This document shows, one piece after another, positions 1 to 64,000 of a DNA stretch of 64,000 nucleotides. Origin of the DNA: Octopus bimaculoides (lineage: Eukaryota); assembly GCF_001194135.2 (NCBI RefSeq), contig NC_068990.1, positions 69,503,958-69,567,957 on the forward strand. The letters run 5' to 3'. Made by a program: the position numbers and the translations under genes. A model generated the notes under the pieces. It ran no database searches. It saw only the letters and a list, made by a program, of their open reading frames with translations, and had not been told where the DNA came from. Positions within the stretch are counted from its first letter, which is position 1. Each line of letters begins with the position of its first letter.

Positions 1-23
1 TATGTGTGTGTGTAATACATACT

Positions 24-426
24 CTTTTTACACTTTTCAGTCATTTGATTGTGGCCATGCTGGAGCACCACCTTTAGTCAAGCAAATTGACCCCAGGACT
101 TGTTCTTTGTAAGCCTAGTACTTATTCTATCTGTCCCTTTTGCCGAACCACTAAGTTACCGGGATGTAAACACACTAGCATCGGTTGTCAAGCGATGTTG
201 GGGGGACAAACGCAGACACACAAACATATACACACAAACACCTATATATATATACATATATACGATGGGGTTCTTTCAGTTTCCATCTACCAAATCCACT
301 CACAAGGCTTTGGTTGGCCCGAGGCTATAGTAGAAGACACTTGCCCAAGGTGCCACGCAGTGGAACTGAACCCAGAACCATGTTGTTGGTAAGCAAGCAA
401 CTTACCACACAGCCACTCCAGCACCT
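24..426 (-). mobile_element. tRNA-derived CORE-type SINE (family A), full-length
   Basis: Head GGCTGTGTGGTAAG...GGGTTCAGTTCCACTG (A/B boxes), CORE-like CCTTGGGCAAGTGTCTT, internal (TA/CA)n, tail TGACTGAAAAGTGTAAAA; many copies in the window. Confidence 0.85.
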
Positions 427-457
427 ATATACATAATATATATATACATATATATAT

Positions 458-603
458 ATATGGTTGGTGTTAGGAAGGGCATCCAGCTGTAGAAACTCTG
501 CCAAATCAGATTGGAGCCTGGTGTAATCATCTGGTTTCACCAGTCCTCAGTCAAATCGTCCAACCCATGCTAGCATGGAAAGCGGACGTTAAACGATGAT
601 GAT
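458..603 (+). mobile_element. RTE-type LINE 3' end with (GAT)n tail
   Basis: GTTAGGAAGGGCATCCAGCTGTAGAAAC...CCATGCTAGCATGGAAAGCGGACGTTAAACGATGATGAT; the same tail recurs at 14050-14426, 57368-57435 and 60835-61000. Confidence 0.75.
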
Positions 604-650
604 ATATATATATATATATGTATAATATTATATATATATTTATATAATAT

Positions 651-691
<41 letters not shown>

Positions 692-699
692 AATATATA

Positions 700-1804
700 T
701 ATATTACTGGATCAGGTAATGAAAGTCACAGAGCGGGTCATAGCCCAAATAATTAGAAAAAGAGTCAGTTTAGATGAGATGCAGTTTGGGTTCATGCCAG
801 GAAAAGCACCACTGATGCTATATTTCTGGTAAGACAGCTGCAGGAGAAATACCTAGCCAAAGATAAACCTCTGTACCTGGCTTTCATTGACATGGAGAAA
901 GCCTTTGACAGCTTTATCTGGTGGTCAATGAGGAAAAAAGGGATAAATGAACGGTTAGTGAAAGTTGTGCAAGCCATGCACAGGTGCGCTGTCAGTAAGG
1001 TGAGAGTTGGCAACGAGTACAGTGAAGAATTCCGGGTAGAGGTAGGGGTCCACCAAGGTTCAGTCCTCAGCCCCCTCCTATTTATCATAGTCCTCCAGGC
1101 GATAACACAGGAATTCAAGACAGGATACCCCTGGGAGCTCCTCTATGCTGATGATCTTGCCCTAATTGCTGAGTCACTATCAGAACTAGGAGAAATTTCA
1201 AGTGTGGAAGCAAGGACTAGAATCGAAGGGCCTTAGAGTCAACCTAGCTAAAATCATAGTCCTAATAAGTAAGAAGGTAGACAAAACACAAACCTCTTCA
1301 GGTAGATAGCCCTGCTCTATCTGTAGAAAAGGCGTAGGTAGAAACTCTATAAGATGTACCCAGTGTAAGCTATGGACACATAAGCGGTGCAGCAATATCA
1401 AAGGAAGGCCAACTAGGAAGATAGTTTTTGTATGTGGCAGATGCTCAGAAACAATAAATACTGAAAATGTGCAGAAAACAACTTTTGCCACATTCCAGAG
1501 AGAAAAACTAGAAGTGGTTGATAGCTTCCATTACCTAGGTGACCAAGTTAGTAGCGGGGGAGGGTGCGCTGAAAGTGTAGCTGCTAGAATAAGAATAGTC
1601 TGGGAAAAGTTCAGAGAGCTCTTACCTCTGCTGGTGACAAGGGGCCTCTTGCTCAGAGTAAAAGGCAGACTGTATGATGCATGTGTATGAACAGCCATGC
1701 TACATGACAGTGAAACATGGGCCGTGACTGCTGAGAACATGCGTAAGCTCACAAGAAATGAAGCCAGTATGCTCCGATGGATGTGTAATGTCAGTGTGCA
1801 TACT
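700..1804 (+). mobile_element. Degenerate RTE-clade LINE reverse transcriptase fragment
   Basis: QFGFMP, FIDMEKAFD, GVHQGSVLSPLLF, LLYADDLAL, VDSFHYLGD and SETW motifs, with frameshifts and stops; runs into a gap. Confidence 0.9.
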
Positions 1805-3259
1805 NNNNNNNNNNNNNNNNNNNNNNNNNNNNNNNNNNNNNNNNNNNNNNNNNNNNNNNNNNNNNNNNNNNNNNNNNNNNNNNNNNNNNNNNNNNNNNNN
1901 NNNNNNNNNNNNNNNNNNNNNNNNNNNNNNNNNNNNNNNNNNNNNAGACAATTGCACTAGTATGGTCATGTGGCCTTCAAGTTTTTTAAAAATATTTAAA
2001 AGAGGAAAAAAAAAAAAAAAACAGAGGCTCAGCATAAGAACTTTATTTTATGAAAAGATATTCAAATTGAATATCATCAATGTAAAAAATGATGAAAGCC
2101 CAGAAATTTTAAATTCAAAACAGCTGTTGGATGACAGAAAGGAAGATGTTAAGAACATAATGAACCTGAAGAAGTATCTCGTATTTATAGAAATATTTGT
2201 TATATTTATTGAAATATGTTAAGGTTGGTTGACTTTTGCAGAAAAAAAAACAGGTTGACATTTTAGTTATGTCAACTAAATTATGGCATATTCCTGGATT
2301 TTGTTGGATTAACCAATGCCATCTTGAAGGATCTAGGAAGTATATGATATACAACTATCTGCTGATTAAATATTTTTTCAGTACAAATAGGATATATACA
2401 TAACTAACTCTTTTAATGCTAACCTACTTGAGGCCATCTTATTTTGTGATATGAATTCTTGTTTCAAAGTGATCTAAACTAAAACTTACCATCAAAATTT
2501 AATATTGATTTGTGCTCCAAACATCAGCTTAATAATGACAAATTTATTTTACTAAATACTTCATTATTTTCTAAATTAATTGAAACAAAGGCAGTGTATT
2601 TCAACAGAAATATGTTAATAAAAGGGTGAAAGTGATCTAAAAAGTTAATTACAGTGATCTAAATATCTGAGATGAGTTGTGAATTAGGACTATAATTATT
2701 TTAAATCATTCTCATATTCACACTACCTCCCAATCAGTAAAATATAGGATTCCTTATGCAAGAATATATAAAATGTATCCAGGAATAAGATGCCTGGTAT
2801 GTGTTGTGCATGACTGGATCAAAATATAGTTTAGTTATAACTATTGCAAGAAAGTCACTCAAACACATTTGAATGGACTCGGGGTAGATGAGGTCCTAAA
2901 ACTCTTTAGCTGCTTAGAGAAGGTAATTCCATACAATTCCTGCATCCTGATAACTACTGGGTGCTTGTTGCACCAAACCAATACATGTTTGAAGACTGAG
3001 AAAGAGTGGGACTGACGCTACACTAATGATGCCAATTATAATGATAAACCCCTGCTGTCTTGTTGAGCATTAAAAAAAAAAAAATGGCTGAAGGAATAAA
3101 TTCCTACAGAAAATTCAGAGGGAGATATGTGGTACTTCCTGTGGCTCTATGGATACTGCAAATGTTTTGACTTGTCTTTATGGCATATCCATGAGTGGAG
3201 AAGTTGTAAGTATACTTGGGGATATTCTCATATATGAAAAACGCCTCATGTGTGTGTGT

Positions 3260-4235
3260 AGGCGCAGGCATAGTTGTGTGGTAAGAAGCTTACTTCCCAA
3301 TCATATGGTTCCAGGTTCAGTCCCACTGCATGGCACCTTGGGCAAATGTCTCCAACTATAGCCTCAGGCCTATCAAAGCCTTGTGAATGGATTTGGTAGA
3401 CAGAAACTGAAAGAAACTTATCGTATCTATGTGTGTGTCTTTGTTTGTCACCCCCATCACTGCTTGACAACCGGTGTTGGTGTGTTTATGTCCCCATAAT
3501 TTAGCAATTCAGTAAAAGAGACTGGTAGATTAAGTGCTAAGCTTTAAAAAAAGTCCTGGGGTCAGTTTGACTAAATCTCATCTGATCTAGGTCATTCCAT
3601 AGGACGTCCCATAGAGGTTTCAGTTGCACATACTATAGGAGTCACAGGGCACTGCTCCATGTGGTCCCGCAGTTTTCCATCTAATTAGGAATATTAGGGT
3701 CTCGTCCATTCTCTTGTATTCAAGATCCTCTGCATGACATCCTGCTAATTCAAAGTCAGGAATCTGATCTGTTAGGTCCTGCCGATAACTAAATCCACGC
3801 CCTGCTGCTGACGCTTCGATTTATTGCCATTAAGGTTTTGTCGGTCTCCTACCCTTCGACCTGGATGGCCTGGTAAGACCTGCCTGAAGATTTCTCTCCC
3901 TCCAGCATAGCTCTCTGAATCAATGGAGCACACAGGCACTTCACCGCGATAAGGTACTTGTTGAATTGGCTGTTGACTACACATTAGTTCTTCCGCCCTT
4001 TGCCGGGTCTTATTTTTCATCCCACAGGATGTCCAACAATCACCCTCCTCACCAAGCAAGCTTGATGGAGTTGCCAGTTTAGTTGCTGATGGCCTGACCA
4101 TGCGACAGGATGTACTGGGTTACATGTTACTAGTGGTGCTTGAGAGCAACCTGACAAGCTGTTTGACTAAAACCCTTCAAGTAGGTGCTCCAACATGGTC
4201 ACAGTCAACTGACTGAAACAAATAAAAGAAAAAAA
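3260..4235 (+). mobile_element. Family A SINE split by a 585-bp insertion
   Basis: SINE head and body at 3260-3575, tail resumes at 4172; GTTTGACTAAA duplicated at 3565-3575 and 4161-4171. Confidence 0.8.
3576..4160 (-). mobile_element. Non-autonomous RTE-derived element with an 11-bp TSD
   Basis: Contains ACCTTATCGCGGTGAAGTGCCTGTGTGCTCCATTGATTCAGAGAGCTATGC, resembling RTE/BovB 5' UTR sequence; no ORF; flanked by the TSD GTTTGACTAAA. Confidence 0.6.
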
Positions 4236-5954
4236 ATATATATATAATACAAAGAATATATATGCATGTATACACACATATATGTACATACTTACATCTA
4301 CATGTGTATATAGATGCATATCAAGGTACAGGACATTAGAACAATGAACTACAGACACCGGAACAAACACATAGGAAAACAGATAGCCACTTGGAATTAT
4401 TTCTTCGTCAGCTGCCTCTATTCTAACTAGACGTTTCGAATATATATATATATATATATATATTTACACACACAAAGACTTTTGTAGTTTCTGTCGATAA
4501 AACCCATTCACAAAGCTTCAGTCAGACAAGGGTTATCATAGAAACATTTGCCCAAAGTACTACACATTAAGACTGAACCCAAAAAGCAAGTGGTTGGGAA
4601 GCAAACTTCTTAACCACACAGTCATGCCTGCACCTGTTCCTATCAGCTTGTGTACACCTATAAATTATTATGCAAAATCAGCCTGTGTCAATTAGAATAA
4701 TCAGCCATTTAGGGAGAAAGGGTTTAAATATAGGCAGTGAGGTGGCAGCAATGCATTTGTAAAATACCATTCTCTGAAAGAGTGAACAAAATGTTTGGAA
4801 CCATTGATTCAGTGCTTCTCACAGAACATGGAGACTATTGTTATCTTGGGAATAGTAACATACATTCTTCTATTCTTAATCTCTTATTGATGAGATTGGA
4901 CCTTATTACATTTACTACAGTGTCCATAGGGTAACAATTAGGTTATTTATTATGTATACAGAATATCATATGGTCATAGTTGTACTCATCGCTATCGTTG
5001 GCTGATAGGTTGTGCACCACTAGACGTTTCTATTGAGGAACATTACAGCATCATAGCTTAAATAAAAAAAAATAAACTAAAAAACTTTGGCTTTTGAAGA
5101 TCTTAAAGCAACACAAAACAATGGAGAGAAAGGCCGGTCTACCTAAAGTTCAGATTTCCAAATGAACTAGTCATTAACATTAAGCTAATTAATATACTTT
5201 TCTCAAGACCAATGCCAACAACAGTATACCAGGAGAGTTGATACAGAACCAAAACTGGAATCAGGAAATGACATCATGATATAAACTGATATAAAACAGT
5301 AATATGTTTATATAATTAAAAAAATAAAATATTTGCCTTAAGATTACTTAATATTATTTAAGATTTATTTGATTTTAGTTTAAGTTTTATTCTCAGAAAA
5401 TATTTTTTCCACAACTTGGGAGGTTATATGTAAAATAGGTTGCATTTAATGGAAGTCGCGCAGAATGTTTATATATTGATATATAATATTTCTACTGATG
5501 ATTACTTCCCTTAGATCATGAAACAAATAAAAATGACGGCTCGCACGCGCTCTCACTAAAATTCCTGTTCATTCATTCCATGCTAGCAAAGATTAAATGT
5601 AAAGATAATGGAGGCAGGATTTTTACAGTGGATGCCTTTTCTGTTGCTAACCCTAACCTATAGTTCTTTACAGATTGTAAACATTCACACAAGCAAACAC
5701 ACACAGAGATCTAAACAGTGGTTATATGCACCACAACTTTCACCTACATGCACACACACACACGCACACGCACTAGGCTTCTTTCAGTTTCAGTCCCACA
5801 AGACATTTGTTGACCTTGGAGCTTCAGTAGAAGACACTTGCCCAAAGTGGTACACAGTGAGACTGGATCCAATGCTATGCAGTTGAGAAGAAAAATTCTT
5901 AACTACACAGCCATACCTACACACACACACACACACATTCTACTACACTCCTCT

Positions 5955-6000
<46 letters not shown>

Positions 6001-6414
6001 CAAATTCTACTACACTTCTCTTGCCATCTCCTCACTCCTGCACCTTCCTTGCACACAGTATGAATACACATACACAACCCTCCCCCTTTATACCCATTTC
6101 ATTACATGAATACACTCCAATACTTGCTCACGTCCCTAGCTCTCCTCCCATTTTACCCACATCCAATATGAATTGCATTCGTATCTGAGCTCAAACATCC
6201 TCAATTCAATTTGGGTCTTTTTCTTCCACTTCCATTGTCTCTTTTATCCTCCTCCTATACTTTATTCTTTTTTTTTGTATATTTCTTCCGATGAATGACT
6301 AGCATCCAAAACGTCCAGAATCTTTTATTTCTTTTTAAGCATTAAGCTAATGCATTTGCTAAAACTCATCCTTCTTGTATTGTCTTCTTTCATGATGTGC
6401 ATGTGTGTGTATAT

Positions 6415-6585
6415 TTCAAATTTTGACACAAGGCCAGCAATTTCAAGGGAGTAAGTTGATTACATTGATCCTGAAAGCATGAAAGGTAAATGAACCCTGG
6501 TGGAATTTAAACGCAGAACATAAAGACAGACAAAATGCCATTTTGCCTGGCATGCTAATGATTCTGTTAGCGCACCACTTTTATA
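6415..6585 (-). mobile_element. tRNA-derived SINE family B (degenerate)
   Basis: Reverse complement of the family B pattern (TTCTG(C/A)GTT(C/T)AAATTCC...CCTTTCAT...AATGTAATC...AAAATTTGAAA). Confidence 0.6.
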
Positions 6586-6858
6586 CATACATGTGTATGT
6601 AAAGAATATTAATATTAACCAACTGTAAAGCTATAATCGTTTTTTTTTTTTTTTGCAATGAATATATACACTGAACAGTCTTAATGGGTTTGGATGTGTG
6701 AATGGTTATATGTATTGGTGGTGGTGGTGGTAGGGACATAAAAACAAAATTTTAAAAATAAATAAAAACCTTTAATAAATAAGTTAAGATGGAGCCAATG
6801 TCATGAAATGGTGAAATAAATGATTCTTTTGAAAATTATGAAATGAGTTTTTTTCATC

Positions 6859-7760
6859 TTATGCTGAAGAATGAGGTTCATTTTGTTGTGGAATCAGTGA
6901 TTCTGTTCTCTCTAAGTTTTGTTCAGTGATATCAAAGTCAGGCGGTAAAGGAAAAGAGGAATGGGTTGCTGGTTGGGTGGAATTGGAAGAGTCCATTAAT
7001 ATAGCCAAAGATTGAGTTTGGTGCTGTCCTTGGTTCACAATGAGTGGAGTTTGGTTACTGACAGCTGTACACGTGTTGTCTGGGAGGACAAAAAGATCAT
7101 AAGCAGATTGACGTGACCATTTCCTACAGCATTTTATTCCAGAACATCGATAACTTGCTAAGTTGTCATTACATTTGAAAACGACCAAAACAGCTATGAT
7201 ACAGAGTGCAACTAAAATAGTGCAAATAACTATTGGAAGAACAGGAGGACCGGTTTCAATTTCATCTTGTTTATGGCCATTTGCCATATCTGTAACAATA
7301 CCAATGCAATTGGAAGTTAAAGAATTGGGATCCACAGCTTCTGTCAAACACTGATCCACAATATTAGTCCGAGCACAGAAATTATAATAGACACCAGATA
7401 TAAGATCTGAGATTTCATAAGTGAGGTTTGTGATTCCAGGAATCTTATAACACGTGTCGCTTTCATTGGTCCAGTATTGTAATGTATATTTCAAGTATGG
7501 ATCATATTGCCATTCCGATAGGTTAGAGTTCTGTAATGTTATCCGAAGCTCAACGCTGTATTCAGTGATTCTTCTGGGAGTCAGAACTAACAGGGACTCA
7601 CAGTGAGGGCCAATCCAACGGTCATGGCAGATACATTCTGCATGTTTGAGGACTCGGTCATCCACTTCAGACAAAAGAGTCTGACATTGACCTCTGTTTT
7701 CACAATGGAAATCTTCACAAGGGTCATCAGTAAGGGCAGTTTCATAAAATGTTAAATTTT
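6859..7760 (-). CDS. Terminal coding exon of a type I membrane protein: EGF-like domain + FN3 domain + TM helix + cytoplasmic tail
   Basis: Uninterrupted 300-codon frame. EGF: C-EDFH-C-ENRGQ-C-x16-C-I-C-HDRWIGPH-C-E. FN3 with YTLQY...TYEISDLISGVYYNFC...C-IGIVT. Hydrophobic segment PVLPIVICTILVALCIIAVLVVF. Acceptor tttctctcttcag| immediately before 7760 (phase 1). TAA stop at 6861-6859. Confidence 0.9.
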
Positions 7761-7869
7761 CTGAAGAGAGAAACAAAAGTTTTTGAAAACAAACATCTGT
7801 TCAATAAGAAGGATATCTATAGTTAAGTATTTTAATAGTTAAATATGGCTACATCTCCACATTAAGAGG

Positions 7870-8030
7870 TTACAGTTCCAGTACAAGGGACATGTGATTA
7901 GAATGGCACATGAAAGAATCACAAGATGGATTCTTCAATTTCAGCCAACCGACAGGAGACCTAGGGGTATACCAAGACTGAGATGGTTGGATAATATCCA
8001 CAGTCTCAGTTGGTCACACTCCCTATGGAG
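7870..8030 (+). mobile_element. RTE LINE 3' ORF fragment
   Basis: GHVIRMAHERITRWILQFQPTDRRPRGIPRLRWLDNI matches the RTE C-terminal GHVxRM...GRPxxRW motif. Confidence 0.7.
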
Positions 8031-8284
8031 GAGGTGCCTTACTCTAATATTCCAACAACCCTCTCAGAAAAAGTGAGCAGAGAAAATGGACAGATGGAAA
8101 TATGGTTAAGTTATATATTTTATAATACAAACTACTGATAGCATTTATAATTGAATCAATATAAAACAAAAAAAAAATGTGAAATGTTAGGATTTTCTTT
8201 TAGGTTAAAGCTGCTGAGAATATTGACATAAAAACTTCAGTTAAAAATCTATATGGTACACAAATCTATGATACAATTTCAGTT

Positions 8285-8590
8285 TACATGTGTAGCAAGC
8301 AAATTTTCAGTACAGATGCATATACATGCATTCAGTACAGATATGTAGCAAACTATACTTTTAATAGATATATAACAAACTATAGTTTTACTACAGATGT
8401 ATATATAGCATATTATACATTCAATGCAGATATATAGCAGGCTACAGTTTTAATACAGATGTATATATTTCAAGCTATACATTCAATGCAGATATAAAGC
8501 AAGCTATAGTTTTAATACATGATGTATATATTTTAAGCTATACATTCAACATGGATATATAGCAAGTTATAAACTCAATAGATACAGCTA
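8285..8590 (+). repeat. Degenerate ~28-32 bp minisatellite
   Basis: Units like TACAGATGTATATATAGCAAGCTATAGTTTTAA / CATTCAATGCAGATATA; similar units reappear at 11275-11335. Confidence 0.7.
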
Positions 8591-8640
8591 CTTCTCCACA
8601 TTAAAAGGTTACATATATATATAGTGGGTCATCCCATAAA

Positions 8641-10640
8641 TAAAGGGGCATTTTCCTTGCTTCTGCCATAATCTGTCTATCTTGTTTACTCTTGAAGAAG
8701 AAGAAGAAAAAAAAAAAGAAGGGAGAATAAGAAGGAATGTAGGTAGTATGATAGTAGTGAGGTGCTAGATGGCCAAGTGACCTAAAAGTGGCTCATTATG
8801 GATTATATCAGTGATTGGGACTGTTTTTTAATGAATTCTTAGGAGTGTATCATTTTTAATATTTGCGTATGAGTTTGTGTTATTCTAAGGCCGTGGTGGA
8901 TATGTCATTTGTTGTAGACGTGTTCAAAAGGGGTCTGCATTTTGTAATAAAGATAGGTTTCTTTATTAGCCACACAGGGCTCAACACAGAGGGNNNNNNN
9001 NNNNNNNNNNNNNNNNNNNNNNNNNNNNNNNNNNNNNNNNNNNNNNNNNNNNNNNNNNNNNNNNNNNNNNNNNNNNNNNNNNNNNNNNNNNNNNNNNNNN
9101 NNNNNNNNNNNNNNNNNNNNNNNNNNNNNNNNNNNNNNNNNNNNNNNNNNNNNNNNNNNNNNNNNNNNNNNNNNNNNNNNNNNNNNNNNNNNNNNNNNNN
9201 NNNNNNNNNNNNNNNNNNNNNNNNNNNNNNNNNNNNNNNNNNNNNNNNNNNNNNNNNNNNNNNNNNNNNNNNNNNNNNNNNNNNNNNNNNNNNNNNNNNN
9301 NNNNNNNNNNNNNNNNNNNNNNNNNNNNNNNNNNNNNNNNNNNNNNNNNNNNNNNNNNNNNNNNNNNNNNNNNNNNNNNNNNNNNNNNNNNNNNNNNNNN
9401 NNNNNNNNNNNNNNNNNNNNNNNNNNNNNNNNNNNNNNNNNNNNNNNNNNNNNNNNNNNNNNNNNNNNNNNNNNNNNNNNNNNNNNNNNNNNNNNNNNNN
9501 NNNNNNNNNNNNNNNNNNNNNNNNNNNNNNNNNNNNNNNNNNNNNNNNNNNNNNNNNNNNNNNNNNNNNNNNNNNNNNNNNNNNNNNNNNNNNNNNNNNN
9601 NNNNNNNNNNNNNNNNNNNNNNNNNNNNNNNNNNNNNNNNNNNNNNNNNNNNNNNNNNNNNNNNNNNNNNNNNNNNNNNNNNNNNNNNNNNNNNNNNNNN
9701 NNNNNNNNNNNNNNNNNNNNNNNNNNNNNNNNNNNNNNNNNNNNNNNNNNNNNNNNNNNNNNNNNNNNNNNNNNNNNNNNNNNNNNNNNNNNNNNNNNNN
9801 NNNNNNNNNNNNNNNNNNNNNNNNNNNNNNNNNNNNNNNNNNNNNNNNNNNNNNNNNNNNNNNNNNNNNNNNNNNNNNNNNNNNNNNNNACACTCACGGT
9901 GCCATTCGCCATTCCTCGGCCTCTTTTTGATCCACGACTGCAGCTCGGTCATGGAGACGAGCTGCGGGAAAGCGCGTCGCACAAAAGGCGACCACACCTG
10001 CTCACCGTCGTCTATGTAGAGCCGGAGATGTCGCAGTCTCAGCGCATGTCTGCGCATCATCAACCACGGCATGCCCAGCCCTCCTTTCAGCGGGTGTTGG
10101 CAACAAACGGATCGCTTCACCATCGGAACGCTTCCTTTCCACAAAAAGTGGAAGAGGATGCGCTCCATTTCGGTGTCTCTTTACTAATTCGTTGGCTACA
10201 GGTTGTATTCTCCCTGAATTGGTAGAGGGGAAAAATGAAGGCTAAGCCCACTGCTATAATCCATAACAAGCCACTTTTAGGTCACTTGACCATTAAACAC
10301 CTTACTACTATCATGCTACCTACATTCCTTCTTATTCTCCCTTCTCTTTCTTCTTCTTCCTCTCCACCACCTTCTTCTTAATTTTACCACTATTGCTGTT
10401 TAGAATTTTATAAACAAAACATTCAAAAGAAATTCAGTTACTACTACCATCCCACAACAGGTCACTTTCAGAGCACTTGACCATTTAACATTCTTATCTT
10501 CTTCCTCCTCCCCTTCTTCTTCTTCTTCTTCTCCTCCTCCTGTTTCTTCTTCCCTACCAAGAATTCACAATGACCTCAAATCCACAAGAGTAAACAAGAG
10601 ACAGAAACAGGCAGAAACAAGGAAAATGCCACTTGTATTT
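8641..10640. repeat. Long inverted repeat (foldback) enclosing a LINE insertion
   Basis: 8641-8810 is the reverse complement of 10250-10350 plus 10585-10635 (e.g. GCCACTTTTAGGTCACTTG, CCTACATTCCTTCTTATTCTCCCTTC, CAAGAGTAAACAAGA, GGAAAATGCC). The left end TA-GTGGGTCATCCCATAA looks like a Tc1/mariner TIR; a related motif occurs at 19935-19950. Confidence 0.7.
8958..10200 (-). mobile_element. 5'-truncated Tx1/L1-clade LINE spanning a gap
   Basis: ERILFHFLWKG...LKGGLGMP (thumb region); 3' end GCCCTGTGTGGCTAATAAAG on the far side of the gap, at a distance matching the copy at 62954-64000. Confidence 0.8.
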
Positions 10641-10710
10641 GAACTCTATGCAAATATTCTTTTAAAAAACTTTTCTTTTAATTTTTCCAAAATTTAATTG
10701 TTTTCCATAC

Positions 10711-10752
10711 TTACAGCTGAAAAAATCTCAACGACTGAAACCGGTACTGAAA
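10711..10752 (+). ncRNA. Minimal type I hammerhead-ribozyme relic (Penelope-associated type)
   Basis: TTACAG-CTGAAAA-AATC-TCAAC-GACT-GAAA-CCGG-TA-CTGAAA. Stem I CAG/CTG, stem II A(A)TC/GACT, palindromic stem III ACCGGT, GUA triplet; two G>A changes from canonical. Confidence 0.55.
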
Positions 10753-10850
10753 TGTTTTTTATAAAATTATTTGAGCATTTTCTACCTTGACTTTTTTTTT
10801 CCATATATACCAACTCATATGTTCCTTTTCAACCTTCTACATTATATATA

Positions 10851-10887
<37 letters not shown>

Positions 10888-11694
10888 NNNNNNNNNNNNN
10901 NNNNNNNNNNNNNNNNNNNNNNNNNNNNNNNNNNNNNNNNNNNNNNNNNNNNNNNNNNNNNNNNNNNNNNNNNNNNNNNNNNNNNNNNNNNNNNNNNNNN
11001 NNNNNNNNNNNNNNNNNNNGGCCGTCCACTCGTGACCAAGGAAGACCATTGCCGACCTTCAGGAACATTGTGCGCTCTAGGACTAACTTATATTTCGCAT
11101 TTGCGGCTCCATTGGTGGCTAATGAGCCTTGCTCTTGACAAGCATACACGACTGCAAACATTGCAGACCAAGCTTTCCCCATTCACTATACGAGCCGTGC
11201 ACTTTCACGCAGCTCGCTTAAGTTCTTCATGCTGGATACATGCACTCTCAAAAGTGTCGATCCCCTCCTTAACCTGTTATATATATAGCAACCTATAGCC
11301 TCAATGCAAATGTATACAAGCTATAGTTTTATTCAGCACATTATATCTTCTAAGTGGCTGTTGTTGCTTAGCTCCAGGCTGACTATGACTGAATAGAACT
11401 ATGGCCATCCTTCCTGCTTGTATATGAGGGTCCTACTTTCCAATATATTGTTCATTAATTATATGACACAATAATATCTGGAGAAAGTTTGACTGCTATT
11501 TCTAGCAGGTTATGTGAAAGTTAACAGGTAGGTCAGTTACTTAATATAACTGAGGTAAGTTAGTTCTGATTCATCTGATTGTTACTGCAGAAACGATTCT
11601 TTGAGTAGTAGAGTACTATTCTCAAATTCCTTTAGAGTGATGCTCCAGCACAACCGCTGTACACAAACTGAGAAATAATAAAAAGAATAGCTAC

Positions 11695-11770
11695 CTGCAA
11701 ACACCCTTGGCTGACAATACAATAGACACATTACAAGACACAGAACTAGTCTGTTAAAATAAATATTCAT
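11695..11770 (-). CDS. Signal-peptide exon (MNIYFNRLVLCLVMCLLYCQPRVFA) of the EGF-FN3-TM gene
   Basis: 25 codons + 1 nt, then donor GCAG|GTAGCT (phase 1, matching the acceptor at 7760 and joining as codon GAA). N-terminal basic residue plus hydrophobic core. Upstream acceptor ttttcttttgtag| before 11795. In-frame TGA upstream of the ATG marks this as the start. Confidence 0.7.
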
Positions 11771-11989
11771 TTTCTTTCTGTGATTTCTTCAACATCTACA
11801 AAAGAAAAGAAAAGAAAAAAAAAGAAAGAATTAAGAAAAAATAACTGAAGATTTTGTTTTGTAATTTTTTTTTCTTTTACTTATTTAAAATAGAAAATTT
11901 AAAAACAAACTTTCCCCATATTCTTCAAGAATTCTTGGAGACATATTTTTGGGTTTCATACATTCTTCAATCATTAGTGACTTCTTAGA

Positions 11990-12215
11990 TACAGAGAGGT
12001 GGACTGGCAGAACCATTAGAGTGTTGGACAAAATATCTTGTGGCATTTGATCTGCCCTTTAACGTTCTGAGTTCAAATCTTGATCTGCTTTATTCTTCAG
12101 GATTGACAAAAGTAAAGAGCCAGTCATATACTGGGTTGATTTCATTGACTTCCACCCCACCTTCACGAATTTGTGGTATTGTATCTCTGTTAGAAACAAT
12201 TACTGACTCCTTAGA
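11990..12215 (+). mobile_element. SINE family B (degenerate)
   Basis: CTGGCAGAACCATTAGAG...ACGTTCTGAGTTCAAATC...TGTTAGAAACAATT. Confidence 0.65.
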
Positions 12216-13655
12216 TGGAAAGATTTACAACGAAGACAAAATAAGACTAGTAGTAAGAAACTCTCAAGCGAGCTGAACAGCAGAAGGTTTTCACAGAAGA
12301 AACCCCACCCAGGAAAGTGTTTAAGCCTTTGACTTCTTATACTCTAAAAGGGGCCAGGTCACATCGAAGTCATGAGCCCTGAGTGCCCTTCTGATGACAC
12401 TTTTTAGCCACTTGGATATCGGAGAATAGTGCATTTGAACCACTAATGACATTCATGCCTTCCTCTGGAGAATTTAAAATGCAAATGAAGGGAACTGTTT
12501 TGTATTTAGTTTGCAAGATTTTTCATGTGAAATTGTGAGTTGAAACACTGTGTTGTATCTTGGTAGGGTCAAAATACCAATAATAAACATATTCACTAGT
12601 TTTATATCATTTTATTATTATTAGTCAACTAGTTAATCATTTGATCACTTAACTGATTAATTGTTCAGTCAAGCAATCAAATAATTGATTAGTTAATTGG
12701 TTAACTATCTATCCATCAGTCTTCCCTGCTTAATATTTCTGGGAGGGTCATAGGGAAAGAGTCTTCAGGAACCTTCTCCATAGAGTCATATTAGAAGCAA
12801 AAGTCATTAGACTTTCCAATTGGACTCTCAAGCATGACCAACTGAAACAATGGATATTATCCAATCCTCTCTCTCTCTCTGTTGTCTACCTCTAGGTCTC
12901 CTGATGGTTGGCTTGGTTTCTTCCAGTGACATTCTAACTACTCTTAATGGTTAACTAGTTGACAAATATAATAATAATAAAGGAAGTGAAATACAACCAG
13001 TGTGTGTGAGTGTGTGTTTCTTATTGACATAATGCAGTGAATTACATTTTCTGTAATTTTTCAGTTTCAAAATCTTCTTTCAAAAACTTTTTGGGATTTA
13101 TATTCTCAGTATTTTTGAAGAACCATTCACTTCAAATGCTTCATTCACTTCAAAAGAGGTAAATTTGAAAAAAGTCAAAACTGAAGAATTACACAATGGA
13201 TTTTTTTGTTTTTTTGCAGAATCATAATCTACAATGCTTAGAACATTGACATCTGAAGAAATTGTAGTTTTTGGTGGACTAATTAATTTTTGACTGCTTA
13301 ACTGAACTGGATAAATGAGTTCTGGTTGTCAGTTCCACTGTTCTAGTTATCTAGGGGTCAACAGTTCAACTACGAAGATCAGTTAATTTAAGAAGATAAT
13401 AATAGGTCTTGGTACAACAGCTCCGCAAGGTTTTAATTGAAAGCAAATTGAATATGTTGTATAGACATGTTGTATGTGATGTATAAATCTTTTTCTTTTA
13501 TGGCTTTCTCTTGCAACTTGAAGTAGTTAATAGAACAAGCATTACCGAATGCAAAAGATCAGAGTCGCATTATTTTGATTAATACTTCTTTTTATTTTAT
13601 AGAGATAAATAATTACAATTGCAAAATATATATCAAGAGTAATCCCCCAATGTTC

Positions 13656-13850
13656 ACTCTTAAAGATTTGTGGTATTGTATCTCTGTTAGAAACAATTAC
13701 TGACTCCTTAGATGGAAAGATTTACAAGGAAGACAAAATAAGACTAGTAGTAAGAAACTCTCAAGTGAGCTGAACAGCAGAAGGTTTTCAGTGAAGAAAC
13801 CCCACCCAGGAAAGTGTTTAAACCTTTGACTTTTTATACTCTTAAAGATT
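13656..13850 (+). repeat. ~180-bp direct copy of 12168-12348, flanked by a 13-bp direct repeat
   Basis: Near-identical to 12168-12348; ACTCTTAAAGATT at 13656-13668 and 13838-13850. Confidence 0.9.
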
Positions 13851-14049
13851 AAGCCAAGGCAATGTAATGAAAAACATTTTCAAGTTTTTTTCCTAAAGAT
13901 AATGTAAATAATGTAAAGATAACTTGTCATGAAGAGATGACAAGAATTCCTTAACTAATTCAAAGTATTCTAAGGAAAAAGTTTGGATAAATGATTTAAG
14001 GTCATAAAAGCGAATAATGCTGTGTCTATTACATTAGTGTCAGAGACAT

Positions 14050-14426
14050 TTCAACCACAGTGGACTGGTTCTTGTGCGGGTGGCACATGAGATGCACCAT
14101 TTTGAGCGTGGCCGTTGCCAGTACCGCCTGACTGGCTCCTGTAGGATTTTCGAGCGAGATCGTTGCCAGTGCCCCTGGACTGGCTTGTGCGGGTGGCACA
14201 TAAAAGACACCATTTCGAGCGTGGCCGTTTTCGTGCGGGTGACACGTAAAAGCACCCACTACACTCTCTGAGTGGTTGGCGTTAGGAAGGGCATCCAGCT
14301 GTAGAAACTCTGCCAAATCAGACTGGAGCCTGGTGTTGCCATCCGGTTTCACCAGTCCTCAGTCAAATCGTCCAACCCATGCTAGCATGGAAAGCGGACG
14401 TTAAACGATGATGATGATGATGATGA
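14050..14426 (+). mobile_element. RTE LINE 3' UTR with internal repeats and (GAT)n tail
   Basis: Three GTGCGGGTGGCAC(A/G)T..AA(G)CACC units, then the common tail ...GGACGTTAAACGATGATGATGATG. Confidence 0.8.
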
Positions 14427-15496
14427 GACAGGCAAGGTTGTGAGTGACATAACTTCATGGGGACAGCGTAAACGTCACTAAAAAACATGGAAAAATTGTA
14501 GTTTTTAAAACCTTGATTGGAAATTTCTAGAAGCGTCCAGAAACAATCTTTTGGAATAATTTTCAGTCAAAAACCAAGATGGCTTTGGCTAGTATATTTT
14601 TCAACCAATGAAATGAGTCCTTTCAAATTAAGTTTGCTTTACTTGCAAATCACTGCCAAAAGAACTTTCTTACAAACTAACTCTAGTTTATTTTCATTCA
14701 ATAATACTTTGCTAAAACGCTTTTTACTACAACTGCATTCTTTAAGGAAACCAAGATCTTTTGAAATGTCCTGTTAAATAAATTATCAGTGAAATTAGTG
14801 GTGATGAGGCCAATATGTCATAATGAATTACCAAACAAACTTGGGTTTCACAATCAGAGCAGCATCTTCAATGATGTTTATTAAATAAGAAACCAATGTT
14901 CCAAATGAAGTCCACATTTTGCATCTTTGAGAAATACACTCCTTTGTTATTGGCCAGTCTACCTAACCATAAATAATTTAGGGCTAAGGTTATCTATAAA
15001 GATTTTGTATAGAAATTATAGCCAGCATTGATTTGTTACAATGTTTAATAGCATTAGCACAGTAAAACACAGTATTGACTTATAGAGAGTGTAATATAGT
15101 TTGTAATATATTATGATTGCATAACAAAATACGGTGCCTCTACAAGTCATTAATTCAAGGTTGGTATTGCACACTAAACAACATAGGTGACCTCCTGAGA
15201 TACCGAAACCTGAAGGACCACAAATCACTTTCAAAAAATTTCTTCATTCAATTAAAAACATAGTCTTAATAAGAAATAAACAAGGCTAGGTCACTTCCAG
15301 AACTAAGAAGGATGTAGGATGTTGATTCATTCATTTTGCAGACTCATTGTCTATGAACCTTAAAATATACACATTCAAAGAAATTACTGCTTTCTTGTGC
15401 ACTAGGAAATTTCTGGTTCTGTTCTACTGGAACACAAATATTGCCTCTCCGCACCAATTCTTGTACCTCTAAGCTTATTTCACAAGTCTGTACAAG

Positions 15497-15880
15497 CATG
15501 GCTGTGTGGTAAGAAACTTGCTTCCTAACCACATGGTTCCAGGTTCAGTCCTACTGTGTGGCACCTTTGGCTAGTGCCTTCTACTATAGCCTCAGGCTAA
15601 CCAAAGCCTTGAGTGGATTTTGTAGATAGAAACTGAAAGAAGCCTGTCGTGTGCGTGCATCATTGTGTCTGTGTTTGTCTCCCACCACAGCTTGACAACC
15701 AGTGTTGGTGTGTTTACATCCTCATAACAGTGGTTTGGCATCAAGAGAATGAAAGAATAAGTACCAGGTTTTAAAAAATAAGTCCTGGGGTCGATTTGTT
15801 TAACTAAAACCCTTCAAGGTGATGCCCTGCCACAGCCACAGTCTAATGACTGAAACAAGTAAGACACAAAAGATAAAAGA
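15497..15880 (+). mobile_element. SINE family A, full-length, CpG-decayed
   Basis: GCATGGCTGTGTGGTAAG...GGTTCAGTCCTACTG...TGACTGAAACAAGTAAGA. Confidence 0.85.
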
Positions 15881-15920
15881 TAATATGTGTGAATATTTAT
15901 ACACATACATAACTTTACTA

Positions 15921-16460
15921 AACTATAATCAGGTGTGGCTTTAACAGGTATTACACACCTCCATAGATGTGTAATACACAGAAACTGTAGCCAAGTGCAT
16001 CTTGTCTATATACTAGATATGTAATACTTAGTACATACCCAGTGTAGACACACTTAGCTACAATACATTTGGTGACACTTTCATCCCTTATATAAATAAA
16101 TATACTGAACATCTTCAAATTTATATTAAACATCATTTAATAATATAATCCTTATAAAAATATGAAATAAATTATAATAAACGTAAGAAAACAAAATCAA
16201 CACCTAAGACAATACAAAATTATACCAAAAGGCCAAACTATTACACACCATGTGTGATACTATGTCAATGTAAAGGTATGTAATACACCAACACACCTAG
16301 TGTATACCTGAAGTAAACATTACTGATTACAATTTTAGTATTTTTATACACCTATATAGGTGTGCCATACTCTCAGTATATACCTGGAGGTAGTTTAGTA
16401 TAGTTACATACCTGTGCAGGTGTGTAATACACTAAAACTATAGTTAAGTGGTTCATCTCC
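15921..16460. repeat. Cluster of palindromic ACACCT/AGGTGT hairpin motifs
   Basis: TATTACACA..TGTGTAATA (15949-15976), ACACCTATATAGGTGT (16348-16363, perfect), TTACATACCT-GTGC-AGGTGTGTAA (16404-16427). Confidence 0.7.
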
Positions 16461-17075
16461 GGGTACATAAAACATGTGTTTGTGTACTACAGACCAACAT
16501 AGGTGATGAAATAGCACTTTCAGAAATTACTTTTATTGTCTAAATAAATTATGCATTTGTAACTGGTTCTAATTTATCATAAAATCTTGTCACACTCTTA
16601 CACTAATTAATGATTAATTAAATCATCACCATTCACTGTGGATTGTACATTAACAAGGGTGTACTCTATGTGGTCGCTGGAGATGCTAGAAATAGTAGGC
16701 GAATATCTCAAAATACACTTATGAAAGAAACAAACCATACTGCATTGACTGAAAATAAAAAGGAATTGTTCTTGTGTGTTTATGTGTAACTAAGTGGTAT
16801 GTGTGTGTGTACTCATTTGACATGTGTAAAGCTGTGTGCATGTAAGTACCTATGTGTATAAACAGGTATGCATTTGTACCTAAGCGGTATATCAATGCGA
16901 GTGTGTCTGTATGTATGTATACTTATCTGGACCATGTATAAGCTGTGTGTATGTGTGCATGTACCTAAGTGGAGCTTGTATAACTATGTGTATCTCTATG
17001 TAATATGTGTATAGTTGTGTGTGTGTGTTTGCACTTATGTGCTGTGTGCCTAGCTGCATGTGTACCAAAGTGGAT

Positions 17076-17442
17076 TTGTTGGCACTCCATCGTTTACGAC
17101 GTCAAGGGTTCCAGTTGATCCGATCAACGGAACAGCCTGCTCATGAAATTAACGTGCAAGTGGCTGAGCACTCCACAGACACGTGTACCCTTAACGTAGT
17201 TCTCGGGGATATTCAGCGTGACACAGTGTGACAAGGCTAACCCTTTGAATTACAGGCACAACAGAAACAGGAAGTAAGAGTGAGAGAAAGTTGTGGTGGA
17301 AGAGTACAGCAGGGTTCGCCACCATCCCCTGCCGGAGCCATGTGGAGCTTTAGGTGTTTTCGCTCAATAAACACTCACAATGCCCAGTCTGGGAATCAAA
17401 ACCGCGAGTCTGTTGCCCTAACCACTGGTCCATTGTGCCTCC
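17076..17442 (-). mobile_element. tRNA-derived SINE family C
   Basis: Head GGAGGCACAATGGACCAGTGGTTAGGGCAAC...GGTTTGATTCCCAGACTG; body GAGTGCTCAGCCACTTGCACGTTAATTTCA shared with 18370-18505. Confidence 0.8.
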
Positions 17443-17894
17443 ATGGCAATGATATATACCTTTAGCAAACTTACAGTTACAAACAAAACTAATCTCACTA
17501 TATAAGGAGTGTGTTTAAAATTCAGATTGAAGAAAAACCACAGAAAATCAATCAGCTGTTGGAAACATTGGTTTTGCACTCGAATCAGAACTGGGAATAT
17601 GTTTAGCAAATAAGTAAATATAATACTAGAGTGAGGAAAAAGTTTGTGCACCAAGTTAAGCACTATTTTAACATGGCATTATCTTAAAAATAATGCTGTG
17701 TTAAAATAATGCTTAACACAGCACACAAACATTTTCCTCAACCTAATAATTTTCTCTTTCTCTCTGGCCAGATATTTCCTCTATAGCAAGACACCTGTCT
17801 CCACCTATGTCTCTCTGTCACTAATCTTCATCATCTGACATAAGATCACCTCCTCCAATGTCCCCTCCCCTCCCAAAATTCCTTGTCTTGCAAG

Positions 17895-18192
17895 ATACTT
17901 GTGGACCCTGTCAGTGCTGGTGCCATGTAAAAAAGCATCCAGTCCACACTGTGAAGTGGTTGGTATTTGGAAGAGCATCCAGCTGTAAAAACCATGCCAA
18001 AACTAACCTTGCCTGTGATGGTGCCATGTAAAAATCACTGAGTCCACTCTGTGAGGTGGTTGGTGTTAGGAAGGACATCCAGCCATAAAACACATGCCAA
18101 AACAGACACAGTAGCCCGGGGTAGTCTTCCACCTGGTCAGCTCCTGTCAAATGCCAACATGGATGGAAGACATTAAACAATGATGATGATGA
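17895..18192 (+). mobile_element. RTE-type 3' UTR subfamily with (GAT)n tail
   Basis: Duplicated GGTGCCATGTAAAAA..GTCCACAC..GTGGTTGG..GGAAG..CATCCAGC unit and tail GACATTAAACAATGATGATGATG. Confidence 0.7.
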
Positions 18193-18224
18193 TTTCCATT
18201 AGTGTGCATATATGTAAGGGAGAG

Positions 18225-18510
18225 ACAGTGCATGACTTAGTGGTTAGGGTATTCAGCTAACAATTGTGAGATTGTGAGATCAATTGCTGATGAAGCATTG
18301 TGTTATTGAGCAAGACACTTTATTTCATGCTGATCCAGCCCTTTCATCTAGCATAAATGGGTAGCACCTGTATTTCATTCTGTGTCATGCTGATTCTCCC
18401 TGAGAACTACGTCTGCAGAGTGCTCAGCCACTTGCACATTAATCTCACAAACAGGCTGTTCCATTGATCAGATCAACTGGAACCTTTGTCATCGTAACTG
18501 ACAAAGGTTC
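18225..18510 (+). mobile_element. tRNA/CORE SINE sharing its 3' body with family C
   Basis: TTAGTGGTTAGGG head, TTGAGCAAGACACTTT CORE-like motif, CAGAGTGCTCAGCCACTTGCAC. Confidence 0.6.
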
Positions 18511-19949
18511 CAGTTAAGGAAGAGTCAGAGAAAGGCCAAGCCACAAAAGCACAATGAAAATCTCTGACACATCCAGAAGGAAAGAAAAGTGAATGTAATG
18601 TATTTTGCAGATCCTTGAATGACTAAAATTGTTCTTCTGTGAAGTAACTNNNNNNNNNNNNGGGGGGGGGGGGGCAGAAGATAAACCTATATTTCATTTT
18701 ACTCAATATACCAAATAATATTTATAAAAGTACTATGCCATTTTAAGGTTACTCAGAGCCTTCTAGTTGTGCAAAAGGCTTTGTCTTTCATAGATGCTAT
18801 TCTACATGTATACCATATTATATAGAAGCAAACGAACATTATTTTTCCACATCACAATATCATATCACTGAATTATTAATTAAACACTAACAGGCAAAGT
18901 ATTATGGCAATCATTATTGCAATATTGATTAACACTAACTTCTATTATGACTCTTTTCACATCTAGGATGCTTCATAAGGCTATTAAATCGATCCACTAC
19001 TTGATTGCTACTTTATTTTATCGATCGTGCAAGGATTAAAAGTAGCATTGATCTCAGTAGGATTTGAACTCAGAACATAAAAGGCAACAACTAAAAGAAT
19101 ACCACAGCCATTTAGTTTGACATTCTAATGATTTTGGTAATCAGAAACAAAGTACACCATTTATGTACATTATCATCGTTATTCCATACTGGCATGGGTT
19201 GGTTGCTTTGATAGGATGTGCCAGAGGATGTGTCAAGCTCCACTCTCTACTTTGGCCTGGTTTTTACAGGTGGATGCCCTTCCTAACACCAACCACTTTA
19301 TAGCATGTACCGGGAACTTTTTCCTTAGCAGCAGCACTAGTGAGGTTGCCATGCAGATTGTAATACTATCCACTCTGAGGGGCAGCTTTATGCTAGGCAA
19401 TGAGGAGCAAAAGTATGAGAAAAGGGGCAGGGCAGAACAAGTTTTTGCCATAGAGATGACATATGACTACACACATTGGAGAAGTGAATGTGGTGGGGGA
19501 GAGATTAGGGTAGGGAAAAGATAAAATGGAGGTAATGTGAGATCTGTGTAGATCCTTAACATACAAAGTGAGTAGAAGAATATGAAAGTAGAGGAATTGA
19601 GAGCAAGGTTGGTGAAGTTGCAAGAAGTATGGGAGAGTGAGAGATGGGGAATGGGTGAGAATGTGGATATTATGAATGATGTGTTGAGTCGATGTAATGT
19701 AGAAGGTAGAGAAGTGTAGGTGACAACTGTAAAGACTGGGTAAGGGATGGGTGTGACCTATTATGATATGGCCGAAGAGCAGTAGAATAGTAAAGAAGAC
19801 ACGGTAGACAGGTGAGAAAGAAAGAGAATGAGGTAGAGGAGAGAGCTTAAAGATACTCAAATAAATACTGCAAGGCAATTCGCAACCATTATTGACATAC
19901 GAGTTACCATGAAACATAAATTGCATTCCAGAACTTATGGGATGACCTG

Positions 19950-19961
19950 ATATATATACAC

Positions 19962-19994
<33 letters not shown>

Positions 19995-20930
19995 TATATG
20001 CATGTATATATATACACATACATATATACACACATATATACATATATATATATATATAAATATATATATACGTACATATATATATATATACATATATATA
20101 CGCACATATATATATATACATATATATACGCACATATATATATATATACATATATATACGCACATATATATATATACATATATATACGCACATATATATA
20201 TATATACATATATATACGCATATATATNNNNNNNNNNNNNNNNNNNNNNNNNNNNNNNNNNNNNNNNNNNNNNNNNNNNNNNNNNNNNNNNNNNNNNNNN
20301 NNNNNNNNNNNNNNNNNNNNNNNNNNNNNNNNNNNNNNNNNNNNNNNNNNNNNNNNNNNNNNNNNNNNNNNNNNNNNNNNNNNNNNNNNNNNNNNNNNNN
20401 NNNNNNNNNNNNNNNNNNNNNNNNNNNNNNNNNNNNNNNNNNNNNNNNNNNNNNNNNNNNNNNNNNNNNNNNNNNNNNNNNNNNNNNNNNNNNNNNNNNN
20501 NNNNNNNNNNNNNNNNNNNNNNNNNNNNNNNNNNNNNNNNNNNNNNNNNNNNNNNNNNNNNNNNNNNNNNNNNNNNNNNNNNNNNNNNNNNNNNNNNNNN
20601 NNNNNNNNNNNNNNNNNNNNNNNNNNNNNNNNNNNNNNNNNNNNNNNNNNNNNNNNNNNNNNNNNNNNNNNNNNNNNNNNNNNNNNNNNNNNNNNNNNNN
20701 NNNNNNNNNNNNNNNNNNNCACATACAAGTACATATATACACATAAATACATATATAGATATACATACATATATACATAGATATATATACATACATATAT
20801 ACATAGATATATATACATACACACATATATATATACATATAAATATACTTACTGATATTATATATACACACACAAACATGTATATATGCATAAATACACA
20901 TATGTATGCACATATACATACATATATGAT
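19950..20930. repeat. Long compound (TA)n/(TATACA)n microsatellite containing a gap
   Basis: Directly visible. Confidence 0.95.
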
Positions 20931-20944
20931 TGCTCAATACAAAG

Positions 20945-21910
20945 CTTGACCATCTCAGTATACATGAGATTCAGTTCTGGCACAAGATCTTAAGTGTTTT
21001 TTTTTTAGACCAGACAAACTTTTAAGAACACGTCCACATGAATTGCACACTAGTTTTTGTGCAGCTTGAAATGAATGTAGCGTCTGATTTTGATGAATTT
21101 TGATATGCTTATTCATATCTCCAGAAGATTTGCAAATCCTGTGGCATTGATGTAAACTGATAGATATGTTGTATAATCTGTACAAAGTTCTTATGTGAGA
21201 TTTAAGTCATCTCAGACAGGCAGTCTTTGCAACAAAATTTACAAGTAGAAAAAATTCCACCAAATTCATATTCCCTTTCTTATTTTCTTCTCAATATTTA
21301 CTGGTATTAAGATGATGAACCGGTAGAAATTGTTAGGATGCCAGGCAAAATGCTTAGTGGTATTTCATCTCTCTTTACATTCTGAGTTCAAATTCCACCA
21401 AGTTTGACTTTGCCTTTCATCCTTTTATGGGTCAATAAAATAATTACTGGTTGAGCACTGGGGTCAATGTAATCAGAGATATGTTTGTCAGCCATGCAGA
21501 CAATATGTCCAGACCAGTGTAGTTGATTTTCCAAAATTATTGTCTGGATGGGACAAATACCGGATGCAGCTAGAACATCAGAGTCAAAGGTGAGTGAATT
21601 CCATTTAATTTTCAGAATACAGCATACACATTTTTAGTGGAATCATTTCAGGAGTCAGAAGCGATGCTTGTAACACATTCAAATTTCAGAGTAGTTATAG
21701 TATGGAGAATAACAACAAATTATTTATAAACAGATAGTTTTGTTTCATTGTTGATATTTTTTTGTGACCAAACCCAAATCTCTAAACTACCAAAAGACTT
21801 TGCTGTCTTTTGAACCTTTAGAGGAATTTCTGAATCAAATGTTCTATCTTCATTTACTGCACTCCCGAAGTATGCGAAAGATTCAACAATTTTAAGATTA
21901 CCTTTCACAT
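20945..21910 (-). mobile_element. Degenerate RTE LINE fragments, with a family B SINE inserted at 21310-21475
   Basis: LKIVESFAYFGS...VWSQKNINNETKLSVYK; ILENQLHWSGHIVCM; C-terminal C2H2-like CNSCGRVLKSLSGLKKKHLRSC. Confidence 0.8.
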
Positions 21911-22544
21911 ATATTTTGGGTTGCTACACAACTCAACTAGGTGGAGATTGATGGAAAACTACCATTTTCTTTAAATTTCTAGTCAAATCAAAAATATTAC
22001 ATGCCAAGTTAAATGCAGAAATCAATGATTACAATCCGTGCTTCATACAACTAAAAAGGTCACAGTCATCAGAATATAATAATTCTTTATTAAAAAAATG
22101 GATACATTGCCCATAAATTTCATCCCTGCTAAATTAAAGACACTTCCTCATTCTTGTCTTGGAGAGCATGGCAGCAAAACATACTGCAAAGAGAGTAGGT
22201 GCATCAAGGTCTCCCTGTTTTACACCACTCTACACTGCAAATGGCAAAGACAGCATGCCCCCAAAATTTACTTTGGCTTTCATGCCTTTACAAAGAGCTT
22301 TCACAATATTTACAAACTTTTAAGGGAATCCTAATTTAGACAAACCCAACTACAAGGCATTCCTATTAATAGTACTGAGATCACCAAAACAATATATATA
22401 TATATATATATATACATATATATATACACACACATATATATATGCATACATACACCAATAGATAGAAGATCCCCTTCAGTCTCAAATGATCTAGAAAGTT
22501 CCCCTCTGAGGTACATGTCCAGATAAGACTTTTTGTGAAAGACC

Positions 22545-22770
22545 ATCAGTCACCCATGCATTCCAGCCTCCCCTCTCCACACCACCAATGTTGTCCAAGC
22601 GAAAGACAAATGCCAATAGAGCTGGCACCAGTGACATTGCAACTCATTTCTACAACAGAGTGAACTGGAGCAATATGACCTTAAGTGTCTTGCTCAAGAA
22701 CATAGCACACAACCCAGTCTGGGAATCAAACTCATAGCCTCACTTTTACCACTGAGCTATGTGCATTCAC
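22545..22770 (-). mobile_element. CORE-type SINE (degenerate)
   Basis: Reverse complement has a GCTCAGTGGTAAAAG...GTTTGATTCCCAGAC head and TTGAGCAAGACACTTAAG. Confidence 0.6.
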
Positions 22771-22884
22771 TCATGAATACATATGTATATATACATACAC
22801 ACTGCTACTTTGGCATTTGATCTACAACAAAGTGCAATTACTTTAGGTTACTTTTCAGTTTACTTCCCAATTTCTAAAACCCCT

Positions 22885-23092
22885 TAAGATGTTGGTTAAA
22901 GATTTTTACAATGTGATCAGTAATGAGACGAAGGTAGTTGCATTTTTACGAAGAAATGGCCTTTTAGATGATGAAGAAAATGTTGCACTATGCCATCGAG
23001 GTGCTGGAGAAATGAAGGACGCTCAAAGAAAAGGGAAAAATGGTAAAATTTTGGCAACTTTATGTTGCAAAACTCACAGCTGCCAAACTTGT
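22885..23092 (+). mobile_element. Merlin/IS1595-like transposase N-terminal fragment
   Basis: KDFYNVISNETKVVAFLRRNGLL..CHRGAGEM..KNGK..LCCKTHSCQT resembles the Zn-ribbon start of ISXO2-type transposases. Confidence 0.45.
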
Positions 23093-23576
23093 GTTACCTA
23101 TGCACTTATTTTAATCATTATATTGTTTATTATTGGTTTCATATTATCATTTACTAAAACATAAATGAAACATGGTTTCATTATTTTTTAAATAATAAGT
23201 TTGAAAAAATACATTTACAATGCTAAGTATGTGCAAAAGGGTTTATAAAAATTTTGAATGGCAATTTGATAATAAAAATGAAATACAAATTTGAATAATT
23301 TCAAAGATGAATTAAGCAAATATCTGCTAGAAACGCATGAACATCTTAAAGGTTTTTAGAAATTGAAAATCTGAACAGTAACCTAAACTAATCGCCCTTT
23401 CACGGGCCAAAGTAGCACCACATATACACGAGTTGTACATACATACATACATACATACATACATACATACAAACATACATACATACATACATACAAACAT
23501 ACATACATACATACACATGTAATATATGCATTAAATCAAACGCATTGCTGATTGGTACCGATTATTATTTGCTTAC

Positions 23577-24300
23577 CTTTCACTATTTTAGAACATTAAA
23601 GTTTGTCTCATTCTGTTAGCCATCTTTTATGTATAAAGTTCGAAAAATTGCTGAAACGATCTTTGCAGACAAGAAATTTGTTACAGTTAAGTAGATCACT
23701 AAGTCAGAAATTAAATGAAAATATATTTTAGCATTTTAAATTTCTACCCTGTCACCTTTCAAATGTTTGTTTATTTTGTGTGCCGGCCACAACCCTTAGC
23801 AAAAATACTTCCCATTCTTGATACAATCCCTTTTTTCGTAAATGAAAGAGAAATAAAAATACCATATCGAAATTAGTACCTTACATTCCTTTAGTCAAAT
23901 GCTGTCGAAATTGACTTTCCCCTTCATCTGGTTGAGATTGATAAAGATTTAAACAGCCAGTAGCGTGGTCGATTGATTTTCGTCTTGCGAAAAAGTGGAT
24001 TTAATTTTGTCAAGTCAACAAAAGTTTTAAACTGTATCAAATATCTAAGAAGAGTAAAGTTCTGGCCAAATGGTAACCATGACATGGTATTCAGTTCTGT
24101 TATTCTATTATCGGTGTCAGCTAGATGCTGTGGTCATGCTGGGGCACTGCCATTTGCTCTAATGCTTGTTTTTAGACTTGCAACTAGGTCCTCCCGGCAG
24201 AGAAGCGAGTTGAATAGAGCTGTCCTTCTTTGCGTTTCTTACCATGAACATGTAAATAACATTTACTGTATAAATATACTTCATGAAAAGGTATGAATGT
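23577..24300 (-). promoter_or_regulatory. Candidate promoter / 5' UTR first exon of the minus-strand gene
   Basis: Repeat-poor sequence at the switch from CpG-poor to CpG-rich DNA. Consensus minus-strand donors AAG|GTAAGC (exon end 23577) and ATG|GTAAGA (~24243). No transcript evidence. Confidence 0.3.
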
Positions 24301-25132
24301 CTCAACATCTCATTACCGATCTCTGATAAACATCTGTCAGTAATATATTACTTATTCCTAATCTAACAAGGCTAACGTGGGTTCCCTTAGCTACAATGTT
24401 GTAGGAAAATAAAAAAATAAAACGCGGTTTTATTAAAGTACGAAGCTAAAGAAGTAGTTTACTGGGGTCCTTAAGAGCACTAGTAATGTAATCAGGAACA
24501 GAGGATATTAACAATCAAACAACAACAGCAATAGGAGAGAAAATACAAATTATGAAGATTTACCTAACATCAACAATAGAGCAGAATGATAAAATATATA
24601 ATACGTTATTCAACGATAATCGCATAGACACACACACATACTAAATGTTCATGATTTAATATTTTACCTGTAATATACACAAATAAGTTTTTTCTGTGGC
24701 GTTTCTCCCGCTATTTCTCTTCCTCTTCCTTTCTTCTTTCCAACATTAAAAAGAAGCACACCATATGTGCATAAAAATGCAACAAATATGCACACTTAAA
24801 CACGTGATAGGTTTGAGACTACAAAACATTAAATACACACACACATATATATATATATATACGTTGGAGTGAGTGTGCATAATATTGTGTTCTTGTCGCT
24901 ATGTGAGCAAGAAAGAAGGAAAGTAAACCATTGAACTACCCAATAGTGAGAATTACAGTCAGAAAAGTTAGGGTTTGTTTTATGCTGTGTCAGTTTTGGT
25001 CTTAGATAATAGACGATAACAATAAACTATTTTAATGTATAAAAGTATGTGTAGATAGGTTAATGAGGTGTGGTGAGCTAATATATATATATACCTTATA
25101 TACCCATACATACAGAAGTGTGCTACCCGGCC

Positions 25133-25420
25133 TTTGTTTCCTCATAACTTTCTACAAATATATATCTTTTGGATGACATTTTTGCAGAGAATTATATTTT
25201 AAAATATCTATTTTTCAGAAAGTTATGAAGAAACTAAACCAGGAAAGCCTACTTGGTCGGAATAGCTGTCCCTCGAAGTCCAACATCCTCACAGGAAAGG
25301 CAAAGGATATGCAACTAAGGGCCAGATTTGTAATATATTTTGAAAGAAAAAAAATCAGAATCGCATTAAACAAAAAACAAAGGAAAATATTCCATGAGGT
25401 ACAGGACTTCGAGGGTCAGC
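25133..25420. repeat. Two adjacent short inverted repeats (MITE-like)
   Basis: TTTGTTTCCTCATAACTTTCT / AGAAAGTTATGAAGAAACTAAA and GCTGTCCCTCGAAGTCC / GGACTTCGAGGGTCAGC. Confidence 0.6.
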
Positions 25421-26711
25421 TTTTCTCAAACTCATAAATATCGGCTACTTATCTACCTGTATATATATATATATATNNNNNNNNNNNNNNNNNNNNNNNN
25501 NNNNNNNNNNNNNNNNNNNNNNNNNNNNNNNNNNNNNNNNNNNNNNNNNNNNNNNNNNNNNNNNNNNNNNNNNNNNNNNNNNNNNNNNNNNNNNNNNNNN
25601 NNNNNNNNNNNNNNNNNNNNNNNNNNNNNNNNNNNNNNNNNNNNNNNNNNNNNNNNNNNNNNNNNNNNNNNNNNNNNNNNNNNNNNNNNNNNNNNNNNNN
25701 NNNNNNNNTGAGAAAAGGTGAATGGAAAATATTATCAACTTACCTGGCGGTGTGTAGTACCTGCAGTGCGTTACACAGTGTTGCACTTTGAGGCAAAATG
25801 TGTTTCTTCCTAGGTTTATTATTATTATTATTATTATTATTACACATTCTAAACAATAGGCGCTGAAAAGCTCAAGTCTTTAGTTAAAATCATTCTACCT
25901 GTTCCCCTCCCGTCTCTCTGTCCCGGGATATTATTTTGTATTATTACTTCTTCCACCCACCCCGCTTGTCTGCATGACTAATGTAGGTCAACTTAAGATT
26001 TGATATTTGCTTGTTTTTTGGTTTGTTTGTTTGTTGGTTTGCAACAAGTTGAGGTAGAGCTCGCAATGACTGTGATGATGGCGATAGTGGTGGTATAGGT
26101 GATAAGGTGGTGGTAACAGTAGTGATAGTGATGGCGATGATGGTGTTGCTGATGGTAGTGGTGGTCGTGGTGGTGGTAGAGGTGATGATGGTGTTGGAGG
26201 GATTTGCAGTAGTGATAGAGTTGGTGGTGGTGGTTTTGGAGTGAGCGTTGTGTACTTAACCTCTCTAACTATAGTTTCTGCTCACACCACAACCCAAAAC
26301 TCAACAATACCTAGACGTCTTGGAGGGGGAGGAGGGAAAGGAGCAGGCGGTGAATTACGGGTTTTATTTATATGTTTATTTATTGACAAAGACGATGATA
26401 AGAGTTAATCCGGAGTTTTCAGATTAACTTCAGTATTTTTTATGATTTAACTTCAACACAACCCTGATTTGCAGTATTCCATTTGTGACCATCCTCTTTA
26501 TCTTGCACTAACTTATCTTCTGATAGCTTTGGGTGTGGATTTAGTAGACAGAAACTGATAGAAGCCCACCGTATATATATATATATATATATATGCATAT
26601 ACATACATTCTTTCATTGTTTTTTACGTTTCAGCCCTAAGGCAGTGGCTATACTGGAGCACCTCCAGTGTAATAACCTTTTCAATGGTCAATCTTATGGG
26701 ATTGGTTATAT

Positions 26712-26980
26712 ATAATGGAACCTCGGTCTACGAATTTAATTCGTTCATGAAGGCTGTTCGTTATCGGAAATGTTCGTAAACCGAAACTATTTTCCCAATA
26801 GAAAATTCAAAAGAAGGCACGGTAAATTTGAGCTAGGATGTGCACTGAGCGAAAGCTAGCAAGTGATACTCTCCTACTGATGCTCCCAGCTTCTGACAAA
26901 CTATTGTTTGTCGACTTTCCTGATCGTTACTCGAGACACCCGAGGCGTCTTAGTTCGAAAAATTGCTCCTAAACCAAGGT
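26712..26980 (+). mobile_element. pogo/Tigger-like MITE relic
   Basis: TA-(C/T)AATGGAACCTCGGTCTACGAA left end, internal TTCGTAAACCGAAAC, degenerate right end CTCCTAAACCAAGGT. Confidence 0.45.
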
Positions 26981-27831
26981 GGATCTTTCTGATTTGGCGG
27001 GAACAAATTTTTATCTGTTTTATTTAGTGTGTTTTCTACCGAAACACTTCAAAACTTCGTATACTTGTATATTTTGTCTTATAGAACAGAGAAAAAATTT
27101 TATATTCGAAGTTATTTCATGTTAAAAGTTGTCGGATTTCGGTAATTTCAACCAATCACTGACGTCTATTGAGGCGAAAACAATTACTGCTATGGATTGT
27201 CAACAAAACGTTGTGCGGTGTAATGGGATCTTTTCCCTTGAATAAAATTAGTGCCGTTGTTTGTCAACAACTATCGGTGGTACTGTTATTTATGACATCG
27301 TTCGTGCGTTTGTACTGGTTTAGCTTTAGGGTTTTAGAGTTAGGGATTTAGGGTTATGAGTATTTTTGCCAAATTTGGTGAAAAATTTGTTGCGGTGTAT
27401 TGAACAGATTTTCACCAAATTTGGCAAAAGTACTCATAACCCTAATCCTAACCCTAAAACCCGAACCCTAACCCTAAAACCCTAAAGCTAAAGCCAGTAC
27501 AAACGCACGAACGATGTCATAAATAACAGTACCGCCGATAGTTGTTGACAAACAACGGCACTAATTTTATTCAAGGGAAAAGATCCCATTACACCGCACA
27601 ACGTTTTGTTGACAATTCACAGAAGGAATTTTTTCACCTCAACAGACGTCAGTGATTGGTTGAAATTACCGAAACACGACAATTTTAACACGAAATAACT
27701 TTAAAAAGATAACATTTTCTCAATAACACTAACAGTAAAAGATGTCTTATATGACATATTCTACCAGTGTCCCAAGTTTGAAAGTGTTTCGTTAAGAAAA
27801 CAAGTGGCGGCCGCCAAATCAGAAAGATTCC
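26981..27831. mobile_element. 851-bp foldback element with telomere-like inner repeats
   Basis: Ends GGATCTTTCTGATTTGGCGG / CCGCCAAATCAGAAAGATTCC; arms pair along their whole length around a ~24-bp spacer (27385-27408); TTAGGG/CCCTAA variants near the centre. Confidence 0.9.
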
Positions 27832-27856
27832 TATATCTAGTACATATAACATAATA

Positions 27857-27898
<42 letters not shown>

Positions 27899-28709
27899 CA
27901 TTATCATTAGCGGTAAATGCATAAATCATTAATAATAATAACAACAATAATATTAATGGGCGCAAGCAATAATGCTGTTAATTGGCTAGTCAATAAAGTT
28001 CTACGATTAATACATAATTATTTTTCAGTGAATCTGGTGGCTTATTTCAGTGTTTTAGCTCTTATTTCTAGCAAGCTGGCATTTCGTGTGTCCTATATTG
28101 TAATTATTTAGTAATTATAAAACTTTATATATATATATAATTTGAAATGTATAGTATTAAATATCCAGCACGGCTGATCTTGCCAATCGGTTTCGTGTAA
28201 AGAATACAATGGAGTGTTTGGTAACAAACCGAGTATATAACTTTTCGTTCATCAGAGTTAGCTGATATGGAAAGGCATATTGCGACTGCTCTCTATTGTT
28301 GGAGATGGATTAGCACAACCAGTCAGTGGCTGCTGTGAAAAAGGTGGTGGAATGAAAAGGGGCCAGGTAATTAGTTTAGGAGTTATGTCCCTTGGTTGGG
28401 TACGCTGTGAAGCCGGCAAGAGTTATCTTGAACTGGGAAAAGTGTGTAGTATTAATGTGGTGCTCCTGTGCGGATGGGGTGTGTAGTATGCGTAGCGGTG
28501 TCATATGTATAATTTTTTCTGTGTGTGTAGGTATATATAACTGTATTCGTTGGTCTGTTTTCTTTCCTTAAATGATAAAGTCGTGGGCGGGGTTATGTTA
28601 GTGTGCGTGTAATGTGTATGTGTGGGGGGGGGAGGGTCTGTGTATACCTGTGGGTACAATTTATGTGAAGGGATATATGTTGGGAGTGGGGGAGACAGNN
28701 NNNNNNNNT

Positions 28710-29575
28710 TTTTACCCAGCTCAAGGGCATTAGTGGAAGGTCGAAGCAGGAGACATGTGGTTGCAGTCATGGTAGGGCGCGCAGATACAATAGAATGTAT
28801 TTCCTTTCCTGCTATTCAGGTAGACATCCGGGTGTTGGGTATCTTTTAAAATTGCTCTCTTCTCAGCCAGGCATAACCTGCACTTCTTGCTGCTATTGAA
28901 GTACGGTTTACATCTTTCTAGGATCTTCCACTTTATGCCGTACTCCGTGGCGCTTCTTTTCAAAGTCCAGACGTGCCTGGCTATAGTTGTGGCGTTACAT
29001 CTCTCTGGGATGTTGAATGAAGACTTGTGGTTATTAAAGCAAATTCTGAAGTGGCCTTCCATTGCCCCCACATACTTCCGTACACTCGGTTGTCCACTGG
29101 GTCCTGTTGCTGTTACTTCTGCCTCGTAAACAATTGTTCGCGAATTGCAGTTACCGTTTAGTAGATAAGTTGTGTTAACCCTGCATGAGCATCCTGCCTC
29201 AGCCTCGGGTCTGAGCCTACCTACTAAAATGTTTTTCCCACTAGGTGCACAGATAAAGGATAATATCAGGGTATGTCTATTAAATGTTTTGTTGAATCTA
29301 TTGGTACGGGGGAAGTGTCTATCAACTAAACTAAGAAAGGTCTTACTTGCTCTGGTCTTAACATTTAAAGAGAATGACGGTGTGAACCACAGTACTTTCC
29401 GGTGGCGCTTTCTCTTGGATGGGGGCTAAGGTCTGGCATATAACTAATATTATCCTTGAAACCTTTGGCAGCCAGAGCCCGGTTGAAGTATGTGGCGGCA
29501 GCACCAAAGATCTCTTTGCTTGAAGACAAGCTGGAAATTCTGGTAACGCCCTTAATATATATATATATTTCAAAA
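28710..29575 (-). mobile_element. Penelope-like retroelement: RT thumb/linker and GIY-YIG endonuclease, 5'-truncated
   Basis: RISSLSSSKEIFGAAATYFNRAL; VLWFTPSFSLNVKT; IVYEAEVT...YVGAMEGHFRICFNNHKSSF...IKWKILERCKPY...CRLCLAEK. Confidence 0.9.
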
Positions 29576-29814
29576 TTTAACAGAATCACAACAAACGGGA
29601 AATTTTACAAAAACATAACAAAAAATTCGTACCTAAATCCTCATCAGTCAACGTTCCAAAGATCATTACAATTTCGCGCCTTTTATATATATATATATAT
29701 AAAGGTTACGCTCATTCGCAAAATATTTACATACGAACAATGGACGCTCGGAATTTAAAATGACGTTGTCGGAACGAGCTAGATATTGTGAGAGAAGGAA
29801 ATGAAGTATTATAA

Positions 29815-29905
29815 TTGTTCCGTTGGATTTCTCCTATTAATTGTAATTGTTTCCCTGGATTTCTCCTATTAATTGTAATTGTTTCCCTGGATTTCTCCTA
29901 TTAAT
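29815..29905 (+). repeat. 32-bp tandem repeat x3
   Basis: GTTTCCCTGGATTTCTCCTATTAATTGTAATT units. Confidence 0.9.
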
Positions 29906-30034
29906 TTTAAACAAGTGTGTGTGTGTGTGTGCGTGCGTGCACACATACATACAATGTTTGTATGTGTGTGCGCGCGCATACACGTACATACAATGTTTGT
30001 ATTTGTTTGTGTGTATGCCATCGTATTTGTTGTT

Positions 30035-30245
30035 TGTTTCTCACCATCGCTTGACAACTGGTATTGGTTTGTTTACGTCCTCGTAACGTAACGGTTCAGC
30101 AAAAAGAAACCGCAAGAGTAAGTGCCAAGCTTAACAAAATTACATAAGTACTGAGGGCTATTTGTTTGACTAAATTGCTTAAAGGTGGTTTCATAGCATG
30201 GCCGCAATTCAGTGACTGAAACAATTGAATGATAAAGGATAGCAA
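30035..30245 (+). mobile_element. SINE family A 3' half (CpGs retained)
   Basis: CGCTTGACAACTGG...CGTAACGTAACGGTTC...GCATGGCCGC..TGACTGAAAC. Other partial copies: 30645-30840, 32500-32745, 33520-33670, 36765-36960 (minus) and 47180-47392 (plus). Confidence 0.8.
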
Positions 30246-30846
30246 CAGAAGGAGTTTTGACTGTTATTTCTAGTAAGATCTCGTGATTGCACAGAGACTC
30301 TCCTCGTCGACTCATGTTGAGGTAGTTTCTTTCAGAGGGTCACGTTGTTCCTCTTCATTATTATTGTGATCTCAGAGTAGCTTTAAATAAATTGGACAGT
30401 TAAGGAGGCACAGTTTAAAATTATACTTTAGAGGAGTAGTGGTCATGGTGCGGCTACGGAAGGTGTATGTGAAGCTTAATGAATAATACTTTGGTAACAC
30501 GTTCTTAACCTGAGCGCCCGATGCAGATTGTTGTAGCTTAACAAATCTCTTACAGGTGTGATGTGGTGGTGGTAGCGGTAGTAGGGGGAGACGCGAATAT
30601 GCGTGTGTGTGTATTTAAGTACAGGAATAGATAAGCGTATATGTTTTATCTTTTACTTGTTTCAGTCATTAGACCGCGGCCATATTTAGGCACCGCCTTG
30701 GAGAATAATTTTAGCCGAACAATGGACCCCAGGACTATCTTTTTTCTTAAGCCTGACACTTACTCTTAGTTGCGGAGCCGTAAACACACCAACATCGGTT
30801 GTCAAGCGATAGAAGGGGCACTAACACAAGCACAAACGCACGCGTG

Positions 30847-30878
<32 letters not shown>

Positions 30879-30881
30879 CAC

Positions 30882-31130
30882 ATATGCTTTCGGTGCGAAT
30901 TCTTTTTCTTTTTTTTATTACAGCGCCGTGATTTACAATCCTGTAAATAATAATAAAGGTATTTTTATATAAGCTTTAAAGCCTATGGCGATCAAGGTGC
31001 AATGACTAAGGAAAATAGTCTAATAAAGGGCCATATAAGCCCTCGACAGAAAAACGAAGGCTTTCCCATCCGCGTGGGTGTCGAACCCACACGAGACTAA
31101 GTGTGTTGCCTTTACACCAGCGAATCAGCC
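30882..31130 (-). mobile_element. Short element with a tRNA-like head lacking an anticodon arm
   Basis: ATTCGC-TG-GTGT-AAAGGCA-ACAC-ACTTAGTCTCGT-GTGGG-TTCGACA-CCCAC-GCGGAT: acceptor, D and T stems pair; only ~12 nt lie between the D and T arms. Confidence 0.65.
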
Positions 31131-31199
31131 TTCCTTTTTACTGTCAAATTTAAGAACTATGTATTAGTTAGTATTTGTTTTTATGTAAACTAACTTTCT

Positions 31200-31388
31200 A
31201 TATGCTTTCGGTGCANNNNNNNNNNATTACGGCGCCGTCGCGTTAACAAAAGGATGTGGGTTCGACTCCCACGCGGATGGGAAAGCCTTCTTTTTTCTGT
31301 CGAGGGCTTATATGTCCCTTTATTAGACTATTTTCCTTAGTAATTGCACGGTTATCATCATAAGCTTTAAGCTTATATAAAAAATACC
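31200..31388. mobile_element. Second copy of the 30882-31130 element with its 5' part inverted
   Basis: 31200-31240 repeats 30882-30930 directly; 31256-31388 is the reverse complement of 30958-31090. Confidence 0.75.
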
Positions 31389-32864
31389 ATTAGATATATA
31401 TGTATATATACTTTGGAAGGTCATGACTTTCAGAAAAATGAATATTTTTAATGAAATTTTCTATGCATATATTATTTATTATGTAGATTCGGAATATACA
31501 AACATTTTCGGTGAAAGTATTTTGGAATGGGGGTGGGGGACAATTTTCGGAAACTCCAACAGAGTCCACTTAAATTCCTCTTAACTTCCAGGAAAATGAA
31601 TATTTTTTCGTGAAATTTTCTACAAATATACCTTGATGTATGTACATTTCGAGCATGTAGGAATTTTGAAGGACACAACTGCAGGTTATTTTTGAGAAGT
31701 GTTCCCCACTCGGTGGTGTTTCGGAGCAAGTCGTCCATAATTGTTTCATGTTTCTCTATTAATCTTGTCTACTGCTTCGGTACTGCTTGTACATACAACT
31801 TTTCAGTTATCCATCTGAATATATCTGGCGATTTACCAAAGACATTAGCTCATTACAGCACACCGCTCAATTATTAATTAATCCCAACGATGTAATAAAC
31901 TTAATGGTAATTTTAATATCAATTGTTATGGTACAAATCTACCGTAGGAAGCAAATCCTTTCAAACAGATCATCAGTTAATTATGTCCTCCTCTTCGATT
32001 TTCACAATACTTGCCGTCTGAAAGGTTCAGCCGTTTCGGTATTTTTTCGATTTATAATCACAAAATGAAAGTGGGAAGATTGCCCGAACAATTAATCAAA
32101 CAATCAATTAGTTGCTTGGTTAATTATTAACAAATAAAAAAAGTAAAGAAATGAAATAGAACCAGTGCGTGTGTTTATTATGGGTATAATGACCCTCCTG
32201 AGATTCAATAAAATCTGTTCCAATACAGAAGTTCAGATCAGGTATCTTACAAACTAAATATAAAAACGAAATATCAAAAGCAATCAAGCATTAAAAAAAA
32301 ATTGTAATTTTGAAAAATCGCAGAAAACAAAAAAATTAGAGGAAAATTAGAGGAGGATTAAAAACTTGAAATTTTGTTTTTTCAAAAGAAATTTTTGAGA
32401 AATAATGGTAGGTTGATGCCAATTCGACATATCTGCTTGGAGATTGTCGAATAGTGTCGATATTCCCACTTTGGTTATGGGATTCCAAAACGAAAGAATG
32501 CCGTTAGAATTACCTTCTATCTTTGGTTGTTTCAGTCACTGGATTCTGGTCATGATAGGCGTCGTCTTGATGACTTTTAATCGAACAAATCGATCCCAGT
32601 ACTTATATTTTAAAAGGTCTGTCACTTTTCTTAATGGTCTCTTTGCCGAACCGCTACGTTACGGAGACGTAAACAAACTAACACCAGTTGTCAAGCGGTG
32701 ATGGTGAGTGGTGGAGACCACAAACATAAAGAAACACACACGTTTATATATATATATATATATATATATATNNNNNNNNNNNNNNNNNNNNNNNNNNNNN
32801 NNNNNNNNNNNNNNNNNNNNNNNNNNNNNNNNNNNNNNNNNNNNNNNNNNNNNNNNNNNNATGT

Positions 32865-33400
32865 ATATATAGGGCAGGTAAAATTCCCGAGATCCATGGG
32901 CGAGTTCACTCCAGCGGTCTTCGTCCCTCATCATCGCTGCCATGTCCTGTGCCTCCCAGAGGCCAGTATTTTACCTTAGAGCATCAACATATGTCATCCC
33001 CGGTTTCTTTTTTCTAGTGTGTCCGTGTAGGGGCTCCCACAGGAGCACTGGGTGCAGTATCAACTCTGAATGACGGTGAGCATGTCCAGCTAACCTCAGT
33101 CTCCTCTGTGCTATTTTCGAGCTAACTATTGGGAAGCTCTTGTACAGCTCTGAGTTCTTCACCCTCAGTGTATACTGATTAATGTTCAGAGCCATCCTCA
33201 GCATTCTCGTGTAGCACCCATCCACCATCTGAGTAGGTTTCTTGGTCAGTGTCCAAGTCTCAGACCCGTACAACAGCACAGGCTCCACTGTAGCAACGAT
33301 GAGACGAATCTTCAGGTCTTTACGAAAGTCCGACTTCCATACAGATCTCAAACTGTGGCATGCCGCCCAGGCTTTACCCTTCCTCTCAGCTATATTATCC
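32865..33400 (-). mobile_element. RTE LINE 3' ORF fragment
   Basis: VEPVLLYGSETWTLTK...YTRMLRMALN...RRLRLAGHAHR...TYVDAL...DRWSEL. Confidence 0.9.
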
Positions 33401-33413
33401 ACACATATATCTA

Positions 33414-33478
<65 letters not shown>

Positions 33479-34581
33479 ATACACGTATATATACATACAT
33501 ATATGTATGTGTGTGTGTACGATGGGATTCTACACAGTTTCTGCCGGTCAAATCCACTCGCAAGGCATTAGTCGGCCCAGGGCTATAGTAGAAAATATTT
33601 GCACAATGAGCTGTGTAGGGCGACTGAACACGAAACCACTTGGCTGCAAAATGAGTTTCTCAGCCACACATCCTTGTCTGCTATCCAAAAATTATTTTGA
33701 GACAAGACATCAAATTGAGAATAAAATATTAAAAATTTTTTCAGTTTCATTTATTGGCAAGTTTTGGTCAATAATTAACGAACATTCTTTTTTTTATTTT
33801 ACCCTGTTGTTCTCTAGTTTCATTTTCGGTTTCTATTTCTGAATGTTTAAATACAAATGACTTGCATATTTAGGCTTTACCACTCAGTAAACAGGGTGGC
33901 CAGTGGTTTCAATCATTTCTCTATCTGATTTACCGATAGGTTATCAGATATATATGACATTTGTAAGTAGCCCCAATCACCAGTACTGATCAATCAGTTC
34001 GATTGATCGCTTCCAGTTAGTGGAAATTATTGTCTTTAAGGTCAACGCATATCTTTCATTGACCTAATATAATTACTTATATATCTATATAATGCCAGAA
34101 AGTTAATCCTCAACAGCAGTGAGCTAGCAATATTTCCTGTTAGAGTATGAGCAAAGAAAGATAAGAGGATTAAAGAGATTTCTGATTCTGGGTACAAAAT
34201 CTGGAGTAGTGGTGGGAGGGGGTCTATTTTGGGGATTGCACTGTACTCTAATAAATACGGTAGGCTGCTACTGCTGCTGTTATTATTTAGGCTCAGTTCA
34301 GCTTTGACTTCAACAGACTTAACATCAGATTATCCAGGACAAAGGGGAGATATTTTTAGTGTCCCTTTAAGATAATAAGCTTTTGTTTAAGGGACGTTTT
34401 GCTTTTTTTTGTCTAGGAAGCTGAGTTACTATGTAGGGTCTTCTTCATGTTGTAAATATATAACGAGGTGAATATACACAAACTAGCATTTATTAACAAA
34501 ATTATCGAAAGCTGTTTTACCTCTTGTTTTGAGTTTCGGAAATGAAAGCAAATGACTATTTTATGATAAAGAGTCATTATG

Positions 34582-35389
34582 AATAGAAATATTAATATTT
34601 CTAGGTCTCTCTAAAGGAGACTACGGCAGCGGTACTGGATATTAATAGTTATCGCCAAGCCAGCATGGCAGTCCAAAAAATAGGACGAATGCTGCCGTTG
34701 ATCAGCTCCAAGAGGCCATCGACTCTAGCTCGCTATGCGACACACGAATCTGTGTCCATTATAACCTTCGAACAGGGGAGGTCAGCCGCTTCCCCTTGCT
34801 GGTCTGGCATCCACAGACTTGCTATCAATGTAGAGCAGCCGAGCCCAGCAGGCGTCGCTCTGAACGTCTGTAAGAAGGATTATTTACCTAAATTCAGTGG
34901 AATACATCCACTGGTTTTAAAAAATAGAAATATTAATATTTCTGAGTCTCTCTAAAGGAGACTACGGCAGCGGTACTGGATATTAATAGTTATCGCCAAG
35001 CCAACTTGGCAGTTCAAAAAAATAGGACGAATGCTGCCGTTGATCAGCTCCAAGAGGCTATCGCCTCTAGCTAGCTATGTGACACACGAACCTGTGTCCA
35101 TTATAACCTTCGAACAGGGGAGGTAAATAATCCTTCGTACAGACGGTCAGTAGCGACGCCTGCTGGGTTCGGCTGCTCTACATTGATAAGGGGCAAACAC
35201 CCTGAAACTAGTCTGTAAATGCCAGACCAGCAAGAGGAAGCGGCTGACCTCCCCTGTTCGAAGGTTATAATGGACACAGGTTCGTGTGTCACATAGCTAG
35301 CTAGAGGCGATGGCCTCTTGGAGCTAATCAACGGCAGCATTCATCCTATTTTTTTGACTGCCATGCTGGCTTGGCGATAACTATTAATA
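34582..35389. repeat. Triplicated ~300-bp CpG-rich unit: direct, direct (truncated), inverted
   Basis: Unit 1 34582-34889 (+), unit 2 34923-35124 (+), unit 3 35121-35389 (-); AGGT is shared at the unit 2/3 junction. Confidence 0.9.
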
Positions 35390-36973
35390 GTAATTATAAA
35401 ATCCTTGTAAAATTTTGAGCATTAAATGTTTATAAATTTAGTTCTATATGGCTAATTTTTTTCATCATTGGTCGACGGCATTGCAGAGACGGTAACCTAA
35501 GCACTTCTGTTGTGCTTGGGCTGTTTAAAAAAGCAAGTATCTAGCCCTAAATACACACATTGTCTTTCCACTCATGAATATTCCACAAAGGAAAGACAAG
35601 TTGATATGTTCACAGCATTCATGGAGCTACAGAGTGTGCCAGATGTTGGTTAAGTATAGCCGTACATATCTCCCTTAGGATCACTTCCTCTCTATTTTCT
35701 GTAGGGGTTTACTCCTTTTGCCCTTTTTTGAAATGCTTAATAATTACCTAACAAGATAGCAGGGGTTTATTATTATAGTGGGCATGGTTTGTGCAGAATC
35801 AGTCTCACTCTTTCAACCTTCAAATTTATATTGGTCTGATGCAACAAGTGCCTTTGAACCCAGTAGCTATCGGAATGAAGGATTTGTATGAAGTTACCTT
35901 CTCTTAGATGAGCAGCTAAAGAACTGAGGGGCCTCATCTACTCTGAGTTCATTGGAATGTCAGTGAGTGACTTTCTTCCGGAGGGAATTCCACGACATTC
36001 TAATCAATCTTTAGCCAGGGCCCTGACAGTGTGACTACTCTGGGTCAGAGAAGGCCTGAGAACAATAATGGATAAGAGTTGGTTTCACACTCCTCAAAAC
36101 GCCAAGTACTTCCGAAACAGAGCCCCACAATTGGATGTAGTTTAAGGTCATACCCTGGACGTTGTTCTATATATGATAAAATTAATCTGAAAAGATCATT
36201 TAAAATTCTGATGTATTTATTGTATTCTAATAAATTTTTTTTAAAAATCATAATTTATCAATTTTCAAAAAAACTAATGCTGACTTCACTTTCAAAGGAA
36301 GACATAAAAAGACAACTCATTCAAGTAAATATCATTCTATGGGTTTGTGATTTGCGAGCTAGGGTAACTAATGTGATTTTAAGGTGTATCTGGAAACCAA
36401 CTACAAAACTTATATCTAGAACTCCAGAGTTACGGTTTTTACATGGAATAAGGTGGACATGCGGAACATCAACAATTTTAAGAATAAATCAATTGACAAT
36501 TACGATGAATTATTCCATTCACCTTTTTACACACGTTAATTCTGCAAGACATAGAACTAAAATTATACCCATTTAAACTGCATGAGAATTTTATAACGAG
36601 TCTGTGTGTGTTTTTTTTCTTCTATAAATATGTGCATATGAATGTTCCTGAAGATCTTTCCTAGTTATGTGGTACCTGCTACGGTGTCTAATCCAGAGAC
36701 GTGTTTTCTTGAATAATGTACCATAATTGAACAATTGCTGTGATATCCACGTTTTATTTGTTTATTTTACTTGTTTCAGTCATTGGGCTGCCGCCATAGT
36801 GGGGTACCGTATTGAAGAGTTTAGTCGAAAAAAGAGACATCGGTGCTTTTTTTAACACCTGTTTTGTCGAACCGCTACGTCACGGGGTCGGAAACAAACC
36901 CACACTAGTTTTCAAGCGGTGACGGTGGACGAAAATAAGCACAAAGGCACACACACACACATACATACATACA

Positions 36974-37003
<30 letters not shown>

Positions 37004-37004
<1 letters not shown>

Positions 37005-37710
37005 GTAACGGGCTTTAGCGTCGGGGTCACCCAATGTAATGGGTGTTATTTATGTTGAAGAGAAAGATGATGTAGATGTCGCTGTGCTGAACTTCAAAGA
37101 ATAAGGAAAGTGGTCGAAGTTGTAGATCATATATTTTATTGCACCGTTACATATCATTTCCTAACCACGTCGGACAGGTGTGTATAAAATAAATCAGTCG
37201 AAAAGCATAGCAGGTAAAAGAGAGTTGTATTTTCTTGTACGAGAGTGTATGGTCTTAAGTTTACAGATTCTTGTTCTGGCAACAGGAAAGAAATACACAA
37301 AGTGATGCTTGTTTGAACGGCGATGGTGAACAAGTGAGAGACAAGAAAAGGGAATTGTATGGTGAAACACCATAGCGGTCGACTGCCGCGCAGAACCGCT
37401 TTCTCCCTCCCTCTCTGTGTGGTTTGCTTGGAACTGCTTGTATTTATAAGTATCCAGACCAGCTAGAAAAAGAGGTATACCGTTTTAACTGTGACTAGTG
37501 ACCTGTGGGTTAATTTATTTCATTTATTTAAACTCTTTGTAGCCTAGAAAGGTTATGGGTCAAGAGGAAAACACGTCAATCAAATGTTGGCAAGGCCATA
37601 GGTTGAACGAAACGACCTTGTTCCTAGCGAGAACAATAAAGCTGTATATTTAGGGGAAATTTTACCGATTTAGTTTCGAAACTCAGGTAGGGCCAAGCAA
37701 GGTCTCTACA
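37004..37710 (-). mobile_element. Solo LTR (707 bp)
   Basis: TGTAAC...CTCTACA ends; CATA on both flanks (inside an ATAC microsatellite, so weak as a TSD); minus-strand TATA (CTTATAAATA ~37443) and AATAAA (~37135). Confidence 0.75.
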
Positions 37711-37720
37711 CATACATACA

Positions 37721-37751
<31 letters not shown>

Positions 37752-38024
37752 TGGGGCAAGTGTCTACTACAATAAACCCGGGCCGACCAATGCCATTGGA
37801 GTGAATTTATTAGATGGAAACTGAATGGAAGCTTGTGGTATATATATCGCCAACGAGTGGACAAATGATTCCCTCGGTCAGACGAGCCACTACCCATGAG
37901 ATTGTTGCACAAGTGGACTGTAATGACAATGAATAACAGAAGATAACGAAAGACTGAGTATTAGTGCAATCAGAAAAGGTTGGAAGTTTGCTCTGATTTA
38001 CTGGAAATGTTTGTCTTATAACTG

Positions 38025-39251
38025 TGTAGTGAAACTACCTATCGCCATTAGATACAAAACTGCTATCGCCATTCTTCTCATTTAAATATAAACAAGCGCG
38101 AGCGTAGCGGAAAACATCAACCTTGTCATCACGTGACTGATCATTATTCGAATCGGCAACTTCTTCGAACCGTTCCCGCCAGAACGCAAACTGACCAATC
38201 ACGGCCCCTAATAAGGTCACGTGATAGAGTGTTTTTCTACTACCGTCTGGGAGCCCCCTGAATGCTTTAAATAGCAACTCATACNNNNNNNNNNNNNNNN
38301 NNNNNNNNNNNNNNNNNNNNNNNNNNNNNNNNNNNNNNNNNNNNNNNNNNNNNNNNNNNNNNNNNNNNNNNNNNNNNNNNNNNNNNNNNNNNNNNNNNNN
38401 NNNNNNNNNNNNNNNNNNNNNNNNNNNNNNNNNNNNNNNNNNNNNNNNNNNNNNNNNNNNNNNNNNNNNNNNNNNNNNNNNNNNNNNNNNNNNNNNNNNN
38501 NNNNNNNNNNNNNNNNNNNNNNNNNNNNNNNNNNNNNNNNNNNNNNNNNNNNNNNNNNNNNNNNNNNNNNNNNNNNNNNNNNNNNNNNNNNNNNNNNNNN
38601 NNNNNNNNNNNNNNNNNNNNNNNNNNNNNNNNNNNNNNNNNNNNNNNNNNNNNNNNNNNNNNNNNNNNNNNNNNNNNNNNNNNNNNNNNNNNNNNNNNNN
38701 NNNNNNNNNNNNNNNNNNNNNNNNNNNNNNNNNNNNNNNNNNNNNNNNNNNNNNNNNNNNNNNNNNNNNNNNNNNNNNNNNNNNNNNNNNNNNNNNNNNN
38801 NNNNNNNNNNNNNNNNNNNNNNNNNNNNNNNNNNNNNNNNNNNNNNNNNNNNNNNNNNNNNNNNNNNNNNNNNNNNNNNNNNNNNNNNNNNNNNNNNACT
38901 GACTCTCTTTCTATCTGCTGTAATATCTCACATACACATTCATGTATCACTCACATACACACTTTTCTTTGTCCGACGGCCTGTCTTTGATTATGTTCTT
39001 ATATGTCGCATTCACACTCTCACATACACATACATCTTTAACGCTACAATAAATATCTCTGTTATTCATCTTATACGGTTGTGGTCTTTCATTACTGGTC
39101 ATCTATGTTATCGTAGTATAACATATCATGTATATCATCTTAGATATGTTATTTTGTGTTCGACCGTGTGACACGTTTAAATAAAAGGAGTCCTCTGTTT
39201 TTCCATTCGTCACCATTTCTCCTTTTATGAGTTCGCACGGCCGTTCTTACA
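38025..39251 (+). mobile_element. Solo LTR containing a gap, 4-bp TSD
   Basis: TGTAGTG...CTTACA ends; ACTG at 38021-38024 and 39252-39255; CCAAT, TTTAAATA and AATAAA motifs inside. Confidence 0.8.
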
Positions 39252-39621
39252 ACTGTTTACTTGTTAGCCACGCATAAAATGATAACTCTCACGAACAATT
39301 AACAGAAGCTTTATTTACTGCACATAGTGTTTTCTGTGTTGACCTTTGAATGAAGAATAAAAAAGAACAACTTATACTCACTGGGAGAGACAAACTCTGG
39401 TATCCACGACAAAATAGCTGGAACATGTTGATCTGTGACTAGTCCATCACATTTGGGGAAATATCATGCTAAATTCATGACGGCTAATCTGTACCTTCAA
39501 TCTGTACAGCTGGTAAATGGGGAAAGAATAAGAGTGGAGTTGTTAAAACAACTGTCTCAGCATTCTGAAGTTACCTCCAAAAATCCACTTTTTATAAGAC
39601 TCATTCGAAGGTTCTAGAAAG

Positions 39622-39681
39622 TCGAATCACGTGATAACTCGACGCTGATTGGTTAGTTAATCAGCCGATCACGTGAATCGA
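39622..39681. promoter_or_regulatory. Quasi-palindromic element with two TCACGTGA E-boxes and a CCAAT box
   Basis: TCACGTGA at 39627-39634 and 39669-39676; CTGATTGGTT at 39645-39654; arms are approximately inverted. Confidence 0.4.
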
Positions 39682-39789
39682 AAGTGATTTCAGCGTGGAA
39701 TTCGCTGGCTTGTCTCGCGATTCGATTTTGAATCTGCTACATGTTTAAAGGCAATGAAGACACGTTTCTTTCTTTCCTTTTTGTTTTCG

Positions 39790-40025
39790 GTATGGTGACA
39801 GGGAATGAAATGTGAGCGTATCTTTACGATTTGATAATGAAGACTGAAGTCATAGAATGGCGTCATGCCTCTTCTTCAAGATCTAAGGAGATCAAGGGCC
39901 AGTGACTGGCAAAGTCAATGTGAGTGTTTTGGGGATGTTTTAGGGAATGGCAATCCTTGATTTTATGGAAAGTGACTGCACCATGAATAGCAAACAGTAC
40001 ACTGAGACTCTCAAAAAGCGTAGAG
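39790..40025 (+). mobile_element. mariner transposase fragment
   Basis: VTGNE(M)*AYLYD...EWRHASS..K...VFW...DFMESDCTMNSKQYTETLK matches the mariner VTGDETW...YDPE...WRH region, frameshifted. Confidence 0.7.
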
Positions 40026-40480
40026 AAGCGCAGGTGTGGTTGTGTGTTAAGAAGCTTGTTTCCCAACCGCGTGATTCTGGGTTCAGTCCCACTGCGTAAT
40101 ACCTTGGGCAAATGTCTTCTACTATAACCTCGAGCCAACCAGAGCCTTGTGAATGGATTTGGTGGATAGAAACTGAAAGAAGCCCCTCGTATATATGCGT
40201 GTGTGTGTGTGAGTGTATGTGTGTGTGTGTGTCTAGGTGTGGGAGGTGCGTGCGTGTGAGTGCAGGTGTGTGTGTGAGAGTTATTTCCTTCCCGCTTGAC
40301 AACCAGTGTTGGTGTGTTTGCGTCTCCATAACTGAGCGGTTCGGCAAAAACGACCGATAGAATAAATACTGGGCTTTTAAAAATTAAGTCCTGGGGGCCG
40401 ATTTATTCCACTAACACTCTTCAAAACAGTGCGGAAGCATGGCCGCATTCGAATGAATGAAACCAGAAAAAGTTAAACGA
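40025..40480 (+). mobile_element. SINE family A, full-length
   Basis: GCGCAGGTGTGGTTGTGTG...GGGTTCAGTCCCACTGCG...CCTTGGGCAAATGTCTT...GCATGGCCGC..GAAACC. Confidence 0.85.
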
Positions 40481-40813
40481 TAAAAAGTAATTAAGAGGAA
40501 GAGATCGTGTAAGACTGTAAAAACGGTCCACATTCACCTTCAGAATTCATAATCACATACATCTTAAGCAAAAAAAAACAACAAATAATCGGCAAACTGA
40601 ACCGGTTAGTGTTCCCCCATTCACCATAAAGCCCGGATTTAAGCTTTAACACTCGACATATAATGTATAAAATTATGTAATGTACTATAAAATAGTAATT
40701 AAGGTAATTTTATTAATCTTAGAAGTCATTAAGTGTAAACAATGGTAATAAAATACACTATAAAACTGTAATTAAATCAGTTTAATTGGGCTCTGTGTTT
40801 TATGTTTATAGAA

Positions 40814-41624
40814 TCTATATATATATAAATGACAATTTCTGTCCGTCCGTCTATCTGTCCGTCTGTCTGTTACCATCTTAGTGCCTAAACCAGCGAACCA
40901 ATGTTCACGAAACATGTTCCATACATGTTCCACTAACATCCAGTTCAATACTAGGCTAATTGGATTCCAATAAAAATTTACAATGTGCTCCCCCTCACTC
41001 CCCACCCAGAGACGTTGGGCGAATTATGTGATAAAATGAGAAGGTTGCAAAAAGTATTAGTCTGATGGAGAGGTAGTAACAGAAAGAGAGGGTGAAATCT
41101 ATTAGTGAAGGTGATACCAGCGGTGTTAATTGGATGGTAACGTTACTATAACTGTCATATAAGGTAGTAACAGAGAAAGAGAGAGAGAGAGAAAGAGAGT
41201 GTGACTTCTATCAGTGAAGGCGAGAACAGCGGTAAGAATGGGATGCTAACGTTATTATAGCTGTCATATACACGTGACGCTGCACACATACTTTCGTAAA
41301 TACATAGATACTACACACACACACAAACACACACTCACACACACACACAGAAAGGGTGTGTGAAGAATACGTAGCTTTCAGAGAAACGGTATAGGTAGCT
41401 TTTCTGTTGTCCATTGCAAAGAAACACTCACAGACATACATACACACACGTACATATATATACATACATACATACACACATACATATACATACGGACGTA
41501 CGTTCGTACATACATACATGCATACATACATACATACATATGTCTACTATACACCATCTTAAACTCGTGATTACCTGTGTGTACGTTTGTAACTCTGTGT
41601 GTGTGTGTATATGTGTGTGCGTGC

Positions 41625-41661
<37 letters not shown>

Positions 41662-42290
41662 NNNNNNNNNNNNNNNNNNNNNNNNNNNNNNNNNNNNNNN
41701 NNNNNNNNNNNNNNNNNNNNNNNNNNNNNNNNNNNNNNNNNNNNNNNNNNNNNNNNNNNNNNNNNNNNNNNNNNNNNNNNNNNNNNNNNNNNNNNNNNNN
41801 NNNNNNNNNNNNNNNNNNNNNNNNNNNNNNNNNNNNNNNNNNNNNNNNNNNNNNNNNNNNNNNNNNNNNNNNNNNNNNNNNNNNNNNNNNNNNNNNNNTT
41901 GCTATTTACTTTTTCCAGAAAAGTTGCAGAAAAATGTTACTGACATTTAAAGTTTAATCAATTTTACCTAATCATAAAACAGGATTTGGAAGCTGGCAGT
42001 TTCTGCATGATAGCTGTCTATCACGAAATGAAAGCAAAATCATTGGGAGTTGTAAGAACTTCTGAAGGTTTAATGAATAAAGTCATGTGAAACGGTCGAA
42101 CAGACATGTAAATAATTCAAAAAGGAAAAAAAATCCTCAACGAAGTAATTTGGCGAAAAATTGCACAAATCTGTCCTGATTAGGAGGCCTATCTGACGGG
42201 GAAGGCATGCTCTGATATGGAATAAATAAAAATTTATATAAGACATTCTATTGTAAAAATTGCCTGGCAACGACGGGCTATTCAGCTGGT
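40814..42290 (+). mobile_element. Non-autonomous Helitron-like element
   Basis: 5' A|TCTATATATATATAAATG followed by (GTCC/GTCT)n; 3' hairpin GCCTGGCAACGACGGGC followed by TATTCAGCTGG|T. That both ends belong to one element is inferred. Confidence 0.5.
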
Positions 42291-43784
42291 ATACTATAAA
42301 GCGGTAATTGCCAGTCTAATTAAACTTAATAGTCGTCACGTGTAAACAATGTTTATAATTATAACTAACGCGTGTCGGCTTGGACTGGTGCAGTCTCTAC
42401 GTCATATTCGGTTTATAGTGGAGACGAAAGTCAATATCGTTACGGCTATTCATCTCAAACGACCCCCGACAAATTTATCAGAAATTTTATGTATTTTGCC
42501 ATTAAAAGTGGATGTTAATACTATAATACCTGAGAGATATTCTAAAAATTAACATTTTTATTTTTTCCAGGCTGAGACGTTAACAATGTTTAGGGGGCGG
42601 GGCTCATCATTATTGTGGGTCTTAATCATTAAATCACCGTGTGTAGTATATGATATTAGTCAGGCTGCGTGTGAAGGTGAGAACGATCACTCTAATATTT
42701 ATATGTTTCCATATTTCTTTTTTTATTACCTGGATCATTTATACTTGTATAACAATTATTTGAATAAAGCAACAAACATGAAATTGTGAATGTGATAGTT
42801 AAAAGTGTTCGTAGCATAAAGAGTTATTTTAGTTATTTACATGAAAATTGTTCATAGCTATTAAAGGCAGAATAAGTAGAAAAAGTGAGAACACCTTATC
42901 ACAAAACTGATTGAGTTCTGGATAGCATTTAAGGTTGTTATCAAAGAGTTCGATATTCCAGTTTTTTATAACAGTCAGTCAGAACTTTTTGAACCTTCGA
43001 TTAAATTATTTGGCTGGAAAATTCACAAAACTTACTTTCAGGTTTACTGTAATCTGGTTATACGCTAACCAATCTGATTAATTGAACCATGTTCACAAAG
43101 GCTTTCATGCCTTTTATAGTGACAGTTTATTTTTCTCGTTGATTTTTACCTTTTATGGTAATATAGTTGGACAGCGGTTCTAAACTTTGGATCTGAGAGA
43201 GAAGGTTCAAAATTTCGCAGAAACATTGCAACAAATGTATAGAATATTTATTGCTTTTCGAAACCATCAAATAAAAATATCAGTAAATAATATAAGAGAA
43301 TATGAATGGTTAAAATCATAAGTTAATCAGAACTCTTCGTGTAATTGGAATAATAAATTGAAAATAAACACCCTCGATTAATGTATCAAACGGAATACTT
43401 ATTTTATTCAGCTTTAGTCTTAAAAGCTAAAGTCTAAAAACCTATTATATGATCCACTACTCGGGATGGGTTATGATGCAGTTGGAAACTGCGCTGGAGG
43501 CTGTCTGAATGATTAATCAATATTGTCAACGCTGTTAAAAAGCATGCACTAAACACGTGGCTGTTTCGTGATTTATTTGAGGATGGGAAAGCTGAATATT
43601 CAGACCGCATTATTTTAAAAACAGAAGTGGCTTTTACGTAGAAACGTCCTTAGTAGCGTTTGGGCTCTCACAGTTACTATCAACTCTCACATTTACTAGG
43701 TTTCTGGTAAATAAAAAGTATGTTTCTACAGGTAAGTTCTGTAATTCCACTTGGCTGGTTCTTACATTACCAATAATCTTAACA

Positions 43785-43960
43785 GACATACCCTTTACCC
43801 ATCACCCTTTACAAACGTACAAAAATACCCCGTTGACGTTGTTGAAATTCCAATGAAAGTGCCTTGGATCTAGATTAGAAGCCGGCTCTTTCTCTATTGG
43901 CAAGAAATCTTGAAATAAAACTGAAAAATGACATACATACATGCATACATACATACAGTA
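43785..43960 (+). mobile_element. 3' UTR fragment of the R4/Dong-type LINE, ending in (ATAC)n
   Basis: GTTGAAATTCCAATGAA..CCTTGGATCTAG.TTAGAA..CTCTATTGGCAAGAAATCTTGAA..AATGAC(ATAC)n; same as 52141-52230 and 53435-53560. Confidence 0.75.
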
Positions 43961-44849
43961 TGTGTCGTATTTTGCGTACTAGTCCAACTCTGGTTGAGCA
44001 GAGCTATGATGAAAGTCATTCCAACTGAGACCATAGTATTTTTTTTTCTGTGCATACAATGGAAAGTTTTATTATCCAACGTGTCCTTTTTAAAGATAGT
44101 CGGATGTGATTTAAGTAAAATATGGCTACTATTTCTAGCAGGTCGAGCAACCACATAGAAAGCGTCTAGTGGTGACCAGAGGGTGGGGGTGCAGATGAAT
44201 CCGGTCAAAGCATGCTTGTTGCTGTTCCTCAGCATTCGTTGTTGTGGTGAGCGTCTCAACACAGGTGTTTGTAGCAGCTGTGTTTGTGTCAATATCTTGT
44301 TCTTAATGCGTATCCGGGCTGAATGGGAAAGATAGTGTTGTTAAAATAGTGCTCTGAGGTGTTTTTTAAGTGCCTGGATGTTTAGGAGTAGCTTTTCATG
44401 TAGTGACAAGACTGCAATTCTTGCTTTAGCAGCACACTAACACACTGTATCCCTAATATGTCCAAGTAGTCTTTCTTCAGTAACATTTCCTCTACTTCAC
44501 GTTCATCACAACGTGAAGAATTAGAAAAAGAAAAAACAAACACATCGGAGAGAACATTTCTAAGTTCACCTTTCGAGATATGTTGAAACCCTATTTGTAC
44601 TGACAGACATTGAGGTACTTAACTGTTCTGCTTAGTATCACCTTCACGAACTCGTTGGATATACGTCTTTTGTAAGGTATATCGCCAGCTGTTCATCATT
44701 TTCTCTTGTAAAGAAAAAGAAAGAGGTGAGGAGAATCGCAAGGAAACAACAGTAGAAGCAAGACCTATAGGCCGTTGCAGGGAATACAGTAAGAACATAG
44801 AGCAAGGCTGCTGCTGGAGTACCAACGGTCTTCATTCCATTCTCATCAT

Positions 44850-45120
44850 CAGCAATAATGACCGCTGAAAAGAGAGAGTTCTAAGCAACAATGTGTCACA
44901 TAGGAGTGTGTCTCCTTGTCTGAGGGCTTTGTCCAAAACCGGACAAGGAGAAAAGTGTAAGCGACATACTTCTACCTTGCGAAAAGGAGACGAACGCTCA
45001 GTATTTCCACAAACAGACAAATGAAGGAAGCCATGGCCAATATTAAAAACAGTGTCATGGCCATCGATCGGGACAAAGCATACGGAAGTGTCTGATTAGT
45101 GTTCATAACCGAGGCTTAGG
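44850..45120 (+). mobile_element. Degenerate R4-clade RT fragment
   Basis: NRQMKEAMANIKNSVMAIDRDKAYGSV resembles the RT motif ..MAWIDYxKAYDSV. Confidence 0.4.
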
Positions 45121-45619
45121 CGATACGATAAGCAGAGATCACGTGACATACACCTACTCATAAATTCATAGCAATGCATAGGCCTGTGCAATACAAGGGT
45201 GACAGTCAGAGGAGTTGACAGATATATCGATCGCTGACTTGCCGTCACCTTTCATGTGAAATAGGGCTGAGTGATGAATGCAAAGATAACGGAAAATGAT
45301 ATCTATTCGCGGTAGTCTTTACAACCTCTGAAAACGATATGGTCTTTCGGCGCTGTGCCTCGTCGTGGATACAGGAGCACAAATAATAAGAGTAGCGGTG
45401 AAAGGAGATAAGATGAGCTGTTAGACTTGTGACTGTAAGGTCCACATGAGGAATAAGAAAGAACGAACATGGCGCTCAATAGCAGCAGAACTAGCAACGG
45501 CAGTAGGAATCAGAGGTCGCTGTTTCGAAAGCAATGTCAGTCGGAAATAATTTTCGAAGTGATCAAAATTAAAATCTTTCCAGTGATGTCATTCCTTCTC
45601 GAGAGAATGGAGAATCAAT

Positions 45620-46045
45620 GGACATCATCATCATCATCATCATCGTAATCGCCGTCATCATCGCTGTTTTCCTCCTTTTTATCTTGACCATCATCAACAT
45701 CATCATCTCATTGTTATCGTCATCGTCGTTCCTGTCACCATCATCATCGCCACCCTCGTCGTTGTCGTCGTCGTCGACGTCCTCCTCCACCTCCTCCTCC
45801 TCCTCCTTGTTATAATCATTATTATCATCATTATCATCATTGTCATCATGACTATGATCGCATTCGTCATTGATCGTCATTTGTTGTCATCGAAGTCAAT
45901 TAATATAATTATAAGGCCATCATATTGTTCAGGAAGCAATCAACCAAACAATGGCCGGGTCTATTCAACTTGTGCAACTACAACAACAGCATCATCATCA
46001 TTATCATCATCACCATGAACAACAACAACAACAACAACAACACCA
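45620..46045. repeat. Compound (ATC)/(GTC)/(CTC)/(AAC) trinucleotide repeats
   Basis: Directly visible. Confidence 0.9.
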
Positions 46046-46514
46046 GATTTGTGGTTATATTTGTATTTAAGTCACTGTTGAATCACAACAGCCAGCCTTA
46101 ATGAGAGACATCTAACATGTAACACTCAGTAACGAGACGGCGAAAGTGGATCTGATTAAATTCTATTAACAACATATATTGTTATTGCTGTAGCTGTTTA
46201 GACCAGGGCGAACTTGATAAAGTAGACCAACGATCAAACGATTCCAGCCGTGACCATCCTCGTCGTTTTCGCTCAGTTGCCCTGTTTCTAATGCTGCATT
46301 ATATGGTACAAATGAGACAAAGTACTTTACTGATATCGAGCTGTGAGAAGTGGAGTTGAATAATTAATATTAACATGTTGTTGTTGCTGTTGTTGTTGTT
46401 GTTGTGTAGTTCGTGTCAGTCATGACTAAGCAAATCTACAATGAAAAAGATTTCAGCCATGGCTAGTCATGTCGTGTTTTCAGGCACACTGTATCTAATA
46501 TTGCATAGAAGAAA

Positions 46515-46735
46515 GCAGGCGGCGTGCTGGCTGAATCGTCAGAACACCGGGCTAAATGTTAAGCAGCATTTCGTCCGACTTTACGTTCTGAGTTCAAATT
46601 CCACCAAAGTCAAGTTTACCTTTCATACTTTCGGGGTCGATAAAATAAGTATCAGCTGAGCACTGGGGTCGGTGTAATCGACTTATCCGCACTCCTCTGA
46701 AATTACTGGCTTTGTGCCAAAATTTGAAATGGAAA
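46515..46735 (+). mobile_element. SINE family B, full-length
   Basis: GGCGGCGTGCTGGCTGAATCG...GTTCTGAGTTCAAATTCC...CCTTTCATACTTTCGGGGTCGATAAAATAAGTA...AAAATTTGAAA. Further copies at 51570-51730, 55235-55450, 55850-56025, 56165-56300 (+) and 58975-59125 (-). Confidence 0.85.
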
Positions 46736-46959
46736 CACATCAATCACTGTTGCCTCTTGAGAGGACAAAGAAAGTTCCCGCTGTCTTTGCAAGCAACAAG
46801 CGGGTGGATTTGGTTTTAAATCCAGGCAGGGGCAAACGAGATCTTACTAGTTATTTTTGATAAGGACGTTATATTGGGGGTGAAAGAATGACGCGTACAA
46901 TATTAAATAGGCTAAGACAATCTGAAAACAAAATAAACTTCTAAACGTTTACCGGTTTT

Positions 46960-47120
46960 TATGAAATTTTAGGGTTAACGGACTTGAGTTAACGGAAGAT
47001 GAATGTAACGGAAGTTAATTATTCCGATAATGATTTTCAAAGTTGATTTAAAGTTAAATCGTTAACGAAAATGTTAACTTCGTTAATTAACGATTAACGG
47101 ATTAACGGACTTACTCCCAG

Positions 47121-47126
<6 letters not shown>
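46960..47126 (-). mobile_element. hAT-like transposon end with TTAACG subterminal repeats
   Basis: Terminal CATAGCTGGGAGTAAG and about ten TTAACG(G) motifs; partner end not found. Confidence 0.5.
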
Positions 47127-47161
<35 letters not shown>

Positions 47162-47700
47162 GATATAGGTGTGTGTGTGTGTGTGTGTGTGTGTTATTGT
47201 GTCTGTGTTTAATCCCACCACTGCTTGACAACTGGCGTTAGTGTGTCTACGTCCCTGTAACTTAGCATTTCGACAAAACAGACCGATAGAATTAGTACCA
47301 GGCTTTAAAAGAAGGATGGAGTCGATTAATTCAACTAAAAAATCTTAAAGGCAGTGCTCCAGCATGGTTGCAGTTTGACGACTGAAACAAGTNNNNNNNN
47401 NNNNNNNNNNNNNNNNNNNNNNNNNNNNNNNNNNNNNNNNNNNNNNNNNNNNNNNNNNNNNNNNNNNNNNNNNNNNNNNNNNNNNNNNNNNNNNNNNNNN
47501 NNNNNNNNNNNNNNNNNNNNNNNNNNNNNNNNNNNNNNNNNNNNNNNNNNNNNNNNNNNNNNNNNNNNNNNNNNNNNNNNNNNNNNNNNNNNNNNNNNNN
47601 NNNNNNNNNNNNNNNNNNNNNNNNNNNNNNNNNNNNNNNNNNNNNNNNNNNNNNNNNNNNNNNNNNNNNNNNNNNNNNNNNNNNNNNNNNNNNNTCTCTC

Positions 47701-47744
<44 letters not shown>

Positions 47745-47769
47745 AAATCTCTTTTACGCTCACTCCCTC

Positions 47770-48190
47770 TGCCGGTACGAGGTAAAGCGTGACTGGAGAA
47801 ATCAACCAACTGACACTGATATCAGCTATCATTATGCAGAGAGCGAGATACAAATACATTGTCAGTCAATGTACAAGCTTCTGTTTCTTCGTTCTCATTT
47901 TCGGTAAACGCGGTCAATATTACAATTGATGTGGAAGTTTCTGGAAGCAGTCGGCATGACTTCCAATCAATTAGCTGCAATGTTAACATTAGTACTGCTA
48001 CATCAAACCTATTGTCAATCATTGATTTGTTGTACAACAGAGTCCCGGCTACCAAGAGTTTGTTCATTCTAGTATAACAGTCCTTAGTTACGCGATCCTT
48101 TTTTGCAAGTGCCAATAAACTTTGTGTGTTCGTTCGTCTCAAGATGTTTCCAGCATTCGTCACCGGATATTGGAGAAATAACCAGGCCAT
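47770..48190 (-). mobile_element. Possible decayed transposase C-terminus (MULE-like RTN motif) with a RING-like remnant
   Basis: ILRRTNT...YTRMNKLL...EETEACTLTDNVFVSRSLH; weak resemblance only. Confidence 0.25.
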
Positions 48191-48584
48191 TGATGGAGAT
48201 GTTGCCAGACCTGTAATTTTTCCTTGCTTTATAATGCTTTCGCTCTTAAAAATATGTTACAATTCTTCTTAATCTCAAGGCTGTGTTGTGTTCCCTACTC
48301 TCGTTTCCCTAGAGAATAATGCCGTCGCTTTTTCATATATATATATATGTATANNNNNNNNNNNNNNNNNNNNNNNNNNNNNNNNNNNNNNNNNNNNNNN
48401 NNNNNNNNNNNNNNNNNNNNNNNNNNNNNNNNNNNNNNNNNNNNNNNNNNNNNNNNNNNNNNNNNNNNNNNNNNNNNNNNNNNNNNNNNNNNNNNNNNNN
48501 NNNNNNNNNNNNNNNNNNNNNNNNNNNNNNNNNNNNNNNNNNNNNNNNNNNNNNNNNNNNNNNNNNNNAACAAATTTACCTTAA

Positions 48585-48800
48585 TATAGGGTAGTAATTA
48601 CAGCTTGAATTCTACAAGGTATGGACTCCTACAAAGTTCGAATTGTTTCCAAAGGAATTTTTGTCCATTCTTCAGCTAAAACAGTCTCAAGTCCTTGTAG
48701 TGATGATGATGGTGGAGAATATTGACTCCTCACTTGTTTTTCTAAAACGGACTATAAATGTTCAATAATATTGAGATCTGGGAACTGTGGTGGCCAGATA
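48585..48800 (-). mobile_element. Tc1 transposase C-terminal fragment
   Basis: CLIWPPQFPDLNIIEHL*SVLEKQV...LAEEWTKIPLETIRTL*ESIPCRIQAVI. Confidence 0.85.
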
Positions 48801-62210: not shown

Positions 62211-62764
62211 GCAAAGTGTGTATTAGCCTGCATGCTTAAGATTTATAGATATCTATTTGCAACATGCTATGTTAATTGCCCAGTAAACGAAACAACCTAT
62301 CAGTGTTCACATGAGATTTAGACACAGTGAAAGTTCTATAAGAAAGAAATGGGCAAAGAGAGAAAGAGGGAGACAGAGATTTAGAGTTAATTACTTCAGT
62401 AAAGTTAAGAAGTTTTAGTATGGTCATTATTTATCTTCACCTTCATGGCTATACTGTGGGATTCTTTATCTTTCTTCTTTGCACGAAGGAAATTTAAACT
62501 GCACTTGTTTAGACACATTTTTGACTCTGCGGGAATACAAATAATAATCAGTGACATGGTCCAATAAGAACTCTTAGTGCATACCATCATCTCACTTTTT
62601 CATTCATTTAATCTCCAGCTGGTTTTCAAAACTACATTCAAGTTTTCATGGTCACTAGTCTTATAACGTTCAAAGATTCAATGGAATTTCAATCATGTTA
62701 TGAGACTATTAGTAACTATGTGTTGGTTCATACATTGACTATGCCAATGTTTATGCTTATGTGT

Positions 62765-62953
<189 letters not shown>

Positions 62954-62954
<1 letters not shown>

Positions 62955-64000
62955 TTATTAGCTACGCAGGGCCGAATTCAGAAGGGCAATACAATATAGA
63001 ACATTTATTTTTCGGAAAACAAAATACGATCAAAAGAGATCGAAAACGTTTGGGGCGTGTAAACAGCAAAATAATAATGTTCCATTTATAATAGGGTTCC
63101 AAAAAAGGGGAGTAAAAATGTAATACAGATTAGGTTTATCCGTGAAAAGAAAAGCCTACAAAAAAGGCCACGGTAACCTCAGGCAGGGAAAGAACACACC
63201 AGAGCAAAGTGCTCTCTCTCACTTTTGGATTTACAGGATCATGCTCAAAGTGGTTTCGTCATTCACGCGTACCATCTTTGCTATATTCACCCACCTTTTA
63301 TTGAAACTTTCATGAGACAAAGCTTCCCTCTCTATTCTCACCTTCTTTTTCAAGTGGCACTTGAAAAAGAGCGATTGGCCAGAGAGGAAAGTGTTTGTCT
63401 CTAAATCTTTCGCACGAGTCCACCACACGCATTCTTTCACAATAGCCACCAGTACAATAAAAACTGACTGTATTGCCTTCTCGGTTAAAGGAAGATTGTG
63501 GGGCAATATTCACGATAGACTCGGCCGATAACCGAATACGTCCCACTCGTGACAGCAGCTGTTCGACATAAGCTCACAGGTCTGAAATGGCTGAACACTG
63601 CTCGAGTGCATGCAGAACGGTTTCGTTGCTCTGACCGCATCTCAAGCAAGTCGGTCCGGTGTTTCTTAAACCGTGCCTGTAGAGCTTATCTCGAACGGGC
63701 AATGCTTTTCGATAGCATTGCCAGGCCAGGGATCTCTGGAAATTGTCCATAGGTCGCGGCCCGAAAGTGGTCCTGAAGAGGCGGGTCAGGTGTTCCTCGT
63801 CGACGCTCAGATTCTCCTCAAGAGGGTCGTCACACTTCCTCTCCACTAATCCTCTATAAAACACTTTTGTGGAATTAGAGTTGCACAAGTTTGGTCCCGG
63901 ACGGCAGAGTTGCTCGAGAGCACAGCGACACAAGCGGGGCCATTCGTCCAGCCTTGGTCCATGTTTGATCCATGACTGCAGTTCGGCCAAAGAGACGAGT
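62954..64000 (-). mobile_element. Tx1/L1-clade LINE 3' part
   Basis: RSLAWQCYRKALPV...CCHC CLRCGQSNETVLHALEQC; 3' end GGCCCTGCGTAGCTAATAAA directly followed by (TCTA)n; shares ELQSWIK with the 9890-10168 copy. Confidence 0.9.

What the first reader, a model, noticed from the sequence alone, without database searches (positions are those of the whole stretch)
6859..11795. Compact two-coding-exon receptor: signal peptide-EGF-FN3-TM, a vasorin-like architecture with no LRRs
Seen: a 76-nt signal-peptide exon and the 902-nt terminal exon join in phase 1 to give ~325 aa; the ORF track lists them separately. Known: vasorin is LRR-EGF-FN3-TM, and FN3 domains of the vasorin/FLRT/LRFN type carry a Y-x-x-C...C-x4-T disulfide pattern, present here as YYNFC...CIGIVT. 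Inference: this is a minimal vasorin-like cell-surface protein. The 3.9-kb intron is filled with recognisable repeats and its larger gap is explained by a LINE, leaving little room for LRR exons. The EGF has an unusually long 16-residue loop between C3 and C4. It could be a lineage-specific adhesion or ligand-trap protein.
Basis: partly seen in the sequence, partly recalled or inferred. Interest (0 to 1): 0.72.

Follow-up and report, generated by a model that had tools for sequence, protein, structure and literature searches.

The report
Octopus EGF–FN3 membrane protein gene
This is a real, intact two-coding-exon octopus gene for a small cell-surface protein (signal peptide, one EGF module, one fibronectin-III module, membrane anchor); NCBI already predicts it as an uncharacterised protein, it belongs to an unstudied family found across molluscs, and it resembles vasorin only in the order of its domains.

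Summary
On the minus strand, 11770-11695 (76 nt) and 7760-6859 (902 nt) join GT-AG in phase 1 to give 325 aa. That protein is 100% identical to NCBI's predicted 'uncharacterized protein LOC106867519' of Octopus bimaculoides.

Both assembly gaps lie inside the intron. Argonauta has the same 76-nt exon and phase with an ungapped 1,053-nt intron. mRNA contigs of a related cephalopod run from the signal peptide straight into the EGF domain. An in-frame stop sits 7 codons upstream of the ATG, and no LRR array is detectable anywhere in the sequenced part of the window. dN/dS is 0.18.

AlphaFold and Foldseek confirm an EGF domain with a long beta-hairpin, followed by an FN3 fold, a TM helix and a disordered tail.

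The gene is not cephalopod-specific. An exhaustive profile search finds about 300-aa relatives in gastropods, bivalves and a chiton, all uncharacterised.

The vasorin reading is architectural only. Vasorin does carry Y-x-x-C...C-x4-T, but so do unrelated FN3 domains. Domain by domain, the family scores no better against vasorin than against generic EGF or FN3 domains.

Function is inferred: a glycosylated single-pass binding or recognition protein. A tethered EGF-type ligand is a minority alternative.

The parts
11695..11770 (-). Coding part of exon 1: ATG plus 25 codons of signal peptide (MNIYFNRLVLCLVMCLLYCQPRVFA) and the first base of codon 26. The donor GT is at 11694-11693.
   Evidence: The hydrophobic core has a Kyte-Doolittle mean of 1.68, and V-F-A occupies positions -3 to -1. 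AF2 models a helix at residues 2-18. Argonauta has the same length and phase.
11771..11800 (-). 5' leader of exon 1. It contains an acceptor-like ttttgtag| (11800-11796) that is conserved in Argonauta, and an in-frame TGA at 11791-11789. A 13-codon uORF starts at 11795 and overlaps the main ATG out of frame.
   Evidence: The in-frame stop lies between the acceptor-like site and the ATG, so no upstream coding exon can read into this frame. The upstream 5'UTR exon that this implies was not located (inference).
7761..11694 (-). Intron, 3,934 nt, GT...AG, phase 1. It holds two assembly gaps and repeats and no detectable coding exon.
   Evidence: The three gene-strand frames give no Pfam LRR or other domain. 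An LRR motif scan of the whole window found only 4 isolated hits, all broken by stops.
8994..9889 (.). Assembly gap (896 N), intronic. It interrupts a LINE ORF2 tail.
   Evidence: The ORF at 9890-10168 (-) ends at the gap with ...TELQSWIKKRPRNGEWHREC. A second copy at 63574-63999 continues from the same motif into a zf-RVT domain.
9890..10168 (-). LINE (non-LTR retrotransposon) ORF fragment in the gene's orientation, running into the large gap.
10888..11019 (.). Assembly gap (132 N), intronic, directly next to a (TA)n microsatellite at 10843-10887.
8699..8813 (.). Left arm of a 115-nt inverted repeat (89% complementary). Its partner is at 10249-10363, and the two arms bracket the LINE fragment and the large gap.
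8336..8579 (.). Intronic tandem repeat with a period of about 29/62 nt.
6859..7760 (-). Terminal coding exon (902 nt): the rest of codon 26 through aa 325, plus TAA (6861-6859).
   Evidence: It is identical to NCBI LOC106867519.
7600..7719 (-). EGF-like domain, aa 40-79. The six Cys are spaced 4, 5, 16, 1 and 8 residues apart. The 16-residue C3-C4 loop (7683-7636) is modelled as an extended beta-hairpin.
   Evidence: Pfam EGF_2 scores 21.2 bits, just under its 22.1 cut-off. hhalign gives 91-96% probability against known EGF domains. AF2 places strands at 50-58 and 61-69 with pLDDT about 89. The loop is 12-18 residues in all family members.
7291..7596 (-). FN3-fold domain, aa 81-182, with seven strands. 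Invariant residues are W122, N124 (a sequon in 21 of 23 members), C129, L145, Y151, C154, C163, C177 and T182. It contains YYNFC (7389-7375) and CIGIVT (7308-7291).
   Evidence: Foldseek against PDB matches FN3 domains of EphA8, PTPRJ, PTPRF and Tencon with E from 1.8e-5 and probability 1.0. Pfam fn3 is only sub-threshold, E 0.06.
7177..7248 (-). Transmembrane helix, aa 197-220 (PPVLPIVICTILVALCIIAVLVVF).
   Evidence: The Kyte-Doolittle 19-residue mean reaches 3.45. AF2 models a helix at 199-228.
6862..7176 (-). Cytoplasmic tail, aa 221-325, predicted disordered. It contains a juxtamembrane Cys cluster (aa 222-237, 7173-7126), the cephalopod-conserved YDLF[IV]LPDN (from 7101) and NQTPL.
   Evidence: dN/dS of TM plus tail is 0.14.
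6771..6776 (-). ATTAAA, the first candidate polyadenylation signal, 83 nt after the stop. AATAAA also occurs further downstream, starting at 6329 and 6266.
   Evidence: No transcript evidence; inference only.

Best explanation
The locus is a functional protein-coding gene, NCBI LOC106867519 of Octopus bimaculoides. It has two coding exons and probably at least one unlocated 5'UTR exon.

It encodes a 325-aa type I single-pass membrane glycoprotein. The parts in order are:
- a cleavable signal peptide (cleavage about VFA|E);
- one EGF-like domain whose C3-C4 segment forms an unusually long beta-hairpin;
- immediately after it, one FN3-fold domain stapled by four invariant cysteines and carrying a near-invariant N-glycosylation sequon (N124);
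- a short stalk and a TM helix;
- a roughly 105-aa disordered cytoplasmic tail.

It is the cephalopod orthologue of an uncharacterised family of about 300-aa proteins with the same collinear layout, present across Mollusca. None of these proteins has LRRs.

Shown: the gene structure, the domain folds, the topology features, the family distribution and purifying selection.

Inferred mechanism: the rigid EGF-FN3 ectodomain acts as a binding module for an extracellular protein partner, as a recognition, adhesion or co-receptor molecule. There is no catalytic domain. Output would run through the tail, where a juxtamembrane Cys cluster is a likely palmitoylation site. The conserved acidic/di-hydrophobic motif (YDLF[IV]LP in cephalopods, D/E-L-[FL]-L-L-P in several other molluscs) looks like a YxxPhi or acidic-dileucine sorting signal, which suggests regulated endocytosis or trafficking.
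For: Gene model:
- GT-AG, phase-1 join giving 325 aa.
- 100% identity and coverage to the NCBI prediction, with the same 4,912-nt span.
- The same exon structure in Argonauta with an ungapped intron.
- Spliced mRNA contigs of a relative with signal peptide directly followed by EGF.
- An in-frame stop upstream of the ATG in both octopods.

Selection: dN/dS is 0.18 overall, 0.10 for EGF, 0.11 for FN3, 0.14 for TM plus tail, and about 1 for the signal peptide.

Folds: the ectodomain model has pLDDT 86.2 and pTM 0.78. Foldseek matches FN3 domains with probability 1.0.

Topology: hydrophobic N-terminus and TM helix; four ectodomain sequons, of which N124 is conserved in 21 of 23 members.

Family: 23 hits in 1.84 billion representatives. 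The strongest non-cephalopod hits (E 1e-29 to 1e-17) cover EGF, FN3 and TM collinearly in Haliotis, Lottia, Patella, Solemya, Potamilus, Liolophura and unnamed transcripts. Weaker hits include Ostrea and heterobranchs. All named hits are called 'uncharacterized' or 'EGF-like domain-containing'.

Tail motifs.
Against: - There is no direct evidence of function: no expression data, no binding partner, and no paper mentions this gene or its orthologues.
- No octopus transcript was available to me, so the junction rests on NCBI's model, on orthologues and on selection.
- Signal-peptide cleavage, palmitoylation and sorting-motif readings come from sequence rules, not from predictors or experiments.
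- The disulfide pairing of the four FN3 cysteines could not be read, because model coordinates are not exposed.
- Cephalopods lack the C-terminal motif (RGYAxFSxKN...LTTVxEY) that other molluscs conserve, so the tail's output may differ between lineages.
- The family profile that reached beyond cephalopods was built from cephalopod sequences only. Members outside Mollusca may therefore have been missed, and several hits are unnamed transcripts of unknown taxon.
Confidence: 0.65

Rival explanations
1. Membrane-tethered EGF-family growth-factor precursor of the LIN-3 / Spitz / TGF-alpha / neuregulin kind. The EGF domain with its long B-loop hairpin would be the receptor-binding element. The FN3 domain would serve as a stalk, and the ectodomain would act juxtacrine or be shed to activate the mollusc EGFR.
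For: - The best single-domain match of the family profile among all PDB sequences is the C. elegans LIN-3 EGF domain: 21.5 bits, domain E 0.001, aligned gap-free across the long C3-C4 loop, sharing C.C..GW.G.RC.
- TGF-alpha, betacellulin, neuregulin, EGF, epigen, epiregulin and Spitz populate the weak hits.
- hhalign gives LIN-3 the top score of the EGF domains tried, 38.0.
- The protein has a single EGF domain in a type I membrane protein, and G-x-R-C is present in roughly half of the family.
Against: - The margins are small: Notch EGF13 scores 36.5 against 38.0 for LIN-3. PDB is also enriched for EGFR ligands.
- C1-C2 spacing is 4, the Notch-like value, not 7.
- The ligand-critical Arg is His in both octopods, and Q, L or K in other members.
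- A whole FN3 domain separates the EGF domain from the membrane, and strand A of the FN3 starts right after C6. The free C-terminal tail used by EGFR ligands is therefore absent.
- A metazoan survey of EGF ligands picked a different Lottia gene (JGI 154532), not the family member 235673 (PMC4914847).
Confidence: 0.12
2. One reading: a minimal vasorin, meaning a relative of vasorin's EGF-FN3-TM half. It would either have lost the LRRs or represent the ancestral cassette, and would act as a cell-surface or shed trap for a TGF-beta-type ligand.
For: - The order EGF-FN3-TM matches vasorin (architecture per PMC11222745).
- Full-length profile-profile comparison gives 96.3% probability and E 1.7e-9 over 169 collinear columns. 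The F-strand YxxC and the G-strand C-x4-T are aligned.
- Real vasorins carry that Cys pair.
- Three family members weakly hit the Pfam Fn3_ELFN model, E 0.0046.
Against: - LRRs, the defining part of vasorin, are absent here and in every family member.
- None of the 23 hits of the exhaustive HMMER search that could be named is a vasorin.
- Split by domain, vasorin is a worse match than generic FN3 domains (21.9 against 28.0-37.4). As an EGF match it is below three of five other EGF domains and level with human EGF (30.8 against 30.1-38.0).
- The Cys pair also occurs in unrelated FN3 domains.
- The family has two extra invariant cysteines.
- The cytoplasmic tails share no motif.
- In the review cited, TGF-beta trapping is attributed to a pocket formed by the LRR, EGF and FN domains together.
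Confidence: 0.1
3. Artefact: a mis-joined scaffold or an incomplete model, with real exons hidden in the gaps or upstream, or a decaying pseudogene.
For: - Two gaps of estimated length lie in the intron.
- No octopus transcript was examined here.
- An acceptor-like site upstream of the ATG shows that the 5' end of the gene is not fully defined.
Against: - The gaps are intronic.
- Argonauta has the same exon 1, phase and exon 2 start with an ungapped 1,053-nt intron that holds only retroelement-like ORFs.
- mRNA contigs of a relative carry no extra sequence between the signal peptide and the EGF domain.
- An in-frame stop precedes the ATG.
- The 325-codon ORF is intact and dN/dS is 0.18.
- The product is identical to NCBI's independent model.
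Confidence: 0.03

Closest known systems
Uncharacterised mollusc EGF-FN3-TM proteins. Examples: Argonauta hians LOC115215930, Haliotis rubra LOC124259989, Lottia gigantea LOTGIDRAFT_235673, Patella vulgata LOC126819421, Solemya velum KAL5012172, Potamilus streckersoni KAK3593407, Liolophura sinensis LOC135480611, Ostrea edulis LOC125681365.
   Same: - Collinear signal peptide-EGF-FN3-TM-tail layout, mostly about 280-340 aa.
- EGF Cys spacing of 4, 5, 12-18, 1 and 8.
- Invariant or near-invariant YW-N-x-S/T, with four invariant FN3 cysteines (C129, C154, C163, C177) and T182.
- A Cys-rich juxtamembrane segment.

   Different: - Identity to non-cephalopod members is only 17-24%.
- Non-cephalopod members usually carry a C-terminal RGYAxFSxKN...I/VxLTTVxEY motif that the five cephalopod sequences lack.
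- Heterobranch members (Lymnaea, Elysia, Plakobranchus) have tails of about 700 extra residues.
Vasorin (VASN / Slit-like 2)
   Same: - Type I membrane glycoprotein.
- EGF directly followed by a single FN3, then TM.
- An FN3 F-strand/G-strand Cys pair in the form Y-x-x-C...C-x4-T.

   Different: - No LRR array.
- No similarity beyond generic domain level.
- Two extra invariant FN3 cysteines.
- A long EGF C3-C4 loop of 16 residues, against about 8 in vasorin.
- An unrelated tail.
EGFR-ligand precursors (C. elegans LIN-3, Drosophila Spitz, TGF-alpha, neuregulin)
   Same: - A single EGF domain in a type I membrane protein.
- A long C3-C4 (B-loop) hairpin, closest in length to LIN-3.
- A C-x-C-x3-[WYF]-x-G-x-[R]-C-E ending.

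   Different: - An FN3 domain lies between the EGF domain and the membrane.
- C1-C2 spacing is 4, not 7.
- The Arg before C6 is not conserved (it is His in octopus).
- The family was not recovered as a ligand in the survey of PMC4914847.
Generic FN3 domains of receptors (EphA8 FN3-2, PTPRJ, PTPRF, PTP-delta, Tencon, sDscam)
   Same: A seven-strand FN3 fold. Foldseek gives probability 1.0, TM-score normalised to the target of 0.57-0.74, and 12-22% identity.
   Different: - Four conserved cysteines.
- A 20-residue FG loop.
- Below Pfam fn3's curated threshold.

Membership tests
Vasorin (VASN/SLITL2) | N-terminal array of about 10 leucine-rich repeats (architecture per PMC11222745) | tested here: not met
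   - The mature protein starts about 14 residues before the EGF domain.
- No Pfam LRR in the protein, in the intron frames, or in any family member.
- No LRR motif array in any frame of the 64-kb window.
- An in-frame stop upstream of the ATG.
Vasorin (VASN/SLITL2) | EGF-like domain followed by one FN3 domain and a TM helix | tested here: met
   Searches give the folds. hhalign aligns the family collinearly with vasorin's EGF-FN3-TM half.
Vasorin (VASN/SLITL2) | Sequence relatedness to vasorin above what any EGF or FN3 domain gives | tested here: not met
   - None of the nameable hits among the 23 in 1.84 billion representatives is a vasorin.
- FN3 against vasorin FN3 scores 21.9, below the generic FN3 domains (28.0-37.4).
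- EGF against vasorin EGF scores 30.8, level with human EGF (30.1) and below the other four EGF domains tried (32.4-38.0).
   The pattern is present here (YYNFC...CIGIVT) and in real vasorins. It is not specific: it also occurs in the unrelated tandem-FN3 protein P0015, and family members weakly match the Interfer-bind FN3 model.
Vasorin (VASN/SLITL2) | Binds and traps TGF-beta | not testable with these tools
   Needs a binding assay.
EGFR-ligand precursors (EGF/TGF-alpha/neuregulin/Spitz/LIN-3) | Single EGF motif with six Cys in a secreted or type I membrane precursor | tested here: met
EGFR-ligand precursors (EGF/TGF-alpha/neuregulin/Spitz/LIN-3) | Ligand-type spacing and residues (CX7CX4-5CX10-13CXCX8GXRC; consensus from my own knowledge of the field, not tested against a curated model) | tested here: inconclusive
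   - Spacing here is 4, 5, 16, 1, 8.
- The long B-loop matches LIN-3, which is the best PDB single-domain hit, but C1-C2 is 4.
- G76 is present, but the Arg is His in octopods and is Arg in only about half of the family.
EGFR-ligand precursors (EGF/TGF-alpha/neuregulin/Spitz/LIN-3) | Domain architecture consistent with known ligands, with the EGF domain next to the membrane stalk | tested here: not met
   About 100 residues of FN3 lie between the EGF domain and the TM helix. The Lottia member was not among the ligands listed in PMC4914847.
EGFR-ligand precursors (EGF/TGF-alpha/neuregulin/Spitz/LIN-3) | Activates an EGFR | not testable with these tools
   Needs a receptor binding or phosphorylation assay.
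Fibronectin type III fold | Seven-strand beta-sandwich matching solved FN3 domains | tested here: met
   The AF2 model has strands at 81-90, 94-103, 117-123, 129-135, 139-143, 150-156 and 177-181. Foldseek gives probability 1.0 to many FN3 domains. Pfam fn3 is sub-threshold only: E 0.06 for this protein, and hits in 15 of 23 members.
Mollusc-wide EGF-FN3-TM family (undescribed; no Pfam model) | Collinear full-length similarity, long C3-C4 EGF loop, YW-N-x-S/T and four invariant FN3 cysteines | tested here: met
   E 1e-29 to 1e-17 for the strongest non-cephalopod hits. The invariant columns are listed and the loop lengths.

The most novel reading that the evidence does not exclude
The family is a mollusc-wide (possibly wider) class of membrane-tethered EGF-type signalling ligand. 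A LIN-3-like EGF domain with a long B-loop would be presented on, or shed together with, a disulfide-stapled FN3 stalk. This would be an EGFR-ligand architecture not described in any animal, and it would have been missed by ligand surveys that required known architectures.
Probability: 0.1. Interest if true: 0.55.

Novelty: new member of a known kind. Interest (0 to 1): 0.28.

Why it matters
The gene model itself adds nothing new, because NCBI already predicts exactly this protein.

The modest value lies in context. The protein belongs to a conserved, single-copy-looking and entirely uncharacterised family of small EGF-FN3 surface proteins. The family spans cephalopods, gastropods, bivalves and chitons, has no Pfam model, and is not mentioned in the literature I could search.

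Small surface proteins under this much constraint (dN/dS 0.18) usually have a specific binding partner. Identifying that partner could reveal a mollusc-specific cell-cell signalling or adhesion axis. If the partner were the EGFR, the family would extend the known range of EGF-ligand architectures.

The work also shows that the 'vasorin-like' label should not be propagated as a homology statement.

Tried and rejected
1. Hidden LRR or other exons.
- Pfam scan of the three gene-strand frames of the intron found nothing.
- An LRR motif scan of all six frames of the window gave only 4 isolated hits, all broken by stops.
- The Argonauta intron is ungapped and holds only retroelement-like ORFs.
- tblastn of all cephalopod orthologues found no paralogue or extra exon in the window.

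2. Curated families. Pfam gives only sub-threshold EGF_2, fn3 and Interfer-bind hits for the protein. Across the family, every hit to a non-FN3 family is weak, and hits to small TM proteins such as ECSCR, MAP17 and Protocadherin most likely come from the hydrophobic helix.

3. Vasorin homology. The full-length hhalign result looked convincing but failed domain-wise controls. Two caveats apply. The vasorin sequences actually compared are database records. The Notch and LIN-3 fragments were copied.

4. A two-domain EGF-FN3 structural template. Foldseek of the ectodomain-only model again returned single FN3 domains.

5. Literature. No paper holds LOC106867519, the orthologue identifiers or the SRR run prefix.

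Full report
**1. The observation**

Read on the minus strand, an ATG at 11770 opens a 76-nt coding segment (MNIYFNRLVLCLVMCLLYCQPRVFA plus one base). It ends at a canonical donor, CAG|GTAGCT, at 11695/11694. A polypyrimidine tract and tctcttcag| precede 7760, and from there an open frame runs 902 nt to TAA at 6861-6859.

The join is phase 1 and gives 978 nt, which is 325 codons plus the stop. The mechanical ORF list shows the two parts as separate ORFs.

**2. The gaps**

The window has 17 runs of N. Two of them, 8994-9889 and 10888-11019, lie in this gene, and both are inside the 3,934-nt intron. They are 1,234 nt and 676 nt from the nearest exon edge, so no reading frame crosses a gap. The remaining question is whether exon 1 really belongs upstream of exon 2 with nothing coding in between. 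Four independent results say yes.

- (i) The spliced product is 100% identical over 100% of its length to NCBI's 'uncharacterized protein LOC106867519 [Octopus bimaculoides]'. The gene call in assembly GCA_001194135.2 (CM046610.1) spans 4,912 nt, exactly 11770-6859.
- (ii) In Argonauta hians the orthologue (65% identity) has the same 76-nt first coding exon and the same phase. Its exon 2 also begins cag|AAAATT, and its intron is 1,053 nt with no N at all. The exon-1 flanks of the two species align, including an acceptor-like ttttgtag| about 25 nt upstream of the ATG.
- (iii) A 349-aa relative (54% identity) is encoded as one uninterrupted ORF on twelve 2-3 kb contigs assembled from different sequencing runs. 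These are spliced mRNAs. They have stop codons upstream of the start, and the signal peptide is followed directly by the EGF domain.
- (iv) In both octopods an in-frame TGA lies between the acceptor-like site and the ATG (11791-11789 in the window), so no upstream coding exon can feed this frame.

The three gene-strand frames of the intron contain no Pfam domain. An LRR motif scan of all six frames of the whole 64-kb window gave only four isolated matches, all broken by stops.

A minus-strand ORF at 9890-10168 ends at the gap with ...TELQSWIKKRPRNGEWHREC. A second copy of the same element at the window's end (63574-63999) starts with MAELQSWIKHGPRLDEWPRLC and continues into a zf-RVT domain (PF13966, E 7.8e-7), the C-terminal zinc-binding part of LINE reverse transcriptases. 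The small gap abuts a (TA)n microsatellite.

**3. Whether it is a working gene**

Against Argonauta, dN/dS is 0.18 overall. By region it is 0.10 for EGF, 0.11 for FN3, 0.14 for TM plus tail, and about 1 for the signal peptide, which is the usual pattern for a secreted or membrane protein. Two decapodiform-like sequences compared with each other give 0.11.

**4. The protein**

AlphaFold2 was run with a 23-sequence family alignment.
- It models an N-terminal helix (residues 2-18).
- It models an EGF domain whose long C3-C4 segment forms an extended hairpin (strands 50-58 and 61-69, pLDDT about 89).
- It models a seven-strand sandwich spanning residues 81-181, and a TM helix at 199-228.
- The tail is disordered.

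The ectodomain alone gives pLDDT 86.2 and pTM 0.78. Foldseek against PDB returns only FN3 domains, including EphA8 FN3-2, PTPRJ, PTPRF, PTP-delta, Tencon, sDscam and fibronectin 10Fn3. These matches have probability 1.0 and 12-22% identity.

Pfam alone would not have called either domain: EGF_2 scores 21.2 bits against a cut-off of 22.1, and fn3 has E 0.06.

Hydropathy supports one TM segment at about 197-220, with a 19-residue mean up to 3.45. Four N-x-S/T sequons lie in the ectodomain. V-F-A|E fits the -3/-1 rule for signal peptidase; this is a sequence rule, not a predictor output.

**5. Relatives**

The word-indexed search found only five proteins, all cephalopod or cephalopod-like. An exhaustive HMMER profile search of 1.84 billion cluster representatives found 23. 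The strongest non-cephalopod hits, E 1e-29 to 1e-17, are proteins of 276-339 aa that match collinearly from the EGF domain through the TM helix.

The named hits come from these species:
- Gastropods: Haliotis, Lottia, Patella and Babylonia, plus Lymnaea, Elysia and Plakobranchus with tails of about 1,000 aa.
- Bivalves: Solemya, Potamilus and Ostrea.
- A chiton: Liolophura.

All are labelled 'uncharacterized', 'hypothetical' or 'EGF-like domain-containing'. Several further hits are unnamed transcripts.

The 23-member alignment shows the family signature:
- In the FN3 domain, the invariant W122, a near-invariant N124 that forms an N-x-S/T sequon in 21 of 23 members, and the invariant C129, L145, C154, C163 and C177. 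Y151 and T182 are nearly invariant.
- A Cys-rich juxtamembrane stretch.

Most non-cephalopod members end with RGYAxFSxKN...[IV]xLTTVxEY, which all five cephalopod sequences lack. Cephalopods instead conserve YDLF[IV]LPDN and NQTPL.

The gene is therefore neither cephalopod-specific nor a recently 'minimised' form of something larger.

**6. Vasorin**

The top hit, 'vasorin precursor [Camelus ferus]', was 84% identical to the bait.

Its FN3 domain reads ...ATYS[IV]CV...EEACGEA[HR]T, which is Y-x-x-C...C-x4-T.

A profile-profile comparison of the family with vasorin's C-terminal half gives 96.3% probability and E 1.7e-9 over 169 collinear columns, with both cysteines aligned. Any EGF-FN3-TM protein would do something like this, however, so I split the comparison by domain and added controls.

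| Comparison | hhalign score |
|---|---|
| Family FN3 vs vasorin FN3 | 21.9 (14.8% probability) |
| Family FN3 vs fibronectin 10Fn3 | 28.0 |
| Family FN3 vs Tencon | 29.2 |
| Family FN3 vs one repeat of the unrelated tandem-FN3 hit P0015 | 37.4 |
| Family EGF vs vasorin EGF | 30.8 |
| Family EGF vs human EGF | 30.1 |
| Family EGF vs Notch1 EGF12 | 32.4 |
| Family EGF vs TGF-alpha | 34.7 |
| Family EGF vs Notch1 EGF13 | 36.5 |
| Family EGF vs LIN-3 | 38.0 |

Vasorin is thus no closer to the family than generic domains are.

The Cys pair is also not specific. P0015 has YTFC...CISKYT. Five family members hit the Interfer-bind FN3 model (best E 1.5e-5), against three for Fn3_ELFN. The family carries two further invariant cysteines, and the tails share nothing.

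Together with the absent LRRs, which are the defining part of vasorin (PMC11222745), membership fails. The resemblance is one of domain order only.

**7. An alternative lead**

The best single-domain match of the family profile among all PDB chain sequences is the EGF domain of C. elegans LIN-3: 21.5 bits, domain E 0.001. It aligns without a gap across the long C3-C4 loop and ends ...CHCPQGWEGTRC. Notch EGF domains align only with an 8-residue deletion. TGF-alpha, neuregulin, betacellulin, EGF, epigen, epiregulin and Spitz fill the weaker ranks.

This suggests a tethered EGF-type ligand, but five points argue against it:
- The score margins are small.
- C1-C2 spacing is 4, not 7.
- The Arg before C6 is His in both octopods.
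- The FN3 domain starts immediately after C6.
- A metazoan survey of EGF ligands listed a different Lottia gene (PMC4914847).

I keep it as a minority rival and as the most novel reading not excluded.

**8. Mechanism**

Shown: a constrained, glycosylatable, disulfide-rich EGF-FN3 ectodomain on a single TM helix, with a disordered tail and no catalytic domain.

Inferred: the protein binds an extracellular protein partner, as a recognition, adhesion or co-receptor molecule. The juxtamembrane Cys cluster is probably palmitoylated. The YDLF[IV]LP motif, or D/E-L-[FL]-L-L-P in several other molluscs, acts as a YxxPhi or acidic-dileucine-type sorting signal. None of this has been tested, and no paper mentions the gene or its orthologues.

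**9. Verdict**

The gene is already predicted in NCBI. What is new is only the recognition of a mollusc-wide, uncharacterised EGF-FN3-TM family and its signature. Interest is low to moderate.

Noticed in passing
window 63574-63999 (-): A second copy of the LINE whose ORF runs into the intronic gap. The ORF carries a zf-RVT domain (PF13966, E 7.8e-7) and runs off the end of the window.
   Followed up: partly
window 11795-11754 (-): A 13-codon uORF (MLKKSQKENEYLF*) starts right at the acceptor-like site and overlaps the main ATG out of frame. Argonauta has only a minimal ATG-TGA at the corresponding place, so the uORF is probably not conserved.
   Followed up: partly
window 11796-11800 (-) and L008 about 9970-9975: An acceptor-like ttttgtag| about 25 nt upstream of the ATG is conserved between Octopus and Argonauta. 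This implies at least one non-coding 5' exon further upstream, which was not located.
   Followed up: no
family alignment A2; proteins P0007, P0009, P0010, P0014, P0016, P0020, P0026, P0027: Non-cephalopod family members conserve a C-terminal cytoplasmic motif, (P)SSPGRPKH...RGYAxFSxKN...[IV]xLTTVxEY. All five cephalopod sequences lack it. I could not match the motif to any known domain.
   Followed up: partly
proteins P0017 (Lymnaea, 973 aa), P0021 (Plakobranchus, 1077 aa), P0024 (Elysia, 1012 aa): Heterobranch gastropod members keep the EGF-FN3-TM head but have cytoplasmic tails about 700 residues longer, partly repetitive (HNHREYSQNP repeats in Lymnaea).
   Followed up: no
window 8699-8813 and 10249-10363: A 115-nt inverted repeat (89% complementary) brackets the LINE fragment and the large gap inside the intron. 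Shorter arms at 8638-8694 and 10585-10640 extend the symmetry. It may be a foldback or MITE-like element into which the LINE inserted.
   Followed up: no
window 32971-33480 (-) and 59707-60333 (+): Two other long ORFs look like retroelement remnants. One has an RT-tail-like ...VEPVLLYGSETWTL... and the other an integrase-like ...TTPYYRRSNGQGKRFV.... Neither gave a Pfam hit at E <= 0.1.
   Followed up: partly
window 19393-20949, 56619-57029, 60925-61648 and the flanks of other gaps: Of the 17 N runs in the window, at least four (10888-11019, 20228-20719, 57204-57300, 61040-61609) lie next to TA/CA-rich microsatellite-like sequence (the 'YIYIYI' ORFs). This suggests these gaps reflect low-complexity repeats rather than missing genes.
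   Followed up: no
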